64,000 nt of DNA. Source: an uncultured Candidatus Saccharibacteria bacterium. Its GTDB lineage: Bacteria; Patescibacteriota; Saccharimonadia; Saccharimonadales; UBA10212. Numbering within the stretch: the first letter of the stretch is position 1; each line of letters begins with the position of its first letter. A program made the position numbers and the translations under genes. Where the stretch lies: the NCBI GenBank assembly GCA_964460855.1, contig CAYWQH010000009.1:1351-65350 (forward strand), given 5' to 3'. Below, in pieces: positions 1-64,000 of this stretch. The notes beneath the pieces are model-generated. The model made no database searches. It was not told the DNA's origin and saw only the letters and a program-made list of their open reading frames with translations.

Positions 1-1
1 C

Positions 2-472
2 TACAACGATTCGGTTTGCCGGGGGGCGATGAGTGTCGCCGAATTCGACGGCATCTTAGCTTCTGAGCTCAAACTGGATAAAGTGGATTGGGCCAGCTAT
101 TACTTCGCCGCCATTGACCCGATTCCAGAAATGCAGGAAACCCTGCAATGGGCCGCCAGCCATTATAAAGTCGGCTTGCTAAGTAACATCATGCCCGGTT
201 TCGTAGGCGAGATGCTGACCCGCAAACTAATACCCCGGCTCCAATATGACGCGGTGGTCGATTCTTCTTCGGTGGGCGCCGTTAAACCGGAAGCTAAAAT
301 TTATGAGATCGCCCAGGAAAAAGCCGGCGTGCCGGCTAACGAAATTTTATTAATCGACGACGGCCGCACCAACCTGATGGCCGCCGACCAAAATGGCTGG
401 CACGTTTTGTGGTTCGACGGCTACCGCCCGCGCGAGAATGCCGAGCGGGTCCGCGAAACGCTAGCTTTCTGA
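2..472 (+). CDS. HAD-superfamily hydrolase, C-terminal portion (5' end outside window)
   Basis: The frame is open to the window edge. HAD-like 'VGLLSN' and 'LLIDDGRTN' motifs are present, but the N-terminal DxD motif is missing, so the gene is truncated by the window. Confidence 0.6.
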   Translation, partial: YNDSVCRGAMSVAEFDGILASELKLDKVDWASYYFAAIDPIPEMQETLQWAASHYKVGLLSNIMPGFVGEMLTRKLIPRLQYDAVVDSSSVGAVKPEAKIYEIAQEKAGVPANEILLIDDGRTNLMAADQNGWHVLWFDGYRPRENAERVRETLAF

Positions 473-3061
473 TTCTGTTGCCGGCGCCGCGGCCTGGCTG
501 AACTGGGCGATTTCGTTATCGAGGTTATGTAAAATCTGCAACTGCTCTTCCAGTTGCTGCTTGGACTGATGGACCATCTCTTTGGGCGCCTTATGCAGGT
601 AATCTTGGTTATTTAGCCGGTGTTCTAAGCGGCGGATTACCAGCCGGCAGCCCAATTTTTGCTGCTGAAGTTCGGCAATGTAGCTTTCGGCGGTTTGGCG
701 GTCGATATCGAGCCACACGGCGTGCGGCGAGCGGGTTAGGCGTAGCCCCTGCCCCTCTTTAAGCTCGCGGACTTCGCCCAGTTTGCCCAACGCGGCAACC
801 AGGGCTGTATTCTTGCCGATAAAATCAGCGCCGCTGTAATACAGGTTAGGCTTAAAGCTTGGCTTTAGGTTGCGCAGAATATGGCGGCTTTCGGAAATGA
901 TAGTCTTTAGCTCTTCAAATTCCCGGGCCTCACCAATATGTGCTTTGGGCAAGTGCTGCCAGGTCTGGATGGCGAGAATATTTTCCTGGTCGGCAGCCAG
1001 CGTTTGCCAGATGGTTTCAGTAACAAACGGTGCAAATGGATGGGCTAGTTTGAGGGTTTCTTCGGTAACCAGCTTCAGCAACGGTAAATTCAGGTCAATT
1101 TTGCTGGCTTCTATATACCAGTCGGCCAAGTCGTCCCAAACAAAGCGGTACAAACTTTCGTAAGCCTCATTAAGCCGGTAATTATCCAAACTGTGGCTTA
1201 TTTGATCTGTTGTATGTTGTAACTTCGACAATATCCAATGGTCGGCTATGCTATGCGGTTCGGGCTTGGCCTCGCCTATTTTCTGGTCGGCTAACTTTCC
1301 TTCGACGTAGCGGGCGATATTCCAGAGTTTATTGCAGAAATTGCGGCCACCCTCGAACTTGGTCCGGTCGAAGCTGCTGTTTAGCCCGGCGGTCCGGCCG
1401 GCTAAGATACCAAGGCGCAGCGCGTCTGAGCCGAATTGCTCAACTATTTCCATCGGATTGAGCACATTGCCTTTGCTTTTGCTCATTTTTTGGCCGGTTT
1501 CATCTTGGATTAAGCCGTGCAAGTAAACGTTTTTAAACGGCGGCTCCCCTGTTAAGTAAAGCCCCAGGCCAAGCATCCTGGTTACCCACTGGTTTAAGAT
1601 GTCGTAGCCGGTTTCCATTAAGCTTAAGGGGTAAAATTTCCGGAAGTCTTCACTATCCGGGTAGTTGAGCGTGACCAACGGCCAGTGGCCACTGCTAAAC
1701 CAGGTGTCGAAAACGTCGGGGTCGCGGTGGTAGGTTTTACCTTCGCGGTTCAAATACTCTTCGTTTACATCGGCGCTGAATACCCAATCTTCGGGGTCGT
1801 CGATGTTGCGGTAGGCGGGAATTGGAATGCCCCAGGCAATCTGGCGGCTGATATTCCAGTCGCGGATGCCTTCGAGGTAACGGATAGTTTCTTTGAGCTT
1901 GCTTTTGGGATACAGAGCTACTCTGCCCTCTTTGAGGGAGGCAATTGATAGCTTGGCCAGCGGCTGCATTTTAACGAACCACTGCTCGCGCAGCAGCGGC
2001 TCGATAACATTCTTACATTTGTAACAAACCCCAACGGTGTGGGTGTAAGGCTCGATTTTGCGCATCAATCCCTTTTTGTCGATGGCTTTGGCTACGGCTT
2101 CGCGGGCTTCGAGGACGCCCATGCCCCGGAACTGCTCCGGTACATTTTCGCTCATCTTGCCTTCGTGGGTGATTAGCTCCAGTACCGGCAAATTATGGCG
2201 CTGGGCGACTTCGAAATCGTTTATATCATGGCCCGGAGTAACTGTTACTACCCCAGTTCCGAACGCCGGGTCAACATAGTCATCGCCAATAATTTGGATG
2301 GGTACTTCCGGTACCAGCGGCTGGTGGACGATTTTGCCAATCAGGTGCTTATAACGCTCGTCTTTGGGGTTAACCATCAGGGCGGCCTGCCCCAGCTTGG
2401 TTTCCGGCCGGGTGGTGGCGATAACCACTTCCCCGCTGCCATCGGCCAGCGGGTAGGCGATATGCCACAACTTGGTTTTTTCCTCGACGTGTTCGACTTC
2501 GATATCAGAAAAGCTGGTGCCATGGAAAGTACAGAAATTAACTACCCGTTTACCCCTGTAAATGAGGCCTTCGTCCCACATTTTCTGGAAAGTCCCATAG
2601 GCGGCATCAACCACCTTTTGGTCGAGCGTAAAGGTATATCGGGACCAGTCGGCGCTGATGCCTAAGGCCCGCAGCTGCCTTTCGAAGTTTTCCTTGTTTT
2701 GCTGGACGAAATCCCAAACCTGGTCGTAAAGCTCCTGGCGGGTGTAGTCGAAGCGGCTTTTACCCTGCTCTTGCAGCTGGCGCTCATAAACCACCCAGGT
2801 TTCGAAACCGGCGTGGTCGGAGCCCGGTACATAAAGGGTCGGTTTGCCCTGCATGCGGTGGTAGCGTACCAGAGTGTCTTCGATGGCTACTGTTAAGGCA
2901 TGGCCAAGGTGAAGGTCGCCGTTGGCGTTGGGCGGCGGCAAAACAGTACTGAAATAGCCTTCCCCGCCCCTGTTATGCGGCTGGAATACACCGCCCTGCT
3001 CCCACAGTGCGTATATGTTAGCTTCGTAGTGTCCCGGTTCGTAAACGCTAGGTAATTTCAT
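461..3061 (-). CDS. valS: valine--tRNA ligase
   Basis: 866 aa. Class I HIGH-type motif 'PPPNANGDLHLGH', 'KMSKSKGNV' motif, 'TTRPET' editing-domain signature and a C-terminal coiled coil. Confidence 0.95.
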   Translation of the reverse strand: MKLPSVYEPGHYEANIYALWEQGGVFQPHNRGGEGYFSTVLPPPNANGDLHLGHALTVAIEDTLVRYHRMQGKPTLYVPGSDHAGFETWVVYERQLQEQGKSRFDYTRQELYDQVWDFVQQNKENFERQLRALGISADWSRYTFTLDQKVVDAAYGTFQKMWDEGLIYRGKRVVNFCTFHGTSFSDIEVEHVEEKTKLWHIAYPLADGSGEVVIATTRPETKLGQAALMVNPKDERYKHLIGKIVHQPLVPEVPIQIIGDDYVDPAFGTGVVTVTPGHDINDFEVAQRHNLPVLELITHEGKMSENVPEQFRGMGVLEAREAVAKAIDKKGLMRKIEPYTHTVGVCYKCKNVIEPLLREQWFVKMQPLAKLSIASLKEGRVALYPKSKLKETIRYLEGIRDWNISRQIAWGIPIPAYRNIDDPEDWVFSADVNEEYLNREGKTYHRDPDVFDTWFSSGHWPLVTLNYPDSEDFRKFYPLSLMETGYDILNQWVTRMLGLGLYLTGEPPFKNVYLHGLIQDETGQKMSKSKGNVLNPMEIVEQFGSDALRLGILAGRTAGLNSSFDRTKFEGGRNFCNKLWNIARYVEGKLADQKIGEAKPEPHSIADHWILSKLQHTTDQISHSLDNYRLNEAYESLYRFVWDDLADWYIEASKIDLNLPLLKLVTEETLKLAHPFAPFVTETIWQTLAADQENILAIQTWQHLPKAHIGEAREFEELKTIISESRHILRNLKPSFKPNLYYSGADFIGKNTALVAALGKLGEVRELKEGQGLRLTRSPHAVWLDIDRQTAESYIAELQQQKLGCRLVIRRLEHRLNNQDYLHKAPKEMVHQSKQQLEEQLQILHNLDNEIAQFSQAAAPATESES

Positions 3062-3261
3062 GTCTAACCCGTTTTATAAGTGATTTGGCTTAAGTATAAC
3101 AGAAAATTACCCCTGTCTTCACGTGAACAAAGGCCACATAAAACTAGAGATTTGTGGTTAAACCCCGGGTTTCATATGGCCTTACGGCTTTCTACTTTTT
3201 GCGAAACACGTTTTTGTTTTTGGTAAGCTTAAGTGTAATAAGGGTTGGCGGCGGTGTCAAA

Positions 3262-4338
3262 TTACATCTGTAAATTTGGGGCGGGCGAGAGAGTGTAGGG
3301 GTCGGCGGCGGGCTGCTTATGGCTTGCCAGGTAATACCCCAGAGCGGCAACCATGGCGCCGTTATCGGTGCAGAGCTTTATGTCGGTATATAACACCTCT
3401 ATCGGCAAGTTGTTAAGCTCCTGGCGCAGGGCCTGGTTGGCGGCCACGCCGCCGGCGACTACCAGGGAAGCTGGCTGGTACTTATCGATAGCTTTGCGGG
3501 CCGCGCGGAGCAGGGCATCAATGGCGGCGCGCTGGAAACTTGCGGCAATGTTATGCTTTTGGGCTTCGGAGAGCGCCTGTGGCAGCTTTTTGCTGGGGAA
3601 AGCATAATCTTTACCAATTGCTTGCTGGGCGGCCCGTAGCACAGCCGTTTTGAGCCCTGAGAAGCTAAAGTCGTACGGGTTATCCATTTTAGCCAGGGGC
3701 AGGGGAAAAGCGTTGGGGTCGCCCTGGGCGGCAGCCTGGCTGACGCTGGGGCCGCCGGGGTAGGGCAAGCCCAGCATTTTGGCGACTTTATCGAATGCTT
3801 CGCCAACAGCGTCGTCGGCAGTGCGGCCGATTACCTCGTAATCAAAATGGCCCCGGTAAAAAACCAACTGGCTGTGGCCGCCGGAGACAATTAGGGCTAA
3901 AAAGGGAAACTCCGGGACTTTTGCCGGTAGTTTATAACCCGCTAACCCTGTTTTAGTAATGAAATTGGCATAGGGGTGGGCAGCCACGTGGTTGACCGCG
4001 TACAGCGGTTTATCTTTGGCAATCGCTAAAGTGCGGGCGGTTAAAACGCCTATTAACAGGCTGCCGCCCAGGCCGGGGCCATAAGTTACAGCGATGGCGT
4101 CGATTTTAGCCCAGGCTTTTTCGCGCGGCAGGCCGGGGAAGGCGCCGGCCAGGGCCTGGTGGACAACCGGCAGGATAACTTCGATATGGCTGCGGGCGGC
4201 AATTTCTGGCACCACGCCCCCATATTCGGCATGAAGGTCAACGCTGCTGCTAACGGCGTTACTCAGCATTTCGCTGCCATCTTTTACTACGGCCGCAGCA
4301 GTTTCGTCGCAACTAGTTTCAATCCCAAGGATGTTCAT
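3262..4338 (-). CDS. tsaD: tRNA N6-adenosine threonylcarbamoyltransferase
   Basis: N-terminus 'MNILGIETSCDETAAAVV' and 'GGVAAN' are typical of the Kae1/TsaD family; 358 aa. Confidence 0.9.
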   Translation of the reverse strand: MNILGIETSCDETAAAVVKDGSEMLSNAVSSSVDLHAEYGGVVPEIAARSHIEVILPVVHQALAGAFPGLPREKAWAKIDAIAVTYGPGLGGSLLIGVLTARTLAIAKDKPLYAVNHVAAHPYANFITKTGLAGYKLPAKVPEFPFLALIVSGGHSQLVFYRGHFDYEVIGRTADDAVGEAFDKVAKMLGLPYPGGPSVSQAAAQGDPNAFPLPLAKMDNPYDFSFSGLKTAVLRAAQQAIGKDYAFPSKKLPQALSEAQKHNIAASFQRAAIDALLRAARKAIDKYQPASLVVAGGVAANQALRQELNNLPIEVLYTDIKLCTDNGAMVAALGYYLASHKQPAADPYTLSPAPNLQM

Positions 4339-4380
4339 AACTGGTTATTTTAGCAAACTATAAGTGATAAAATTTGAGCA

Positions 4381-5682
4381 ATGAATCCCAGAAAAGTAGT
4401 CAAAAAGGTTATACCAACCAAACTGTTCAAGCAGGTTGAGCCATATGGGCACAAGGGTGAAACCATGCTGTGGCAGGCCAAATACGGTTATCCGGCCAAA
4501 GGGTTGAATGTTATCGGAATTACCGGCACTAACGGTAAGACCTCCACTGCCTTTTTGGCGCACAATATGCTTAATAAAGCCGGCTATAAGGTCGGCCTGA
4601 TGACCACCGTAGCTTACGGGGTGGGCGACAATTTAACGCCCCAAGTGGCCCATATGACCACTGTTTCGCCAAGCACATTGCTGAGCCGCATTAAAGCCAT
4701 GCGGGCCCAGGGAATGGAGTGGCTGGTATTAGAGACCACCAGCCATGCCTTGGCCCAGCACCGGGTGTGGGGCATACCTTATTCCATCGTTGCCATGACA
4801 AATTTAACCCACGAACACCTCGATTATCACGGCTCGTTTGAGAAATACCGCGATGCCAAGCTCCAACTGTTTAAATTGTGCAACGCCAATAAAAACGGCA
4901 GGCAAATCGGCATAGTTAATGCCGACGACCGCTACGGCGAGATGTTTGCCATGGCCATCGCCAACCCGGTTAGCTACGGCCTTAAGCACGGCGATTTACG
5001 GGTCGCAAATCTCAAGTTAACTCCTTCGGGCAGCACGTTTACCGCTAAAACTAACGGCGATGAGTACAATATTGTTTGCCACTTGCCGGGCAGCTTTAAC
5101 GTCAGTAACGCGCTGGCGGCCATAGCTATCGGGCGGGCTGTTGGGCTAAACCGCCAACAGATAGAACAGGGCATTTCAACGCTTAAAGCGGTAGAGGGCC
5201 GGATGAACCGGGTAGACGAGGGGCAGCCGTTTGAAGTTATTATCGACTTTGCCCATACGCCGGACTCCTTCGAAAAGCTATTTAAAGATTTGCGGCCGGT
5301 AGTAAAGGGCAAATTGATCTGCGTGTTTGGCAGCGCCGGGCGCCGCGACCAGGCCAAGCGGCCAATCCAAGGCGGGCTGGCCGGCAAGTACTGTGATGTG
5401 GTTGTAGTTACCGAAGAAGACGACCGAGACATAGACGGCCACAAAATTATGAACGAAATCGCCTCTGGCTCCGAAAAAGCCGGAAAAAAGAAAGACAAAG
5501 ATTTATTCCTGATCCTGGACCGCACCGAAGCTATTAAATTCGCTTTTAGCCAGGCTAAGGCAGGCGATACCGTACTGCTGCTTGGCAAAGGCCACGAAAA
5601 GACTATTGAGCGGGCCGACGGCACCCATGATTGGAACGAAACGGCCACCGCCACAGCCCTACTCAAAAAACTAAAAACATAA
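4381..5682 (+). CDS. murE: Mur ligase family protein (MurE-like UDP-MurNAc-tripeptide synthetase)
   Basis: P-loop 'GITGTNGKTST' with Mur ligase central and C-terminal domain pattern ('DFAHTPDS', 'GSAGRRD'). The N-terminal domain is short. Confidence 0.65.
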   Translation: MNPRKVVKKVIPTKLFKQVEPYGHKGETMLWQAKYGYPAKGLNVIGITGTNGKTSTAFLAHNMLNKAGYKVGLMTTVAYGVGDNLTPQVAHMTTVSPSTLLSRIKAMRAQGMEWLVLETTSHALAQHRVWGIPYSIVAMTNLTHEHLDYHGSFEKYRDAKLQLFKLCNANKNGRQIGIVNADDRYGEMFAMAIANPVSYGLKHGDLRVANLKLTPSGSTFTAKTNGDEYNIVCHLPGSFNVSNALAAIAIGRAVGLNRQQIEQGISTLKAVEGRMNRVDEGQPFEVIIDFAHTPDSFEKLFKDLRPVVKGKLICVFGSAGRRDQAKRPIQGGLAGKYCDVVVVTEEDDRDIDGHKIMNEIASGSEKAGKKKDKDLFLILDRTEAIKFAFSQAKAGDTVLLLGKGHEKTIERADGTHDWNETATATALLKKLKT

Positions 5683-5808
5683 GAGTATTGACAGTTAATA
5701 AAGCTTATGGTTGAATAGGCGGCATTCGAATTGGTTAACCCCTGTTCGAGGTGGTTTTACAAGAAGAGGAAGCCAACTTTCGTGAATGCCAAGAAAGTTT
5801 CTTGATAT

Positions 5809-6603
5809 TTACGACAACTGGAGAGTTAAACACTTAACCCCGCCGCCAGATTTTTGAAACTCGGTTATAGGGGTGGTTATAACATTCATGCCGCGGTTGC
5901 GGTATTCGCCAACCAAATTTTCGGCGCCCTGGGGTATGACTATATTGTGGCCGTCGCTCATGGCATTTAGCCCGTAAGCCATGGCGTCGCCGTAATTCGC
6001 TTCTATAACGTTCGGTACGATTTCCAGTACCGATTGGATACTGGCCGGGGTAAAAGCCGGCGGGTAAAGGGCGACAGTATCGTTAGATACGATGGTTAAA
6101 GCCGTATCTAGGTGGTAAAACCGCGGGTCAGTAAGTTGTAGGCTAACCGCCCGCACGCCTAAAAAGTCGCCCACTTCGCGGTGCGAGGGCTTATCGCTGC
6201 GCCAGGGAAAGCCGCTAAACAGGATGTCGTTAAAAAACAGGGCGTCGCCTTCGCCTTCAAAATCGTACTTTGGTTTATAAAACTCGGTAAAACCGTTACC
6301 GCGGAACCAGGTTTCAAACGCTTCGGTTTCCGGCTGGCGGTCGGGCTGGCGGAAATTGGGCAGCACAACTTTGCTGCCGCGCAATAAACCGCCATTGGCG
6401 GTAAACACCATGTCCGGCAACCCTTGCACTGGATCGACCAGTTTAACTTCCCAGCCTAACTGCTGAGTGTAAATATCGTATAAGCTTTGCCACTGGCGGC
6501 CGGCCTCATCCGGCTGAACCTGGTTGTCGGTATGCATCCAGGGATTGATTTCGTACTCGATATCAAAAAAGTCCGGCCGGCACATCAAAATGTTTTTTGC
6601 CAT
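5809..6603 (-). CDS. amidinotransferase / DDAH / arginine-deiminase superfamily protein
   Basis: 'FYHLDTAL' and the C-terminal catalytic-Cys context 'GGGVKCLTL' are typical of guanidino-group modifying enzymes. Confidence 0.65.
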   Translation of the reverse strand: MAKNILMCRPDFFDIEYEINPWMHTDNQVQPDEAGRQWQSLYDIYTQQLGWEVKLVDPVQGLPDMVFTANGGLLRGSKVVLPNFRQPDRQPETEAFETWFRGNGFTEFYKPKYDFEGEGDALFFNDILFSGFPWRSDKPSHREVGDFLGVRAVSLQLTDPRFYHLDTALTIVSNDTVALYPPAFTPASIQSVLEIVPNVIEANYGDAMAYGLNAMSDGHNIVIPQGAENLVGEYRNRGMNVITTPITEFQKSGGGVKCLTLQLS

Positions 6604-6634
6604 TGGCTTATTTTAACAGCATAAGGGTATTACA

Positions 6635-6663
6635 TTGACAAAAAACTGCAATAAGTGTAAAGT
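6635..6663 (+). promoter_or_regulatory. sigma70-type promoter (TTGACA-17 nt-TAAAGT) with no ORF downstream
   Basis: TTGACA at 6635-6640, a 17-nt spacer, TAAAGT at 6658-6663. Confidence 0.4.
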
Positions 6664-6669
6664 ATATCT

Positions 6670-6813
6670 GTTAACAATCCATTAAATCAGCAATGAAGCT
6701 TATCCCGTAACGGTTGGTCGCTTGGGATAAGTGGAGCCAGTAGCGAACCCACGGCTTAATGAGTCAGTAATTTTTTGATTTTGATAATCCCGGGTTTTCT
6801 GCCCGGGTTTTTT
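6670..6813 (+). ncRNA. candidate small RNA or orphan leader (unclassified)
   Basis: About 145 nt between the promoter at 6635 and the terminator at 6789-6813. It contains the hairpin CTTATCCC...GGGATAAG and has no credible ORF. Confidence 0.25.
6789..6813 (+). terminator. rho-independent terminator
   Basis: CCCGGG-ttttctg-CCCGGG stem-loop followed by TTTTTT. Confidence 0.6.
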
Positions 6814-6829
6814 GTTGTTTTAAGCGGCC

Positions 6830-6850
6830 GATAATATTACTGTTCGAACC
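6830..6850 (+). promoter_or_regulatory. -10 box plus initial transcribed sequence of the promoter-leader module shared with other GC-rich cassettes
   Basis: GATAAT followed by ATTACTGTTCGAACC. The 14-mer ATAATATTACTGTT recurs on the minus strand at 50504-50517. Confidence 0.4.
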
Positions 6851-7018
6851 CGGGATTGGTAGCTTTCCTTACCAGCCCCGGATCCGAACGGTAATCCGGC
6901 TAAAATTGTCGAACCTTAACTTTCGCTGTCTTTTCACTACAGAAAGGAGTGCAGCGACTAGTTTCCTGAACGAGAAAGGTTTGCCCGAAGTACGTCCAAT
7001 CCATTTAAGGAGCAGAAC

Positions 7019-8383
7019 GTGTTCAAAAAGCGAAACCTGGCCATACTTGGCGCCTTGGTTGGCGTCTCGCTGGCCACGGTGCTGGCCATGTCGGCCACTG
7101 CCAGTTCGTCCACCAAGGCCGTCAACACCCCTATGGGGCAGATCATCCCGGCCTCCCAGGCCCTCAAGCTGGTCAAGGCCTCGCGCCTGAACCGCAAGGT
7201 GCCGGTCGGCTTCTGCGCCCGCAACGGCGTGATTCGCTGGCTCTTCGTCGGCGGCGACGCGCAGGACCCCCACATGACGAAGGCGATGTTCATCCGCGAC
7301 TACGGCAACACCGCCGCGATCCCGGCCATGGAACGGGGCTTCGCCTGCATCAGCCATAACGCGGCGGCCATCGCGGCCGTTTCGCGTCAGCTGGTGTGGA
7401 ACATCCACAAGGGCCACGTGTCGTCCTGCAAGGTGCTGTCCGGCACCTACCTGCCCGCGCTCGGCTACCACTACCTCCGCCATCCATCAATCAAGGCGGC
7501 GGTGTGGTCCGGCAAGGGCACGCTGGGCTGCGTGCAGTCGACCGTCAAGGGCGTGCCCTTCGGTCGTACCTGGGAGGCGATGTGCGGCCCGGCCGTTTGC
7601 ACCTACCAGCGCGTCGCCGACGCCACGTTTGCGGCCGTCAACCGCAGGCCCGGCGGCCCCGATGGCAGCGGCTGCGGCAACATGATTCCGAAGATGATTC
7701 GGACTCGCATCGTGCTGGTGCGCAAGCGATTCCCGGTGGCGAACTTCGCTACCAAGGGCTGGAGCTTCGCGGGCCTGCCTTGGCAGATGCCGGCTGGCGC
7801 CGCGCACCTGCTGGTTAAGTTCCGGCCGCTCAACCCCATCAGCCACAAGTTCGGCGCCGTGACGTCCACGGTGGTCGCCACCCACAACGGCGCCATCTCG
7901 CTGGGCAATGCCTGGCCAGGGTCCCAGTACTGGGTCGCCGAGCTCCATCCCAAGCCCGGCACGGTCGTCATCGACCCGACCACCCACGTGTCCTACAACA
8001 TGGACGCCTGGACGGTCGACCCGCGCGTGCTGACCTTCACCGTCGGCGCCCATCCCACCACGGTCCACTTCGGCAACACGGCCGCGCCATGCATGTGCGT
8101 GGAGTGCATGGGCCACGGCAACTTCGCGGCTGGCTACACCTACACCCGGGAGTTCATGATCACCAGCTGGCAGGGCCCGATGGACGCCCACGCCAAGAGC
8201 CTGATCAAGATCTCTTCGACAACGCCGGCTACGGTCCAGTTCGTCTCCTTCACCACGACCCAGCCGAACCAGTTCGGCGACGTCCTGGTCCAGGTGACCT
8301 TCAAGGCCCTCCAGGCCGGCGCCGGCAACTTGCACGTCGCGTTCGGCAGCGTCCACGATGACGCCCCGCTGACCGTCAAGTAG
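7019..8383 (+). CDS. secreted cysteine-containing protein of unknown function (GC-rich cassette)
   Basis: GTG start 6 nt after AAGGAG. N-terminal signal peptide 'MFKKRNLAILGALVGVSLATVLAMSATA'. Third codon positions are almost all G/C, which picks this frame over the overlapping shadow ORFs. Confidence 0.75.
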   Translation: MFKKRNLAILGALVGVSLATVLAMSATASSSTKAVNTPMGQIIPASQALKLVKASRLNRKVPVGFCARNGVIRWLFVGGDAQDPHMTKAMFIRDYGNTAAIPAMERGFACISHNAAAIAAVSRQLVWNIHKGHVSSCKVLSGTYLPALGYHYLRHPSIKAAVWSGKGTLGCVQSTVKGVPFGRTWEAMCGPAVCTYQRVADATFAAVNRRPGGPDGSGCGNMIPKMIRTRIVLVRKRFPVANFATKGWSFAGLPWQMPAGAAHLLVKFRPLNPISHKFGAVTSTVVATHNGAISLGNAWPGSQYWVAELHPKPGTVVIDPTTHVSYNMDAWTVDPRVLTFTVGAHPTTVHFGNTAAPCMCVECMGHGNFAAGYTYTREFMITSWQGPMDAHAKSLIKISSTTPATVQFVSFTTTQPNQFGDVLVQVTFKALQAGAGNLHVAFGSVHDDAPLTVK

Positions 8384-8407
8384 TCCGCTCGTTCGGGGAA
8401 GCACAAC

Positions 8408-8437
8408 GTTCACCCATCCCTACGGGGATGGGTGAAC
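8408..8437 (+). terminator. perfect 13-bp GC-rich hairpin terminator
   Basis: GTTCACCCATCCC-tacg-GGGATGGGTGAAC, 24 nt after the stop codon. Confidence 0.6.
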
Positions 8438-8448
8438 AACCCCACCAA

Positions 8449-8473
8449 CCGCCAAAGTATAGGCGGCTTTTTT
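8449..8473 (+). terminator. second, native-style rho-independent terminator
   Basis: CCGCC-aaagtata-GGCGG followed by CTTTTTT. Confidence 0.55.
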
Positions 8474-8480
8474 ATATCTA

Positions 8481-8508
8481 TTGACAGCCAAATTGGCACT
8501 CGTATATT
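8481..8508 (+). promoter_or_regulatory. groESL promoter
   Basis: TTGACA at 8481-8486 and TATATT at 8503-8508. Confidence 0.6.
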
Positions 8509-8519
8509 ATGAGTGCTAG
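8493..8519 (+). promoter_or_regulatory. CIRCE operator (HrcA binding site)
   Basis: TTGGCACTC-N9-GAGTGCTAG matches the CIRCE consensus TTAGCACTC-N9-GAGTGCTAA and overlaps the groES promoter. Confidence 0.85.
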
Positions 8520-8564
8520 AAATCAGCAAAATAACGCTGGTAAAAAATTATCTTAGGAGGAAGC

Positions 8565-8831
8565 ATGTCGGTGAAATTACAACCGTTAGCGGACTACGTC
8601 GTGGCCGAGCAAGAAGAAGCCGCCACCAAGACAGCCAGTGGGCTGTACTTGCCAGAAAAAGCCGCCGAGAAGCCAAAAGTCGCCAAAGTATTATCAGTAG
8701 GCAAAAACGTCAAAGAAATTAAAGCCGGCGACCGGATAGTTTACAAAAGCTATTCAACTACCGAAGTAAAAGTCGAGAACAAAGAGTACATTTTAGTTAA
8801 AGAAGAAGACGTCCTGGCGACGGTTAAATAA
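8565..8831 (+). CDS. groES: co-chaperonin GroES
   Basis: 'LQPLADYVVAEQEE...ASGLYLPE' mobile-loop pattern; SD AGGAGG upstream; directly precedes groEL. Confidence 0.9.
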   Translation: MSVKLQPLADYVVAEQEEAATKTASGLYLPEKAAEKPKVAKVLSVGKNVKEIKAGDRIVYKSYSTTEVKVENKEYILVKEEDVLATVK

Positions 8832-8851
8832 GCGAAAGGTATCACACAGTT

Positions 8852-10498
8852 ATGGCTAAAAAAGTTTTTTATGACGACGACGCCCGCCGCCGCGTGTTGG
8901 GCGGGGCAAAAGTTTTATACGACGCTGTGAAAACCACTATGGGCCCCAAAGGCCGCAATGTGGTGATCAGCAAAAGTTACGGCAACCCAACTGTTACCCA
9001 CGACGGCGTAACAGTTGCTAAGGGTGTAGACCTGGAAGACGTCGACGACGAAACCCTGGGCTACAAAGTCGGTGCCGAGCTGATCAAGCAGGCCGCCAGC
9101 AAAATGAATGATGTAGCCGGTGACGGCACAACTACCGTAACGGTTTTGACTTACCATATTTTAAGCGAAGCGAATAAGCTGATAGCCGCCGGCCACAGCC
9201 CGATGCTGCTGCGCAAAGGGCTGGAAGCCGCCTCGCACGAAGTATTAACCAAGCTTGGCGGCATGGCCGAAGATATTGCCGGCAATAACAAGCGGGTGGC
9301 CGAAGTTGCCACCATTAGCGCCGGCGACGCCGAAATCGGCAAGCTAATCGCCGACGTCATGGATAAAGTCGGCAAAGACGGCGTAGTTACCGTAGAAGAA
9401 GGCCAGGGCCTGGCCCTGGAGAGTGAAGTCGTCGAAGGTTTCACTTTCGACCGCGGTTACGTCAGCCCTTATATGGTTACCGACACGGCCCGCATGGAAG
9501 CCGTTTACGATAAACCAGCCATCTTAGTTACCGACGCTAAAATCAGCTCCATCCAGGACTTTTTGCCGATGCTCGAAAAACTGGCCCAGTCCGGCAAAAA
9601 AGACCTGGTTATCGTAGCCGAAGACGTCGACGGCGAAGCTTTAGGAACATTAATCCTTAACAAACTCAAAGGCGTTTTCAATACCGTCGCCATAAAAGCC
9701 CCAGCCTTTGGCGACCGCCGCAAAGAAATTTTAGAAGATATCGCCATATTAACGGGCGGCCAGGTCATCAGTGAAGAGCAGGGCACCACGTTCGAAAATG
9801 CCGAGCTGGATATGATCGGCACCGCCCGCCGGGTAATCGCCACTAAAGACGAAACGACGATTATCGAAGGCAATGGCAGCCAATCGGCCATCAAAGAGCG
9901 GATTGCCCAAATCGCCAAGCAAATCGAAGCCGCTACTAGCGAATACGACAAAGAAAACCTCGAAAAGCGCCGGGCCGCTTTGCAGGGCAAGGTTGCTGTA
10001 ATTAAAGTCGGCGGCGCTACCGAAACCGAAATCGAAGAAAAGAAATTCCGCGTCGACGACGCCGTGCACGCCGTTAAAGCCGCATTGGACGAAGGTATTG
10101 TGCCGGGTGGCGGCGTCACGCTGGTAAACCTGATATTCGAAGTCACTCCGCTTACATCCGAACATACTTCGGTACTTGCCGGCCAAAGCTTACTGTTCAG
10201 AAGTTTCGAACAGCCATTCCGCATTTTGCTGGACAACGCCGGTATTAACCCCGACGAATGGTTGCCCCAGGTCCGCAAGGCCAAGCCGGGCCATGGCGTA
10301 GATGTCAGCAATCCGACCAAGCTTGTTGACCTTAAAGCTGCTGGAATTATTGACCCGGCCCGCGTCACTAAAGAAGCAATCCAAAACGCTGTGTCGATTG
10401 CCGGTACAGCTATGACCATGGGCGCTTTAGTTGCAGATGTGCCAGAGCCAAAATCCGCCCCGACTCCCGATATGGGCGCAATGGGCGGAATGATGTAA
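8852..10498 (+). CDS. groEL: chaperonin GroEL
   Basis: 'AGDGTTTVTVL', 'VAVIKVGGATE' and a C-terminal 'GGMM' tail; 548 aa. Confidence 0.97.
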   Translation: MAKKVFYDDDARRRVLGGAKVLYDAVKTTMGPKGRNVVISKSYGNPTVTHDGVTVAKGVDLEDVDDETLGYKVGAELIKQAASKMNDVAGDGTTTVTVLTYHILSEANKLIAAGHSPMLLRKGLEAASHEVLTKLGGMAEDIAGNNKRVAEVATISAGDAEIGKLIADVMDKVGKDGVVTVEEGQGLALESEVVEGFTFDRGYVSPYMVTDTARMEAVYDKPAILVTDAKISSIQDFLPMLEKLAQSGKKDLVIVAEDVDGEALGTLILNKLKGVFNTVAIKAPAFGDRRKEILEDIAILTGGQVISEEQGTTFENAELDMIGTARRVIATKDETTIIEGNGSQSAIKERIAQIAKQIEAATSEYDKENLEKRRAALQGKVAVIKVGGATETEIEEKKFRVDDAVHAVKAALDEGIVPGGGVTLVNLIFEVTPLTSEHTSVLAGQSLLFRSFEQPFRILLDNAGINPDEWLPQVRKAKPGHGVDVSNPTKLVDLKAAGIIDPARVTKEAIQNAVSIAGTAMTMGALVADVPEPKSAPTPDMGAMGGMM

Positions 10499-10502
10499 GA
10501 AA

Positions 10503-10530
10503 ATGAGACACCCGCAAGCGGGTTTCTCAT
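10503..10530 (+). terminator. groEL terminator hairpin
   Basis: ATGAGAcACCCGC-aa-GCGGGTtTCTCAT, immediately after the groEL stop. Confidence 0.55.
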
Positions 10531-10703
10531 CGCGCCGGGCAAAAAGTGTGATTTTTGCTCGGGCTGCTCTTCCCACCAGCTAAGACCGGGTCGAAGTAAA
10601 TTCGACTCGGGCTGTTCACCCGCAAGAGGATAAAAAGATCCCGAAGTAAATTAGGGATCTTCTTTATATATCTTAAAAATTATGCGTGACCTCTGTTATA
10701 TAA

Positions 10704-10732
10704 TTGACATAAAGTAGTAAAAATTGTAGAAT
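10704..10732 (+). promoter_or_regulatory. consensus sigma70 promoter (TTGACA-17 nt-TAGAAT)
   Basis: TTGACA at 10704-10709, a 17-nt spacer, TAGAAT at 10727-10732. Confidence 0.6.
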
Positions 10733-10785
10733 ACTGCCGATCTAAGACTTTGCCGTAGGACCACAGAGGATCTACGGCCTGCCCG

Positions 10786-11643
10786 GTGAAACCGACAGAA
10801 ATGAGGAATATACGGGCGAAGCTAGAGACCTTACAACTGGAATGTACTACGAATAAGGAAGAGGGATTATCTAACAACAAGACCAGTGGCGTTCGCAAGG
10901 CACCGCTCCGCGGGCCGGTCGAGGAAGAGTACGACACTTCGCCGAAGTGGCTGAAGGGTTCGAATCCCCGCGCCAGTAAGCACGCCCCGACCGACAAGCT
11001 CATGCCGACGATCGACGGTGAACTTCTACCGGTCGTGGAGGTGAGGACGGTTGATGGCTACCAGGACGCGGTGGGCACGTATTTCCGCCACATCTACCGC
11101 ATCAAGCGGCAGCCCAAGCTGTGGAGCGGGCCGGCTCATGTCCAGCTGACACACGCGCTGCGCTTCTTCAATATCGCGTCGCGCAAGCTCAGCAACAAGG
11201 CATACCGCCGGGTAGGCCATGAAATCGGCACCCAGGGTAAGATCATGGAAGACCCCGCGGACCTCCTAAAGCGGGCCGGCGCCTCGAAAGCCGTAGCCGA
11301 GAAGATTGTTGTCGACCTGCTGGAGCTCGAACTGCTCCAGCGCCAGCCGAACGGTGTTTACCACGTGCTGGCCAAGCGGCTTGTCGTCATGGCTGGTGAC
11401 TTGCCGTATCCCGAAGAGACCAACGAGCAAGGAGGCACGATCTTGCCTGTCCAAAAGAGCAAGCGCCGCCGCGCCCCCGCGCGCCCTGCGTCGCCGGATT
11501 ACCAGAAGCTACTGGACGAGTTCCAGTTCGCTTCGGAGGAGTTGAGCGAGCACTTCAGGGAGCTCGTCGAACGGAACGCTGAGCTCGAGGCGGAGAACGC
11601 CAGGATGCGCCCTGTCTTCGACATGGCTCACCGCGTCAAGTAG
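10786..11643 (+). CDS. hypothetical protein, GC-rich cassette (possible winged-helix region plus C-terminal coiled coil); start uncertain
   Basis: Longest ORF, with a GTG start. GC3 bias rises from about 10890. An alternative ATG at 11002 lacks an SD. The C-terminus 'ELVERNAELEAENARMR' looks like a coiled coil. Confidence 0.55.
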   Translation: MKPTEMRNIRAKLETLQLECTTNKEEGLSNNKTSGVRKAPLRGPVEEEYDTSPKWLKGSNPRASKHAPTDKLMPTIDGELLPVVEVRTVDGYQDAVGTYFRHIYRIKRQPKLWSGPAHVQLTHALRFFNIASRKLSNKAYRRVGHEIGTQGKIMEDPADLLKRAGASKAVAEKIVVDLLELELLQRQPNGVYHVLAKRLVVMAGDLPYPEETNEQGGTILPVQKSKRRRAPARPASPDYQKLLDEFQFASEELSEHFRELVERNAELEAENARMRPVFDMAHRVK

Positions 11644-11657
11644 TGCATCTAGTGGCC

Positions 11658-11691
11658 GGGCGGGCAGTACTCTATGTGAGTACGCCCGCCC
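11658..11691 (+). terminator. GC-rich hairpin terminator
   Basis: GGGCGGGCaGTACTC-tatgt-GAGTACGCCCGCCC. Confidence 0.55.
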
Positions 11692-11821
11692 TGCGCGGAA
11701 GTCCACGAATAAAAGTCGTGCTGATGAGCCATATTTGGCGAAACTTCCAACAATTAGCAAATCGTTTTTTTGCCAAATAGCCTAAAATGTAGTATTGTAG
11801 AGAAGTTAATGGAGCTAAAAA

Positions 11822-12280
11822 GTGAGGCCATTTTGGCGCCGCGACGAAGTTACACCTTCGGAAGCATCAGACCTAGAACAGTATTATGCCAACCAGCGCG
11901 CGAGTAACAGCTGGTTGTCGATGCTTGCCACTTTGCTGGCTATTGTTTTAATTGGAGTAGCCGTATTCTTCAGTGCCCGCTGGCTGTACAACAAATTCCA
12001 TAGCAATAAACCAGCCAACGCGCCGGTAGCAACCCAAAATGTTGCGCCGCCGCCAACTTCAAATTCGCAGCCGACCAACCCTCAACCGGCCAACCCCCCG
12101 GCTAATACCTACACTACTCCCAGCCCCACCACCACTGCTCCGCCCACCACCCAAACGGCTCCTCCGGCTACCAGCGCTACACCCAATACCGGACCGGGCA
12201 ATACCATCGCCATATTCTTAGGCGCCACAGTATTGGGCGCCGTAGTTTACCAGTTGCGCGCCCGCAGCCAAGCCGAATAA
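11822..12280 (+). CDS. membrane protein with Pro/Thr-rich region and C-terminal hydrophobic anchor
   Basis: An N-terminal TM helix, a P/T/N-rich low-complexity region, and the C-terminus 'TPNTGPGNTIAIFLGATVLGAVVYQLRARSQAE'. Confidence 0.5.
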   Translation: MRPFWRRDEVTPSEASDLEQYYANQRASNSWLSMLATLLAIVLIGVAVFFSARWLYNKFHSNKPANAPVATQNVAPPPTSNSQPTNPQPANPPANTYTTPSPTTTAPPTTQTAPPATSATPNTGPGNTIAIFLGATVLGAVVYQLRARSQAE

Positions 12281-12348
12281 CCCTAACACCTAATTGACTA
12301 CTAAGCATAAGTGTGATAGAGTATTATTGAAATTCACCAAAAACAAAC

Positions 12349-13809
12349 ATGTCCGAACAAATTCAAACACCTCCCGAAATTGTCCCCGAAGATAGCTTGA
12401 AACCAGTTGACCGACAGGTAGCTGATAAATTTTTTGACGGCTTAGCAGCCGAAGGTTTGAGTGAGTTCCAGGATCCGAACAAACTGCAGGCAGCCAAAGA
12501 AGCTGCTGCCGATCTTATCAAGCGCACCAAACTTCAACCGGAATTTTTCGAAAATGGCGGCCGGGCAGTAGTTTTTGCCGGGTTGGCTCATTTGCAAGCC
12601 TCACATAGTGATTCAGACCGCTACGGCCAGCGTTTTGCCTACAAGTCTTTACTGGAACTAGGCAAAACTTTTATAGATGAAAGCTTGAGTCAAAAGAAAG
12701 AGAAATTGGCAGACGAAGAGGAACTGCAAGTTTTTAAAAAGTATCAAAACACTGAGCTAACATCAATGCTTGAGGAATATCTGGAAACTTCAGGCGTACT
12801 TACCGAAACTCACCGATCTTTAGGCGTAACTCCGGATACAGAAGAACCTTTTGAAGTATTAGTTCTGGATATAGCCGATGGCTATACATGGGCAGGAATA
12901 GGCGTAGACATTCCCGAAATAGACGATTATGACGACTCAGAATCTTTTGACGACCCGGCATTTAAAGAAGCCGTCCAGAAAGCAGCGGAACTTCGAGAAG
13001 ATGAATCCAGACTAGAGCAAAACCTTGCACAGATGGCTGCTGAATTGCAGCAAGATGGTTTTCCGCCTGCCTGCGTCGTACAGCTAAACGGCAAAAAATA
13101 TTATGTTTTCCAAAACCCAACCGCCAGAAAATTAATGCAGCGGGTAAGCACCACGTCTTATTACGATGGATATAACGCTGAAGCGGACCAGGCTTTTTTG
13201 CAACATGAGTACGTTCATACCCAGCGGTTTAAAGGCTTAGGCTATAACACGGTTATGGGCATTACGTTGGAAGAAGTCCGGGCCGAAGAACTATCTGGCA
13301 ATAAGCATGGCTATGATGATGCCAAAACTTTTTTGGAGGAATTCAGCGTCATAACTGGCGCGGACATGTATGGCCTTTTAGAAAGTAACGCTACAAAGCC
13401 AGACGCTGGGGATATCTATTTAGAGCTGGCCAAAAAAGCCGGCTTGGAAGTTATGACAGAGGTTGCGTTAGTTTTGCCCAATGCGTATGCCAAACGAAAA
13501 AATGAACCTAATATGACAGATATCCAGACCAGGATTGGCGGCTATGCCAGCATAATTTCCAGACTGGAAAGCCAAGCGCCCAACGATGAAGCCGCAGTTC
13601 GCATCCGTGATTACTCAGAACACAAAGTGCGTCAAATAAGGGAGATAAACCAAAGGGATCGGAAAGAGGGTGGCCGTTTTATTATGACACCAGAACTATG
13701 GGCCAATTACTTTAACTATGGCCCTGAATTATCGGGACTAAAGAAAGAAGTTATCAGGTTGTACCGCGAAAAATACGGCCCGGAACCGGAAGAAGACCAA
13801 GTAGGCTAA
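12349..13809 (+). CDS. hypothetical protein with HExxH motif (putative metallopeptidase)
   Basis: 486 aa. 'LQHEYVHTQ' contains HExxH. I recognise no other family signature. Confidence 0.45.
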   Translation: MSEQIQTPPEIVPEDSLKPVDRQVADKFFDGLAAEGLSEFQDPNKLQAAKEAAADLIKRTKLQPEFFENGGRAVVFAGLAHLQASHSDSDRYGQRFAYKSLLELGKTFIDESLSQKKEKLADEEELQVFKKYQNTELTSMLEEYLETSGVLTETHRSLGVTPDTEEPFEVLVLDIADGYTWAGIGVDIPEIDDYDDSESFDDPAFKEAVQKAAELREDESRLEQNLAQMAAELQQDGFPPACVVQLNGKKYYVFQNPTARKLMQRVSTTSYYDGYNAEADQAFLQHEYVHTQRFKGLGYNTVMGITLEEVRAEELSGNKHGYDDAKTFLEEFSVITGADMYGLLESNATKPDAGDIYLELAKKAGLEVMTEVALVLPNAYAKRKNEPNMTDIQTRIGGYASIISRLESQAPNDEAAVRIRDYSEHKVRQIREINQRDRKEGGRFIMTPELWANYFNYGPELSGLKKEVIRLYREKYGPEPEEDQVG

Positions 13810-14637
13810 TTATTCGGCCGGAGTGTTTTGCGGTGGATGGTTTTGGGTGAAGTAGTTTATTTCGTTGATAACATCTAAAAGGGCTTGGGCCCGGGTTTGT
13901 TCATCGGTGATTTGCTTGGCGGCTTCGTAAGCCGTGCGCACCATCGCCGCGTTATCGGTGGCTTGGATCATCATCATGGTGGTGCGGAATTTTTCTTCGG
14001 GTGTTTGCTCGATGTGGTCTACCAGCGGCGCCAAGTTTGCTAAAGCTTCTTGTTTTACATCTAACAATTCGTCGGTATCTACCGGGCCGGCCGCGGTTGG
14101 GTCGGGCAAGTTCAAGCCCATTGAAGGCGCTTCGGCCGCAGTGGTATCGGCGGCTTCGGGCTCTGGGGCCGGGGAGTCCATAGGCACAGGGTCGGGCATT
14201 GCCGTTGGATCGGGCATGGAGGAGGCGGCATCGGCGGCCGCGCTATCAACCGAGGGTTCGGTGGCTGCCGGTTCAACGGCGGCTGGTTCGGCAGTTGCCG
14301 GGGCGGCTGTACCATAATTTGTAAACGGGCCGGGGCTGGCGGGCACCGCAGCGGGTAAATCAGTTTGGGGCATTTCGGGCGCGCTGGCAACCGATGATGC
14401 GGAGCTGGCAACCGGCGGGGCCGGGCTGGTGACCACCGGGGAGCTGCTCAACTGGGCGGCGACTTCGGCGGCGGTTGGCATAGCGCCTGCTGCCGGGCCG
14501 TTTGTGGCCATGGCATCGTCCATAGCCGGCATAGCCGGCATGGCAGCTCCCGCCGAAGAGTTATCCATAGGCTGGCTGGCGCCCGCTGACGGGTCAGCGC
14601 TGTTTACGGTTCCGAACATTCCACCCCCTGAGTCCAA
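13810..14637 (-). CDS. Ala/Pro-rich low-complexity protein with helical C-terminal domain
   Basis: 275 aa. The N-terminal two thirds are A/P/S/T-rich and the C-terminal roughly 90 aa are ordered and helical. Shadow ORFs on the other strand were rejected. Confidence 0.5.
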   Translation of the reverse strand: MDSGGGMFGTVNSADPSAGASQPMDNSSAGAAMPAMPAMDDAMATNGPAAGAMPTAAEVAAQLSSSPVVTSPAPPVASSASSVASAPEMPQTDLPAAVPASPGPFTNYGTAAPATAEPAAVEPAATEPSVDSAAADAASSMPDPTAMPDPVPMDSPAPEPEAADTTAAEAPSMGLNLPDPTAAGPVDTDELLDVKQEALANLAPLVDHIEQTPEEKFRTTMMMIQATDNAAMVRTAYEAAKQITDEQTRAQALLDVINEINYFTQNHPPQNTPAE

Positions 14638-14697
14638 TTTATATATTTCCTTATGTTAGTTTCATGTTAAGGCATAAGCGTAAAAAAGCCAATATTC

Positions 14698-15744
14698 ATG
14701 TACAATTCCCTTATGCTTGATGACCTCAAATATATCCATCAAAAAGATGGCCAGGATGCCCTGGGTATCGCCGAAAAACAGTTCCAGCAACTGCTGCCGG
14801 CTTATGAATTACCAGCCGCGGAAGGTAATATCGGCAATATAGTTTTTTCAGGTATGGGCGGCTCGGCGCTAGCGGCACTGCTCAGCACTACCTGGCCGGG
14901 TTATAAAGTGCCGTTTGAAATCATCCGCAATTATTCAATTCCAACTTACGTAGGTCCAGAAACTTTATTTATCGCATCCAGCTACTCCGGCAATACCGAA
15001 GAAACCATAGAAGCTTTGGGCCATGCCGAAGGGCAGGGAGCGAAAATAGCAATTATTACGTCGGGCGGCCAATTAGCCGAAACCGCCAAGGCCAAAAACT
15101 ATCCGTTGGCCTTAATACCCGGTGGCCTGCAGCCGCGCTACGCCGTATTACACAGCTTTAAAGCCCTGGCCGACATTTTGGTAAAATACGGCTTGGCCGA
15201 CGCAGCGCTACTAAACGAAGAGCTGCAAAAAGCTTCGGAGTTCTTGCGTACTGCCGTGGAATGGTGGCGGCCCGATGTGCCAACAAAAGACAATTATCCC
15301 AAGCAAATCGCCCTGGAGCTGATGGGCAAAAGCCCGGTGGTTTACGCCGGCCCGCTAATGTTTCCGGCGGCTTACAAATGGAAAATCAGTTTTAACGAAA
15401 ACGCCAAAAACGTTGCCTGGTGCAACCAGCTGCCGGAATTTAATCACAATGAATTCCTGGGCTGGACCAGCCACCCCACCGACAAGCCCTATGCCGTTAT
15501 ATGTTTGCGCAGTTCGTTCGAGCATCCCCGCGTCCAAAAGCGCTTCGAACTAAGTGAAAGAATGCTCAGCGGCATGCGGCCGCGTACCCTCAACATCGAC
15601 TCTCTGGGCGAAAACGTATTGCAGCACCTGCTTTGGCTTGTAGCCTTTGGTGATTTCGTCAGCCTCTACCTAGCACTGTTAAACGGCTTGAATCCCACAC
15701 CGGTAGACCTCATCGAAAAATTCAAACGCGAACTAAACAGCTAA
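14698..15744 (+). CDS. bifunctional phosphoglucose/phosphomannose isomerase (SIS domain)
   Basis: 'GMGGSALAA', 'SYSGNTEET', and a length and architecture typical of the PGI/PMI family. Confidence 0.75.
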   Translation: MYNSLMLDDLKYIHQKDGQDALGIAEKQFQQLLPAYELPAAEGNIGNIVFSGMGGSALAALLSTTWPGYKVPFEIIRNYSIPTYVGPETLFIASSYSGNTEETIEALGHAEGQGAKIAIITSGGQLAETAKAKNYPLALIPGGLQPRYAVLHSFKALADILVKYGLADAALLNEELQKASEFLRTAVEWWRPDVPTKDNYPKQIALELMGKSPVVYAGPLMFPAAYKWKISFNENAKNVAWCNQLPEFNHNEFLGWTSHPTDKPYAVICLRSSFEHPRVQKRFELSERMLSGMRPRTLNIDSLGENVLQHLLWLVAFGDFVSLYLALLNGLNPTPVDLIEKFKRELNS

Positions 15745-15907
15745 AAAATTCTCGCATTTGGATGCGATACAAGGAAGAAGCGAGTAGCGGACTGAAACGT
15801 ATTTAACATACGTTGAAGGAGCAACGCAGCTTCTGACGCCGTAGCGCGCCAAAAGTCCGCCGGGTTACCAGCTTAGCTGGGAAGCAGGGTGGACGGTGCG
15901 GGGATTT

Positions 15908-17137
15908 TTATTCGTTACGCAAAGCTTCGATTGGGTCTTTTTTAGCTGCCTTAAGCGCCGGCGTAATACAAAACAGCACGCCAATAACTATCGAAACCCC
16001 AGTAGCGATAAAGACGATCGGCCAGGTAATTACCGGCTTAAAGTCGGTGGTTATGCGCAACAGCATATTAATTCCAAAAGCGATTAGTACGGCTAAAATA
16101 CCTCCGAAAACTGTTAGTACCAAACCTTCGGTTAAGAATTGGCCGAGAATCTGGCGGTTGGTAGCACCCACGGCTTTGCGGATGCCGATTTCGCGGTTCC
16201 GCTCGCTAACGTTTACCAGCATGATATTCATAATTCCAATGCCGCCCACCAGCAGCGAGATGCCCGCCACTCCCGAAATAAAACCGGTAATGACGTTTAA
16301 TACCGTGCTGGTTATAGACAGTACTTCGGATTGTTTCAGAACCGTAATATTATCGCCGTCTTTATGGTTTACGGCCAAGGCTGCTTGCACGTCTTTAACG
16401 GCCTGGTCGTTATTTGTTCCCTTATTGGTAGCCACTAAAATTTGCTGGATCTGGGCTTTGTCACCGGTTAAGTCTTTGCCGGTGGTGTAAGGAATAAAAA
16501 TCGTGGAATTTAAGTCGGATCCCAATGTAGAAAACGTACCCGTAGGGGTGGCCTCGAACACGCCGCGCACCCTAAATGACTGCCCGTCGATGTTAAGCGA
16601 CCGGCCCACCGGGTTCAGTTCGTTAAACATCTGGGCGGCAATGTTAGGCCCGATAATGGCGTTGAACTGGTTGTTGTCGCTGTCATCAAAGTAAGCGCCG
16701 TAAGCGATTTTTTGGTTGAGTACGTTGGGCGCGTCGTTGCCGGTGCTCAGGACGTAAATGTTAGTTAATTGGTGGTCCTCGTTAGCAGCGCTGTTAGTTA
16801 TGAAGCTGATTGGCACGGCATTAGTTACGAACGGCAACTTTTTGACGGCATCAACGTCCTGGTCGCTTAAGGTACTGGTAGAAAGTACCGCCAACGGGTT
16901 AACGCCGGTTATATTGCCTTTTTTGTCGCGGTTGATGAGCTTGCCGGGCCGCACGGTTAAAACATTGTTGCCCAGTTGGGTAATTTGGTCGCTGACCTGG
17001 TGCTTTAAGCCTTCGCCCAAACTAACAGTAACGATAACCGAGCTAACGCCGATAATTATGCCCAGCATTGTAAGCAAACTGCGCCAGCGGTTAGACCGCA
17101 AATTAGCGATGGCCATTTTGACGTTTACGCCAAACAT
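15908..17137 (-). CDS. ABC transporter permease, MacB/FtsX-like
   Basis: An N-terminal TM helix, a large periplasmic domain and a C-terminal FtsX-type 3-TM bundle ('ERNREIGIRKAVGA'). Confidence 0.85.
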   Translation of the reverse strand: MFGVNVKMAIANLRSNRWRSLLTMLGIIIGVSSVIVTVSLGEGLKHQVSDQITQLGNNVLTVRPGKLINRDKKGNITGVNPLAVLSTSTLSDQDVDAVKKLPFVTNAVPISFITNSAANEDHQLTNIYVLSTGNDAPNVLNQKIAYGAYFDDSDNNQFNAIIGPNIAAQMFNELNPVGRSLNIDGQSFRVRGVFEATPTGTFSTLGSDLNSTIFIPYTTGKDLTGDKAQIQQILVATNKGTNNDQAVKDVQAALAVNHKDGDNITVLKQSEVLSITSTVLNVITGFISGVAGISLLVGGIGIMNIMLVNVSERNREIGIRKAVGATNRQILGQFLTEGLVLTVFGGILAVLIAFGINMLLRITTDFKPVITWPIVFIATGVSIVIGVLFCITPALKAAKKDPIEALRNE

Positions 17138-18018
17138 CAGCGCCGGCTCCGCTTAGCGGCTTTTGGCGGTTTAGCCGGTTTTTTGGTTTTTTGGTTGGCC
17201 CGCCGCTTGGCGTTGGCGGTTACTTCTTTGCCCGGTACTTCTTTTAATAAGCTGGACACGCCTTCGTACAGGTCGTCTTCGGTCGCTTCGTACTTGGTAT
17301 AGTGGCTGCGTTTGGCGCCGCTGGCAATGTCGCCGATGCGGGTGGTTTCGTCCTGGACTATCATGCCGTCGATCATGTAAATAACCCGGCTGGCGTAGCG
17401 GGTTAACTCCGGGTTATGGGTAACCAGTAAAATTGTATTGCCTTGGCGGTGAAGTTCGCTTAATAGCTCCATGACCACCCGGCTGCTGGAGCTGTCTAAG
17501 TTGCCGGTGGGTTCGTCGGCGATGATAATTTGCGGGTTATTTACCAGCGCCCGGGCAATGGCCACCCGCTGCAGCTGGCCGCCACTTAGATGGCGCGGAT
17601 AGTAATGCTCACGGTCGCGCAAACCAACGCGCTCCAGCATGTCGCTGGCCCGCTTAAGCCGCTTGCCCATGCCCATGCCGCTGTAGGCCAGGGGCAGGGC
17701 CACGTTATCCAAAACAGTCATGCGCGGCAACAAATTAAAATTCTGGAAAATAAAACCAATTTTTTCGCGGCGGGTCTTAGCCCGGCGGCTGGACCGTTGG
17801 CGGGCTACGTTATGGCTGTCTAAAAGGAAAATGCCGTGGGTCGGCCGGTCGAGCATGCCAATAATATTCATCATAGTGCTTTTGCCGCTGCCGCTAGGGC
17901 CCATAACCGCCACGAATTCGCCGGCATCCACGCTTAAAAAGACTTCATCCAAAGCCAACGTTGTAGCGTCGCCAAAACCGTAGAGTTTAGAAACTTCGTG
18001 TAGCTCAATAACTGCCAC
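17137..18018 (-). CDS. ABC transporter ATP-binding protein (MacB/LolD-like) with Lys-rich C-terminal tail
   Basis: Walker A 'GPSGSGKST', signature 'LSGGQLQR', Walker B 'IIIADEPT'. Its 3' end overlaps the permease start by 1 nt. Confidence 0.9.
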
Positions 18019-18229
18019 GAAATAACCCCTTTCATTAGGTGCCGTTTAATTACATTAGTGATGTTTGTTTTTGCTTGACGGAGCCTTATATAAAACTCTG
18101 CTAACAGTAGTTTAGACCTAATCCAACAGGTTGTTCAAGGGGTAAATTAATAAAATAGTTGTAAAAAAGTCAAAACTCTTGTTTAAACTTAAAAAGCTAA
18201 CTATTTAATTTTGCTAAAATAGCGCTTAA

Positions 18230-18319
18230 GGAGAGGTCGCATAGTGGCCGAGTGCGCTACCTTGGAAAGGTAGTATAGGGGCAACTCTATCGAGGGTTCG
18301 AATCCCTCTCTCTCCGCCA
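18230..18319 (+). tRNA. tRNA-Ser (anticodon GGA), CCA encoded
   Basis: Acceptor stem GGAGAGG/CTCTCTCC, anticodon stem-loop CTACC-TTGGAAA-GGTAG, a long variable arm, T-arm GAGGG-TTCGAAT-CCCTC, and a terminal GCCA. Confidence 0.9.
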
Positions 18320-18353
18320 ATCTTTTCGCTAAAATCTATTTAGCGAAAAGATT
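18320..18353 (+). terminator. 13-bp hairpin directly after the tRNA
   Basis: AATCTTTTCGCTA-aaatctatt-TAGCGAAAAGATT. Confidence 0.5.
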
Positions 18354-18361
18354 GACCCTGA

Positions 18362-18494
18362 GCGAATCCGCGGGAGCGGATGAGTCGAAGGGCCCTTACT
18401 GCTGCGTTAGCGATCCAAGAAAAAATACTGGTGGGTCGAAATCCCTCCCTGCCGGAAGGCGACGCGTCGAAGGGCCCGAACTGCCGCGTCAGCG
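18362..18494. repeat. two tandem degenerate repeat units containing tRNA 3'-end-like fragments
   Basis: 29-nt cores at 18384-18412 and 18466-18494 (GTCGAAGGGCCC..ACTGCnGCGTnAGCG) match at 25/29. The segment GGGTCGAAATCCCTCCCTGCC at 18430-18455 resembles the tRNA-Ser T-arm/acceptor 3' end. Confidence 0.6.
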
Positions 18495-18511
18495 GCTCAA
18501 CTTTTAAACAT

Positions 18512-18540
18512 TTGCCAAATCCACCAGTTAAGCAGATAAT
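18512..18540 (+). promoter_or_regulatory. promoter TTGCCA-17 nt-GATAAT, 6 nt before the ATG (leaderless-type)
   Basis: Paralogous to 19810-19838. Confidence 0.55.
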
Positions 18541-18546
18541 TTTTTT

Positions 18547-19794
18547 ATGATAGAGCGGGACGGTTACCCAAGTATGGACCGTTCACACCATTTGGAAGAG
18601 ATTGACTTGCCGCCGCCAATGCCGGAAGGGCTTGGCGCGCATGCCAGGCTGGGCGAATTGGCAGTCGCCAGCCTAAGCCCGGCCTCAATAGAAACTGTCC
18701 ATCCGGAATTTGACCTGGAAGCCAGGACGCAGGCCATAAATTTTATAAGGCAAAATTATGCCGGCCACCCAAAAGTAAACTGGCTGGTTAAAAAATATCT
18801 TTGGCAGCAAGACCTGCGCCGCCACCCCGAAATTACCGCCGCCAGCCGCGACCTGCAAAATACCACCCGGATCCGTTTGGGAGTAGAGGCATTTTCGGAC
18901 GGCCAGGAAACACAAGCATTACTCGATGCAGCTGCTGCCTGCGACGTAATTACCCTCCATTACACCGGCCTGGTCCAAAGCTTTGCCCGCCGGTTTAGCA
19001 ACAGTTTCCCTAGTAGTCCAATAACTTTCGAAGATTTCGTGCAGGAAGGTATGGCTGCAATAGCTAATTCAATTAGGCGTTTTGACGATGCAAAGGGCTC
19101 GTTTTTCTACTCCTATGCATCATCCGTCATAACCGGCAGCATGCACCACCTCCAGCGCGACAAAGGCAGTATGGTGTCCATCTCAAGGAATTTAATGGCC
19201 GCGTACAAGAATTTGTCTGTTCTGGAAAATGAGTACTATACCGAGCACCACATATACCCAACTGCCGCTTACCTGGCCGCCGAACTAGGTATTTCAGAAG
19301 AGGACCTGCAAGCTGTTATTGCCGCCAGAAGCTATAAGTCGTTAGAGTGGCAGGCTGAAGACGGCGGTGAACCTTTAATGGACAGCCTGGCCGGCAGCGA
19401 CGCGGTAGATGAGATGGTCGAATCCAAGTTGCTGCGCGATATTTTAGTAAAGTCCATAACTGATTTCTACGAAGCAGGCAGCAATATAGAAAAATGCCAG
19501 ATCGTCCTGTTTTGCGCTTACCACGACTTAAGTTATCCCGAGCTCGGGCATTTTATTTATAAGAGGTCAAAGCGGTCAAAAGAAATCGATTATTCCGCCA
19601 TGCTTGAGCTGGTGCGCGAAGCTGATAGGGAAATTCATAAACCCGGGCCTCGAAGCGCGGCCCGTAACATTACTTCACAAAGGGCTGTAGCTAATGTAAC
19701 TGGATACAGCCAGATGAATATCAGCCGGATTATCCGCAAGGTAGGCTGCCAGCTGGCATTTGAGCTAAGCCAGCAGCACCCCAACCTCGTATAA
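18547..19794 (+). CDS. divergent sigma-70 family protein
   Basis: Region 2-like 'FEDFVQEGMAAIANSIRRFDDAKGSFFYSYASSVITGSMHHLQRD', region 3/4-like segments, and a long N-terminal extension. Confidence 0.6.
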   Translation: MIERDGYPSMDRSHHLEEIDLPPPMPEGLGAHARLGELAVASLSPASIETVHPEFDLEARTQAINFIRQNYAGHPKVNWLVKKYLWQQDLRRHPEITAASRDLQNTTRIRLGVEAFSDGQETQALLDAAAACDVITLHYTGLVQSFARRFSNSFPSSPITFEDFVQEGMAAIANSIRRFDDAKGSFFYSYASSVITGSMHHLQRDKGSMVSISRNLMAAYKNLSVLENEYYTEHHIYPTAAYLAAELGISEEDLQAVIAARSYKSLEWQAEDGGEPLMDSLAGSDAVDEMVESKLLRDILVKSITDFYEAGSNIEKCQIVLFCAYHDLSYPELGHFIYKRSKRSKEIDYSAMLELVREADREIHKPGPRSAARNITSQRAVANVTGYSQMNISRIIRKVGCQLAFELSQQHPNLV

Positions 19795-19809
19795 GCTAAA
19801 AGTTTTAAT

Positions 19810-19838
19810 TTGCCAAAGCAATTGGTTAAGTGGATAAT
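19810..19838 (+). promoter_or_regulatory. promoter TTGCCA-17 nt-GATAAT, 8 nt before the ATG (near-leaderless)
   Basis: Paralogous to 18512-18540. Confidence 0.55.
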
Positions 19839-19846
19839 AAATTTCC

Positions 19847-20980
19847 ATGATAGACCGGGACAGTAATATTGATCTGGGCAGGCCGAAAAAGCTAGAGCAG
19901 TTTGTAAGCTCGCTTCAGTCGTTGAGAGCGCATGCCGGCATGATGGATGTCGGACTGTCATTTTTAGAGCCCGGTGAACTTGATGATCACGCTATCGAAG
20001 TAATAACCCGGCACTTACAGATATTGCATAGCCAGCTTGGCGAATTAGCCCTCAAGGCCGATCTATTATCCGGAGTTCACGAGGCAGCTTCTGTAACGGT
20101 GCTGACGACACTAGACCTCACAACTGAATCAGAACCTGAAGCAACAATTACCGACAAGCCGGAACCCGTCTCTTATATCGAAACGGAGCAATCTATACCG
20201 GCGATAGAACAGCCTGCCGAAAAAGTTGAAACCCCGCCTCTTAACTCAGATGATCTGAACGAAAAGACAAAGAGGGGTATAAAAGTAGAAGTTACCTTGA
20301 CAAATGATGAGGGGATATCCGGCTCAATGCTATTGTCCCGAAGGCAAGCTGAAATTCTTAAAATGATTACGGCAAGTGATAAACCTCTAAAATCAAGTGA
20401 TTTTAAAAGTTTATATGACGCAAAGAATAACCAGGTTTTTTATGCCTGTTTTAGCAGCGACCGGAAAGCGATATTTTTGGAATCCGGGCGGCTTGGCTTC
20501 GCATTTCCAATTGTTTATTCCGGAGCAAAAGGCGGGACCCGCTATTCCAAGCGGCCTGATTTAAGTTTCGAATTCGGTACGAAGGAAATTGATACGGGTC
20601 AGCAAGCTCAAATGCGAAATGTTAGAAGAAGCAAACATACTGATAAAGCCGAGAACAAGGAAGCTGGTATAAGCAGATTAAATTTAATGGCCAATGGAGA
20701 AGCGGTAAGCATAGAAGCCGACGACACACTCCGGCACATCATAAGCAAACTTTCTAAAAACCAGCAGGGCATAACGGTAGCAAAATTACGCGAAGGTTTT
20801 GAGCAAGACCCCAAAGGGCAAAATCAACTGGAATGGATGAGGTGCAAAAACGCATTGCAATATCTTGAAGGGGAATTAGCCGAAGAGATAGGTTTTAAAT
20901 TAATAAGCCATACGATATTAACTATTAGGGGCGAAGAAGACGTATTGTACTTTCTTGCCGACGGTGTTTCTCTGGCCTAA
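19847..20980 (+). CDS. hypothetical protein (lower-GC island gene)
   Basis: 377-aa ORF. It shares its promoter and first codons (MIDRD vs MIERD) with the preceding sigma-like gene. No family recognised. Confidence 0.55.
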   Translation: MIDRDSNIDLGRPKKLEQFVSSLQSLRAHAGMMDVGLSFLEPGELDDHAIEVITRHLQILHSQLGELALKADLLSGVHEAASVTVLTTLDLTTESEPEATITDKPEPVSYIETEQSIPAIEQPAEKVETPPLNSDDLNEKTKRGIKVEVTLTNDEGISGSMLLSRRQAEILKMITASDKPLKSSDFKSLYDAKNNQVFYACFSSDRKAIFLESGRLGFAFPIVYSGAKGGTRYSKRPDLSFEFGTKEIDTGQQAQMRNVRRSKHTDKAENKEAGISRLNLMANGEAVSIEADDTLRHIISKLSKNQQGITVAKLREGFEQDPKGQNQLEWMRCKNALQYLEGELAEEIGFKLISHTILTIRGEEDVLYFLADGVSLA

Positions 20981-20996
20981 GTCGAAAATTAAGGGT

Positions 20997-21107
20997 AGTG
21001 TAAGCTAGCGTTTTTACAAAAGAAAAGATGGCCCACCTCCCAGTAAGCCATCCCTCTAGCGAATGCTATTTTTGCGGATAACGAAAACCGTATCGCTAGC
21101 TTACACT
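20997..21107. repeat. 14-bp inverted repeat enclosing a hairpin with an anti-SD-like loop
   Basis: AGTGTAAGCTAGCG at 20997-21010 pairs with CGCTAGCTTACACT at 21094-21107. The inner hairpin GATGGC-ccacctcccagtaa-GCCATC lies at 21028-21052. Confidence 0.5.
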
Positions 21108-21656
21108 CGCTATCGAAATTATAGCATGTATGGTAAATAGCAATTACAACGTCGTATTATTTATAGCGCTTTTGCTTAAAACTACCTGTTAAAACTTCAG
21201 CTATATTTAAGCTTTGGCACTTATGTTTGAAGAGTGCTAAGCATAAATGCTAGACTAAAAGTACGATGCGCAGCAGATTTACTCGCAAAGCTGGCGCGGC
21301 GTCCAAACTTCGGATTCAGCGCCGCAAGCAATATCTGGAAATATACCGGACCTTCTCTTCGCAGTGTAACGCCTGCATCAAATTTATAGCCCGGCCCTGC
21401 ATCAAACTGGCCAGCCGGCGCAAAAAATTGCAGCGTAGAGCACTGCGCGCCATTGCGCTTTTAGTAAGTATGCAATTGAGCTTAGCCCGCAGGCGGGCAT
21501 CGGTGCGCGAACACTTGCGTATCAAACGTTTAGCCCACGAGCTGGACGTATATTGGCTGCATGGAACCGATCCTCGTACTGATTATGTTTGTCCGTGAGT
21601 TATCTCACAGTAGCACAAGATAAATAACAGTACTTTTAGTACGGAGGAATTCCAAA

Positions 21657-22097
21657 ATGAACGATAAAGATCAGATTAAAGATGTAGTTGAAGCTGTCGC
21701 CCAATTGCAGGATATGAAGCAGTGGGAACGGTTAGAATCATATTTCGTAGAAAAGCCATACGTGGACGCCAAAGAGCTGAGCGGCGAAAGCCCGGCTATC
21801 ATGCCTAAAAAGCGGTTGATAGAAAGCTGGCGGCGCGAAATTGGCGCTTACTTTTACGCCACCCGGCACTTCATTAAGCGCCTGGCCATCCGCATGCAGA
21901 ATTCGCGCAAGGCAAGGGTAACCACGTCGGTCGAGCACGTCCACTACGTTGCCGACAAAGGCGAGCGTTATGCCTGGACAGTTAAAGGAACCATTGAGTA
22001 CATCGTCATTAAGACGAGTACCGGCAGCTGGAAGATCAGCCAGATGATCTTTAAGATCACCGACCAGGCAGTCCGCCCGGTTGGCGCTGCCGCGTAA
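21657..22097 (+). CDS. SnoaL-like / NTF2-family protein
   Basis: 146 aa with an alpha+beta cone-type pattern ('WERLESYF', 'W.ISQM'); SD GGAGGAA upstream. Confidence 0.5.
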   Translation: MNDKDQIKDVVEAVAQLQDMKQWERLESYFVEKPYVDAKELSGESPAIMPKKRLIESWRREIGAYFYATRHFIKRLAIRMQNSRKARVTTSVEHVHYVADKGERYAWTVKGTIEYIVIKTSTGSWKISQMIFKITDQAVRPVGAAA

Positions 22098-22262
22098 ATA
22101 TTTCCAGCTTTTTTAGGGTGTATTAGAGCTGTTAAACGTTAAACTAGAAACTACTTTGTAACTTGTTCAGGTCGTATTTAGGCCTCGAACCAAGAAACAA
22201 AGTAGTTTTTTAGTAGCCTAAATTCATCAAGCTAATGCTTTTTAAAGTATAATTAAGCACTG

Positions 22263-22934
22263 ATGAACGTGTTGATTGTTTATGCCCACCACGAGCCGAG
22301 TTCTTTTACGTCTGCATTGAAAAACGAGGTGTTCCGGATCATGAAAGACCAGGGCCATGCGATTGCTATCAGCGATTTGTACGCCCAGGGCTTTAACCCG
22401 GTAGCCCAAAAGTGGGACTTTACCACGCTGTCGGGCACGCATGTGAACTACATGCTCGAGCAAAAGCACGCCAGCTTAAACGACTGGGCATTTTCGCCGG
22501 ATATCGTTAACGAACTGCAAAAGATCAAGCAAGCTGACCTGCTATTTATTGTTTCACCCATCTGGTGGTTTGGCGTGCCCGCCATATTAAAAGGCTGGTT
22601 CGACCGGGTACTGGCCATGGGCGTGGCCTGGGACGGCGGCAAAACTTACGAAAAAGGCCTGATGCACGGCAAGCAGGCCATGGTAGTGGCTGCGGCCGGC
22701 CACCCGGATTATTACTACAAAAAAGAGAACCAGAATAAAGCGACTATTTTAGACGTACTGCACCCGGTTAACCACGGTACGCTAGCCTTTTGCGGCTTTA
22801 ACGTGCACGAACCATTCGTAGCCCTAAATGTACTAGGGCTCGACCAAAAAGGGCTCGAAAACCAGCTCAAAGAACTGGAATTCCGGCTTCAAAACATTAC
22901 CGGCAGCCCCAACTGGTTAATCAATTACATATAA
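22263..22934 (+). CDS. NAD(P)H dehydrogenase (quinone) / flavodoxin-like fold family protein
   Basis: 'MNVLIVYAHHEPSSFTSAL' and 'PIWWFGVPAILKGWFDRV' are typical of the Flavodoxin_2/NQO1-like family. Confidence 0.75.
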   Translation: MNVLIVYAHHEPSSFTSALKNEVFRIMKDQGHAIAISDLYAQGFNPVAQKWDFTTLSGTHVNYMLEQKHASLNDWAFSPDIVNELQKIKQADLLFIVSPIWWFGVPAILKGWFDRVLAMGVAWDGGKTYEKGLMHGKQAMVVAAAGHPDYYYKKENQNKATILDVLHPVNHGTLAFCGFNVHEPFVALNVLGLDQKGLENQLKELEFRLQNITGSPNWLINYI

Positions 22935-22956
22935 GTTGACGTATAATCTAAGCATT

Positions 22957-23640
22957 ATGGGCTTACGCATGAGCCAGGAGCTGCGGCGGATAGTCGAGGC
23001 TGTTTTGATCCTCAACCTGTTGAGCCTGGTAATGCTGTCGCTGCGGGTAATTGCCACAAGCAGTACCCGGCACGGCTATATCCCTTGGAATTTGTTGCTG
23101 ACCTGGGTGCCTTTTGGCTTGTCGCTAGCCCTTGTGCAATTGCTGCAAAGCAAGCAGTGGCGTCACTGGAAAACTTTGCTGGCTGGCATTTTATGGCTAA
23201 TCTTTTTGCCCAATACCTGGTACGTGCTGAGCGATTACATCCATGTTTATCCGACCGGCGAAGTCAGCCAGCTTTACGACATCATCTTAATATCTACGTT
23301 GGTAATCAGCGGTTTTACGCTGGGCTTTACCAGCCTGTACATCGTCCATAAACAGTTTATAAAGCGGTTCGGCCTGCGCCGGGCCCATGTGATGATCGCG
23401 CTGACCCTTTTGATAAGCAGTTTTGCCATTTACCTGGGTCGCGACCTGCGCTGGAATACTTGGGACGTTTTAACCGACCCGGCCGGATTAATTGTCAACG
23501 TTTCGGACCGCATCATCGACCCGTTGGGCCACCCGAGGGCCTTAACGGTTACCGGTTTGTTCTTTTCGTTGTTGAGCGTAATGTACCTGGTGATTTACCG
23601 GGTAATCAGCGTGGCGGATAGTTCCCGCCGCGGCAATTAG
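22957..23640 (+). CDS. polytopic membrane protein (DUF1361-like)
   Basis: Multiple TM helices. TATAAT at 22942-22947 sits just upstream of the ATG at 22957. The longest ORF starts at a TTG at 22936. Confidence 0.5.
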   Translation: MGLRMSQELRRIVEAVLILNLLSLVMLSLRVIATSSTRHGYIPWNLLLTWVPFGLSLALVQLLQSKQWRHWKTLLAGILWLIFLPNTWYVLSDYIHVYPTGEVSQLYDIILISTLVISGFTLGFTSLYIVHKQFIKRFGLRRAHVMIALTLLISSFAIYLGRDLRWNTWDVLTDPAGLIVNVSDRIIDPLGHPRALTVTGLFFSLLSVMYLVIYRVISVADSSRRGN

Positions 23641-23662
23641 GTTGCTATACTAAAGCCATCTT

Positions 23663-25351
23663 ATGGAGCAGCAATTTTCTGATGCGGTTAAACGGGCGGC
23701 CGACGAAGTGCACGGCAGCGATTTACGGCCCGAACTAACGCGGCCGGACTCCCAATTTGGCGACTTTGCCACTAATATTGCCATGCGCCTGGCGTCGCAA
23801 GCCGGGCAGAACCCGCGGCAACTGGCAGAAGCGATTGCCGAAAAACTACGGTCCAATCCTGACCTGGCTGAAGTTAGCGTGGCCGGGCCGGGATTTATAA
23901 ACCTAAAAGTACAAGGCCAGGTTTTAACCGCGGAGCTTGATAATATCTTGCAGGCCGGCGAAAATTACGGCCGCCGCCAGGACCTGGCCGGCCAAACAGT
24001 GGTAGCCGAGTATTCCGACCCCAACCCTTTTAAGATTTTGCATGCCGGCCATCTTTATACCAGCATAGTAGGCGAAGCCATCGCTAATTTATTTGAAGCC
24101 AACGGCGCGACCGTCCACCGGGTGAACTTTGGCGGCGATGTTGGCATGCATGCCGCCAAAACCATGTGGGCCATACTTAACTTTTTAGCCGGCGAAAATC
24201 CAGACGGGCTGAATACTATCCCCGTAGAACAGCGCCCGCAGTGGCTGGCTGACCGGTATATTGAAGGCAACATAGCTTACGAAGAAAACCCCGAAATTAA
24301 ACCGCAGGTCCAAAGCTTAAACCAAAGGCTGTATGCCATTTCCGGCCAAAACGACCGCGACACGCCGCTGGCCAAAATTTACTGGACCACCCGCCAATGG
24401 AGCTATGAGTATTTTGAAGAATTTTACCGGCGCATCGGCAGCAAATTCGAAAAATATTATCCAGAAAGTGAAGTGGCCGATTTAGGTTTGCAGACTGTTA
24501 AAGAGCATATAGGCAGCGTATTCACCGAATCTGACGGCGCCGTTATATTCCGCGGCGACAATTTTGGCTTGCACGCCCGGGTGTTTATTAACAGCGAAGG
24601 CTTGCCGACCTACGAGGCCAAAGACGTCGGCTTAATTCTTAAGAAATACGAGGACTACCACTTTGACAAATCCATAGTAATTACCGGCAATGAACAAGCG
24701 CAATATATGGCTGTGGTGCTGAAAGCCGTAGAGCAGTTTAAGCCACAGCTGGTGCAAGCCACCCGCCATATCACCCATGGCTTGGTTAAGTTGGCCGGCG
24801 GCCAGAAGATGAGCAGCCGCAAAGGCAATATCTTAAAAGCTACCGATGTACTAGACACCGCCGCCGAAGCCAACCGGGCGGCCAGCGGCAGCCACGACGA
24901 ACTGGTTACGCTTGGCGCTGTTAAATATTCATTCCTCAAGCACCGGATTGGCGCCGATATAATTTATGACCCTAAAGAATCAGTGAGCATTCACGGTAAC
25001 AGCGGGCCTTATTTGCAGTACGCCCTGGTGCGGGCCAAAAACATCCTGGCCAAAGCGCCAGGCGGGGAAGGCGGCCCGGCAGTAGGCGAGCTGGATGCCG
25101 CCGAACGGAGCCTGGTGTTCAAGCTAACCGCGTACCCCGAAGTAATAAGTTTAGCTACAGCCGAATTGATGCCCCACCATGTGGCTAATTATTTATACGA
25201 GTTGGCCCAGGTTTTTAACCAGTTTTACGAGACTAACCAGGTAATCGGCAGCGAGAAACAGGCTTTTCGTTTGAGGCTGGTCAAGGCTTACGCCCAAACA
25301 CTGTCCAACGGCTTAGGCTTGCTGGGCATCCAAAATCCGGACCGTATGTAA
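23663..25351 (+). CDS. argS: arginine--tRNA ligase
   Basis: 562 aa. 'SDPNPFKILHAGHLYTSIVGEAI' (HIGH region), 'KMSSRKGN', and a C-terminal anticodon-binding domain ending in RM. Confidence 0.9.
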   Translation: MEQQFSDAVKRAADEVHGSDLRPELTRPDSQFGDFATNIAMRLASQAGQNPRQLAEAIAEKLRSNPDLAEVSVAGPGFINLKVQGQVLTAELDNILQAGENYGRRQDLAGQTVVAEYSDPNPFKILHAGHLYTSIVGEAIANLFEANGATVHRVNFGGDVGMHAAKTMWAILNFLAGENPDGLNTIPVEQRPQWLADRYIEGNIAYEENPEIKPQVQSLNQRLYAISGQNDRDTPLAKIYWTTRQWSYEYFEEFYRRIGSKFEKYYPESEVADLGLQTVKEHIGSVFTESDGAVIFRGDNFGLHARVFINSEGLPTYEAKDVGLILKKYEDYHFDKSIVITGNEQAQYMAVVLKAVEQFKPQLVQATRHITHGLVKLAGGQKMSSRKGNILKATDVLDTAAEANRAASGSHDELVTLGAVKYSFLKHRIGADIIYDPKESVSIHGNSGPYLQYALVRAKNILAKAPGGEGGPAVGELDAAERSLVFKLTAYPEVISLATAELMPHHVANYLYELAQVFNQFYETNQVIGSEKQAFRLRLVKAYAQTLSNGLGLLGIQNPDRM

Positions 25352-25446
25352 TACCTTTCACCTTGGAAGTTGAATTTTGGCACTTAATTCGCTACAATTC
25401 TGGGAACGGGTGTGTTTTAACAGCACAATATAAGGTGGGCTGAACT

Positions 25447-26124
25447 ATGAGAAGTAGGCCAGGAATTTTTATCACCATCGTCGCGGCAATTACTATAGCC
25501 GTTTCTGGGCTTGGCTTCGTCGTGGTTAAGCAAAGCCAAAAAGCCGAGCCGCGCGTCAAACAAGAAACTGCCCGCTACGAACAGCAAAAAGCCGCCACCC
25601 AGAACTCGCCGGTGACCACCGACAGCAGCAACCAATCAACCTTACCCCAACAGCCGGCGCAACCGCAGCCGACCGCTACTGATAACCAGCAAAATACTTC
25701 GGTGCAACCGGTTAGCACGGTGCAGGTATTTTTCACTAAAAACCCCGATAGTGGGGACAGCGACCAGGTATTTCCGGTTAGCCGCAACGTAGACCAAGGC
25801 CAGGATGCCGGCGTAGTAGCTATTAACGCATTAATTGCCGGCCCTACCAACGACGAAGTTAACCAAGGATACGTAGGCGGCCTGGAATTAACCGGCAGCA
25901 GTAACTGCGACGGCAAAGACTACACTCTAACTATTACTAACGGCACGGCTACTTTGAGGCTTTGCCGCAAGTTAGTCGGTTCCGAAACTTTAAGCGACAA
26001 CCAAACGGCGGCCCAGATCCGGGCCACACTGCTTAGTTTGCCCGGCGCCAGCCAAGCCTCCATTTTAAACAGGGCCGGCAATTGCATGTTCGCCAACTTG
26101 GGCGACAGCGTCTGCCAACAATAA
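25447..26124 (+). CDS. GerMN domain-containing membrane-anchored protein
   Basis: An N-terminal TM helix, a Q/P-rich linker, and 'VQVFFTKNP...VFPVSRNV...AINALIAGPTNDE', typical of GerMN. Confidence 0.6.
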   Translation: MRSRPGIFITIVAAITIAVSGLGFVVVKQSQKAEPRVKQETARYEQQKAATQNSPVTTDSSNQSTLPQQPAQPQPTATDNQQNTSVQPVSTVQVFFTKNPDSGDSDQVFPVSRNVDQGQDAGVVAINALIAGPTNDEVNQGYVGGLELTGSSNCDGKDYTLTITNGTATLRLCRKLVGSETLSDNQTAAQIRATLLSLPGASQASILNRAGNCMFANLGDSVCQQ

Positions 26125-26159
26125 ATCTCTTGTATACTAATTGGTAAACAAGGAGGCTT

Positions 26160-27359
26160 ATGTTAGACACGGCACAATCGATTATTCGGCGCGTGGGAAA
26201 ACAAATTGGATTGAGCGATGACGCAATCGAAAAACTGCTAAAGGCCGAGGCCGAACACGAGTTCGAAATCGAATTGTCTAACGGCAAAAAGCATAAAGCC
26301 TACCGGGTCCAGCACAACAGTAAATTGGGGCCATATAAAGGCGGTATCCGCTTCCACGAAAACGTTAATCTCGACGAAGTCCGGGCCCTGGCTACTTTAA
26401 TGAGCCTCAAAACGGCAGCCGTTGGCCTGCCGCTGGGCGGCGGCAAAGGCGGCGTAGCCGTTAACCCAAAACACTTAACCGAAGATGAGCTGGAAGAACT
26501 CAGCCGCAAATTCGTAGCCCATTTATACACGCATATCGGGCCGGACAAAGACATCCCGGCGCCCGATGTAAACACCGACGCGAAAATTATCGACTGGATG
26601 GTTGATGAGTACGAAAAGCTGACCGGCGATACTTCCAAAGCCAGCTTTACCGGCAAGTCGGTGGGCAAGGGCGGCAGCGCCGGCCGCGAAGCGGCTACCG
26701 GGCGGGGCGGGGTAATCGTTACGCGCGAACTTCTCAAAAAAATGAATAACCACCAAGAGGAACTGACTTATGCCGTGCAAGGTTTTGGCAACGTCGGGGC
26801 ATTCTTCGCAATGGTTGCCGAACAAGACCAGCACAACTGGCAGCTGCTGGGCGCAACAGATACCAGCGGCGGCGTCTATTTGCCAACCGGCTTAAGCGCC
26901 AAACACCTTTTCGATTTCAAAAAGAAGGGCGGCAAATTATCTAATTTCGGGCAGGGCGAAACTATCGATAATGAAGAATTGCTAGGCCTGGATGTCGATA
27001 TCCTGGTGCTGGCCGCCCTCGAAGATTCCGTTACGGCGGCCAATGCCGAAAACATCAAAGCCCGCTACATAATCGAAATGGCCAACGGGCCGGTAAACGA
27101 TAACGCCAACCGCACGCTTGATATGCACGATACGGTAGTTATACCCGACGTTTTAGCCAACGCCGGCGGGGTAATCGTCAGCTACCTGGAGTGGCAGCAA
27201 AACCGCCTGGGCGAAGAATGGGACGAATCTAAAGTAAACCAGGAACTGGAAAATTACCTGGTTAACGCCACCGGTACCATTTACGAGCAGGCCCGCAAAA
27301 GCCACACCAACCTTAAAGAAGCGGCTTTTGAAGTAGCTTTGCGCCGCCTAACCGCCTAA
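26160..27359 (+). CDS. gdh: Glu/Leu/Phe/Val dehydrogenase (glutamate dehydrogenase-like)
   Basis: 'KGGIRFH' and 'LPLGGGKGG' catalytic motifs and a 'GFGNVG' Rossmann motif. Confidence 0.85.
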   Translation: MLDTAQSIIRRVGKQIGLSDDAIEKLLKAEAEHEFEIELSNGKKHKAYRVQHNSKLGPYKGGIRFHENVNLDEVRALATLMSLKTAAVGLPLGGGKGGVAVNPKHLTEDELEELSRKFVAHLYTHIGPDKDIPAPDVNTDAKIIDWMVDEYEKLTGDTSKASFTGKSVGKGGSAGREAATGRGGVIVTRELLKKMNNHQEELTYAVQGFGNVGAFFAMVAEQDQHNWQLLGATDTSGGVYLPTGLSAKHLFDFKKKGGKLSNFGQGETIDNEELLGLDVDILVLAALEDSVTAANAENIKARYIIEMANGPVNDNANRTLDMHDTVVIPDVLANAGGVIVSYLEWQQNRLGEEWDESKVNQELENYLVNATGTIYEQARKSHTNLKEAAFEVALRRLTA

Positions 27360-27452
27360 ATTTACATTTATCAGGTATCATTGCTCATTTATTTATCATT
27401 TTATAATTGGTAAATGTTAAATAAATTGTGAAATGCTAAATGATAAATGATA
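27360..27452. repeat. AT-rich imperfect palindromic module (TCATTTA/TAAATGA repeats), an empty paralog of the module around 56829-57240
   Basis: The left arm ATTTACATTTA... (27360-27400) and right arm AAATGCTAAATGATAAAT (27431-27448) match the flanks of the four-helix-bundle gene. Confidence 0.6.
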
Positions 27453-27475
27453 ATTGTCTCAAAAGGAGACATCTT

Positions 27476-27832
27476 ATGAGCGAAGTAAAAGAACCAAAGC
27501 GTAATTTTATGTATTTCGTCCGCACCCAGGGGGTAGTGGGCTTGGCCGTTGGTTTAGCCATTGGCACCCAGGTGGGCAAAGTGGTAGAAGCCATAGTTAC
27601 CGGTTTTATTAACCCCTTGGTAGCGTTTATTATCGGCAACCAATCCGGTTTGCAAGCGGCCAAATGGACAATATATAAGAATAACCATCCTGGCGGGCGC
27701 GTGCTGATTATCAGTTGGGGGCAGGTTTTTTCGGCAGTCATAACGCTATTAGCGGTGTCGGCGGTTATTTATTATATTGTGCACGGCTTGCGCCTCGACC
27801 GGGTAGACTCCAAAAAAGACGAAGCCAAATAG
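27476..27832 (+). CDS. mscL: large-conductance mechanosensitive channel
   Basis: 'FVRTQGVVGLAVGLAIGTQVGKVVEAIVTGFINPL'; SD AAGGAG 7 nt upstream of the ATG at 27476. Confidence 0.85.
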   Translation: MSEVKEPKRNFMYFVRTQGVVGLAVGLAIGTQVGKVVEAIVTGFINPLVAFIIGNQSGLQAAKWTIYKNNHPGGRVLIISWGQVFSAVITLLAVSAVIYYIVHGLRLDRVDSKKDEAK

Positions 27833-27847
27833 TAGTAAAATAATATT

Positions 27848-28138
27848 ATGGCCGAAGGTAAACAGTTGTGGTTTAGAGCCCGCCGCTACGGTTGGGGCTG
27901 GATGCCGGTTACCTGGCAAGGCTGGACAATATTTACGGTTTACATTTTAGCCGTAGCGGTTAGCGCTATATTGCTGTTGCCTTCCAATGCCGATACCGTA
28001 AAACATACTGTCCATGTAGTATCATTCTGCTTATTATTTTTATCAGCCACCTTGATATTTATCGGTATCTGTTACGCCAAAGGCGAGTATCCCCGCTGGC
28101 AGTGGGGCAAAAAGGAGAAAAAACATGGTAAAAGCTAA
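27848..28138 (+). CDS. small membrane protein
   Basis: 96 aa with two predicted TM helices. Confidence 0.5.
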
Positions 28139-28535
28139 CTTAACTGACGACCAATGGAAAAAGATGCTGACGCCGGAGCAGTATAAAATACTGCGCGAAA
28201 AAGGCACCGAAGCGCCGTTTACCGGCGAGCTATTACATAACAAAGACAACGGCATGTATTTATGCGGCGCCTGCAAGTCACCGCTGTTTAGCAGCAACAC
28301 CAAATTCGATAGCGGCAGCGGCTGGCCCAGCTTTTTCGACGTCGCCACCAAGGGCGCGGTCAATTTACACGAAGACACCACGCTAGGCATGAGCCGGGTA
28401 GAAGTAACCTGTGCAAACTGTGGCAGCCACCTCGGCCATGTGTTTAACGACGCACCGGACCAGCCGACCGGCATGCGTTTTTGTATTAACTCGGCCGCCC
28501 TCGAATTCCTGAACAACAAAGATAAAAAAAATTAA
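28125..28535 (+). CDS. msrB: peptide-methionine (R)-S-oxide reductase
   Basis: Two CxxC pairs ('CGACKSPLF', '[12 protein letters not shown]'), 'GWPSF', and the catalytic 'RFCINS'. Confidence 0.92.
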
Positions 28536-28536
28536 T

Positions 28537-29715
28537 ATGAAATTTCCCCGGTGGCGTTACATATTAGCGCTGGGGATAGTGCTGGTAACCGGGGCAGTGG
28601 TTTGGCATGTAAACACCGCCACCGCTCCGTCAACAAATAAATTACCTGCGGCAATACTGCCGGCCAAACAAGCCAAAGCCGTGGCCGGTTCTTATTTGTT
28701 TAACGGCACAATTTTTTGGGCCAGGCGGGTCCAGACTTGGTCCGTTAAGGCTGATGGTACTCTGGATTATAATTATCCGTTCAGCCAGTTGGACACTTTT
28801 GACCGCCAAAAATACGATGCCTGGGTAGCGGACTTAGAGTGTCCCACTACTAAAACCGATGTGCCGATGGACCAGCAGGAAAACCAGCTAAAATTTAACT
28901 GCAAACCGGAATATCTGCCTTATGCCGCCAAATATTTCAACATTATTGATTTAGCTAACAACCATTCGGATAACATGGGTCCTACCGGTTTAACAGAGAC
29001 CCGGCAAGCTTTAGAAGCAAACGGCATCCAGCATTATGGTAATTACGAACCGGGTAATTTAGGTGATACTTGCGAAGTAATTTCTTTACCGGTGCGGGTT
29101 AGCTACTCCGATAACTCCATCAAAAAAGCTGGCCTGCCGGTCGCGTTTTGCGCCTGGCACTATTTTTACCGCAAGCCGCTACCCGGGGAAATAGAGAACA
29201 TGCAAAAGTATGCCGCCGTAATGCCGGTGTTCGCTTTTATCCATATGGGCGTTGAATATAAGGCCAAGGCTGACCCGGTACAACAGGAAATCGCCCACAA
29301 AGTTGCCGACCAAGGCTCGGAATTTGTTGTAGCTAATAACCCGCACTGGGTACAAAACAGCGAAGTTTATAAAGGCAAATTAATTGTTTATAGCACCGGC
29401 AATTTTATATTTGACCAGCAAGGCGATGCCGAAGTTACCCGCAGCGACAGTTTGCGGGCCGACGTTGAATTAAACTACGATTCAAATATCCAAAAATGGC
29501 TGGATCTGGCGCCGCAATGTGCCGGTTTTCACGATGATTGCTTGGCCAAAGCCAAAGCCCTCGGCCTGCAAAAACCCAAGCTAAGTTATAAATTCAGCAT
29601 TGTCGCCGGCGATAACAGCAATAAAATAACAAAAAAGGCCGGGCCGGATATCCAGAAAGCAGTAGAAGAGCGGCTCAACTGGGCGGCAACTTTGCAAGCT
29701 TTGCGCCAAAATTAA
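28537..29715 (+). CDS. CapA/PGA_cap family metallophosphatase-like protein
   Basis: An N-terminal TM helix, 'LANNHSDNMG' and 'GNFIFDQ' motifs. Confidence 0.7.
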   Translation: MKFPRWRYILALGIVLVTGAVVWHVNTATAPSTNKLPAAILPAKQAKAVAGSYLFNGTIFWARRVQTWSVKADGTLDYNYPFSQLDTFDRQKYDAWVADLECPTTKTDVPMDQQENQLKFNCKPEYLPYAAKYFNIIDLANNHSDNMGPTGLTETRQALEANGIQHYGNYEPGNLGDTCEVISLPVRVSYSDNSIKKAGLPVAFCAWHYFYRKPLPGEIENMQKYAAVMPVFAFIHMGVEYKAKADPVQQEIAHKVADQGSEFVVANNPHWVQNSEVYKGKLIVYSTGNFIFDQQGDAEVTRSDSLRADVELNYDSNIQKWLDLAPQCAGFHDDCLAKAKALGLQKPKLSYKFSIVAGDNSNKITKKAGPDIQKAVEERLNWAATLQALRQN

Positions 29716-29749
29716 AGCGCAAGCTTCCTACCTCTGTTAAAATGAGGGT

Positions 29750-30325
29750 ATGAAGCGAAACGAACGGCCGGCAAAATTTTTGTGGCTGGATATGGAATTT
29801 AGCGGCTTGGAACCGGCCGATAACAGGATTTTAGAAGTGGCCGTAATTATTACCGATGCCAACCTTAAGGAGCTGGCTACCTACCACTCGTCTATTTCGC
29901 ACGCCGAAGCGACCATCCGCAAATTATTAAAGAAATCACCTTTTTGGTCGCAGCGGCCCGAAGAAGTAGAAAAAGTAATTACCGATATGCACAGCGGCCT
30001 GCCGGAAAAGCAGGTCGAAAAAGACCTAATAACTCTTGTAGAAAAATATTATATGCCGGGCGAGGCGGTTTACCTGGCCGGCAATACCATCCGCATGGAC
30101 CGGAAATTTGTCGATTACTGGCTGAAAGATTTCGCCAAGCTGCTGCATTACCGGATGCTGGACGTCACGGCTTTTAAGTTGTGGTGGCTGGGGCAGGGCA
30201 ACAAAGAGTTCAACCCGCCCAAAGCCCACCGGGCTTTAGACGACATCCGGCGTTCGATCACCGAACTTAAATATTACCTGGAACATATTGAGGGCTTTAA
30301 CCGTGCGGCACCTGGTAAGCCATAA
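29750..30325 (+). CDS. orn: oligoribonuclease
   Basis: DEDDh exonuclease motifs 'LWLDMEFSGL', 'AGNTIRMDRKF' and 'HRALDDIRRS'. Confidence 0.88.
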   Translation: MKRNERPAKFLWLDMEFSGLEPADNRILEVAVIITDANLKELATYHSSISHAEATIRKLLKKSPFWSQRPEEVEKVITDMHSGLPEKQVEKDLITLVEKYYMPGEAVYLAGNTIRMDRKFVDYWLKDFAKLLHYRMLDVTAFKLWWLGQGNKEFNPPKAHRALDDIRRSITELKYYLEHIEGFNRAAPGKP

Positions 30326-30656
30326 ACAAGTCGAAGAATATCTGCTGGGCATGCCTAATGCTTTTTTGGATTACCCGTTTGGCGAAAATGTGGCCGTTTA
30401 TAAAGTTAAGGTTAAAGGCCAGGATAAAATGTTCGCCCTGGTCAGCGAAAAATCGGCTCCGGTACAGATCAGCCTGAAGTGCGAACCCCAGCTGGCCGAA
30501 GTGCTCCGCGAGCGTTACGAAAGCGTTTTGCCGGGCTACCATCTCAATAAAAAACACTGGAACACCGTAATATTAAGCGGCCAGCTAGCCTGGGAAGAAG
30601 TCCAAGACTTAATTAAGCACAGCTATAACTTAGTGACTAACCGTTTAGCGCTTTAG
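30303..30656 (+). CDS. MmcQ/YjbR family DNA-binding protein
   Basis: 'VEEYLLGMPNAFLDYPFGENVAVYKV...KMFAL...HLNKKHWNTV'. The GTG at 30303 has GAGGG 8 nt upstream; the longest ORF starts at a TTG at 30288. The gene overlaps the orn 3' end. Confidence 0.7.
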   Translation: MRHLVSHKQVEEYLLGMPNAFLDYPFGENVAVYKVKVKGQDKMFALVSEKSAPVQISLKCEPQLAEVLRERYESVLPGYHLNKKHWNTVILSGQLAWEEVQDLIKHSYNLVTNRLAL

Positions 30657-31260
30657 CGGTACTGCCCAGGATATCAATACTGGCGTTTGCGTCAAATAAT
30701 ATGCTGCGCAGCTTTAAGCTTTTAGCGTTTGTATAAAGCTGCGACATGTTTTTTTGGTAAACGGCGCTATTAACGGCCAGGTAATCGATATAGGCCGCGT
30801 CGTATTTATTATTCTGGGCGGCTTCGGCGAAAGCGGCGTCGGTAGCCGCGCTTTTTTTGGCCGCTAATAATTTGGGGTTAACTTTAATATGTTTGGATTT
30901 AAGATAAATTACCAGGTCGTTCTGTTCGCTTTGGACGGTTGCGGCTGTGTTGGCGGCCAAAGTTTTGGCGGTGGGGCCTTTGGCGTTAATGTTGGCGTTA
31001 GTGCTGACCCTGATTATTTCCTGCTGGGTGGCCGCTAAGTCTAACAGCTGCTGTTTACTATCACCCTTGCCGCTGGTCGCAATTACAGCTATAACCGATA
31101 GAATCATGCCCACCACTACCACCAGTCCAAGCACCATTAGCGCTTTGTTGCGAAAGCCGGGGCCGCTGGCTTTAGGCTGAGTCTGCGGTTTAAGTATAAA
31201 ATCAAACTGGCCGTTGGCGGCATTAGCTTTTTCACCTTTGTCTTCTGGCGGCATAAGCAA
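30637..31260 (-). CDS. membrane-anchored hypothetical protein
   Basis: 207 aa with a single TM helix near the N-terminus and an Ala/Lys/Asn-rich helical ectodomain. Confidence 0.5.
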   Translation of the reverse strand: MLMPPEDKGEKANAANGQFDFILKPQTQPKASGPGFRNKALMVLGLVVVVGMILSVIAVIATSGKGDSKQQLLDLAATQQEIIRVSTNANINAKGPTAKTLAANTAATVQSEQNDLVIYLKSKHIKVNPKLLAAKKSAATDAAFAEAAQNNKYDAAYIDYLAVNSAVYQKNMSQLYTNAKSLKLRSILFDANASIDILGSTAKALNG

Positions 31261-31329
31261 TATTGTAACTTGTTGTTAGTATTTTTACCGAATTTGTTAG
31301 CTGGTTACGGTAGACTGTACACTTAAGAG

Positions 31330-33075
31330 ATGGATGGCGTAGAGGAAGTTAAAAGCCGCCTCAATATTGAGGATGTCATTGGCGAATACGTGGAGTTAAA
31401 GCGCGCGGGCCGCAATTATAAGGGCTTGAGCCCATTTAGTAATGAGCGGACGCCGAGCTTTATGGTCAGCCCCGAAAAGCAGATTTGGCACGACTTCAGC
31501 AGCGGCAAAGGCGGCAACATGTTTGGCTTTATCATGGAAATGGAAGGCCTGGATTTTAAAGCCGCGCTGCAATACCTGGCCCGCAAAGCCGGCGTTGAAC
31601 TTGCCCAATACAGCGGCGGCAATAACTACCAGGCCAAGCTAAAAGAGCGGCTGGAGCAGGCCAGCGATAAAGCCGCCAACTTTTACCAGCGCCAACTCAC
31701 CGCCAACCGCCAGGCCCTGACATATCTGCGCACCGAGCGCGGTTTTAGCAAAGAAACTATTTTACAGTGGCGGCTGGGTTACTCGCCGGCCGACGGCCGG
31801 GTGCTGTCAGATTATTTGACCAAACAAGGCTTTACCGCCGAAGAAATGAAGCGCAGCGGGCTGGTTACCGAACGCCGCCACGGGGTAGGCGACATGTTCC
31901 GCGGCCGCATTATGGTTCCTTTGAGCGACCCGTTTGGCAAACCAATCGGCTTTACGGCCCGCATATTAAACGACGAGCCGGGGCCAAAATATATCAATAC
32001 GCCATCGACGCCAATTTACGATAAAAGCCGCCATATCTTCGGGCTATTTTTAGCAAAAGAAGCTATCCGCACTTCCGGCTACGTGGTGGTGGCCGAAGGC
32101 AACATGGACGTCATCAGCAGCCACCAGGCCGGCGTCAAAAACGTGGTGGCCACCGCCGGCACGGCCATGACCGAAATGCAGATTAAAGCCCTAAGCCGCT
32201 TTACGGGCGATATCCGCATCTGTTTTGACGCCGACGCCGCCGGCCTGGCGGCTACCGAGCGGGTAATTCCCATTGCCCAGAAAGTAGGCGTTAATTTAAG
32301 CGTAGTAGTGCTGCCATCCGGCAAAGATCCCGACGAACTGGTACGCAAACAGCCGGCCGCCTGGCAAAAAGCTATCGAAGGCAGCGTTTACGCCCTCGAT
32401 TGGCTGCTTAACCATTACGCCCGCCAATCGGACTTAAACTCGGTGCAGGGCAAAAAAGCGTTTACCGACGCCATGCTTACAGTTATCCGCCAATTGCGCG
32501 ACCCGGTAGAACGCGAGCATTATGTACGCCGGGCCGCCGAACTGGCCGGCACATCGGTTTCGGCCGTGCAGGACAAGCTCCGCCGCCAGGGCGAGAACCA
32601 GCCAACTGCCCGCCGCAAAGTCCGCCAACCGGCGCCGCTAACCGATAAAGATGCGGCCGACCGCCGCAAGCTGCAAAACCACTTTTTGGCGATGGTTTTA
32701 ATGCAGCCCGCATTACGCAACTTGCTGCACACCTGCAAAACAGACTTCTTTGACGAAGGCGATCCGCGCACGCTTTTTCAGTTTTTACGGCTCAACCCGG
32801 AATTTTCCGGCGACCCGCAAGCCGCTAAAGGCTTGCATTCTATCGCCGATTATGTCAAAATCATTTCGTTACAGTTTGAAGAACTTTATCAGGGATTATC
32901 AATAGAGCAATTGCAGACGCAAGCTAACCGCCTAAGGGCGCGCCTGATAGACAGTTACGTAAAAAACCAAAAACACCGCCTGGCCGCCGCCATGCAGCAA
33001 ACAACAGATGAAAGCGAAATGGCAGACTTGATTAAACAAGTGAATGCCTTAAACCAATTAATTAAACAACCGTAA
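31330..33075 (+). CDS. dnaG: DNA primase
   Basis: A CHC2-type region ('[22 protein letters not shown]'), the TOPRIM '[12 protein letters not shown]' and 'CFDADAAG'. It precedes rpoD, as in the classical operon. Confidence 0.9.
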
Positions 33076-33088
33076 CAGGGGGATATTA

Positions 33089-34222
33089 ATGTCTGATAAA
33101 AAAACCGTCGTGGCCCAAAGCCCGGCAGCCAATACTTTTGATAAAGAGCGTAAGCAAATTATCGATAAAGCTAAAAAAGACGGCAAAATTGACCAGCGCG
33201 ACATTTTCGCGCTGATTCCGGATACGCCGGCTAATATTGATGTGCTCGATTCGCTGTACGGCGAACTGAGCGACCTAGGTTTCGAAATTATCGGCGCCAC
33301 CGAACCCGACCCAACGTCTTTTAGCGACGAATGGGTCGCCGAAGACACCGAAGAAGAAATCGTGCTCGACGAAAGTACTTATATGGATGACATTGCCGAT
33401 GACTCGGTGCGGCTATACCTGCGCGAAATCGGCAAAATTCCGCTATTAAATGCCGAAGAAGAATTAGCTTTGGCCCAGCGGGTCGTAGCCGGCGACAAAG
33501 ACGCCAAAGATAAAATGGCCGAAGCCAACATGCGCTTAGTGGTTAGTATTGCCAAGCGTTATGTCGGCCGCGGTCTCGACTTACTGGACTTAATCCAAGA
33601 GGGCAACACCGGTTTATTACGCGCCGTCGAGAAATTTGATCCCGACAAGGGCTTTAAATTCTCGACCTACGCCACCTGGTGGATCCGCCAAGCCATTACC
33701 CGGGCCATCGCCGACCAGGCCCGCACCATCCGTATTCCGGTGCATATGGTGGAAACTATTAACAAGCTGCTGCGCACCCAGCGCCGCCTGACCCAAGAGC
33801 TTAACCGTGAGCCAACCAACGAAGAAATCGCCGTGGCCATGGAAATGGATGTCGATAAAGTCGAGCACATCATGAAAATCAAACAGGATATTTCCAGCCT
33901 TGATGCCAGCGTCCGTGACGACGAAGAAGACAGCGTACTGGGCGACTTTATTGAAGACGAGGACACCGTTAGTCCCGAAGAGTCGGCCACCGGCCAGCTG
34001 CTGAAAGAGCAAGTTAAGCAAATTCTCGGAACTTTAACCGAACGCGAGCAGAAAATTCTGAAACTGCGCTTTGGCCTGGAAGACGGCAAAAGCCACACGC
34101 TCGAAGAAGTCGGCCAGGAGTTCAGCGTTACCCGCGAGCGCATCCGCCAGATCGAAGCCAAAGCCCTGGCTAAGCTGCGCAAGCACAAAGACGCCAAAAA
34201 ACTTCACGACTATATCCAGTAA
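33089..34222 (+). CDS. rpoD: RNA polymerase sigma factor RpoD (primary-type)
   Basis: Region 1.2 '[16 protein letters not shown]', region 2 '[37 protein letters not shown]', region 4.2 '[24 protein letters not shown]'. Confidence 0.92.
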
Positions 34223-34243
34223 AAACTGTATAATACACCCCCT

Positions 34244-35275
34244 ATGGCAGTCGACAGGGACGATTATTACAGCCCGATAGAACCGGAACAAAAGCCCGCG
34301 CCAGAGGGTGAAACCCCATGGGCTAATTTAGGCGCTGTTTTAGGCTTTGAAGTTGTTACGGAAGAGGCCGAGCCCGACGATCCGCAGCCCGATGAAAATG
34401 ACGAAGAGCATCTCGATCCGCGGCATGAAGAGTCGATGGACAGCACGCTGATTTATTTAAGGCAAATCGGCCAATACCCTTTGCTGACCCACAGCCAGGA
34501 AATAGCCCTGGCCAAGCGTATCGAACGCGGCGATATGGCCGCAAAACATAAAATGGTTACCTCAAATTTACGCCTGTCTGTAAGTGTCGCTAAAAGATAC
34601 CGCAACCGCGGCTTATCGTTTTTGGACCTTATCCAAGAAGGCAATTTGGGGCTTTACCGGGCCACCGAAAAATATGATTGGCGCCGGGGGTATAAGTTCA
34701 GTACGTACGCCACCTGGTGGATCCGCCAGGGCATAACCCGGGGCATCGCCTTAAATGCGCTTACCATCCGTTTACCAATTCATATCGTAGAAGACGTATA
34801 TAAGATTTACCGGGCCACGCAAGATCTTATTAGTGCCACTGATAACCTGAACCCGAGTGACGAGGAAATTGCTGCCGCAGCCCGCTTATCCCCCGAAAGG
34901 GTGGCTTTCATAAAACAAAATACCGTGGCGCCCGTTAGCTTGGATGTGCGGCAACCGCAGGGTGACGGACGGGAAGGCGATTCTTTAGGCGAATTGCAAG
35001 AAGATATATCATCGCCCGATCCGGTTACCGAAACGAATAATAGCGTAACGCAGAGCTTGTTATACGAGTTAATTGCGATACTACCCGAGCGCGAAGCACG
35101 TGTAATTGCCGAACGTTACGGCTTAATCGACGGTGTGCCGAAAACCCTTGATGAAGTCGGGCTAATATTCGGGTTAACCCGCGAGCGCATCCGCCAAATT
35201 GAGGGCCGGGCTATTATTAGGCTGCGGGATTCGGCTAAATCTGAGCCGCTGCGGTTGCGCAATTTTAACGGCTGA
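34244..35275 (+). CDS. second RpoD-like (group 1/2) sigma-70 factor
   Basis: '[37 protein letters not shown]' and '[24 protein letters not shown]'. It lies 21 nt after rpoD. Confidence 0.85.
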   Translation: MAVDRDDYYSPIEPEQKPAPEGETPWANLGAVLGFEVVTEEAEPDDPQPDENDEEHLDPRHEESMDSTLIYLRQIGQYPLLTHSQEIALAKRIERGDMAAKHKMVTSNLRLSVSVAKRYRNRGLSFLDLIQEGNLGLYRATEKYDWRRGYKFSTYATWWIRQGITRGIALNALTIRLPIHIVEDVYKIYRATQDLISATDNLNPSDEEIAAAARLSPERVAFIKQNTVAPVSLDVRQPQGDGREGDSLGELQEDISSPDPVTETNNSVTQSLLYELIAILPEREARVIAERYGLIDGVPKTLDEVGLIFGLTRERIRQIEGRAIIRLRDSAKSEPLRLRNFNG

Positions 35276-35296
35276 TATATATACTAAACCCAAGAT

Positions 35297-35878
35297 ATGA
35301 TTATCATCGGATTATCCGGAACCGGCGGCAGCGGCAAAGATACAGTCGGGCATCTACTCGCCAGTGACTTTAACTTTTTGTTTGTGTCCGTTAGCGATTT
35401 GCTCCGGCAAGAAGCAACCAAACGAGGTGAGCCGATAGAAAGGGCTGTGCTTAAAAGTATCAGTGAAGAGTGGCGGCGCGACTACGGGCTTGGCGTATTA
35501 GTAGATAAAGCCCTGAAACATTTTCACGAACAAGGCCGGGGTAAGCAGGGCTTAGCCCTGGCCAGTTTGCGCAATACCGGCGAAGCCGACCGTGTACATA
35601 AACTAGGCGGGAAAGTTATCTGGTTGGATGCTGACCCGCGGCTGCGGTACGACCGTATTCATACCAGGTTACGGTCGCCCGAAGATATGAAGACCTACGA
35701 ACAGTTCCTGGCCGAAGAGCAGGCTGAAATGGAGCGCGCCGAAGGTGCAGACTCCACTACGCTAAATATGGGAGCCATTAAAGATTTAGCCGATTTTACT
35801 TTTATTAATAACTCCAGTGATATAGACGAGTTCAAACTCAACGCTAAAACTTTTATAGAAGCTAATCTGCTAAGCTGA
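35297..35878 (+). CDS. P-loop nucleotide/nucleoside kinase-like protein
   Basis: Walker A 'GLSGTGGSGKDTV'; size and layout resemble dNMP/dephospho-CoA kinase-type NTPases. Specificity unknown. Confidence 0.5.
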   Translation: MIIIGLSGTGGSGKDTVGHLLASDFNFLFVSVSDLLRQEATKRGEPIERAVLKSISEEWRRDYGLGVLVDKALKHFHEQGRGKQGLALASLRNTGEADRVHKLGGKVIWLDADPRLRYDRIHTRLRSPEDMKTYEQFLAEEQAEMERAEGADSTTLNMGAIKDLADFTFINNSSDIDEFKLNAKTFIEANLLS

Positions 35879-38615
35879 TTTTGAAATTTATTAACCAGCG
35901 CCCAAAAATATAAATAAAGGCCGCGCCCAAGGCTAACAGCCAATCGGTAAGGCCTAAGGGTCCGCTGCCCAGGTAGTTTTGGGCAATGGGAGCGTAGGCA
36001 ATTATCAAGATACCGGCAAACGAAAGTAAAAACGCCGCCAGCAAGTGCTTATTGCTCCATAAATAACTGCTTAGCAGCGAGCGGCGGAAAGAATGGGTGC
36101 GGCGGATCAGGATATTAGCGAATTGGCAGGTAACTATGGTCAAGTACGTTAAGGTTACGGCACTGGCGTATAAGGCCGGTTGGTGTTTGTCAAAATGAGT
36201 GGCCTGGCCTCCATGCCTTTCTATAAAAAATAAGAAATTAGCGTAAGCCAAACCGCCCATTAAAATGCCGCACAGCGCCAGGTCTGTAATCCGCTTCCAA
36301 TTTAAAATATGGTCTTGCTGCCGGCGCGGTTGTTCGTCCATTAGCTCGCCATAGGCCGGGTCCCAGCCCAATGAGGCAATCGGGAACAGCTCGGCCATCA
36401 AATCGATTAGTAAAATCAGCACGGCCGGGATAGCGATTGGTATATCCCATAAACTAAAAGCCGCTAAGCTAACCAGCACTGTAAACAGTTCGCCGGAATT
36501 GCTTGTTAAAGCTGATATGGCGGCTTTGCGGATATTTTGGAAGATTACCCGGCCTTCCTGGATGGCGCTAACCAGCGTATGAAAACTATCGTCCAATAAA
36601 ATTATGTCGGCCGATTGCTTGGCCACATCGGTACCGGTAATTCCCATGGCCACGCCAATGTCGGCCCGTTTGAGGGCGGGGGCGTCGTTAATGCCGTCGC
36701 CGGTTACTGCTACGACTTTTCTGGCCGATTTAGCTAACTCCACAATTCGCAGCTTATCTTCCGGCGCCACCCGGCTGAATATTACATTGCCATCAGTTAG
36801 AGCGCTTATTACCTGGCTGTTTTCCATTGTTTGAAGTTGCTCGCCGGTAATAATGCGTAAGTCCTGGGCGGTAGCGGCCAGGCCGGTTTTTACGGCAATG
36901 GCGCTGGCTGTTAAAGCGTTGTCGCCGGTTACAATGCAAACCGGAATGTGGGCCTTAATTGCCGCGGCCATGGCTTCGGGAATTTCATCGCGCGGCGGGT
37001 CGATCATGCTTACCAGGCCCAGGAAAATAAGGTCCGATTCGGCTTCGGCCATGGTCAGTTTTTCTTCATCGGCAGTTTCTTTATAGGCATAGGCCAAGTT
37101 GCGCATGGCGCTTTGGGCCAGCAGGCTGTCGCGGGCCATTATGCTTTCTCGGTCTTTTACGGTAAGCTTACGTATTATGTTGCCGTCTAAAATCCGGTTG
37201 CAAACAGCCAGTACGCTGTCCGGCGCGCCTTTGCAAAATATTTTCGGGCCGTGGTAATTGCGGATTGAGCTCATCCGCTTGCGGGCCGAGTCAAAAGTAA
37301 ACTCGTAAATTTCCGGGTAGCGGGTGTGCAGTTCGGTATCGTTAATGCCGGCTTTATGGGCCAGGGTGATTAATGAGCCTTCGGTTGGGTCGCCCAGCGT
37401 GTACCAGTTGCCGTGCTGCTCGTCCGGCGGGCGGATGATGGCGTTACTGGCAAATACGCCGGTAGCAAAAAATAATTCGTATTGCCCGAGCTCGGATTTT
37501 TTTAACGGCTTATGTAACTGGTCGCAAATTTGGCCGTTAGCCTGGTAGCCGGTGCCGGTAACCCACAACGCCCGCCCGCCAATTAATATTTGCTCGACTG
37601 TCATCTGGTTTTTGGTTAACGTGCCGGTTTTATCGGTAAGGATAATGCTGGTGCTGCCCAGGGTTTCGACGGCGCTGAGTTTTTTTACAAGGGCTTTGGC
37701 TTTGGCTAAGCGGTTGGCGGCGCTGCTCAGCGCCGTGCTTACCTCAGCCGGCAGGCCCTGCGGGATCATGGCGCTGGCAATGCCAATGGCAAAAACGAAC
37801 GACTCTTTAATGCCCAAAGATTCCTTAAAAGCTATCAGCGCTAAAATGGCGCCTAAAATTACCGTGCCTTTGGTTATAGTGGCGGCCAGGTGGTTCATCT
37901 CTTTTTGCAGCGGGCTTAAATCCTGTTTGGTGCTTTGGCTTAAGTTGGCAATGCGGCCTAACTCTGTTTGCATGCCGGTACCGATAACCACGCAATGGCC
38001 GTCGCCGGTTGCTACGGTTGTGCCCATAAACACCAGGTTGTGCCGCCGGCCCAGGGTAACTTCGCCCTTAATGGCGTGCTGGAATTTACGGCTGGGGTTG
38101 CTTTCGCCGGTTAGGGCGAAATCGTTGGTGCTAAAAATATTTTCGGTAAGTATGCGGGCATCGGCCGGCACGCTGTCGCCCTCCGCCAGGTAAATAACAT
38201 CGCCGGGTACCAGTTGGGCCGTGGGTATTTCTATTAAACTGCCGTCGCGCATTACCCGCGATTTAGCTACCACCAGTTTTTCTAAACTGGCCATTATATT
38301 TTCGGCTTTATGTTCCTGCCAAAAACCAATGGTGGCGTTAACAATTACGATCACGAACAAGATGGCAGCCGTGCGGTACTCCTGCAGGTAAATCGAAATG
38401 CCGGCGCTGGCCAGCAACAGGATAATCATCAGGTCCTGGAACTGCCGCAGCAATTTATATATAAGAGGTTCTTTATTTATCTGTTGAAGTTCGTTAAAGC
38501 CAAACTTGTTAAGCCTTTTAGCCGCCTCGCCGGCAGGCAAGCCTTCGGCCCGGCTGCCGTAAAGCTCAAGTACGCGGCTGCCGCTTAATTGGTAAGCTGG
38601 CTTATCGTGCTTCAT
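35862..38615 (-). CDS. cation-transporting P-type ATPase (type II, Ca2+/Mg2+-like)
   Basis: 917 aa. 'DKTGTLT' phosphorylation site, 'TGES', 'TGDN', 'GDGINDAPAL' and 10-TM topology. Confidence 0.9.
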   Translation of the reverse strand: MKHDKPAYQLSGSRVLELYGSRAEGLPAGEAAKRLNKFGFNELQQINKEPLIYKLLRQFQDLMIILLLASAGISIYLQEYRTAAILFVIVIVNATIGFWQEHKAENIMASLEKLVVAKSRVMRDGSLIEIPTAQLVPGDVIYLAEGDSVPADARILTENIFSTNDFALTGESNPSRKFQHAIKGEVTLGRRHNLVFMGTTVATGDGHCVVIGTGMQTELGRIANLSQSTKQDLSPLQKEMNHLAATITKGTVILGAILALIAFKESLGIKESFVFAIGIASAMIPQGLPAEVSTALSSAANRLAKAKALVKKLSAVETLGSTSIILTDKTGTLTKNQMTVEQILIGGRALWVTGTGYQANGQICDQLHKPLKKSELGQYELFFATGVFASNAIIRPPDEQHGNWYTLGDPTEGSLITLAHKAGINDTELHTRYPEIYEFTFDSARKRMSSIRNYHGPKIFCKGAPDSVLAVCNRILDGNIIRKLTVKDRESIMARDSLLAQSAMRNLAYAYKETADEEKLTMAEAESDLIFLGLVSMIDPPRDEIPEAMAAAIKAHIPVCIVTGDNALTASAIAVKTGLAATAQDLRIITGEQLQTMENSQVISALTDGNVIFSRVAPEDKLRIVELAKSARKVVAVTGDGINDAPALKRADIGVAMGITGTDVAKQSADIILLDDSFHTLVSAIQEGRVIFQNIRKAAISALTSNSGELFTVLVSLAAFSLWDIPIAIPAVLILLIDLMAELFPIASLGWDPAYGELMDEQPRRQQDHILNWKRITDLALCGILMGGLAYANFLFFIERHGGQATHFDKHQPALYASAVTLTYLTIVTCQFANILIRRTHSFRRSLLSSYLWSNKHLLAAFLLSFAGILIIAYAPIAQNYLGSGPLGLTDWLLALGAAFIYIFGRWLINFKISLAD

Positions 38616-38775
38616 TCATAAGCATTATAGCTATTATTCGTAGCTATTAAGTCTACAAGTTGTTTTTTTAATCTGTTACAAAACGTTGTATAACTTCCGT
38701 TGCTTTAACTACCTTGCCGCTTCGCTAAATCGCACCCATAATCGATGGTGTATCACTAAATAAAGAGGAGGGTGT

Positions 38776-39309
38776 ATGTTAGGTATCAGAAAAATCAGTC
38801 CAATGGCCCGCGCCATCGGCACAATGGGAGTGGTCGCAACACTCGTCGGTGCAGTAACATTCGCAGCAGTAACATCAAATACAGTAGCCTTAACAGATAA
38901 CAATTTAACTAGTGGAACTCCCATGCTCCAAATTGGGACCGCTGTAGATCCTTTTGGAAATAGTGCAACTGGATTAACTGCAACGCTAAAACCAAATATT
39001 CCCAAGTCATTTACTTTCTTTTTGCAAAATAACGATACAAGCCCGCTTACAATAACAGCAAGTATACCGAGCAGTTTTGCAGGTTCTCAAATTCCGCCTA
39101 GCGCAGTTACTATGGCTTTAGATTGTGGTAGCGGCAGTGTTAGTTTCCCCATTAGTTCATGGGCAGGAGGCAGCGCGCCAATTCCAGGTACGGTAGCAGC
39201 AAATGGTGGTATTGCAACCTGTACTGAAACTGTAACATTGGACGCATCCTATAGTCCAAGTGGTAACACGCTAAATTCTTACACTATAAATTTTGTAGGT
39301 AACGAATAA
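38776..39309 (+). CDS. TasA/camelysin-like secreted protein with SipW-cognate-type signal peptide
   Basis: The N-terminus 'ARAIGTMGVVATLVGAVTFAAVTSN' resembles SipW-dependent signal peptides. It is immediately followed by a SipW-type peptidase gene. Low-GC locus. Confidence 0.55.
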   Translation: MLGIRKISPMARAIGTMGVVATLVGAVTFAAVTSNTVALTDNNLTSGTPMLQIGTAVDPFGNSATGLTATLKPNIPKSFTFFLQNNDTSPLTITASIPSSFAGSQIPPSAVTMALDCGSGSVSFPISSWAGGSAPIPGTVAANGGIATCTETVTLDASYSPSGNTLNSYTINFVGNE

Positions 39310-39326
39310 TAAAATAGTAGTTACTA

Positions 39327-40601
39327 ATGAAGTGGCCAAAAAGACTTTTCATTAGTATTTGCATTACTTTCCTATTGATATGTTGCGGCGTAATGCTGCT
39401 ATTTAATTTGTCGGTTACTGGCTGGAAAGCTTTAACCGTACAAACTGGCAGCATGCGCCCGATTATTCCTAAGGGATCTTTGGTATTGATGCACCGAGTC
39501 CCCGAAAAAACTTTAAAAATCGGGGATGTAATCACCTATGCCAACCCAAGAAAATTGAATACGACTATTACACACAGGGTAATAAATAAATATGAAAAAC
39601 AAAATGTAACTTACTACGTAACTAAGGGCGATGCTAATTCTACTGCAGATCAACCGATTACTTCAGGACTTGTTAGAGGGCAGGCGGTTTATCATATGCC
39701 ATATATTGGCGGTTTTCTAAATTGGTCCAAAAAACCAATTGGCTTAATGTCTATGATTTATATTCCAGCATTAATAATAATGATTACCGAAACAATAAAA
39801 CTTGCTCAATATTACAAGAAAAAACAACCGTATCGTTTACGCAGGGCAACAGTCATTAGTAAGGCAGAAAATAACATTGCATTACCAATGACATTATTTA
39901 CTATTTCATTTATTTTAGTTTTCTCGTTTACTGGTGCTACTGTCAAGGCTTTACTACATAGCAATACTGTAGCTTTAGCAAATAATCATATTACTTCTGA
40001 GTCAGCTAATAATTCTGGGATATTGTTCAATAAAGTTATTTTCAGGTGTTCAGACGATAACACGCCAACCGCCAGTAAGCGCCCACTGATAGAAATAAAC
40101 AACCCGACCAAGCAGGATGTAAACATCACCGGCTGGCAAATTAAGGATAACAACGGGGTGATTGTTACATTTTCTAGTTCAACTATTATCCATAAACATA
40201 AAAAGCTGCAAGTCACGCCGCTGCTGAGTAACGGATTGCAGTATGCCGGTGACCGTTTGGGTTTGTATAACACCCAAAATGTACTCGTCGACGGGCTAAG
40301 CTGGGGCAGCGACCATACTTACCTCAACCCGGCGATTACTGGAGTTGGAGCCGGCACCCGCCTCAAACGCGTTCCGCCCAAAAAAGATACCGACACTAAA
40401 AACGATTGGAACGTTACCGGCCATAAGTGCGCAAAAGATGACGACGGCCACGGGCACCACGACGACGGCGACCACGAGAGTGACGGCGACCGGGACGGAG
40501 ATAAAGGCGACCAAGACGAGCACTGCTTCGACAGCCGCGACGAAACCGACCGCGTCCACGTTACGGGCATGTACCACTTCTTAGAATTAAACGAAGACTA
40601 A
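39327..40601 (+). CDS. signal peptidase I, SipW/archaeal type, fused to a lamin-tail-like domain and an Asp/His-rich tail
   Basis: 'TGSMRP', 'ITHRV' and 'TKGDAN' peptidase motifs. An LTD-like segment 'INNPTKQDVNITGWQIKDNNG...GDRLGLYN...VDGLSWG'. A C-terminal 'DDDGHGHHDDGDHESDGDRDGDKGDQDEH' tail in GC-rich DNA. Confidence 0.7.
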   Translation: MKWPKRLFISICITFLLICCGVMLLFNLSVTGWKALTVQTGSMRPIIPKGSLVLMHRVPEKTLKIGDVITYANPRKLNTTITHRVINKYEKQNVTYYVTKGDANSTADQPITSGLVRGQAVYHMPYIGGFLNWSKKPIGLMSMIYIPALIIMITETIKLAQYYKKKQPYRLRRATVISKAENNIALPMTLFTISFILVFSFTGATVKALLHSNTVALANNHITSESANNSGILFNKVIFRCSDDNTPTASKRPLIEINNPTKQDVNITGWQIKDNNGVIVTFSSSTIIHKHKKLQVTPLLSNGLQYAGDRLGLYNTQNVLVDGLSWGSDHTYLNPAITGVGAGTRLKRVPPKKDTDTKNDWNVTGHKCAKDDDGHGHHDDGDHESDGDRDGDKGDQDEHCFDSRDETDRVHVTGMYHFLELNED

Positions 40602-40665
40602 TTAATTAACCGCAAACTTTGAATTTCAAAATCTCTGGTTAATGTTTGACCGGATATAGGGGGGC

Positions 40666-40691
40666 GCCCCGGGGTCGGTTGACCCCGGGGC
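40666..40691. terminator. perfect 11-bp GC hairpin between convergent genes
   Basis: GCCCCGGGGTC-ggtt-GACCCCGGGGC. Confidence 0.55.
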
Positions 40692-40721
40692 AAGCTGCTG
40701 CTACCCGCCGCTGAACTCCGC

Positions 40722-41381
40722 CTACAGGCCGAAGTTGCGGTGGAAGTTCTCGTACGCCGACAGCGGCGCCGGCTCCCGCTCGGGCTCCGGCTCGCTCTCC
40801 AGCTCCGGCTCGCTCTCCAGTTCGAAGATCGAGTCGAGGGTGTCGACGTAGAAGTCCTGCATCCGATGGTGGTTGGCCCGGATCAGCGGTTCCAGAGCCA
40901 GACGGATGCCGTACCAGTCGCTCGAGTCGTACCTCCTGATGAAGTTGAGGTGGTACGGCACGTCGAGATCGTCGACGACGCCCAGCGTCCGGCGCAGCGC
41001 CTCATCGAGGAGGCGCTTCTCGGACAGGAAGGTGCCGCGGTTGTTAGTGATCCGCAGCACGAGGGCGTCCAGCGCCGGTATGTCGCCGGCGACATCGGTG
41101 CAGACGACGAACGGCACGCGCTCGACCTTGTACACCGGGTTGCAGGCATGCCGGAACTCGGTCTCGAAGATGTCAGCCAGGTCGCTGGCCGAGTAGTAGC
41201 CGGCAGCGCGGGCCATCCACATGAACTCCTCGCGGCCGGGTTGGCCGGCCACGGAGGGCCAGTTGAACGCGATGGCCAGGATGGGCAGGTCGTTGTCGCC
41301 ACTGGCATCACGCACGGTGAGCCAGCAGCCAACGACTTGAACGATGCCGGACGCGATATCATCGCTGAAATCAGACATCAT
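40722..41381 (-). CDS. hypothetical protein, GC-rich cassette (acidic ELESEPE repeat tail)
   Basis: High GC3 in this frame. Tandem ATG ATG directly after GAAGGAGG (either 41381 or 41378 could be the start). C-terminal 'ELESEPELESEPEPEREP'. Confidence 0.65.
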   Translation of the reverse strand: MMSDFSDDIASGIVQVVGCWLTVRDASGDNDLPILAIAFNWPSVAGQPGREEFMWMARAAGYYSASDLADIFETEFRHACNPVYKVERVPFVVCTDVAGDIPALDALVLRITNNRGTFLSEKRLLDEALRRTLGVVDDLDVPYHLNFIRRYDSSDWYGIRLALEPLIRANHHRMQDFYVDTLDSIFELESEPELESEPEPEREPAPLSAYENFHRNFGL

Positions 41382-41452
41382 CCTCCTTCGGGTAGTGGGT
41401 TTACACCCGGTCAAACTGCGTTGCCGCAGCCTAACCGCGACAATCTAAGATT

Positions 41453-41481
41453 ATTATATAATAATTAGCAAACTTAAGCAA
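41453..41481 (-). promoter_or_regulatory. promoter TTGCTT-17 nt-TATAAT for the 40722-41381 cassette
   Basis: Minus strand: -35 at 41481-41476 and -10 at 41458-41453. Confidence 0.6.
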
Positions 41482-41567
41482 TTAGTTTAAATAGATAATT
41501 GCTAATCACAAAGCTCAAAAAGTTTAAGCATTATGATTAGTGTTTGACAGAGTATGTGTCGGGCGCG

Positions 41568-41594
41568 CCCGCCGGTTCGTTGAACACCGGCGGG
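41568..41594 (-). terminator. GC hairpin after the 41616-42071 gene
   Basis: CCCGCCGGT-N9-ACCGGCGGG. Confidence 0.5.
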
Positions 41595-41615
41595 CTTGGA
41601 GCAGGCTGGGGAGGC

Positions 41616-42071
41616 CTACTCTTGTTCCATGTCGATGTCATACCTGGTGAAGAATTCTCTGAACTCATCCACCAGGGCCCAGCGCCGATCTAGCCCTTCC
41701 TTGTAGCCGACGATCTCGCTTTCGACCATCGCGATCAGCATGAGCTCGGCCGCGTCCTTGTCGGTATGGTCATCGAGCGGGCCAGTCGATGCGTACAGTT
41801 CGGCCGGAAATATGAGCTTCACGTCAGCCAGCAGGATACTGGCCAGTTTCTTTTCGAGTTTATTGTACATCTCGAATGTCATCCGGTAGGGCCGGCCGGT
41901 ACGGTGTTCCACTCCCCAGTGGAACATTTGCCGGCAGGCCTCTTCTACGGCCTTTTCGGAGTCGTAGACCCGGGGTACCAGGTACTCCGGGTGGTGGAAC
42001 CGCTGGGCGAATAGCTGCTTGGCGATGTCCACTATCTGCCGGGCGAGCGTACCTTCGAAACTGCTTTCCAT
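41616..42071 (-). CDS. hypothetical protein, GC-rich cassette
   Basis: 151-aa ORF with a GC3-biased frame. No family recognised. Confidence 0.6.
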   Translation of the reverse strand: MESSFEGTLARQIVDIAKQLFAQRFHHPEYLVPRVYDSEKAVEEACRQMFHWGVEHRTGRPYRMTFEMYNKLEKKLASILLADVKLIFPAELYASTGPLDDHTDKDAAELMLIAMVESEIVGYKEGLDRRWALVDEFREFFTRYDIDMEQE

Positions 42072-42145
42072 GGCATCTCATTTCTCGAATGAAGGGTTAC
42101 TCTGTCAAACTGCGAATCCGCAGTCAGACAGCGGAAATCGACAAT

Positions 42146-42174
42146 ATTATAAAATAATTAATAGATATAAGCAA
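42146..42174 (-). promoter_or_regulatory. promoter TTGCTT-17 nt-TATAAT for the 41616-42071 cassette
   Basis: Minus strand: -35 at 42174-42169 and -10 at 42151-42146. Paralogous to 41453-41481. Confidence 0.6.
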
Positions 42175-42182
42175 TAAGTATA

Positions 42183-42914
42183 TCAGATTAGAGCCACGGC
42201 GAAGCCGTTGCGGCCTTCGGGCTCGCCGGTCAGCCGGCTGCGGCGGTGCGAATAATAATGCGGGTCGCCGCCGGTATCAATTTTATTGATTTCGATATTT
42301 TTTGGATTCATTCCGTTTTGGGTAAATTCGTTGAGCACATAACCGGGCAAATCTATGTGCCAGCCATCTGTTTCGTTGGTTATGTAGGGCTCCCACGAAC
42401 CATCTAATTTCTTCTCCTCAATACTTTCAAAACGGTAAGATTTTTTCTTAACCGACGGGCCGATATAACATTTTAAGTCGGCTGGGTCAGCCTGGTACTC
42501 ATTTTTTAACAGCCGCAGCATTTTAGCCGGGAACTCCAGCGCGGCGTTAGAGGTAGCTATGTGCATGAAAGCCAGCAGCGGGTGGCCGGGAATATATAAC
42601 ACGGCCGGCAGGCAATCACCGGCAAATAAGCCTATAACTATGTCGGTTCTCGAAGTAATAAAGCCGTCGCCTTTTACCCAGGCCGGTAGGCGGCCAAACT
42701 CCAAGCTGTCTAGATGGGCGATATCTATCCCGGCATTGGTATCCATCAAAACTAAGTGCTTGCCTTTAAAAGGCGCGAATAACCTTTTGCGGTTTTGTTC
42801 TACATCTGCGGCCGGACTGTATTTTTCACTCAAATTACCGAGCTTTTTGCCGGAATAGGCGATTAAGATGTTGGACGCCGGTTTGATTAGCGTAGGTTCG
42901 GTGTTTTGGGCCAT
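42183..42914 (-). CDS. pgeF: YfiH/PgeF-like (DUF152, polyphenol oxidase family) protein
   Basis: 'AGDCLPAVLY', 'FMHIATSN' and the C-terminal 'YYSHRRSRLTGEPEGRN' match the His/Cys/His and YRR..TGR signatures of the family. Confidence 0.65.
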   Translation of the reverse strand: MAQNTEPTLIKPASNILIAYSGKKLGNLSEKYSPAADVEQNRKRLFAPFKGKHLVLMDTNAGIDIAHLDSLEFGRLPAWVKGDGFITSRTDIVIGLFAGDCLPAVLYIPGHPLLAFMHIATSNAALEFPAKMLRLLKNEYQADPADLKCYIGPSVKKKSYRFESIEEKKLDGSWEPYITNETDGWHIDLPGYVLNEFTQNGMNPKNIEINKIDTGGDPHYYSHRRSRLTGEPEGRNGFAVALI

Positions 42915-43039
42915 ATATTAATTATAGCCAGGCAGGGAATTTAAGCTTAAATATATTGTAAAATAGGGCTAATAATGATATAATATGAGTTCAATGCGGA
43001 AATCGGTCCGCATGTACCTGTAGTAAGGAGGTGAGTATC

Positions 43040-43918
43040 TTGCGTGTCCCGACCGACGGGTGGCTGAATGGTGGCTGGAACAACAAGCGCCAGCAGTTCT
43101 ACCTACTGGGCGAGACGGTGGGCCTCGAGCCTAACCCGTCTCCGGAACAGTTGCAGGATACGCTTCGCCGGGTTAGCTCGGCGAAGGTCTTCGCGGAGTC
43201 CATCGCGGACTTCGTGGAGGCGACTGGTATGACCACCAAGCAGGTGGCAGACCGTCTGAAGACGGTCAACCACCAGCTGGGGGTCATGGATCCGCTGCCG
43301 TTCATGTCGCTCAAGGGTCACTGCGACCCGAAGAGCTTCCGCGGCACGGCCATCTGGCCCGCCGGTACGGTTGCCTGGATGCAGCTCCGCTGGGAGCAGA
43401 TCCAGCTGGCCGAGCTGGCCGGCGCGACTTTCGAGCGCGTCATCGTGCTCGGAAGTTCGCGCCAGTGCAACGCTCCGGCCGACCGCCGGCATCCCTACGT
43501 CAACGGGGTCTTCCCCGAGGGCAAGGAGCCGACCGAGCTCGAGCTCATGAAGCAGTGGGTGTTCGCATCCGGCCGAAACACCGGCCAGTATTTGTTCCCC
43601 GAGCTGGACGAGCACAACGAGCAGGGCAAACCGCTCTCGCTGGAGCAGATGCTCCGGCAGTACGGCGAGCGGTACGAGCCCTTCGCGCCTGACTCCCAGG
43701 TGTACGTTCCGGCCAACCCGAACGCATTGTACGTGCCACTGCACGTGCGCCGTGTACTCGGCCTGGACGATGTCTGGCTCAGCCAGGGCGGAGCCCGTCT
43801 GTACAGCGAGATGCCGCCGTACTGGTGGCCCAGCTGCCAGGACCTGATGACGACGCCTTCGGGCATCTTCAGGCTCTGGATCGAGCTGATCCGCAACGGC
43901 TGCATCAACAGCCGGTAA
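43040..43918 (+). CDS. hypothetical protein, GC-rich cassette
   Basis: GC3-biased frame. A TTG at 43040 lies 8 nt after AAGGAGG; the longest ORF begins at a GTG at 43031, abutting the SD. Confidence 0.6.
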   Translation: MRVPTDGWLNGGWNNKRQQFYLLGETVGLEPNPSPEQLQDTLRRVSSAKVFAESIADFVEATGMTTKQVADRLKTVNHQLGVMDPLPFMSLKGHCDPKSFRGTAIWPAGTVAWMQLRWEQIQLAELAGATFERVIVLGSSRQCNAPADRRHPYVNGVFPEGKEPTELELMKQWVFASGRNTGQYLFPELDEHNEQGKPLSLEQMLRQYGERYEPFAPDSQVYVPANPNALYVPLHVRRVLGLDDVWLSQGGARLYSEMPPYWWPSCQDLMTTPSGIFRLWIELIRNGCINSR

Positions 43919-43933
43919 ACCCTCTAACTGCAG

Positions 43934-43974
43934 GAACCCCTCGCGCGCTTCGGCGCCGGGGGGTTCTTCATTTT
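43934..43974 (+). terminator. imperfect GC hairpin plus T-rich tract
   Basis: GAACCCCTCGCGC...GCGCCGGGGGGTTC followed by TTCATTTT. Confidence 0.5.
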
Positions 43975-44024
43975 GAGCATAAGCAATCGGAATAACAGGG
44001 ATAACAGAGTATAATTGCTAGGTA

Positions 44025-46667
44025 ATGGCAGAGCGTAAAAAATTAGCTATCATTGACGGTAAGAGTGTATTTTACCGGGGTTATTACGCCATGCCCAATT
44101 TGAGCACAAAAGATGGTACGCCCACCGGCGGAGTACACGGCTTCGCGGCCATGGCGCTGGAGCTTGTTAAGCGGCTCAAGCCGGATTACGTGTGCGTGGC
44201 CTGGGACAAGCCCAAAACCAATATCCGCAAGCGCCTGGCGCTGTACGCCGACTATAAAGCCGGCCGCAAACCGGCGCCGCCCGATTTTTACGCCCAGATC
44301 CCGATTCTGCATGAACTGTTAGAAGCCTTCCACTGGCCGCTGTACGAACTGGATGATTACGAAGCCGACGACATTATGGGTACGCTGGCTTGCGCCGCCG
44401 CCAAAAAAGACATCGAAACCATGCTGATTACATCCGATTTGGACGTGCTGCAGCTGGTGGACCCGCACATCCACGTTTACGCCCTCAAGCGCGGTTTTAC
44501 GGATATAGATATCTTTAAACCGGAAAGCTTCGAACAAAAATACGGCATCAAAACCACCCAGTTTTTGGATTTAAAAGCACTGAAAGGCGACAGTTCCGAT
44601 AATATCCCTGGCGTGCCCGGCATTGGTGAAAAAACTGCCCTGGATTTGCTCAAACAATATAATGATCTCGATAACATCTACGATAACCTCGATTTAATTA
44701 AAAATAGTGTGCAGGCCAAGCTCAAAGCCGGCAAAGATCTGGCTTATTTAAGCCGCGAGCTGGCCGAAATCTGGACCGACGCGCCAATTGAGCTGAACCT
44801 CAGCGAAATGGACGGCAGCAAAATGGACACCGCCCATTTGCAGAATATTTTGCAGCGGCTGGAGTTCCGCAGTTTGTTGAGGCAACTGCCCGAAAATATG
44901 CGCTCCGAAACTCCTACCAACGACTTAGTAGGCGGGGTAGAACTGACACTACCAAAATTAACCATGGTCGAATCAGACAAAGTGTTAAACGCCTTGGACT
45001 TTAGCCAGGCCAAACAGCTATATATCCATTCGCGCTCGGCCGGCAAGCACGGCCGCGAGCCGCTGGTTTTAATGATTGGTACCGGCGAACACGCCTACGT
45101 TTTAAATATCAAAAAAATTAGTTCAGCGGCCATCCGCGACAAGCTAAGCCCGATATTCGAAAACAAAGAAATTGGCAAAATCGGCTACGAGATCAAAAAC
45201 GACATTAAATTTTTAAAGAGCATGGGTATTGGCTTTGAATGCGTTGAGCACGACGTATTGGTTGGCGCTTTCTTGATAAACCCCTTGGGCCGCATCCGAA
45301 CCATAACCGAGCTGGCCAGCGACACGATCAGTTTCGAAGGCGCGGCTTTTGAAGATTTGCCTACCGAAGACTTTATGGCCCGGGCGCCGGAATTTATAGC
45401 GGTCATTAAAGAGCTGTATAACCAACAATTGGTTACCTTAAAAGATATGCCTAAAGTGCTTCAGCTGGCTAAAGATATCGAATGGCCGGTTATACCGGTA
45501 CTGGCCGGTATGGAATACGAGGGCATCAAACTCGACGTGCCTTATTTACATAAATTTGCCAAGCAATTAGACGACGCCATATCAGATGTTGAACAAAAAA
45601 TTTACGGCCATGCCGACCAGGAATTTAATATCAGCTCGCCTAGCCAATTAGCCGATGTGCTGTTTACCAAGCTGCTGCTGCCGACGCAGAACATCAAGAA
45701 GTTAAAAACCGGCTATAGCACTGCCGCCAGCGAACTGGATAAGCTGCGCGGCATCCACCCGGTCATCGACCTGATTACCCAATACCGAGAAGTTACCAAG
45801 CTAAAAAACACTTATGTAGATACTTTGCCTAACCAGGTAGACGATAACAGCCGGGTGCACACTACTTTTAACATGACCATGGCCCAAACCGGCCGGCTAA
45901 GCAGCATCGACCCTAATTTGCAGAACATTCCGGTACGTACCGAGCTTGGTAAAAAAATCCGCACGGCTTTTGTAGCCGATAAAGGCAACGTTTTGGTCAG
46001 CGCCGACTATAGCCAGCAGGAGTTGAGAATCGCGGCGGTGATTGCCGGCGACAAAGGCATGCTCGAAGCGTTTAACCGCGACGAAGACATCCATATATTA
46101 ACGGCCGCAGCCGTGCGGGGCATTAAGCCCGAAGAAGTTACTAAAGATATGCGCTACCAGGCCAAGGCCGTTAACTTTGGCATTTTGTACGGGCAGGGGC
46201 CGCACGCCCTGGCGCTGCAAACCGGCCTGACTTTTGCCGAAGCGAAGGAGTTTATCGATAAGTATTTTGAAGTCCGTCCGAAGCTGCGCGAATATATCGA
46301 CGAAACCCGCAAAAAAGCCGTAGAAGTCGGTTATGTCGAAACCATTATGGGCCGCCGCCGGCCGACGCCGGACGCCCACAGCAGTAACTTTGTTGTCCGC
46401 GAAGCAGCCTTGCGCGCCGCCGTTAATATGCCTATCCAAGGTACAGCCGCCGACCTGAGCAAACTGGCAATGATAGAAGTGAATAAAAAAATGGGCGATA
46501 AATGCACAATGTTATTACAAATCCACGACAGCATTTTGGTTGAGTGTCCGGAAAAAGAAGCCGACTCAGTTAGTAAAATGCTGCAAGAAACCATGGAAGG
46601 CGTTTACGAACTGCCAGTAAAGCTCAAAGTTGATATTTCTATCGGCAAAAACTGGGGCGAGCTTTGA
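44025..46667 (+). CDS. polA: DNA polymerase I
   Basis: 880 aa with a 5'-nuclease N-terminal domain, a 3'-5' exo-like middle domain and pol motifs 'DYSQQELR', 'KAVNFGILYG' and 'QIHDS'. Confidence 0.95.
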   Translation: MAERKKLAIIDGKSVFYRGYYAMPNLSTKDGTPTGGVHGFAAMALELVKRLKPDYVCVAWDKPKTNIRKRLALYADYKAGRKPAPPDFYAQIPILHELLEAFHWPLYELDDYEADDIMGTLACAAAKKDIETMLITSDLDVLQLVDPHIHVYALKRGFTDIDIFKPESFEQKYGIKTTQFLDLKALKGDSSDNIPGVPGIGEKTALDLLKQYNDLDNIYDNLDLIKNSVQAKLKAGKDLAYLSRELAEIWTDAPIELNLSEMDGSKMDTAHLQNILQRLEFRSLLRQLPENMRSETPTNDLVGGVELTLPKLTMVESDKVLNALDFSQAKQLYIHSRSAGKHGREPLVLMIGTGEHAYVLNIKKISSAAIRDKLSPIFENKEIGKIGYEIKNDIKFLKSMGIGFECVEHDVLVGAFLINPLGRIRTITELASDTISFEGAAFEDLPTEDFMARAPEFIAVIKELYNQQLVTLKDMPKVLQLAKDIEWPVIPVLAGMEYEGIKLDVPYLHKFAKQLDDAISDVEQKIYGHADQEFNISSPSQLADVLFTKLLLPTQNIKKLKTGYSTAASELDKLRGIHPVIDLITQYREVTKLKNTYVDTLPNQVDDNSRVHTTFNMTMAQTGRLSSIDPNLQNIPVRTELGKKIRTAFVADKGNVLVSADYSQQELRIAAVIAGDKGMLEAFNRDEDIHILTAAAVRGIKPEEVTKDMRYQAKAVNFGILYGQGPHALALQTGLTFAEAKEFIDKYFEVRPKLREYIDETRKKAVEVGYVETIMGRRRPTPDAHSSNFVVREAALRAAVNMPIQGTAADLSKLAMIEVNKKMGDKCTMLLQIHDSILVECPEKEADSVSKMLQETMEGVYELPVKLKVDISIGKNWGEL

Positions 46668-47224
46668 CCGAATTATTTGATATCGTAGACCAAAACGACC
46701 AACCAACAGGTAAAACTACAGATAAGGTGGCTGCTCATCGGGACGGTATATTACATCGGGTTGCTGCAATATTAGTTTTTACGGACAGTGGTGAGTTACT
46801 GATTCAAGAACACAAATCTCACGGCAGGTTATGGGACCATTCGGTAGGGGGCCATGTGCAGGCAGGTGAATCATATTCTGCAGCAGCCAAGAGGGAATTG
46901 GACGAAGAGTTGGGGTTGGATTTGCCGTTAGAAGAGATTAAAACCGGAGTTCCAACTTTAAATATTGATCCGCGGCCGCAGTATAAAAACGGAAAACATT
47001 TTTATGGGGTTTATACGTGCAGCGTACCCAGCGATTGGGTGCATAAAGAAACGGAAGAAGTAGACCGGTTAATAGCTATGCCGGTCGCCGAAGTAGTTAA
47101 AATAATGAATTCTGAACCGGAAAAGTTTTTGAACGGTTTTTTTATTACGCTTAGCACTTACTTAAACAGTATTAACTCGGATCTAAAAATTAAAGCCTTT
47201 GGCCAGAACTGGGGCGAACTTTAA
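46664..47224 (+). CDS. NUDIX hydrolase (lower-GC insertion)
   Basis: NUDIX box 'GGHVQAGESYSAAAKRELDEELGL'. The TTG start overlaps the polA stop. The C-terminus GQNWGEL copies the polA C-terminus GKNWGEL. Confidence 0.8.
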   Translation: MTELFDIVDQNDQPTGKTTDKVAAHRDGILHRVAAILVFTDSGELLIQEHKSHGRLWDHSVGGHVQAGESYSAAAKRELDEELGLDLPLEEIKTGVPTLNIDPRPQYKNGKHFYGVYTCSVPSDWVHKETEEVDRLIAMPVAEVVKIMNSEPEKFLNGFFITLSTYLNSINSDLKIKAFGQNWGEL

Positions 47225-47664
47225 TGCTTGGGAATAAAAAGGACTCATATTATGTAGCGTTTAAATTGTTGCTGCGGAATGGTGACAAGTTGCTGATTAC
47301 CCATGATATTTTTGGCGCCTGGGATATTCCCGGCGGCCGGATCCGGCAGGATGAATTCGACAAGCCCATCGAACAAGTTATTGAGCGCAAAATGAAAGAA
47401 GAGCTGGGCGGCGATGTTAAGTACGAAGTTGGCCCGCCGGTAACTTTCTTTAGGGTAGAGCGGGCCGAACATGACCAGGGCGGGGAGTTGGTACGGATTT
47501 TCGCGGTGGGCTACGACGCCAAATTCCTGGGCGGTAAAGTTAAACTGGGCAAGCACCATGACCAAATGGAATGGGTAGATGTAAAAACTTTCCAGCCAGA
47601 AAAGTATTTTACCGGCGGCTGGCTAACCGGCATCCAAGAATATTTAGCCAAAGTCCGCGGCTAA
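47224..47664 (+). CDS. NUDIX hydrolase
   Basis: 'PGGRIRQDE...IERKMKEELGG' NUDIX-like box. The start overlaps the previous stop (TAATG). Confidence 0.7.
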   Translation: MLGNKKDSYYVAFKLLLRNGDKLLITHDIFGAWDIPGGRIRQDEFDKPIEQVIERKMKEELGGDVKYEVGPPVTFFRVERAEHDQGGELVRIFAVGYDAKFLGGKVKLGKHHDQMEWVDVKTFQPEKYFTGGWLTGIQEYLAKVRG

Positions 47665-47729
47665 TTTTTTAACCTTTTTTACTGTAAAATAAACTTAAGC
47701 ATTTAATCTTAACCAGCTAAAGGAAGCTA

Positions 47730-49469
47730 ATGGTGGGCATGAGCCTGAAATCGGTATACTCGCTGCCGGTCAAGATTATTCTTGGGCGCAAAATTGATGA
47801 TTTGTCCGATGCTTTATATAAACGGCTGCGCTTTTTGTGCGTCATTTACGCCGTAGGCTTCGCGTTTACGCTTTTGCTGTTGTCGATAGATACGGCCAAG
47901 CGTTTTCCGGTTGGCATGCTGCTGGACTTTACCATTTTAGCCGGCATCGTGGTTATTTGCATTAAGCTGCGCTCGGCTAAAACCTACCGCTGGGCTTTTC
48001 ATGCCACGGTGGCCGTGCTGGCGGCCGTCATACAGTTTACTTATTTCTTGGCGATCGGCACGCCGCAGGCACTGCTGTTGATGCCGATGGTGTTAATCCT
48101 GGCATATTTTTTGCTGGGCCAGCGCTCCGGCTTGCTTTGGAGCATCGCCGTAATATGCGGCAATATCGCGGCTTTGGCTATCGGCCAGCTGGGTTGGGCC
48201 TATTTACCGATAACCACCCACGTAATGGTTTATTCGATTATGAACTTGGCCGTAATTTCGGCGTTTTTGTACGTGTACGAAGGGGTAAACAAAGATAATG
48301 AAGAACGGATAGCCGTCCGCGACCGCAAACTCAAAACACTTAATGGCCAGCTGGCTGACGAAAAAGCCCATGTCGAGCACCTGGTAGAAGTCCGCACCCA
48401 CCAGCTGCACGAAGAAGAGGCCCGCCTGCAGGCTTCAATTATGGCCCTGGAGCTGGGCTTTATTATGGTGCTGCGCGACTGGAGCGTGGCCCGTTATAAC
48501 CCGGCATTGCTGCATATCGTGGACGGCCTAGTGGAGAACTCCAACGTATCGCTGGTTTGGCAGCTTATAGAAAAAGTCCACCGCTCGTACCATCTCGATA
48601 AGGCTATCGAGAAATGCCTCAAAAACGGCAAGTCGTTTTCGAAAACCGACATCCCGGTTGGCGACAAGTTCGTGCGGATTATCGGCTCGGCTATCCATAA
48701 CGGCCATAGTGGTAAGGTTATCGGCGTGGTGCTGCTGGTAGAGGATATGACCGAAGAAAAAATGCTGGAGCGCCGAGAGGACGAGTTCGTATCGATCGCC
48801 TCGCACGAGCTGCGCACGCCGCTGACAGTTATAGAAGGCAACTTATCGATTATCGAGGACGAATTCGGCAGCGAAATAAAAGACGAGGCGCTTAAACATA
48901 TGCTGGGCAACGTTAAAGACTCATCCGGCCGGCTGATCCAAATCGTTAACCAGTTCTTAAACATGACCCGCCTGGAGCAAAATAAAACCGTGTTTAACCT
49001 CACCAGGGCGGACATAAATTCGATTGTACGGCAGGTAGCTTCGGAGCTGGGGCCGATTGCCCATAAGAAAGGCCTGGAAGTAAAAATGGAGCTGGCTACC
49101 GAAAACGTCTGCGTAACGGCCGACGTCCGGCGGCTGCAGGAAATCGTATCGAATATGTTCGATAACGCCATCAAATACACCGATAAAGGCAGCATCATAT
49201 TGCGCACGGTGCACACCGGTAACGATGTTATTTTCCAGGTCGAAGATACGGGCAAGGGCATCGAGCCTAAAAACCAAAAGCACCTGTTTTATAAATTCCA
49301 CCAAGCGACGAATAATATTCTGACGCGCGACGACAGCCGCAGCACCGGCCTTGGCTTATACATATCCCGCTTGCTGGCCGAGCAAATGGGCGGCCGGGTG
49401 GAACTGACCCGTTCGGTGCCGGGCAAAGGCTCTTTGTTTACGCTGACACTGCGCAAGTACGAAAAATAA
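47730..49469 (+). CDS. sensor histidine kinase (membrane, PAS-like, HisKA/HATPase_c); no adjacent response regulator
   Basis: About 6 TM helices, H-box 'SHELRTPL', N-box 'DNAIKYT', G1 'EDTGKGI' and G2 'GLGLYISR'. Confidence 0.88.
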   Translation: MVGMSLKSVYSLPVKIILGRKIDDLSDALYKRLRFLCVIYAVGFAFTLLLLSIDTAKRFPVGMLLDFTILAGIVVICIKLRSAKTYRWAFHATVAVLAAVIQFTYFLAIGTPQALLLMPMVLILAYFLLGQRSGLLWSIAVICGNIAALAIGQLGWAYLPITTHVMVYSIMNLAVISAFLYVYEGVNKDNEERIAVRDRKLKTLNGQLADEKAHVEHLVEVRTHQLHEEEARLQASIMALELGFIMVLRDWSVARYNPALLHIVDGLVENSNVSLVWQLIEKVHRSYHLDKAIEKCLKNGKSFSKTDIPVGDKFVRIIGSAIHNGHSGKVIGVVLLVEDMTEEKMLERREDEFVSIASHELRTPLTVIEGNLSIIEDEFGSEIKDEALKHMLGNVKDSSGRLIQIVNQFLNMTRLEQNKTVFNLTRADINSIVRQVASELGPIAHKKGLEVKMELATENVCVTADVRRLQEIVSNMFDNAIKYTDKGSIILRTVHTGNDVIFQVEDTGKGIEPKNQKHLFYKFHQATNNILTRDDSRSTGLGLYISRLLAEQMGGRVELTRSVPGKGSLFTLTLRKYEK

Positions 49470-49472
49470 TAA

Positions 49473-49527
49473 GTGATAATCACGGGGCTCCCCGCACGGA
49501 TCCGAAGATCCGCGCGGGGAATACCCC
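49473..49527. repeat. 55-nt GC-rich palindromic repeat, copy A
   Basis: GTGATAATCACGGGGCTCCCCGCACGGATC-cgaa-GATCCGCGCGGGGAATACCCC. It pairs with copy B at 50072-50127. Confidence 0.85.
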
Positions 49528-49556
49528 TTCTGCCTATTGTCCGGGCCGGGTCCGCG

Positions 49557-50015
49557 CTAGGCGGCGCGCCGGAAATCGATTTCCGGCAGCTCGTCCTCGA
49601 GACTGAGCTGGCCGCTCCGGCGGTTCGGATGCCGCAGGGTCGGATGTTCGACCACCTGGGCTTCGCGCTGCCGTTGGGCCGTGTTGCGCAGCAGCCGGAG
49701 GACTTCGGCCTTGCCGTACGTGTCGCTCCATGCCATCAGGATGGCGAGGAGTTCGACGCCGCCTTTGGCCAGCGTGGTGAAGTACTTGTCGCGCCTACGG
49801 CGCAGCTCGTCAGCCAGCGCCTCCGCCAGGTCGGCCGGGATGATATCGTCGACGTTGTCGTCGTTGACCTCGTCGTAGCCGAGGGCCTGGCCGATGGCCG
49901 TCAGCTGGCAGCCACCGAGGCCGCAGTTGCCGGTGCCCCAGCCGCGCCGCCAGCCGTAGATCTCGATGTTGTAGGCCGCTCGGCATAACACATCCGCGTA
50001 CACTGGACCTCCCAT
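49557..50015 (-). CDS. hypothetical protein, GC-rich cassette
   Basis: 152 aa with a GC3-biased frame. The start is the ATG at 50015, or the GTG at 50003 if GGGAGG serves as the SD. Confidence 0.6.
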   Translation of the reverse strand: MGGPVYADVLCRAAYNIEIYGWRRGWGTGNCGLGGCQLTAIGQALGYDEVNDDNVDDIIPADLAEALADELRRRRDKYFTTLAKGGVELLAILMAWSDTYGKAEVLRLLRNTAQRQREAQVVEHPTLRHPNRRSGQLSLEDELPEIDFRRAA

Positions 50016-50071
50016 TTCGGGGATTTGCAGAATAAGCTTAAAGTAACCTAATTTATAATTTTTAGCAATTC

Positions 50072-50127
50072 GTGATAATCGCGGGGCACCCCGCGCGGAC
50101 CTTGTGAGTCCGCGCGGGGAAGGCCCC
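50072..50127. repeat. 56-nt GC-rich palindromic repeat, copy B
   Basis: GTGATAATCGCGGGGCACCCCGCGCGGAC-cttgtga-GTCCGCGCGGGGAAGGCCCC, with a perfect 12-bp stem. Confidence 0.85.
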
Positions 50128-50135
50128 GGGTGCCG

Positions 50136-50255
50136 TCAGAAGATTAGTGAGACCAGCTTGGCGAACATCCAGCCACCTACCACGTAGGCGGGCGAAAGAA
50201 AGATGAGCGCCCACAGAATCTGCTGCCACGGCTCGAGCTGCTTGTCCTGCTTCAT
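50136..50255 (-). CDS. 39-aa single-TM micro-protein
   Basis: ATG preceded by GGAAGGAGGTGATCC, a near-perfect anti-16S-tail SD. Sequence 'MKQDKQLEPWQQILWALIFLSPAYVVGGWMFAKLVSLIF'. Confidence 0.55.
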   Translation of the reverse strand: MKQDKQLEPWQQILWALIFLSPAYVVGGWMFAKLVSLIF

Positions 50256-50278
50256 GCGCGGATCACCTCCTTCCATTG

Positions 50279-50476
50279 TCAGGGTGAGGTAGTGGTCGTG
50301 CCGGGCTGCGGGTGTATGAAGCCTTGGTGTCCGGCGCCGGGGATCGGCCAGCCATTGCGTAGTGCCAGGATCCCATAGGTGATGTATAGGACCATAAACA
50401 CTATGAGCGCAACGATTGCCCATCTGTTAACGCGCTCCCCTTCGTAATGCTCTTCTGGGTCGATCTGTTCCGGCAT
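50279..50476 (-). CDS. 65-aa single-TM micro-protein
   Basis: ATG 5 nt after GAGGAGG. A TGGTATAAT promoter lies just upstream. It corresponds to the last 65 codons of the 231-aa track ORF. Confidence 0.55.
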   Translation of the reverse strand: MPEQIDPEEHYEGERVNRWAIVALIVFMVLYITYGILALRNGWPIPGAGHQGFIHPQPGTTTTSP

Positions 50477-50541
50477 GCTAACCTCCTCGGTTCGCCGACA
50501 GATAACAGTAATATTATACCATAAACATAATAAATTAACAA

Positions 50542-51843
50542 TCAATCTTCGCCGTTTTGGTAGAGGTCGATGAGGTCTTTGACCGAGCCGAAAGCGATGC
50601 GGTCGAGGATGAAATTGTCCATGTTGACCACCAGCGCCGAAGCGACGGTTAAGTCTCCGTAAGTGTCGTTTATTTCGTCGAGGGCCCGGGCCAGGGCGTG
50701 GCTGTCCAGCCGGGTGCCGTCGTCGAGGCTGAGCTGCAGCGGCTCGTACGGCACCAGGTCGTAAACGGTAATGGCCAGGTGGGCGACCACTTTGGCTGCC
50801 GGCTGTTGGTCTAGGAGACGCGTGGCATGGACATAGATATCCTGCGTCGTGAACAGCCGGCCGCCAATGCGTTCGCCGTGGTGCCACATGGTGCGGTCGT
50901 CGTAAATGCAGCTGACGTGGATGGCTTCGGCGAAGAACCCGTGGCGGCGCAGCCGCCGGCCGGTTTTTTCGCACAGCTTCATCATCAGCCGGTTGAGGTG
51001 GTCGCGGTCGGCGGTTTTTTGGCCGAGCGCGTAAGTGTGGCCGATGCTGCGGCGCTTGAAGTCGACGCCGTCGATCTCCCAGCCCCGCAGCCGTAAATAC
51101 CAGTAGTAGCCATTGATTGATTCGAACACGATCTTTTTAAGCACGTGCATCGGGGCATTAAAGAACTCTAGGGGCGTGGTGATTCCGGCCCGGTAAAGTC
51201 GTCGTCGATTTCGAATATTAATGCCGCAAATATCGAGTAGGTCCATGTGTTGGTATACATCTTGTAAATTCTCCTTGGTTATTACATCTAAGCCGTCGGG
51301 CTTGTGCAGGCCGGCGGCCGTTTTTGCTAAAAAGCGGTTGGTGCCGAGGCCGACATTTACGGTAACGTAACTGCCGACTTCGTCGCGCACCCGCCGCTTA
51401 ATTTCTTTGCCTATTTCAATTAGCGACCGCTCGTCTTTGATGGCCGCGTCGTTAAAGTCGATGATCATTTCGTCGATCGATTTGGGTGTGACCCGGCTGG
51501 TGTAGCTTTCGAATATCCGCTTAAAGCGGATGTGGGCGTCGCGGTACTTGGGCGGGTCGGGCGGCAGCACTATCATATCGGGGCAGAGCTTGAGGCCGTC
51601 CATCACCCGCATGCCGGTTTTAACGCCGCAGCGCTTGGCTTCGTAGCTGGGCGCCAATATGCAGCCGCGGGGGCTAACGTAGGCCGCCACGGCCACCGGC
51701 TTGCCGCGCAGCAGGGGGTTGGCCTGCTGCTCCATGATGGCGAAGCAGCTGTTCATATCGATGTGCATTACCAGCGGCCGGGCGGTGTTAACCGGCATTT
51801 CGATGAAACCCAGCGGGTAGTTAGGCTTCAAACTGTTGGCCAC
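50542..51843 (-). CDS. dinB: Y-family DNA polymerase (DinB/UmuC-like)
   Basis: 'MHIDMNSCFAIMEQ', 'SIDEMIIDF' and little-finger domain length. The GTG start overlaps the upstream stop by 1 nt. Confidence 0.85.
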   Translation of the reverse strand: MANSLKPNYPLGFIEMPVNTARPLVMHIDMNSCFAIMEQQANPLLRGKPVAVAAYVSPRGCILAPSYEAKRCGVKTGMRVMDGLKLCPDMIVLPPDPPKYRDAHIRFKRIFESYTSRVTPKSIDEMIIDFNDAAIKDERSLIEIGKEIKRRVRDEVGSYVTVNVGLGTNRFLAKTAAGLHKPDGLDVITKENLQDVYQHMDLLDICGINIRNRRRLYRAGITTPLEFFNAPMHVLKKIVFESINGYYWYLRLRGWEIDGVDFKRRSIGHTYALGQKTADRDHLNRLMMKLCEKTGRRLRRHGFFAEAIHVSCIYDDRTMWHHGERIGGRLFTTQDIYVHATRLLDQQPAAKVVAHLAITVYDLVPYEPLQLSLDDGTRLDSHALARALDEINDTYGDLTVASALVVNMDNFILDRIAFGSVKDLIDLYQNGED

Positions 51844-52118
51844 TAGTTAACCTCACTACTGCCCAATTTTCCGAGCAGCCACGTTAAATCTTCAGTATTG
51901 AACTTGAGCTCGAAAAAGTGGACGCCGTCGGTGGCCGAAAAAACGTGGATGGTGGCCCGGCCCTGCTTGTATTTATGGTGGTAGCCCAGCTCTTTAATTA
52001 CGTACTCCCGGCCGTGCCATTCCAGCCGGAAGGGGGACAGGTCTTTGTAGGTATCTTTGGGGAAGCGGGCTATCACCGCAACCCTCTCATTAATCGTTTC
52101 ATACATTGGTTTCTCCAA
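51843..52118 (-). CDS. small protein translationally coupled to the Y-family polymerase (possible accessory factor)
   Basis: 91 aa. The stop TAG overlaps the dinB GTG (TAGTG). Confidence 0.5.
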   Translation of the reverse strand: MEKPMYETINERVAVIARFPKDTYKDLSPFRLEWHGREYVIKELGYHHKYKQGRATIHVFSATDGVHFFELKFNTEDLTWLLGKLGSSEVN

Positions 52119-52180
52119 TTGAAGTTTTAGTTGTTAATTTTTTGCTTTATAGGTTCGCTAAATTCATTCACAATATAGGT

Positions 52181-52867
52181 ATGTGCGGAAGATACACCTT
52201 ACATGCCCAGGCCGAGGAAATTGCCGAACGGTTCGGCGTGGACGATATTCTGCAGGGTTACCGCGAGAACTATAACGTCGCTCCCGGGCAAATCATGCCG
52301 GTGATTACCGAAGACGAATCGGGCCATAGGCATTTGGAGCTGATGAAGTGGGGCCTGATACCGTTTTGGGCCAAAGACCCTAAAATCGGTTACAAGCTCA
52401 TCAACGCCCGCGACGATACGATCTTCGACAAGCCGATGTGGCGCAACGTGGTGTTAAAGAAACGGGCTTTGATACCGGCCGACGGGTTTTACGAATGGAA
52501 GAAGCCGGAAGACCCCAAAGGCCGCAAACAGCCTTTTTATATTCATCCCAAACGAGAAAACTTGTTTGCCTTTGCCGGGGTTTGGGAAACCTGGAAAGAC
52601 GTTGAAGGCAAAGAGATTAAAACCTATTCGATTATTACGACCGACCCTAATAAAGAGATGCGGGGCGTGCATAACCGTATGCCTGTGATATTGGACCAAA
52701 AAGACGAAGCTTCGTGGTTGGAGCCGTCGCACACCAGCCGGGAAGACGTTGAGCCTTTCCTGCACCCGTATGACGATAATGGCTTGGATATGTTTGAGGT
52801 CAGCAGTGACGTGAATGTTACCCGGAATAACGAGGAAAAACTCATTTATCCGCTTAACTCCCAGTGA
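52181..52867 (+). CDS. SOS response-associated peptidase (SRAP/YedK family)
   Basis: It begins 'MCGRYTL' with the catalytic Cys2, and has 'NARDDT' and 'FYEW'. The longest track ORF (from 52106) adds 25 implausible residues. Confidence 0.85.
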   Translation: MCGRYTLHAQAEEIAERFGVDDILQGYRENYNVAPGQIMPVITEDESGHRHLELMKWGLIPFWAKDPKIGYKLINARDDTIFDKPMWRNVVLKKRALIPADGFYEWKKPEDPKGRKQPFYIHPKRENLFAFAGVWETWKDVEGKEIKTYSIITTDPNKEMRGVHNRMPVILDQKDEASWLEPSHTSREDVEPFLHPYDDNGLDMFEVSSDVNVTRNNEEKLIYPLNSQ

Positions 52868-53032
52868 GTTTGCAAACCTTGGTTGTGATAAAAGCCTGGA
52901 GGTAGGAATCCGCCCTAAGGCAAAAGCACTTCCATAGCGTAAGAACCATTATTCATCCAAGCGGCTAGCCGCGTCAAGCAGTTAATTAACATTTGGCTCT
53001 TATTTAAGGTATATGCTAAATAAGGAGTAGCT

Positions 53033-53902
53033 ATGGCGACAAATCCCGAACAATTGCAAAACCAGGGCGATGCCTTAAGAGATAAAGGCTTAGGCGACGA
53101 TGCCGCCCTGAGGTATGCGGATGCCGCCCGGCAGTTCGAACAAGCGGGAGACTTATTAAGCGCTGCATCCAGCTGGCACATGGCCGGTGTCAGTATGAAG
53201 CACGACCAGGCCAAAGCCATGGAGCTTTTTAAAGCGGCTATCACTTTTTACGAAGAAGCAGGCGATGAAGTGGGGGTAGGGCGGGTGTACCGCGACCAGG
53301 CCGTTACTTATGCCTACCGGGCCGAGCATGAAGAAGCATTAAAACTTTTAGAAGAAAGCCGGGAAGTTTTAGCTAAAACCAAAGCTAAAGACGAATTAGG
53401 TATTACTATCGCCAAAATCGGCAACGTCTTAACCCATCAGGGCGAATACGACGAAGCCGCCGCCAAACTTTACGAAGGCCTGGCGCTCATTAAACAGCAG
53501 CCTAACGCTTTTTATGAGGGCACCGCCTATATGCATTTAGCCCAGTTGCGCCTGCGCCAAAAAGAATTTAAGTCGGCCCTGGTATATTCCCATACTGCCG
53601 CTAAAACCCTCGCGCGGCAAAACCCGGAAATGGATTTTAACCAGGCCATGGATTATTTTGGGCGGCGTTCGGCCCAAATTTACGGCATTATGGCCCAAAG
53701 CTACCTTGGTTTAGGTAATACCAAGCTAGCCGGAGATTATTTTGTAAAAAGCCTCGACTATATAAAGCCGTTGGCCGCCGATGCCGCCGAAGTTTTATTA
53801 CAAGATATCGGTGCCGGGGATTTTGTGGAGTCAATCAAATCGTCAGACCCGAATTTAAATAGGAAATTAGCCAAACACCCGGTTTTTAAACGCCTGCGGT
53901 AA
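53033..53902 (+). CDS. tetratricopeptide repeat protein
   Basis: Repeated about 34-aa A/Y/L-patterned helical pairs throughout the 289 aa. Confidence 0.65.
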   Translation: MATNPEQLQNQGDALRDKGLGDDAALRYADAARQFEQAGDLLSAASSWHMAGVSMKHDQAKAMELFKAAITFYEEAGDEVGVGRVYRDQAVTYAYRAEHEEALKLLEESREVLAKTKAKDELGITIAKIGNVLTHQGEYDEAAAKLYEGLALIKQQPNAFYEGTAYMHLAQLRLRQKEFKSALVYSHTAAKTLARQNPEMDFNQAMDYFGRRSAQIYGIMAQSYLGLGNTKLAGDYFVKSLDYIKPLAADAAEVLLQDIGAGDFVESIKSSDPNLNRKLAKHPVFKRLR

Positions 53903-53924
53903 CCAGCCGATGTAAAATAGAAGT

Positions 53925-54551
53925 ATGTGGAGAGACAGGGTGGAGGCCGGCCGGGAGCTGGCCCAGAAGCTGAAAATCTACCGCGACAGCCACGCGGTAG
54001 TGTACGCTTTGCCGCGCGGCGGGGTAGTAGTGGGCGCCGAGGTGGCCCGCGAACTTGGCGTGCCGCTGGATTTGGTTATCGCCCGTAAAATCGGCCACCC
54101 GAGCCATGCCGAATACGCCATTGCCGCCGTCACCGAAACCGGCCAGCCGGTGGTTAACGAATTCGAGTTGTTACAAGTAAGCGAAGAATGGTTCGACCGC
54201 GAATTGGACCGCCAGCGGACCGAAGCCAAACGCCGCCGCGAAAAATACTTTGGCGACTTGCCGCATACAAAAGCCACCCACCGGACGGCCATTATTATCG
54301 ACGACGGCATCGCCACCGGCCTAACTCTTAAAGCCGCCATTGTACGCATCAAAGACGAAAACCCGGCCAAAATTGTCGTAGCCGTACCGGTTACGCCGGA
54401 TGATACGGCGGCCGAGCTAGAGAAGCTGGTAGACGAATTCGTATGCCTGCACCGCGAGCAGGGCTTTTTTGGCGCCGTCGGCAGTTATTACCGCTATTTC
54501 GACCAAACGGCTGACGACGAAGTGGTCAATTTGCTGCACGAGCTCGAATAA
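53925..54551 (+). CDS. phosphoribosyltransferase family protein
   Basis: 'VVYALPRGGVVVGAEVA' and the PRPP loop 'AIIIDDGIATGLT'. Confidence 0.75.
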   Translation: MWRDRVEAGRELAQKLKIYRDSHAVVYALPRGGVVVGAEVARELGVPLDLVIARKIGHPSHAEYAIAAVTETGQPVVNEFELLQVSEEWFDRELDRQRTEAKRRREKYFGDLPHTKATHRTAIIIDDGIATGLTLKAAIVRIKDENPAKIVVAVPVTPDDTAAELEKLVDEFVCLHREQGFFGAVGSYYRYFDQTADDEVVNLLHELE

Positions 54552-54580
54552 TCGCCGTACTTTAGTGGCATAATAGCAAT

Positions 54581-55159
54581 ATGACCATATCGATAAAGGC
54601 CATAATTTTTGATTTCTTTGGCGTAATTTGCTCGGACGAATACTGGAATTTTGTCAGCGTCGATAAAAATTACAGCTCCGAATTCCATAAACTGGCCGAC
54701 GAAGTCAATTTGGGTAAACTCGGTTGGCAGGAATTTTTGACGGACGTTGCCGAAATGACCGGCCAGACTTACCGGCAGGTGGAAAGGCTATATAAGCAGG
54801 AAAAAATCAACCCGGAATTTATCGGCTACATCCAGCAACTTCACAAACGCTACAAAACGGCACTGCTTACCAACGCCCACTATGAATTTTTGGAACCGTT
54901 AGCAGAAAAAGCCCATTTAAATACGGTGTTCGACGAAATTATTATGTCTTCGCGGGTGGGCGCTACCAAACCCTCGCCTCAAATTTACCAATATGCTTTA
55001 GATAAGCTCGGGCTGCAGCCCCACGAAGTAATTTTTGTCGATGACCTTAAAGTTAATACCGACGCCGCCGAAAAGCTGGGAATAAAATCTATCCTTTATG
55101 AATCTTTCGAACAGTGTAAATTCGAACTGCGCCAACTGCTAGCTGATACGGATAATTAA
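54581..55159 (+). CDS. HAD family hydrolase
   Basis: Motif I 'IIFDFFGVI', motif II 'LLTNA', motif III/IV 'K...FVDD'. Confidence 0.75.
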   Translation: MTISIKAIIFDFFGVICSDEYWNFVSVDKNYSSEFHKLADEVNLGKLGWQEFLTDVAEMTGQTYRQVERLYKQEKINPEFIGYIQQLHKRYKTALLTNAHYEFLEPLAEKAHLNTVFDEIIMSSRVGATKPSPQIYQYALDKLGLQPHEVIFVDDLKVNTDAAEKLGIKSILYESFEQCKFELRQLLADTDN

Positions 55160-55375
55160 AGGCTTAGTCAGCTTGCAGGCTTCGACTAAGCGGTTTTTTT
55201 CCATTTGGATGGAGCTGGCTAAAGAAGAGTTAGAAACAATAAGCATAATATTGCCGTTACTATGCTGTACGCGGCATTTGCTTTTATAGCGCCGCAACAC
55301 ATAGTCTTTAATCATTTCAATTTCGGTGGGCGGCGTAAAATCGCGGCTGCCCAGAATGTGTTGCAAGCTTTCCAT
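55139..55375 (-). CDS. small DUF721/DciA-like protein (tentative)
   Basis: 78 aa. The pattern 'IMLIVSNSSLASSIQMEKNRL' resembles the DciA family. The assignment is weak. Confidence 0.35.
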   Translation of the reverse strand: MESLQHILGSRDFTPPTEIEMIKDYVLRRYKSKCRVQHSNGNIMLIVSNSSLASSIQMEKNRLVEACKLTKPLIIRIS

Positions 55376-55429
55376 GTTTAAAGTATAACGAAAATACCAA
55401 ATAGAAGTGAGTTGCCGGAAGGAGATAAT

Positions 55430-55927
55430 TTGGGATCACCCGAAAATTTACAATTTGACGAGCCTTCTGAACCGCTGCCGGAAGAATTTTTAACCATTAA
55501 CTGGCCGCCGGTAGGAGACTGGGAACTTTCCGGCGAATTAACTTATGCGTCCGTTAATTTGGGTACGGTAGAAGTAGAGTTATTGCACGACGAAGAACTG
55601 ATGGACGCCGCTTTTGAATTTAATATTGAATATCTAAACAGCGTTTGGCCGGCCACCACGTTTCGCTACTATATAGAGAGCTATTCGGAACTTTTCCCCA
55701 AACTTAAAGCCATTCGGTTTTCCACTACGCAATCGCTGGCGGCTATTAGTTTTATAAAAGCGGCCGTACCGGAAGGTTGGCAGCGCCGGATGGCACTTTA
55801 CGACTTAAAAGACGAACTTAACCCGGGATTATTACTGGCTTGTGACGTTACCGACCCCGAAGTAATAGATAGTTGTGTCATTCTAGACGCCGTTGCGTCT
55901 GCCATTGTAAGCCGCGATAATCAGTAA
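55430..55927 (+). CDS. acidic hypothetical protein
   Basis: A TTG at 55430 lies 5 nt after GGAAGGAG; the longest ORF starts at 55412. Confidence 0.5.
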   Translation: MGSPENLQFDEPSEPLPEEFLTINWPPVGDWELSGELTYASVNLGTVEVELLHDEELMDAAFEFNIEYLNSVWPATTFRYYIESYSELFPKLKAIRFSTTQSLAAISFIKAAVPEGWQRRMALYDLKDELNPGLLLACDVTDPEVIDSCVILDAVASAIVSRDNQ

Positions 55928-55949
55928 CCAATAAGGATATAATTACTTT

Positions 55950-56825
55950 ATGCCCGAACTGCCCGAGGTAGAAACGGTTAAGCGCGGCCTGAGCAAGCTG
56001 TTGCCGGGTTTAGCTATTGCCGACGTCCACCACGACTGGGCCAAGTCTTTTCCTAACGCGCCTCATGATGTGATGCGGTTTATGATTAAGGCCAAAGTTT
56101 TAAGCGTACGGCGGCGGGCCAAAGTATTAATTATCGATTTAAGTACCAAACACAGTTTAATTATCCACCTTAAAATGACCGGCCAGCTGGTGTTTGTGGG
56201 CCAGGAGCGGTTCGGCGCCGGCCATCCCAGCGATTCTTTGGTAAATAAACTGCCTGATAAATCTACCCGCGTCACCATCGATTTTAAAGACGGCAGCAAG
56301 CTGTTTTTTAACGACCAGCGTAAGTTCGGCTGGATGCGTTTGATACCGACTATCGAAATACCGGAAATCGACTTTTTCAAAAAAGTCGGCCCCGAGCCGC
56401 TAGACGATAACTTTAGCGTTACGGCTTTTTCAAAGCAGTTAATGCGACGCCAAAACAGCGGTATTAAAGCGGTGCTTTTAGACCAGACAGTGATAGCCGG
56501 CGTCGGCAATATTTATGCCGATGAATCGCTGTGGATGGCCAAAATCCATCCTGAAACACTCGTAAAAAACATTCCTAAAAGTAAAATCGTGGCTTTGTTT
56601 AGCGACCTTCGAGAAGTATTACTACTTAGTATTAAAAAAGGCGGCAGCTCCGACCGTAATTACGTAAATGCCGAGGGCAAAAAGGGCAGCTATATAAGTT
56701 TCGCCAAAGTATTCCGGCGTGAAGGCCAGCCTTGCCAGCGCTGCGGCAACACAATAATAAAGACACGCGTCGCCGGCAGAGGCACCCATCTTTGCCCAAT
56801 TTGCCAAAAACTCAAGAAACCTTGA
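55950..56825 (+). CDS. mutM: formamidopyrimidine-DNA glycosylase
   Basis: N-terminal 'MPELPEVETV' and a C-terminal zinc finger 'CQRCGNTI...CPICQ'. Confidence 0.92.
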   Translation: MPELPEVETVKRGLSKLLPGLAIADVHHDWAKSFPNAPHDVMRFMIKAKVLSVRRRAKVLIIDLSTKHSLIIHLKMTGQLVFVGQERFGAGHPSDSLVNKLPDKSTRVTIDFKDGSKLFFNDQRKFGWMRLIPTIEIPEIDFFKKVGPEPLDDNFSVTAFSKQLMRRQNSGIKAVLLDQTVIAGVGNIYADESLWMAKIHPETLVKNIPKSKIVALFSDLREVLLLSIKKGGSSDRNYVNAEGKKGSYISFAKVFRREGQPCQRCGNTIIKTRVAGRGTHLCPICQKLKKP

Positions 56826-56868
56826 GCAATTTACATTTAACACTTATCAATCCACAATTTATTTAACA

Positions 56869-57231
56869 ATGAACATTTCTCAAGTGCGAGCTATGGAACT
56901 TGAAGAGCGTATGTCGGATTTTGCTCTTTCATGTATTAATTTATCCAGAGAATATTCAACAAACATGGAAAATAAAATAATACTAAATCAATTAGTAAGG
57001 TCATCTGCATCAATAGGTGCAAATTATGCAGAAGCAAATAATGCCGGGTCTCGAGCTGATTTTAGAAATAAATTGTATTTAAGTAAAAAAGAAGCATCTG
57101 AAACAAGGTATTGGTTAAAATTATTAGGCAGGGCGAATATAAGTATCAGCACTATTAAATTAGTTGATGAATGCACTGAATTAATACTAATCTTACAAAA
57201 ATCAATTAACACTTTGAAAAATGCTAAATGA
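56869..57231 (+). CDS. four-helix-bundle protein (23S rRNA intervening-sequence protein family)
   Basis: 'QLVRSSASIGANYAEANNAGSRADFRNKLYLSKKEASETRYWLKLL' is the family signature. The gene is very AT-rich. Confidence 0.8.
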   Translation: MNISQVRAMELEERMSDFALSCINLSREYSTNMENKIILNQLVRSSASIGANYAEANNAGSRADFRNKLYLSKKEASETRYWLKLLGRANISISTIKLVDECTELILILQKSINTLKNAK

Positions 57232-57266
57232 TAAATAAATGATTAATGACAAATGGTAAATGACCA

Positions 57267-58187
57267 GTGGTAACGACATTAACGGGAAATAATGCTTTTG
57301 GGCTGCGCGCCGAACTGAATAAGCTAATTTCTGGATTTACAGATCAGTTTGGCGACTTGGCATTGGAAAAATTCGACGGCGATGAGGCTTCGGTGGAACA
57401 AATATTTGATGCCGTGCAAGCCTTACCGTTTTTATCGCCAAAGAAAATGGTGGTGGTACGCAACGTTAGCTCACTGCCGGAGGCAAATGAAAAAATCGGC
57501 GAGTTGGTTGCTTTGGCCGGCGAAACGGACCTGGTGCTTTACGAGCCCAAACTGGATAAGCGCACCAGCCTATATAAAACCCTAAAAACCAAATCCGATT
57601 TTAAAGAATTAAACGAACTGGAGGGCGGGCAGCTTTCGAGATGGCTGGTGGATGAGGCTAAAAAAGAGGGGGCAGAGCTTTCATTTTCCGATGCCTCTTA
57701 CTTAATAAGCCGGGGCGGCCATAACCAGATGATGCTATCGCAAGAAATTGCCAAGCTGGCGCTGTATGAGCCTAAAATCACCCGGCAAAATATCGACCTG
57801 TTGGTAGAGCCGGTTCCGCAGAGCCGGATTTTTGACCTGCTGGACGCGGCTTTTGCCGGGCAAGCACTCAGGGCATTGGAATTATACGAAGACCAGCGCG
57901 CCCAAAAAGCTGAGCCCCAGCAAATACTGGCCATGATAACCTGGCAGCTGGGCGTACTGGCAACGGTAATCGCCGCCGGCAACCGGCCGGCCGACGAAAT
58001 TGCCCGGCAGGCCCGGATCAGCCCGTACTCGGTGCGTAAATGCATGGATTTAAAACGAAAGATTACTTTAACAAAATTAAAACAACTGGTGGCCGATTTG
58101 CTGGAAATTGATATTAAATCTAAAACGTCGTCATACAGTTTAGATGACGGCCTGCGGCATTTTATTATCTCGATAAACCAGGCTTAA
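57267..58187 (+). CDS. holA: DNA polymerase III subunit delta
   Basis: 306 aa with a GTG start, 'LPFLSPKKMVVVRN', and a HolA-like three-domain length and pattern. Confidence 0.75.
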   Translation: MVTTLTGNNAFGLRAELNKLISGFTDQFGDLALEKFDGDEASVEQIFDAVQALPFLSPKKMVVVRNVSSLPEANEKIGELVALAGETDLVLYEPKLDKRTSLYKTLKTKSDFKELNELEGGQLSRWLVDEAKKEGAELSFSDASYLISRGGHNQMMLSQEIAKLALYEPKITRQNIDLLVEPVPQSRIFDLLDAAFAGQALRALELYEDQRAQKAEPQQILAMITWQLGVLATVIAAGNRPADEIARQARISPYSVRKCMDLKRKITLTKLKQLVADLLEIDIKSKTSSYSLDDGLRHFIISINQA

Positions 58188-58190
58188 AAT

Positions 58191-58243
58191 GACGAACGCC
58201 CCGCGCCGGATCTGGGTAGATCCAGGCGCGGGGCGGTTCGTTC
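58191..58243. terminator. long GC-rich compound hairpin
   Basis: GACGAACGCCCCGCGCC-GGATCTgggtAGATCC-aGGCGCGGGGCGgTTCGTtC. Its core is related to the 49.5/50.1 kb repeats. Confidence 0.55.
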
Positions 58244-58254
58244 CGAGTGCGCCG

Positions 58255-58527
58255 TCAGTCGACAGGCAGCTCCTTGAGCTTGACGCCCACGCAGGACAGC
58301 GAGGTGGCGAAGCCGACGCCGGCGACGATGGACAGACCGAGAGCGTCGGCCCAGTACAGGTGCCTTACCGAGATCGGGGTGTGCCACGGGCCGATGACCA
58401 GCCACGTCATAAACGCGGCCGTGACGCCGGCGGCGGCCAGGAACACGTAGAACGCGCCCTCGTCGAAGCAGATGCAAACGAGGAGAGCCGACACGATGAT
58501 CAGCGCCGACACGATGAAGAACAACAC
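58255..58527 (-). CDS. 90-aa three-TM membrane protein, GC-rich cassette
   Basis: GTG start 6 nt after AGGAGG, with TATAAT at 58567-58562 (minus strand). The frame is GC3-biased and hydrophobic. Confidence 0.55.
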   Translation of the reverse strand: MLFFIVSALIIVSALLVCICFDEGAFYVFLAAAGVTAAFMTWLVIGPWHTPISVRHLYWADALGLSIVAGVGFATSLSCVGVKLKELPVD

Positions 58528-58597
58528 GTACTTCCTCCTAGCTCGGGAACGGAACTGGAATATTATACAATAATAAGATTAAAACGTAAAGTTAAAG

Positions 58598-58996
58598 CTA
58601 TTTCTTAGCGGCGGGTTTTTTAGCGGCTGGCTTCTTGGCGGCAGCTTTTTTTGGCGCGGCTTTTTTAGCAACCGGCTTTTTAGCCGCGGTTTTCTTAACG
58701 GGGGCGGCTTTTTTAGCGGCAGCGGTTGGTTTAACACCGTGGGCTTTGGCCTTTGCGGCCACTTGGGCTTTTTTGCGGGCAGCCTTGTTTTTATGGATAA
58801 CGTCTTTTTTAGCGGCTGTATCAATGGCGCTGATAGCTTCTTTTTCGGTCTTGGCGATGTCGGCGCTTTTGCCGGCGGCCAAAGCTTTGTTAAAAGCCTT
58901 TAAAGCCTCGCGCAAGTTGCGGCGGGTGCGGGCGTTGCGGACAGTGGCTTTGCGGGCGACTTTAACGCGCTTTTTAGCAGATTTGATAATTGGCAT
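58598..58996 (-). CDS. rpsT: 30S ribosomal protein S20 with Lys/Ala/Pro-rich C-terminal extension
   Basis: 'MPIIKSAKKRVKVARKATVRNARTRRNLREALK' followed by about 45 aa of AKKPAAKK repeats. Confidence 0.88.
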   Translation of the reverse strand: MPIIKSAKKRVKVARKATVRNARTRRNLREALKAFNKALAAGKSADIAKTEKEAISAIDTAAKKDVIHKNKAARKKAQVAAKAKAHGVKPTAAAKKAAPVKKTAAKKPVAKKAAPKKAAAKKPAAKKPAAKK

Positions 58997-59279
58997 TAAA
59001 TAAAAATTTCCTGATTAACTTCCGAATTTAGTCAAAACATAACTATACAGAGGTAGGCGCTGTTTGTAAAGAGAGAGGGTAATTTACAATTCACAGCTTT
59101 CAAATCACAACAAGCTTTCAGCTTTCAACGTTCAGCTGAGAATTGAATGCTGCTAATTTGAATGTTTGTTGATCATTGAAAGTTGCGCGCTGAAAGCTTA
59201 ACCATGCTTGTGCTTACTTCTTATATATGTTACATTCAACCTATCTGTTCCCAAGAAACCAAAACTATAAAATATATAT

Positions 59280-61058
59280 ATGGATCCGACCGCCAAACAA
59301 CAAATTGTTGAGCGCCTCAAACAGGCTAATAATGTGCTGGTTACGGTTAGCAACAACCCCAGCGTCGACCAGCTTGCAGCCTGCATTGGCTTTACGCTGC
59401 TGCTCAATAAAATGAATAAGCACGGTACAGCGGTGTTTAGCGGCCAGATACCCAGCACCCTGGAATTTTTACAGCCCGATAAAACCATCGAGCAAAATAC
59501 CGACAGCCTGCGAGATTTTATAATCAGCCTCGACAAAAGCAAAGCCGACAAACTGCGCTATAAGGTCGAAGACCAGGTCGTGCGGATATTTATTACTCCT
59601 TACCGCACCAGCTTATCGGAGGCCGATTTAGTCTTTAGCCAGGGCGACTTTAACGTTGAAGTCGTTATTGGGCTTGGCGTGAAAGAACGCGACCAGCTGG
59701 ACGCGGCCATTACGGCCCACGGCCGGATACTGCACGACGCAACCGTTATATCGGTAAATTCCGGCGAAGGCCAGCCCGCCAACCTCGGTTCGCTTAACTG
59801 GCAAGACCCCCAGTCCAGTAGCCTATGCGAAATGCTGGTAAGCATGAGCGAAGCATTTGGCAGCGGCTTGATAGACAACCAGATGGCTACCGCTTTCTTA
59901 ACAGGCATTGTGGCCGAAACCGAACGCTTCAGTAACAAAAAGACCAGCCCCAAAGTTATGACCATGAGCGCCCAGCTAATGGCTGCCGGCGCTAACCAGC
60001 AATTAATTGCTAATAAACTGGCCGATCCGGTAGCCGCCGCGCCTCCGCTGTCTGGCGGAGCAGCCACTTCGCCGGGAGAAACGCTTGGCGGCCAACAGGC
60101 TAAGCCTGCCGCAGACGGCGGCCTTAACATTGCCCATAACGAAAAAGCCGAAGTGCCAAACCCCGACGCAATCCACATCGACGAACACGGCAATATGAAT
60201 AAACACGATCTCCAGAAGCAACAAGAAGAAGCTGCCCAAAAAGAAGACAACGGGCTGATTGACCCTTTGATAAACCACGATGAAAATGCTCCCGGGCGGC
60301 AGTCGCTAGACCCGGCCGGCCAACCTTCTAGGGGAGGCACGCTAAGCGCCAATACCACACCGGAAGAATACGGCGGCACCAGCGACCCGATGAGCCAGCC
60401 AACCAAAAACGGACCGATGCTCAAGCGGGATTCCGAAAAACGGCCGCCGGCCCCCGATATGCCCATTGCCGATTTAATCGAACCGCAGATTCAGCAGTCG
60501 CCGGACCCACCTCCGCCTAAGGCGGAAATGGCCGAGCCCAAAAAGGAGCCAGCCGCCGCACCCCCTCCTCCGGAAAATACGCCGCCGCCATTAGCTGTGC
60601 CAGATCCGCCTAAGGTAGAGCCTAAAGCCGAAGCTCCGGCTCCGCCGCCGCCGGCCCCCGACCACCATGCCGCCGGCACTATGCTGGTTCCGCCGGAATT
60701 AAGCGAAATCGCCAAAGAAGTAGAAGCCGCCGACGAAAAAGGCGCTTTCGACCCGCTAGCCAACCCCGAAAAGAATGAAACCGATTCGGCCCGCAGCAAA
60801 GTTAACTCGGCGATAAATTCAGTGCCATTTGACCCGGCAGGGCATCCTACTTTATCCCATGGAAGTGCCGGCTTAGACCATGGCACGGCCCATCAGATCA
60901 CACCACCTCCGGATCATGGACTGGCTGTATCTGCCGAAGCGCCGGCCCCGGCCGACAAGCCACCGGCTGATAGCCCGGCGCCCCCACCGGTACCGCCGCC
61001 TTTGCCAATAGATAATTTACCCGGCCTAAATTTGCCGCCGCCCCAACCGCCTAAATAA
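59280..61058 (+). CDS. DHH/DHHA1-like (NrnA-like, apparently degenerate) domain protein with long Pro-rich C-terminal region
   Basis: The N-terminal roughly 250 aa have NrnA-like spacing ('VLVTVSNNPSVDQLAACIG', 'FLTGIVAETERF') but lack the DHH residues. The C-terminal roughly 340 aa are P/A/E-rich. Confidence 0.4.
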   Translation: MDPTAKQQIVERLKQANNVLVTVSNNPSVDQLAACIGFTLLLNKMNKHGTAVFSGQIPSTLEFLQPDKTIEQNTDSLRDFIISLDKSKADKLRYKVEDQVVRIFITPYRTSLSEADLVFSQGDFNVEVVIGLGVKERDQLDAAITAHGRILHDATVISVNSGEGQPANLGSLNWQDPQSSSLCEMLVSMSEAFGSGLIDNQMATAFLTGIVAETERFSNKKTSPKVMTMSAQLMAAGANQQLIANKLADPVAAAPPLSGGAATSPGETLGGQQAKPAADGGLNIAHNEKAEVPNPDAIHIDEHGNMNKHDLQKQQEEAAQKEDNGLIDPLINHDENAPGRQSLDPAGQPSRGGTLSANTTPEEYGGTSDPMSQPTKNGPMLKRDSEKRPPAPDMPIADLIEPQIQQSPDPPPPKAEMAEPKKEPAAAPPPPENTPPPLAVPDPPKVEPKAEAPAPPPPAPDHHAAGTMLVPPELSEIAKEVEAADEKGAFDPLANPEKNETDSARSKVNSAINSVPFDPAGHPTLSHGSAGLDHGTAHQITPPPDHGLAVSAEAPAPADKPPADSPAPPPVPPPLPIDNLPGLNLPPPQPPK

Positions 61059-61109
61059 ATTCAAATAAATAAACCGCTCGAGTAACCAAGCGGTTAATTT
61101 ATATAGTTT

Positions 61110-62408
61110 TTACTGCTTTGGAGGCTGGTTTGGGTTTATAACGTTATTTGGCGGTTCGGGGTTGTTATTTTCGGTTCCCTGGGGCGATATAACCTGGCCG
61201 GCGCTGGGATTTTGCGGGCCGCTTAGTTGTTGCAGCGTGCCGTCCGGTTTGGCGGGCGGGGGAGTGGAGCTGGAAATGTCATGGTGGCCGGCAAATTGGT
61301 GCCTGGAACTAAGTTGGCGGAAAACCAGCCAGCCCAGTACTGCCAGCAGTAAAATTCCGGCACCGGCTGCTACCGGCACTACTGGTACGGATTTAAAGGT
61401 GCTGGAAGACTCGGGCGTGGTTGCGGCTTTAGCCGGAGCAGCGGCTGGCGGCGTAGTAAACGTAGCTTCTTTGCTGGTAGCGGCATTGCCAGCAGCGTCG
61501 GCACTTTTTACCTGGTAATAAAACATTGTTCCGGGCTGCAATAAACCCTTGCTAGTTATATCTACTTTATGCGAGGTAGCCAGCCCGTTAACCGTAATGG
61601 CTTCATATTTGCTGCTGGACAAACCAACAAGTGCCGTAGAAGTTGCCGGTTCTGAAGTTGTCCAGGTTATAGTCGCGCTGCTAGCGGTAATATTGCTGAC
61701 GTTAACTTTTGTAATAACCGGCGGTGTTTTATCCGGGGCGGGCGCAGTGGTTTTAGCCGGGGTGCTGGTTTTTTTGGTAGGCGTGGCGCTGCCGCTGGTA
61801 GAGCCAGTGCTGCCCGTACTGCCGGTGCTTCCGGTGCCGCCGGTTCCACCCGTGCCGCCCGTTCCTCCGGTTCCACCGGTACCGCCAGTTGACGGCGCGT
61901 TAATGGTGTAGCTGGCAGTGCCTTTAGTGCTTGGAATTTCGACTGCGGCGGTGTTAAGTACTTTAGAATTGCTGTCTAAGCTCAAATTTGCCGTGCCGGC
62001 AGCGCTAGCCGTAAAGGTAATAGTGGCGACCAGCTGGTTGCCGGTGATGCCGCCGGGAGTTGTAGTGCCAACAGCTACTTTTACGGTCCTAAAACCGCTG
62101 CCAGGCGTGGCGTTGTCGGAATTTTCAGCTTGCACCTGCCAGGCCGAAGCGGTCGTAGAGCTAACATAAGTTAACAGCGTAGACGGGTAAACGACATTGG
62201 CTTGCACGGCATTGGCGTTATCGCCGGTAATATCGGCGTGCACCTGGACCGAAAAATTATTGCCTTTTGTTATCGTCGAGCTGGAGGGCGTAAACGTCAG
62301 GGTGGCCGTGCCGGCGGCCGTGGCCCTCAATGACGGCAAAGTTAACGCAGCAACTAATCCGGCCGCCAATACCAGAACAATTACTTTTCTTAAATGCTTT
62401 TTAATCAT
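61110..62408 (-). CDS. membrane-anchored cohesin domain / FN3 domain protein
   Basis: A signal peptide, a cohesin-like about 140-aa beta domain ('LTFTPSSSTITKGNNFSVQV...ATITFTASAAGTANLSL'), a (GGT)n/(GST)n linker, an FN3-like domain ('PPVITKVNVSNITASSATITWTTSEPATS') and a C-terminal TM helix. Confidence 0.65.
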   Translation of the reverse strand: MIKKHLRKVIVLVLAAGLVAALTLPSLRATAAGTATLTFTPSSSTITKGNNFSVQVHADITGDNANAVQANVVYPSTLLTYVSSTTASAWQVQAENSDNATPGSGFRTVKVAVGTTTPGGITGNQLVATITFTASAAGTANLSLDSNSKVLNTAAVEIPSTKGTASYTINAPSTGGTGGTGGTGGTGGTGGTGSTGSTGSTGSTSGSATPTKKTSTPAKTTAPAPDKTPPVITKVNVSNITASSATITWTTSEPATSTALVGLSSSKYEAITVNGLATSHKVDITSKGLLQPGTMFYYQVKSADAAGNAATSKEATFTTPPAAAPAKAATTPESSSTFKSVPVVPVAAGAGILLLAVLGWLVFRQLSSRHQFAGHHDISSSTPPPAKPDGTLQQLSGPQNPSAGQVISPQGTENNNPEPPNNVINPNQPPKQ

Positions 62409-62413
62409 ATCTG

Positions 62414-64000
62414 TTAAGTACCATAATGGCTTAATAAAATGCTTAAGTCAAATATGTCAACGGTGTTGTCATTATTGATATCAGCGGTAGCGTCCGACGT
62501 GCCATATTTAGACAATAATAGTGACAAGTCAAATATATCTACATGGCCGCTGTTATTCAAGTCGCCGGGTATGGGGCTGCCGGCCGGAACAAATTCTTTG
62601 GCCCCGGCATCAGGGGCGGAGCCGCAATATGATGTTAATGCACCGCTGCAGCCGGAGGTGAGCGTGCCGGTTGCCGGGTTGGCCACGCCAAAATCTATGG
62701 CCGGGCTGCTGGAAGTCAAGGTAGCGTCCGGGCTGGTGGCCACAATGGAAGTAAGCAATGGGTTAGTTATTGACGAGCCGCTTTCACCGGGGAAGGAAGC
62801 CAAGGCTACACTGGAGCCGCGAAACGAAAACGTCGTGCCACCACTGGTATCAAAGTACATGTTATTGCGGCCAGTGTAGCTGCCTGTGGCACTGCCGCTA
62901 AAAACTTGGAGGGCGGTGTTTGTGCCCATATTGCCGACTATAATGTTATTTTCAAAGTTTACATTTGTCGTTAAACCGGCGGCATCCGGGCCGCGGATAT
63001 CGACACCCTGTTTAATTGCCCCACTAACAGTGTTGGTGATAAAGGTGTTATTGCTGAAATTGAAATTCATAGTGTGGCCGTTAACATTCAATGGATTGCC
63101 GCTGGGGTTATTGGATGTGAAGTCGATGTACATTCCGGCCGTGGAAACGTCATAAACCAAGTTATGATCGACATTTAATGTCTGGCTGGCCGCCCGGGTG
63201 TAGTCGAACCAGCCTACTCCGGCAGAGCAGGCGTGCAAAACGTTATTCTGGATCAAACCGCCTTCGCGGGGAGAAGTACAGCTGCCGCCGGTTATATCGT
63301 ATATCGTGGAATTCTTAATCGTAATTTGCGGGCCTTTGGCGTAAATACCGTGCTTGCCAACGCTAATAGTGGCGTCTATGCCGCAATGGTGCACGGTAAC
63401 GTTATCGTAAGTAGAAAATCCGGCTTCGTCGATGATGCAGCTGTCGCCGTTATTACTCATATCATCGTTCTGATATAGCCAGCCGGTAGAGCCATGGTGG
63501 GCCATTTCGATGCTCTGGCTGCCGGTTGTCAGGCCGGTAATCGTCGTGTTTTTAACCGTCGTATTCGTATCGCCGGTACCAGAAGCCGAAGTAATAATGC
63601 CGGTGCCATTGTTGTGGATGTAAAGGTTATCGAAAGTCACATGGTCGCTACCCACCATGTAGACGCCATCGCCGCTGGTCCAGTTGGCCAGTTCCAGGTT
63701 ACTAAACGTTACGTAACTATTGCTAAAAGCCACCTGCAGCCCGGCGAAACCGCTGCCGCCGCCGGCAAATATTGGCCGGTTGCTGCCGGTACAGCTGCCG
63801 TACTGGGTAACGGTAAGCGGCGAAGTGGAGTTGCCGCTATTGCGCAAAGTCAGCATTTCGTTCCAAGTTGAGCCGCACTTAAAGCTGATGGTGTCGCCAG
63901 GCTGGAAAATGCTTTGGGCGTTAACCTTAGCCAGGGTTTTCCATGGCGTAGACGAACTGGTGCCATTGTTAGAATCACTGCCGGCAGCCGAATCTACGAA
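62414..64000 (-). CDS. right-handed beta-helix (pectate-lyase-fold) protein with C-terminal dockerin; 5' end outside window
   Basis: The frame stays open to the window edge upstream of the first Met. Parallel beta-helix repeats ('NNTFITN', 'NNIIVGN'). Dockerin duplicate 'DLNNSGHVDIFDLSLLL...DINNDNTVDIFDLSILL'. Confidence 0.7.
   Translation of the reverse strand, partial: FVDSAAGSDSNNGTSSSTPWKTLAKVNAQSIFQPGDTISFKCGSTWNEMLTLRNSGNSTSPLTVTQYGSCTGSNRPIFAGGGSGFAGLQVAFSNSYVTFSNLELANWTSGDGVYMVGSDHVTFDNLYIHNNGTGIITSASGTGDTNTTVKNTTITGLTTGSQSIEMAHHGSTGWLYQNDDMSNNGDSCIIDEAGFSTYDNVTVHHCGIDATISVGKHGIYAKGPQITIKNSTIYDITGGSCTSPREGGLIQNNVLHACSAGVGWFDYTRAASQTLNVDHNLVYDVSTAGMYIDFTSNNPSGNPLNVNGHTMNFNFSNNTFITNTVSGAIKQGVDIRGPDAAGLTTNVNFENNIIVGNMGTNTALQVFSGSATGSYTGRNNMYFDTSGGTTFSFRGSSVALASFPGESGSSITNPLLTSIVATSPDATLTSSSPAIDFGVANPATGTLTSGCSGALTSYCGSAPDAGAKEFVPAGSPIPGDLNNSGHVDIFDLSLLLSKYGTSDATADINNDNTVDIFDLSILLSHYGT

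Follow-up and report, generated by a model that had tools for sequence, protein, structure and literature searches.

The window, as we call the whole 64-kb stretch of DNA analyzed here, carries at one end two minus-strand genes, A and B, separated by 5 nt (Table 1). An earlier note on this DNA had given this arrangement, and it was confirmed by reading the TAA of gene A, the spacer cagat, and the ATG of gene B directly from the sequence. A pattern scan detected no terminator-like hairpin in the spacer, the nearest matches falling within both coding regions, and one downstream of gene B; terminator-like matches were overall no commoner than in shuffled sequences, and it is the position of this hairpin alone that is suggestive. 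Given the short gap, its freedom from hairpins, and the hairpin after gene B, the best reading is that genes A and B form a two-gene operon. The identical gene pair was present in three independent Logan assemblies. The GroEL encoded in the window is 81–86% identical to GroELs of Candidatus Saccharimonadales, Saccharibacteria, and Patescibacteria, which bears out the reduced genome that had been suspected, and on this basis we assign the source bacterium to Saccharimonadales (Patescibacteria/CPR). Saccharibacteria and other Patescibacteria have very small genomes and live attached to host bacteria.

The window edge truncates gene A, and the earlier note had called for recovery of the missing 5ʹ end. 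This was achieved with Logan contigs L001–L003, which supplied the full-length product (P0003, 597 aa) together with upstream DNA. In L002, an ORF of 432 aa, the length of gene B, was called downstream of P0003. The N-terminus absent from the window comprises a basic stretch and then a hydrophobic signal or anchor, WIFLVVPLMLVSSIILVRFMAGA; with so long a basic N-terminus, the protein might be membrane-anchored instead of released.

Table 1. Genes, domains, and other features of the cohesin-dockerin locus, in window coordinates
Feature	Coordinates	Strand	Basis or remark
Gene A	62414..>64000	(-)	Frame open up to window edge (position 64000), 5ʹ end cut off
Right-handed parallel beta-helix (gene A)	62693..64000	(-)	Fragment residues 1 to ~436; GH136-like N-terminal cap
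Dockerin (gene A), two F-hand-like segments, DLNNSGHVDIFDLSLLLSKYGT and DINNDNTVDIFDLSILLSHYGT, linker SDATA	62417..62569	(-)	Pfam PF00404
Spacer cagat, 5 nt, gene A TAA to gene B ATG	62409..62413	(-)	Read from sequence
Gene B, membrane-anchored cohesin protein, 432 aa	61110..62408	(-)	ORF list
Signal peptide (gene B residues 1–31)	62316..62408	(-)	Inferred by reading sequence: basic n-region, hydrophobic core, ATA|A
Cohesin domain (gene B residues 33–173)	61890..62312	(-)	Pfam, family profile, AF2, Foldseek
G/T/S linker (gene B residues 174–207)	61788..61889	(-)	Translation; imperfect 9-nt tandem repeat
FN3-like beta-sandwich (gene B residues ~234–319)	61452..61709	(-)	Pfam
TM helix VPVVPVAAGAGILLLAVLGWLVF (gene B residues ~341–363)	61320..61388	(-)	Hydropathy scan
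P/N/Q-rich tail, 69 residues (gene B)	61113..61319	(-)	Translation
Terminator-like hairpin, 10-bp stem then T-rich tail	61072..61095	(-)	Pattern scan; 15 nt past gene B stop

Reading of the gene B sequence bore out the signal peptide, the G/T/S linker, and the C-terminal TM anchor that had been described for it. The FN3-like domain was likewise upheld, as PF16656 (Pur_ac_phosph_N, an FN3-like fold) cleared the cut-off of 30 at 32.9 bits; fn3, the generic model, matched over its full length, but its 21–23 bits fell short of the required 25. Tandem Repeats Finder located the linker repeat at 61803–61886, and its sequence was identical in three assemblies. From the R/H residues that follow the TM helix, the positive-inside rule predicts a cytoplasmic tail. 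A sequence scan of gene B detected no LPXTG motif of the kind that marks a sortase anchor.

When the entire gene B product was searched against Pfam and the PDB sequences, the matches were linker-driven (GS/GT linkers in engineered chains) and included no cohesin; the cohesin came to light only once the domain was scanned by itself and a family profile was built. The claim of a cohesin-like domain fell short in one respect, in that the domain scanned alone matched PF00963 (Cohesin) at 21.5 bits (E 2.8e-4, profile positions 9–123 of 139), under the Pfam curated cut-off of 24.1 bits, and stood on family profile, fold, and structural matches. Searches for homologues yielded 2 matches by word index and 3558 by exhaustive representative search. 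Cohesin was matched at E ≤ 0.01 by 49 of 59 homologues (best 6.7e-13), and the family profile matched the solved cohesins 1g1k and 2vn5 (E 3e-5). AF2 modeled the domain as all-beta with a pLDDT of 96.9 and a pTM of 0.89. In a Foldseek search of the PDB with this model, ranks 1–39 were all cohesins, covering types I, II, and III as well as non-cellulosomal examples (E 1.6e-8 to 3.6e-5, TM 0.54–0.78), several of them solved in complex with dockerins; non-cohesin beta-sandwiches (CLIPPER, YcnI) appeared further down. The most conserved family motif, VNAVQAN, aligned with strand 3 of clostridial cohesins, a strand that carries dockerin-contacting residues in the C. thermocellum complex. As modeled, the domain can be securely assigned the nine-stranded flattened beta-sandwich (jelly-roll) fold of cohesins. 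P0001 and P0002, which at 36% identity are the nearest homologues of the cohesin, carry an LPETG sortase signal in place of the TM helix, and neither has an adjoining dockerin gene.

The C-terminal dockerin of gene A consists of two segments of 22 residues each, identical at 16 of 22 positions. F-hand calcium ligands are Asp or Asn at loop positions 1, 3, 5, 9, and 12; these positions are occupied by D, N, S, D, and D in segment 1 and by D, N, D, D, and D in segment 2. PF00404, the type I-like dockerin model, scored 24.4 bits on fragment residues 478–522 (cut-off 22.9, profile positions 1–52 of 57) and 24.1 bits on full-length P0003, so that the Pfam check proposed for the dockerin was passed and, with its tandem segments, the description of a textbook duplicated dockerin holds. 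AF2 gave this region, for which a two-helix F-hand fold is expected, an unreliable model with a pLDDT of 30–46 and no helices, on an alignment that is shallow there. This dockerin and the gene B cohesin are the only ones in the window; other cohesins or dockerins may lie elsewhere in the genome.

We then turned to the rest of gene A, for which a beta-helix had been proposed, and both sequence and structure agreed with that proposal. Gene A is similar in sequence to beta-helix enzymes of family GH136 with solved structures (E 2e-11; PDB matches 7v6m, 5gqc, and 6kqs). Its AF2 model, of only moderate confidence and with a pLDDT of about 75–90 across the beta-helix part, had GH136 structures as its best fold matches, with 5gqc, 7v6m, 7v6i, and 6kqs/6kqt at Foldseek ranks 1–6 (E 6e-11 to 7e-8, TM 0.38–0.57) and Pel9A, RG lyase, and PL6 after them; the best PDB matches were all right-handed beta-helix carbohydrate-active enzymes. 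Gene A and the GH136 enzymes (LnbX, TnX, BsaX, and ErLnb136) have an N-terminal cap in common (E 4e-22 with the subfamily profile), but identity is only 14–19% and the central catalytic turns cannot be aligned. Profile similarity is confined to the cap, and the GH136 family model was not reached, the NCBIfam LnbX equivalog, whose cut-off is 2500 bits, scoring 44.5 over residues 1–83 only. The catalytic Asp pair of ErLnb136 is D568 (acid/base) and D575 (nucleophile), and the turns that carry it gave no significant alignment with gene A; since the N-terminal cap alone aligns, an attempt to place the GH136 catalytic aspartates on gene A did not succeed. Within the gene A subfamily (alignment A7 and its numbering), the invariant acidic residues, which could not be mapped onto that pair, are D195, D200, D244, E255, D275, D293, and D302, and the conserved motifs are NxGDSCIID, HHCG, HGIYAKG, REGGLIxNN, and GWFDYTRAA. 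The closest beta-helix homologues, P0004–P0006, lack a dockerin. The beta-helix is nearest in fold to GH136 lacto-N-biosidases, while membership of that family is not demonstrable.

Next, we examined whether the order of the two genes recurs. Using the cohesin alone, with no dockerin in the query, we retrieved 58 metagenome loci; the scan was seeded by the tighter alignment A4, as A3 was too diverse to serve as a seed. Of 62 non-redundant cohesin genes, 30 had a dockerin whose end lay no more than 400 nt upstream in the same orientation, where ~2.2 would be expected by chance (P ~3e-27). The gap between dockerin and cohesin gene had a median of 144 nt and was 107 nt for the window pair, and 47 of 52 upstream proteins passed Pfam Dockerin_1 at E ≤ 1e-4. 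Like gene B, 31 of 48 complete cohesin-only proteins carried a TM helix after the cohesin, and signal peptide, cohesin, spacer, and C-terminal TM helix was the commonest build of the last gene in a cluster (again 31/48). Some loci contained chains of Coh-X-Doc genes closing with a TM-anchored cohesin gene that resembles gene B. Cargo across the related loci consisted mostly of Ig-like or FN3 modules, peptidases, propellers, and beta-helices. Only a few of the metagenome loci share housekeeping genes of ~50% identity with the window. The window pair is one case of a larger family of colinear operons in which a dockerin gene is followed by a cohesin gene, and this recurrence, across loci fished by their cohesin, is what is new here.

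Taking these data together, we consider it likely that the two-gene Saccharimonadales operon makes a minimal non-cellulosomal cohesin-dockerin display unit. The earlier note had offered a minimal surface-display pair in hedged terms, and two comparative results back that idea: roughly half of the related loci place a gene ending in a dockerin directly upstream of a cohesin gene, and the build of gene B is the one most often seen for the last gene of such clusters. The gene B product would be exported, lose its signal peptide, and be retained in the cytoplasmic membrane by its C-terminal helix, with the flexible G/T/S linker and the FN3-like spacer keeping the single cohesin clear of the cell surface. 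Exported through its own Sec signal, the gene A product would plug its C-terminal dockerin into the gene B cohesin in a calcium-dependent manner, which would tether a beta-helix protein of carbohydrate-active type to the cell surface. Because the two dockerin segments are symmetric, binding in either of two orientations is possible. The data establish the domains with their order, the adjacency of the two genes, the taxonomy, and the recurring order of dockerin then cohesin with TM-anchored terminal cohesins; we infer the binding of the gene A product to the gene B product, the calcium dependence of docking, and the surface topology. The cargo presumably acts on a glycan, of a host cell envelope or of the environment, and not on cellulose, and the pair may play a role in host attachment.

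The pairing itself could be read differently: genes A and B may simply be co-expressed, with the true partner of the dockerin elsewhere, be it another cohesin of the genome or a ligand on the host cell, and with the gene B cohesin taking other dockerin proteins, so that adjacency would reflect co-regulation rather than a cognate pair. The family dockerins are very similar across loci (motif [IV]FDLSILLS), which suggests low specificity, and Saccharibacteria contigs hold several dockerin proteins (L006). In the cultivated saccharibacterium Southlakia epibionticum, a dockerin protein, SEML1_0315, is essential (PMC10633639), which is also a precedent for the display unit; we looked for a cohesin gene beside it and found none. 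Dockerin and downstream-cohesin scores were correlated across loci (Spearman 0.61; distance matrices, r 0.70), but the dockerin correlated about equally well with the cohesin of the same protein. As this control is about as strong, the correlation is not specific evidence of pairing and may reflect shared ancestry and not co-evolution. Against a partner elsewhere, the immediate same-strand order of dockerin then cohesin is far above chance, and the 64-kb window has one of each module. Moreover, within single loci that encode two dockerin types (L016 and L030), divergent dockerins precede divergent cohesins and canonical dockerins precede canonical cohesins; in L049, too, a divergent dockerin precedes a divergent cohesin. 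We therefore regard a partner elsewhere as unlikely.

Rather less probable still is that the cohesin-like domain is an Ig-like stalk or adhesin for a glycan or host surface that does no protein-protein docking, which would leave the dockerin as only a calcium-binding stabilizing or carbohydrate-associated tail. The sub-threshold Pfam score and the non-cohesin beta-sandwiches lower in the Foldseek list fit such a domain, and Peer et al. reportedly described in 2009 many non-cellulosomal cohesin-like and dockerin-like modules without known partner. However, true cohesins take all of the first 39 places among the structural matches, several of them in dockerin-bound structures, the VNAVQAN motif falls on strand 3 of clostridial cohesins, and the systematic pairing with dockerin genes is hard to explain absent an interaction. 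Finally, that gene B is an LnbY-type chaperone for a GH136-like enzyme, like the gene beside lnbX that is needed for activity in Bifidobacterium longum, is highly improbable and was rejected on fold. In its favor, GH136 enzymes depend on a partner protein from the neighboring gene (PMC7335108), and the gene A beta-helix is closest to them in sequence and fold. But LnbY-type domains consist of 8 bundled alpha-helices (PMC7335108), whereas gene B is all-beta and shows no similarity to 6kqs, and the likeness of gene A to GH136 stops at the N-terminal cap. No alpha-helical partner of this type was seen in gene B. Two ORFs lie upstream in L001, and the one compared with 6kqs also showed no similarity.

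The display unit could also be the smallest form of something larger, and we put forward tentatively, as a possibility we rate well below the display unit itself, that gene order is assembly order. Cargo with a dockerin would come first, then adaptors with a signal peptide, cohesin, X, and dockerin, and then a TM- or sortase-anchored cohesin, each dockerin fitting into the next cohesin, to give ultra-small Saccharibacteria-like epibionts a fibril that grips and digests the host envelope. If so, cells would bear a membrane-rooted chain or fibril of Ig-like modules, peptidases, and glycan-active beta-helices, and the window pair would represent, at its simplest, an assembly system that is widespread and so far undescribed.

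Comparison with known systems shows that the gene pair is not a cellulosome. Neither a cellulase nor a cellulose-binding module was found in the 64-kb window, nor a primary scaffoldin bearing multiple cohesins; the single cohesin of gene B comes without a CBM match, and gene A, the sole dockerin protein of the window, has no match to a cellulase family. This accords with the suggestion in the earlier note of a purpose other than cellulose degradation. The closest parallel in gene arrangement is ClcC/ClcD (Clole_2599/Clole_2598) of Cellulosilyticum lentocellum, where adjacent genes for a single cohesin and a single dockerin yield products that form a heterodimer, so that the principle works in a highly reduced system (PMC13487519). 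ClcC/ClcD serves cellulase activity in a Firmicute, whereas the window pair would bear beta-helix cargo in a member of Saccharimonadales, and its cohesin protein, unlike that of ClcC/ClcD, has an FN3-like spacer and is anchored by a C-terminal TM helix. The gene B cohesin finds some of its best structural matches (TM 0.76–0.78) in the cohesin-FN3 portion of Clostridium perfringens GH84C NagJ (2w1n/2jh2; dockerin partner 2ozn), which has the same order of cohesin then FN3. Those modules join glycan-degrading enzymes that attack host glycans and not cellulose; the C. perfringens cohesin is, however, part of a large secreted enzyme, whereas gene B would be a small membrane-anchored scaffold, and identity is 18–19%. 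Anchoring scaffoldins offer a third likeness, in that a cell-bound single-cohesin protein takes a dockerin partner and the genes are clustered in assembly order. The cohesins of C. thermocellum OlpA/OlpC (3ul4, 4dh2) are among the gene B fold matches, but OlpA/OlpC are anchored by SLH domains and Ruminococcus flavefaciens ScaE by an LPXTG sortase signal, where gene B has a TM helix and a predicted cytoplasmic tail.

Apart from type IV pili, little is known of the means by which Saccharibacteria and other Patescibacteria attach to their hosts and feed. The gene pair is a concrete candidate for the mounting of surface enzymes and adhesins on their cells, being compact and recurrent, with membrane-spanning anchors and non-cellulolytic cargo, and would extend the cellulosome principle to a lineage and a purpose on which our literature search found no dedicated paper. 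Small, divergent cohesin-dockerin pairs of this kind could also serve as orthogonal protein connectors.

Gene A, which encodes a beta-helix protein ending in a dockerin, and gene B, which encodes a membrane-anchored cohesin protein, adjoin on the minus strand. The 5′ end of gene A, missing from the window, was retrieved from Logan assemblies; the complete product, P0003, is 597 aa long and identical in three independent assemblies, all of which also hold gene B. The repeat coding for the gene B linker is base-for-base the same across the three. As the same pair and the same linker repeat recur in independent assemblies, the pair is real and not an assembly artefact. A pattern scan placed a terminator-like hairpin after the gene B stop codon. 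The window GroEL is 81–86% identical to GroELs source-named Candidatus Saccharimonadales, Candidatus Saccharibacteria, or Patescibacteria group, so the premise of a reduced genome holds, and other window content is ordinary housekeeping (ValRS, PolA, DnaG, ArgRS, holA, and a P-type ATPase). The 592-aa ORF convergent with gene B has no Pfam match; its first ~250 residues look structured, and its C-terminal half is very long, Pro/Ala/Glu-rich, and of low complexity. Upstream of gene A, outside the window, are two small ORFs without Pfam matches, the larger with a faint likeness to resuscitation-promoting factor RpfE (E 0.095).

Coordinates of the gene pair, its parts, and neighboring ORFs
Feature	Position	Strand	Description
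Gene A frame	62414–64000	−	Open up to the window edge; stop TAA
Gene B ORF	61110–62408	−	432 codons; ATG five bases (cagat) past the gene A TAA
Gene B G/T/S linker	residues 174–207; repeat at window 61803–61886		Imperfect 9-nt tandem repeat
Gene B hydrophobic helix	residues ~341–363		
Gene B tail			69 residues, P/N/Q-rich
592-aa ORF	59280–61058	+	Convergent with gene B
Ribosomal protein S20-like ORF	58598–58996	−	Long Ala/Lys/Pro-rich C-terminal extension (AAKKPAAKK repeats)
Two small ORFs	L001 (Logan contig with the pair) 1095–2502	opposite to gene A	228 and 151 aa

P0003 starts with a long basic stretch, followed by a hydrophobic segment ending in AGA immediately ahead of the beta-helix; in the homologous P0004 and P0005, this place is taken by an ordinary signal peptide. 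No Pfam family scored above threshold in a scan of the gene A body. By sequence, the body matches solved GH136 lacto-N-biosidases (7v6m, E 2e-11; E 4e-22 for a four-sequence subfamily profile against GH136), with the similarity confined to the cap at the N-terminus (~85 residues) and a weak match toward the C-terminus. The AlphaFold model, built from a 13-sequence alignment, has a mean pLDDT of 70 (roughly 75–90 over most of the helix) and is made up of short beta-strands throughout, and its best PDB matches were GH136 enzymes, then pectate lyase Pel9A, rhamnogalacturonan lyase, PL6 lyases, and GH87. On these grounds, the gene A body is a carbohydrate-active-type, right-handed parallel beta-helix, in agreement with the beta-helix that the earlier note had read in the upstream gene. 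In the subfamily alignment (A7; P0003–P0006; window 62693–64000), the motifs NxGDSCIID, HHCG, HGIYAKG, REGGLIxNN, and GWFDYTRAA are invariant, as are six cysteines and the acidic residues D195, D200, D275, D293, and D302. These cysteines, with a SYCGSAPDxGAxE motif just ahead of the dockerin or C-terminus, suggest that the four are disulfide-stabilised extracellular proteins. In the closest relatives of the gene A beta-helix, the dockerin is absent or FN3 modules take its place. The final 50 residues of gene A are the duplicated dockerin expected from the first reading, scoring 24.4 bits against PF00404 (cut-off 22.9); its two 22-residue segments are identical at 16 of 22 positions, with Asp/Asn at the calcium-ligand positions. 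The dockerin part of the model has a pLDDT below 50.

A scan of the whole gene B protein gave an FN3 match below threshold and PDB matches to engineered GS/GT linkers. Residues 33–173, scanned alone, reached 21.5 bits against Pfam Cohesin (E 2.8e-4; cut-off 24.1). An exhaustive search with this domain returned 3558 relatives, many with two to four tandem copies; 49 of 59 sampled relatives matched Pfam Cohesin (best 6.7e-13), and a profile of relatives matched the solved cohesins 1g1k and 2vn5 (E 3e-5). The domain was modelled very confidently (pLDDT 96.9), and its best 39 PDB fold matches were all cohesins (TM up to 0.78), including the Clostridium perfringens GH84C cohesin-FN3 unit and an Archaeoglobus non-cellulosomal cohesin, bearing out the cohesin-like domain proposed for the downstream gene. 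The Gly/Thr/Ser linker, FN3-like domain (Pur_ac_phosph_N, 32.9 bits; cut-off 30), and C-terminal TM anchor were likewise found, and gene B has no LPXTG motif. Copies of the linker repeat match at about 74–84% and could differ in length among strains, the three assemblies being identical there. The closest homologues of the cohesin, P0001 (L004 10001–10801) and P0002 (L005 2686–3486), share 36% identity with it. Their C-terminal part runs from a P/T-rich linker through LPETG and a hydrophobic segment to a basic tail, and is a sortase signal where gene B has a TM anchor with a predicted cytoplasmic tail. No dockerin gene adjoins either homologue on these contigs.

The 64-kb window holds one dockerin and one cohesin only. 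A metagenome scan that used the cohesin alone (pattern VNAVQAN[LV]), and was hence blind to dockerins, returned 58 loci, and HMMs of both modules were run on every ORF. The dominant pattern was a same-strand dockerin whose end lies 74–300 nt ahead of where a cohesin domain begins. Among 62 cohesin genes counted after removal of redundancy, each preceded by ≥700 nt of sequence, 30 had a dockerin end ≤400 nt upstream, against ~2.2 expected from the dockerin density of the same loci (binomial P ~3e-27). The median gap was 144 nt across loci and is 107 nt in the window; 47 of 52 dockerin proteins matched Pfam Dockerin_1 at E ≤ 1e-4. Several loci carry D-C-D-C-D-C-type chains (L016 4636–12124, to which L017 is identical; also L014, L026, L036, and L047), consisting of cargo-dockerin genes, then tandem signal peptide-cohesin-X-dockerin genes, and a cohesin-only gene last. 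Gene order in L016-type loci looks as if it encoded the order in which a protein chain is assembled. As in gene B, a TM helix follows the cohesin in 31 of 48 complete cohesin-only proteins (LPXTG in 2 of 48). Gene B is thus typical of the genes that close such operons, and gene A is typical of their cargo genes.

Neighboring modules also matched by type. L016 has two canonical dockerins (IFDLSILLS) ahead of canonical cohesins (VNAVQAN) and two divergent dockerins (NSIDYS) ahead of divergent cohesins (TVGTDL); L030 has one pair of each type, and L049 a divergent dockerin ahead of a divergent cohesin. Across 29 pairs, dockerin and downstream-cohesin scores were correlated (Spearman 0.61), and comparison of the two distance matrices gave r 0.70 (permutation P below 2e-4). 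These correlations are compatible with cognate pairing but are no proof of it, because dockerins correlate about as well with the cohesin in the same protein. Less probably, the partner of either module is encoded elsewhere in the genome, or the modules have a role other than docking. In GH136 biology, an adjacent gene is required for activity (PMC7335108); gene B as an LnbY-type chaperone was ruled out, as LnbY-type domains consist of eight bundled helices (PMC7335108) and gene B is all-beta.

The earlier observation of the gene pair is confirmed, and its interpretation as a minimal surface-display system, with putative docking, is supported. Gene B would be a type I membrane protein whose flexible stalk carries a single cohesin. 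The gene A product would be secreted and dock on this cohesin via its calcium-binding dockerin, placing a putative glycan-active beta-helix at the cell surface. VNAVQAN, the most conserved motif of the gene B cohesin family, aligned to strand 3 of clostridial cohesins; in the C. thermocellum complex, this strand presumably carries dockerin-contacting residues. Sister-locus cargo is mostly Ig-like/FN3 modules, S8 and M11 peptidases, propellers, and beta-helices, rather than cellulases, and for this reason a role in attaching to or attacking the envelope of another cell would fit better than plant-fibre digestion.

Non-cellulosomal cohesin-dockerin pairs are known from each of the three domains of life. 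The nearest functional precedents for gene A and gene B are the C. perfringens toxin and glycosidase complexes (PDB 2w1n, 2ozn) and an adjacent single-cohesin/single-dockerin pair of Cellulosilyticum lentocellum that forms a heterodimer (PMC13487519). Our literature search turned up no study of such operons from Saccharibacteria or CPR, and one relevant mention, an essential dockerin protein of Southlakia epibionticum (PMC10633639), whose gene has no cohesin neighbor. New relative to known systems are the divergent cohesin subfamily, mostly escaping the Pfam cut-off, anchoring by a TM helix, the non-cellulolytic cargo, and the colinear dockerin-then-cohesin operon logic. In Candidatus Saccharibacteria bacterium CPR2 (QWHN01000006.1; L006 4604–7377), two adjoining secreted proteins, next to a 1526-aa repeat-rich protein, have the module order opposite to gene A: an N-terminal dockerin right after the signal/anchor, followed in one by Big_7 and a beta-helix-like body and in the other by a GH16 domain.
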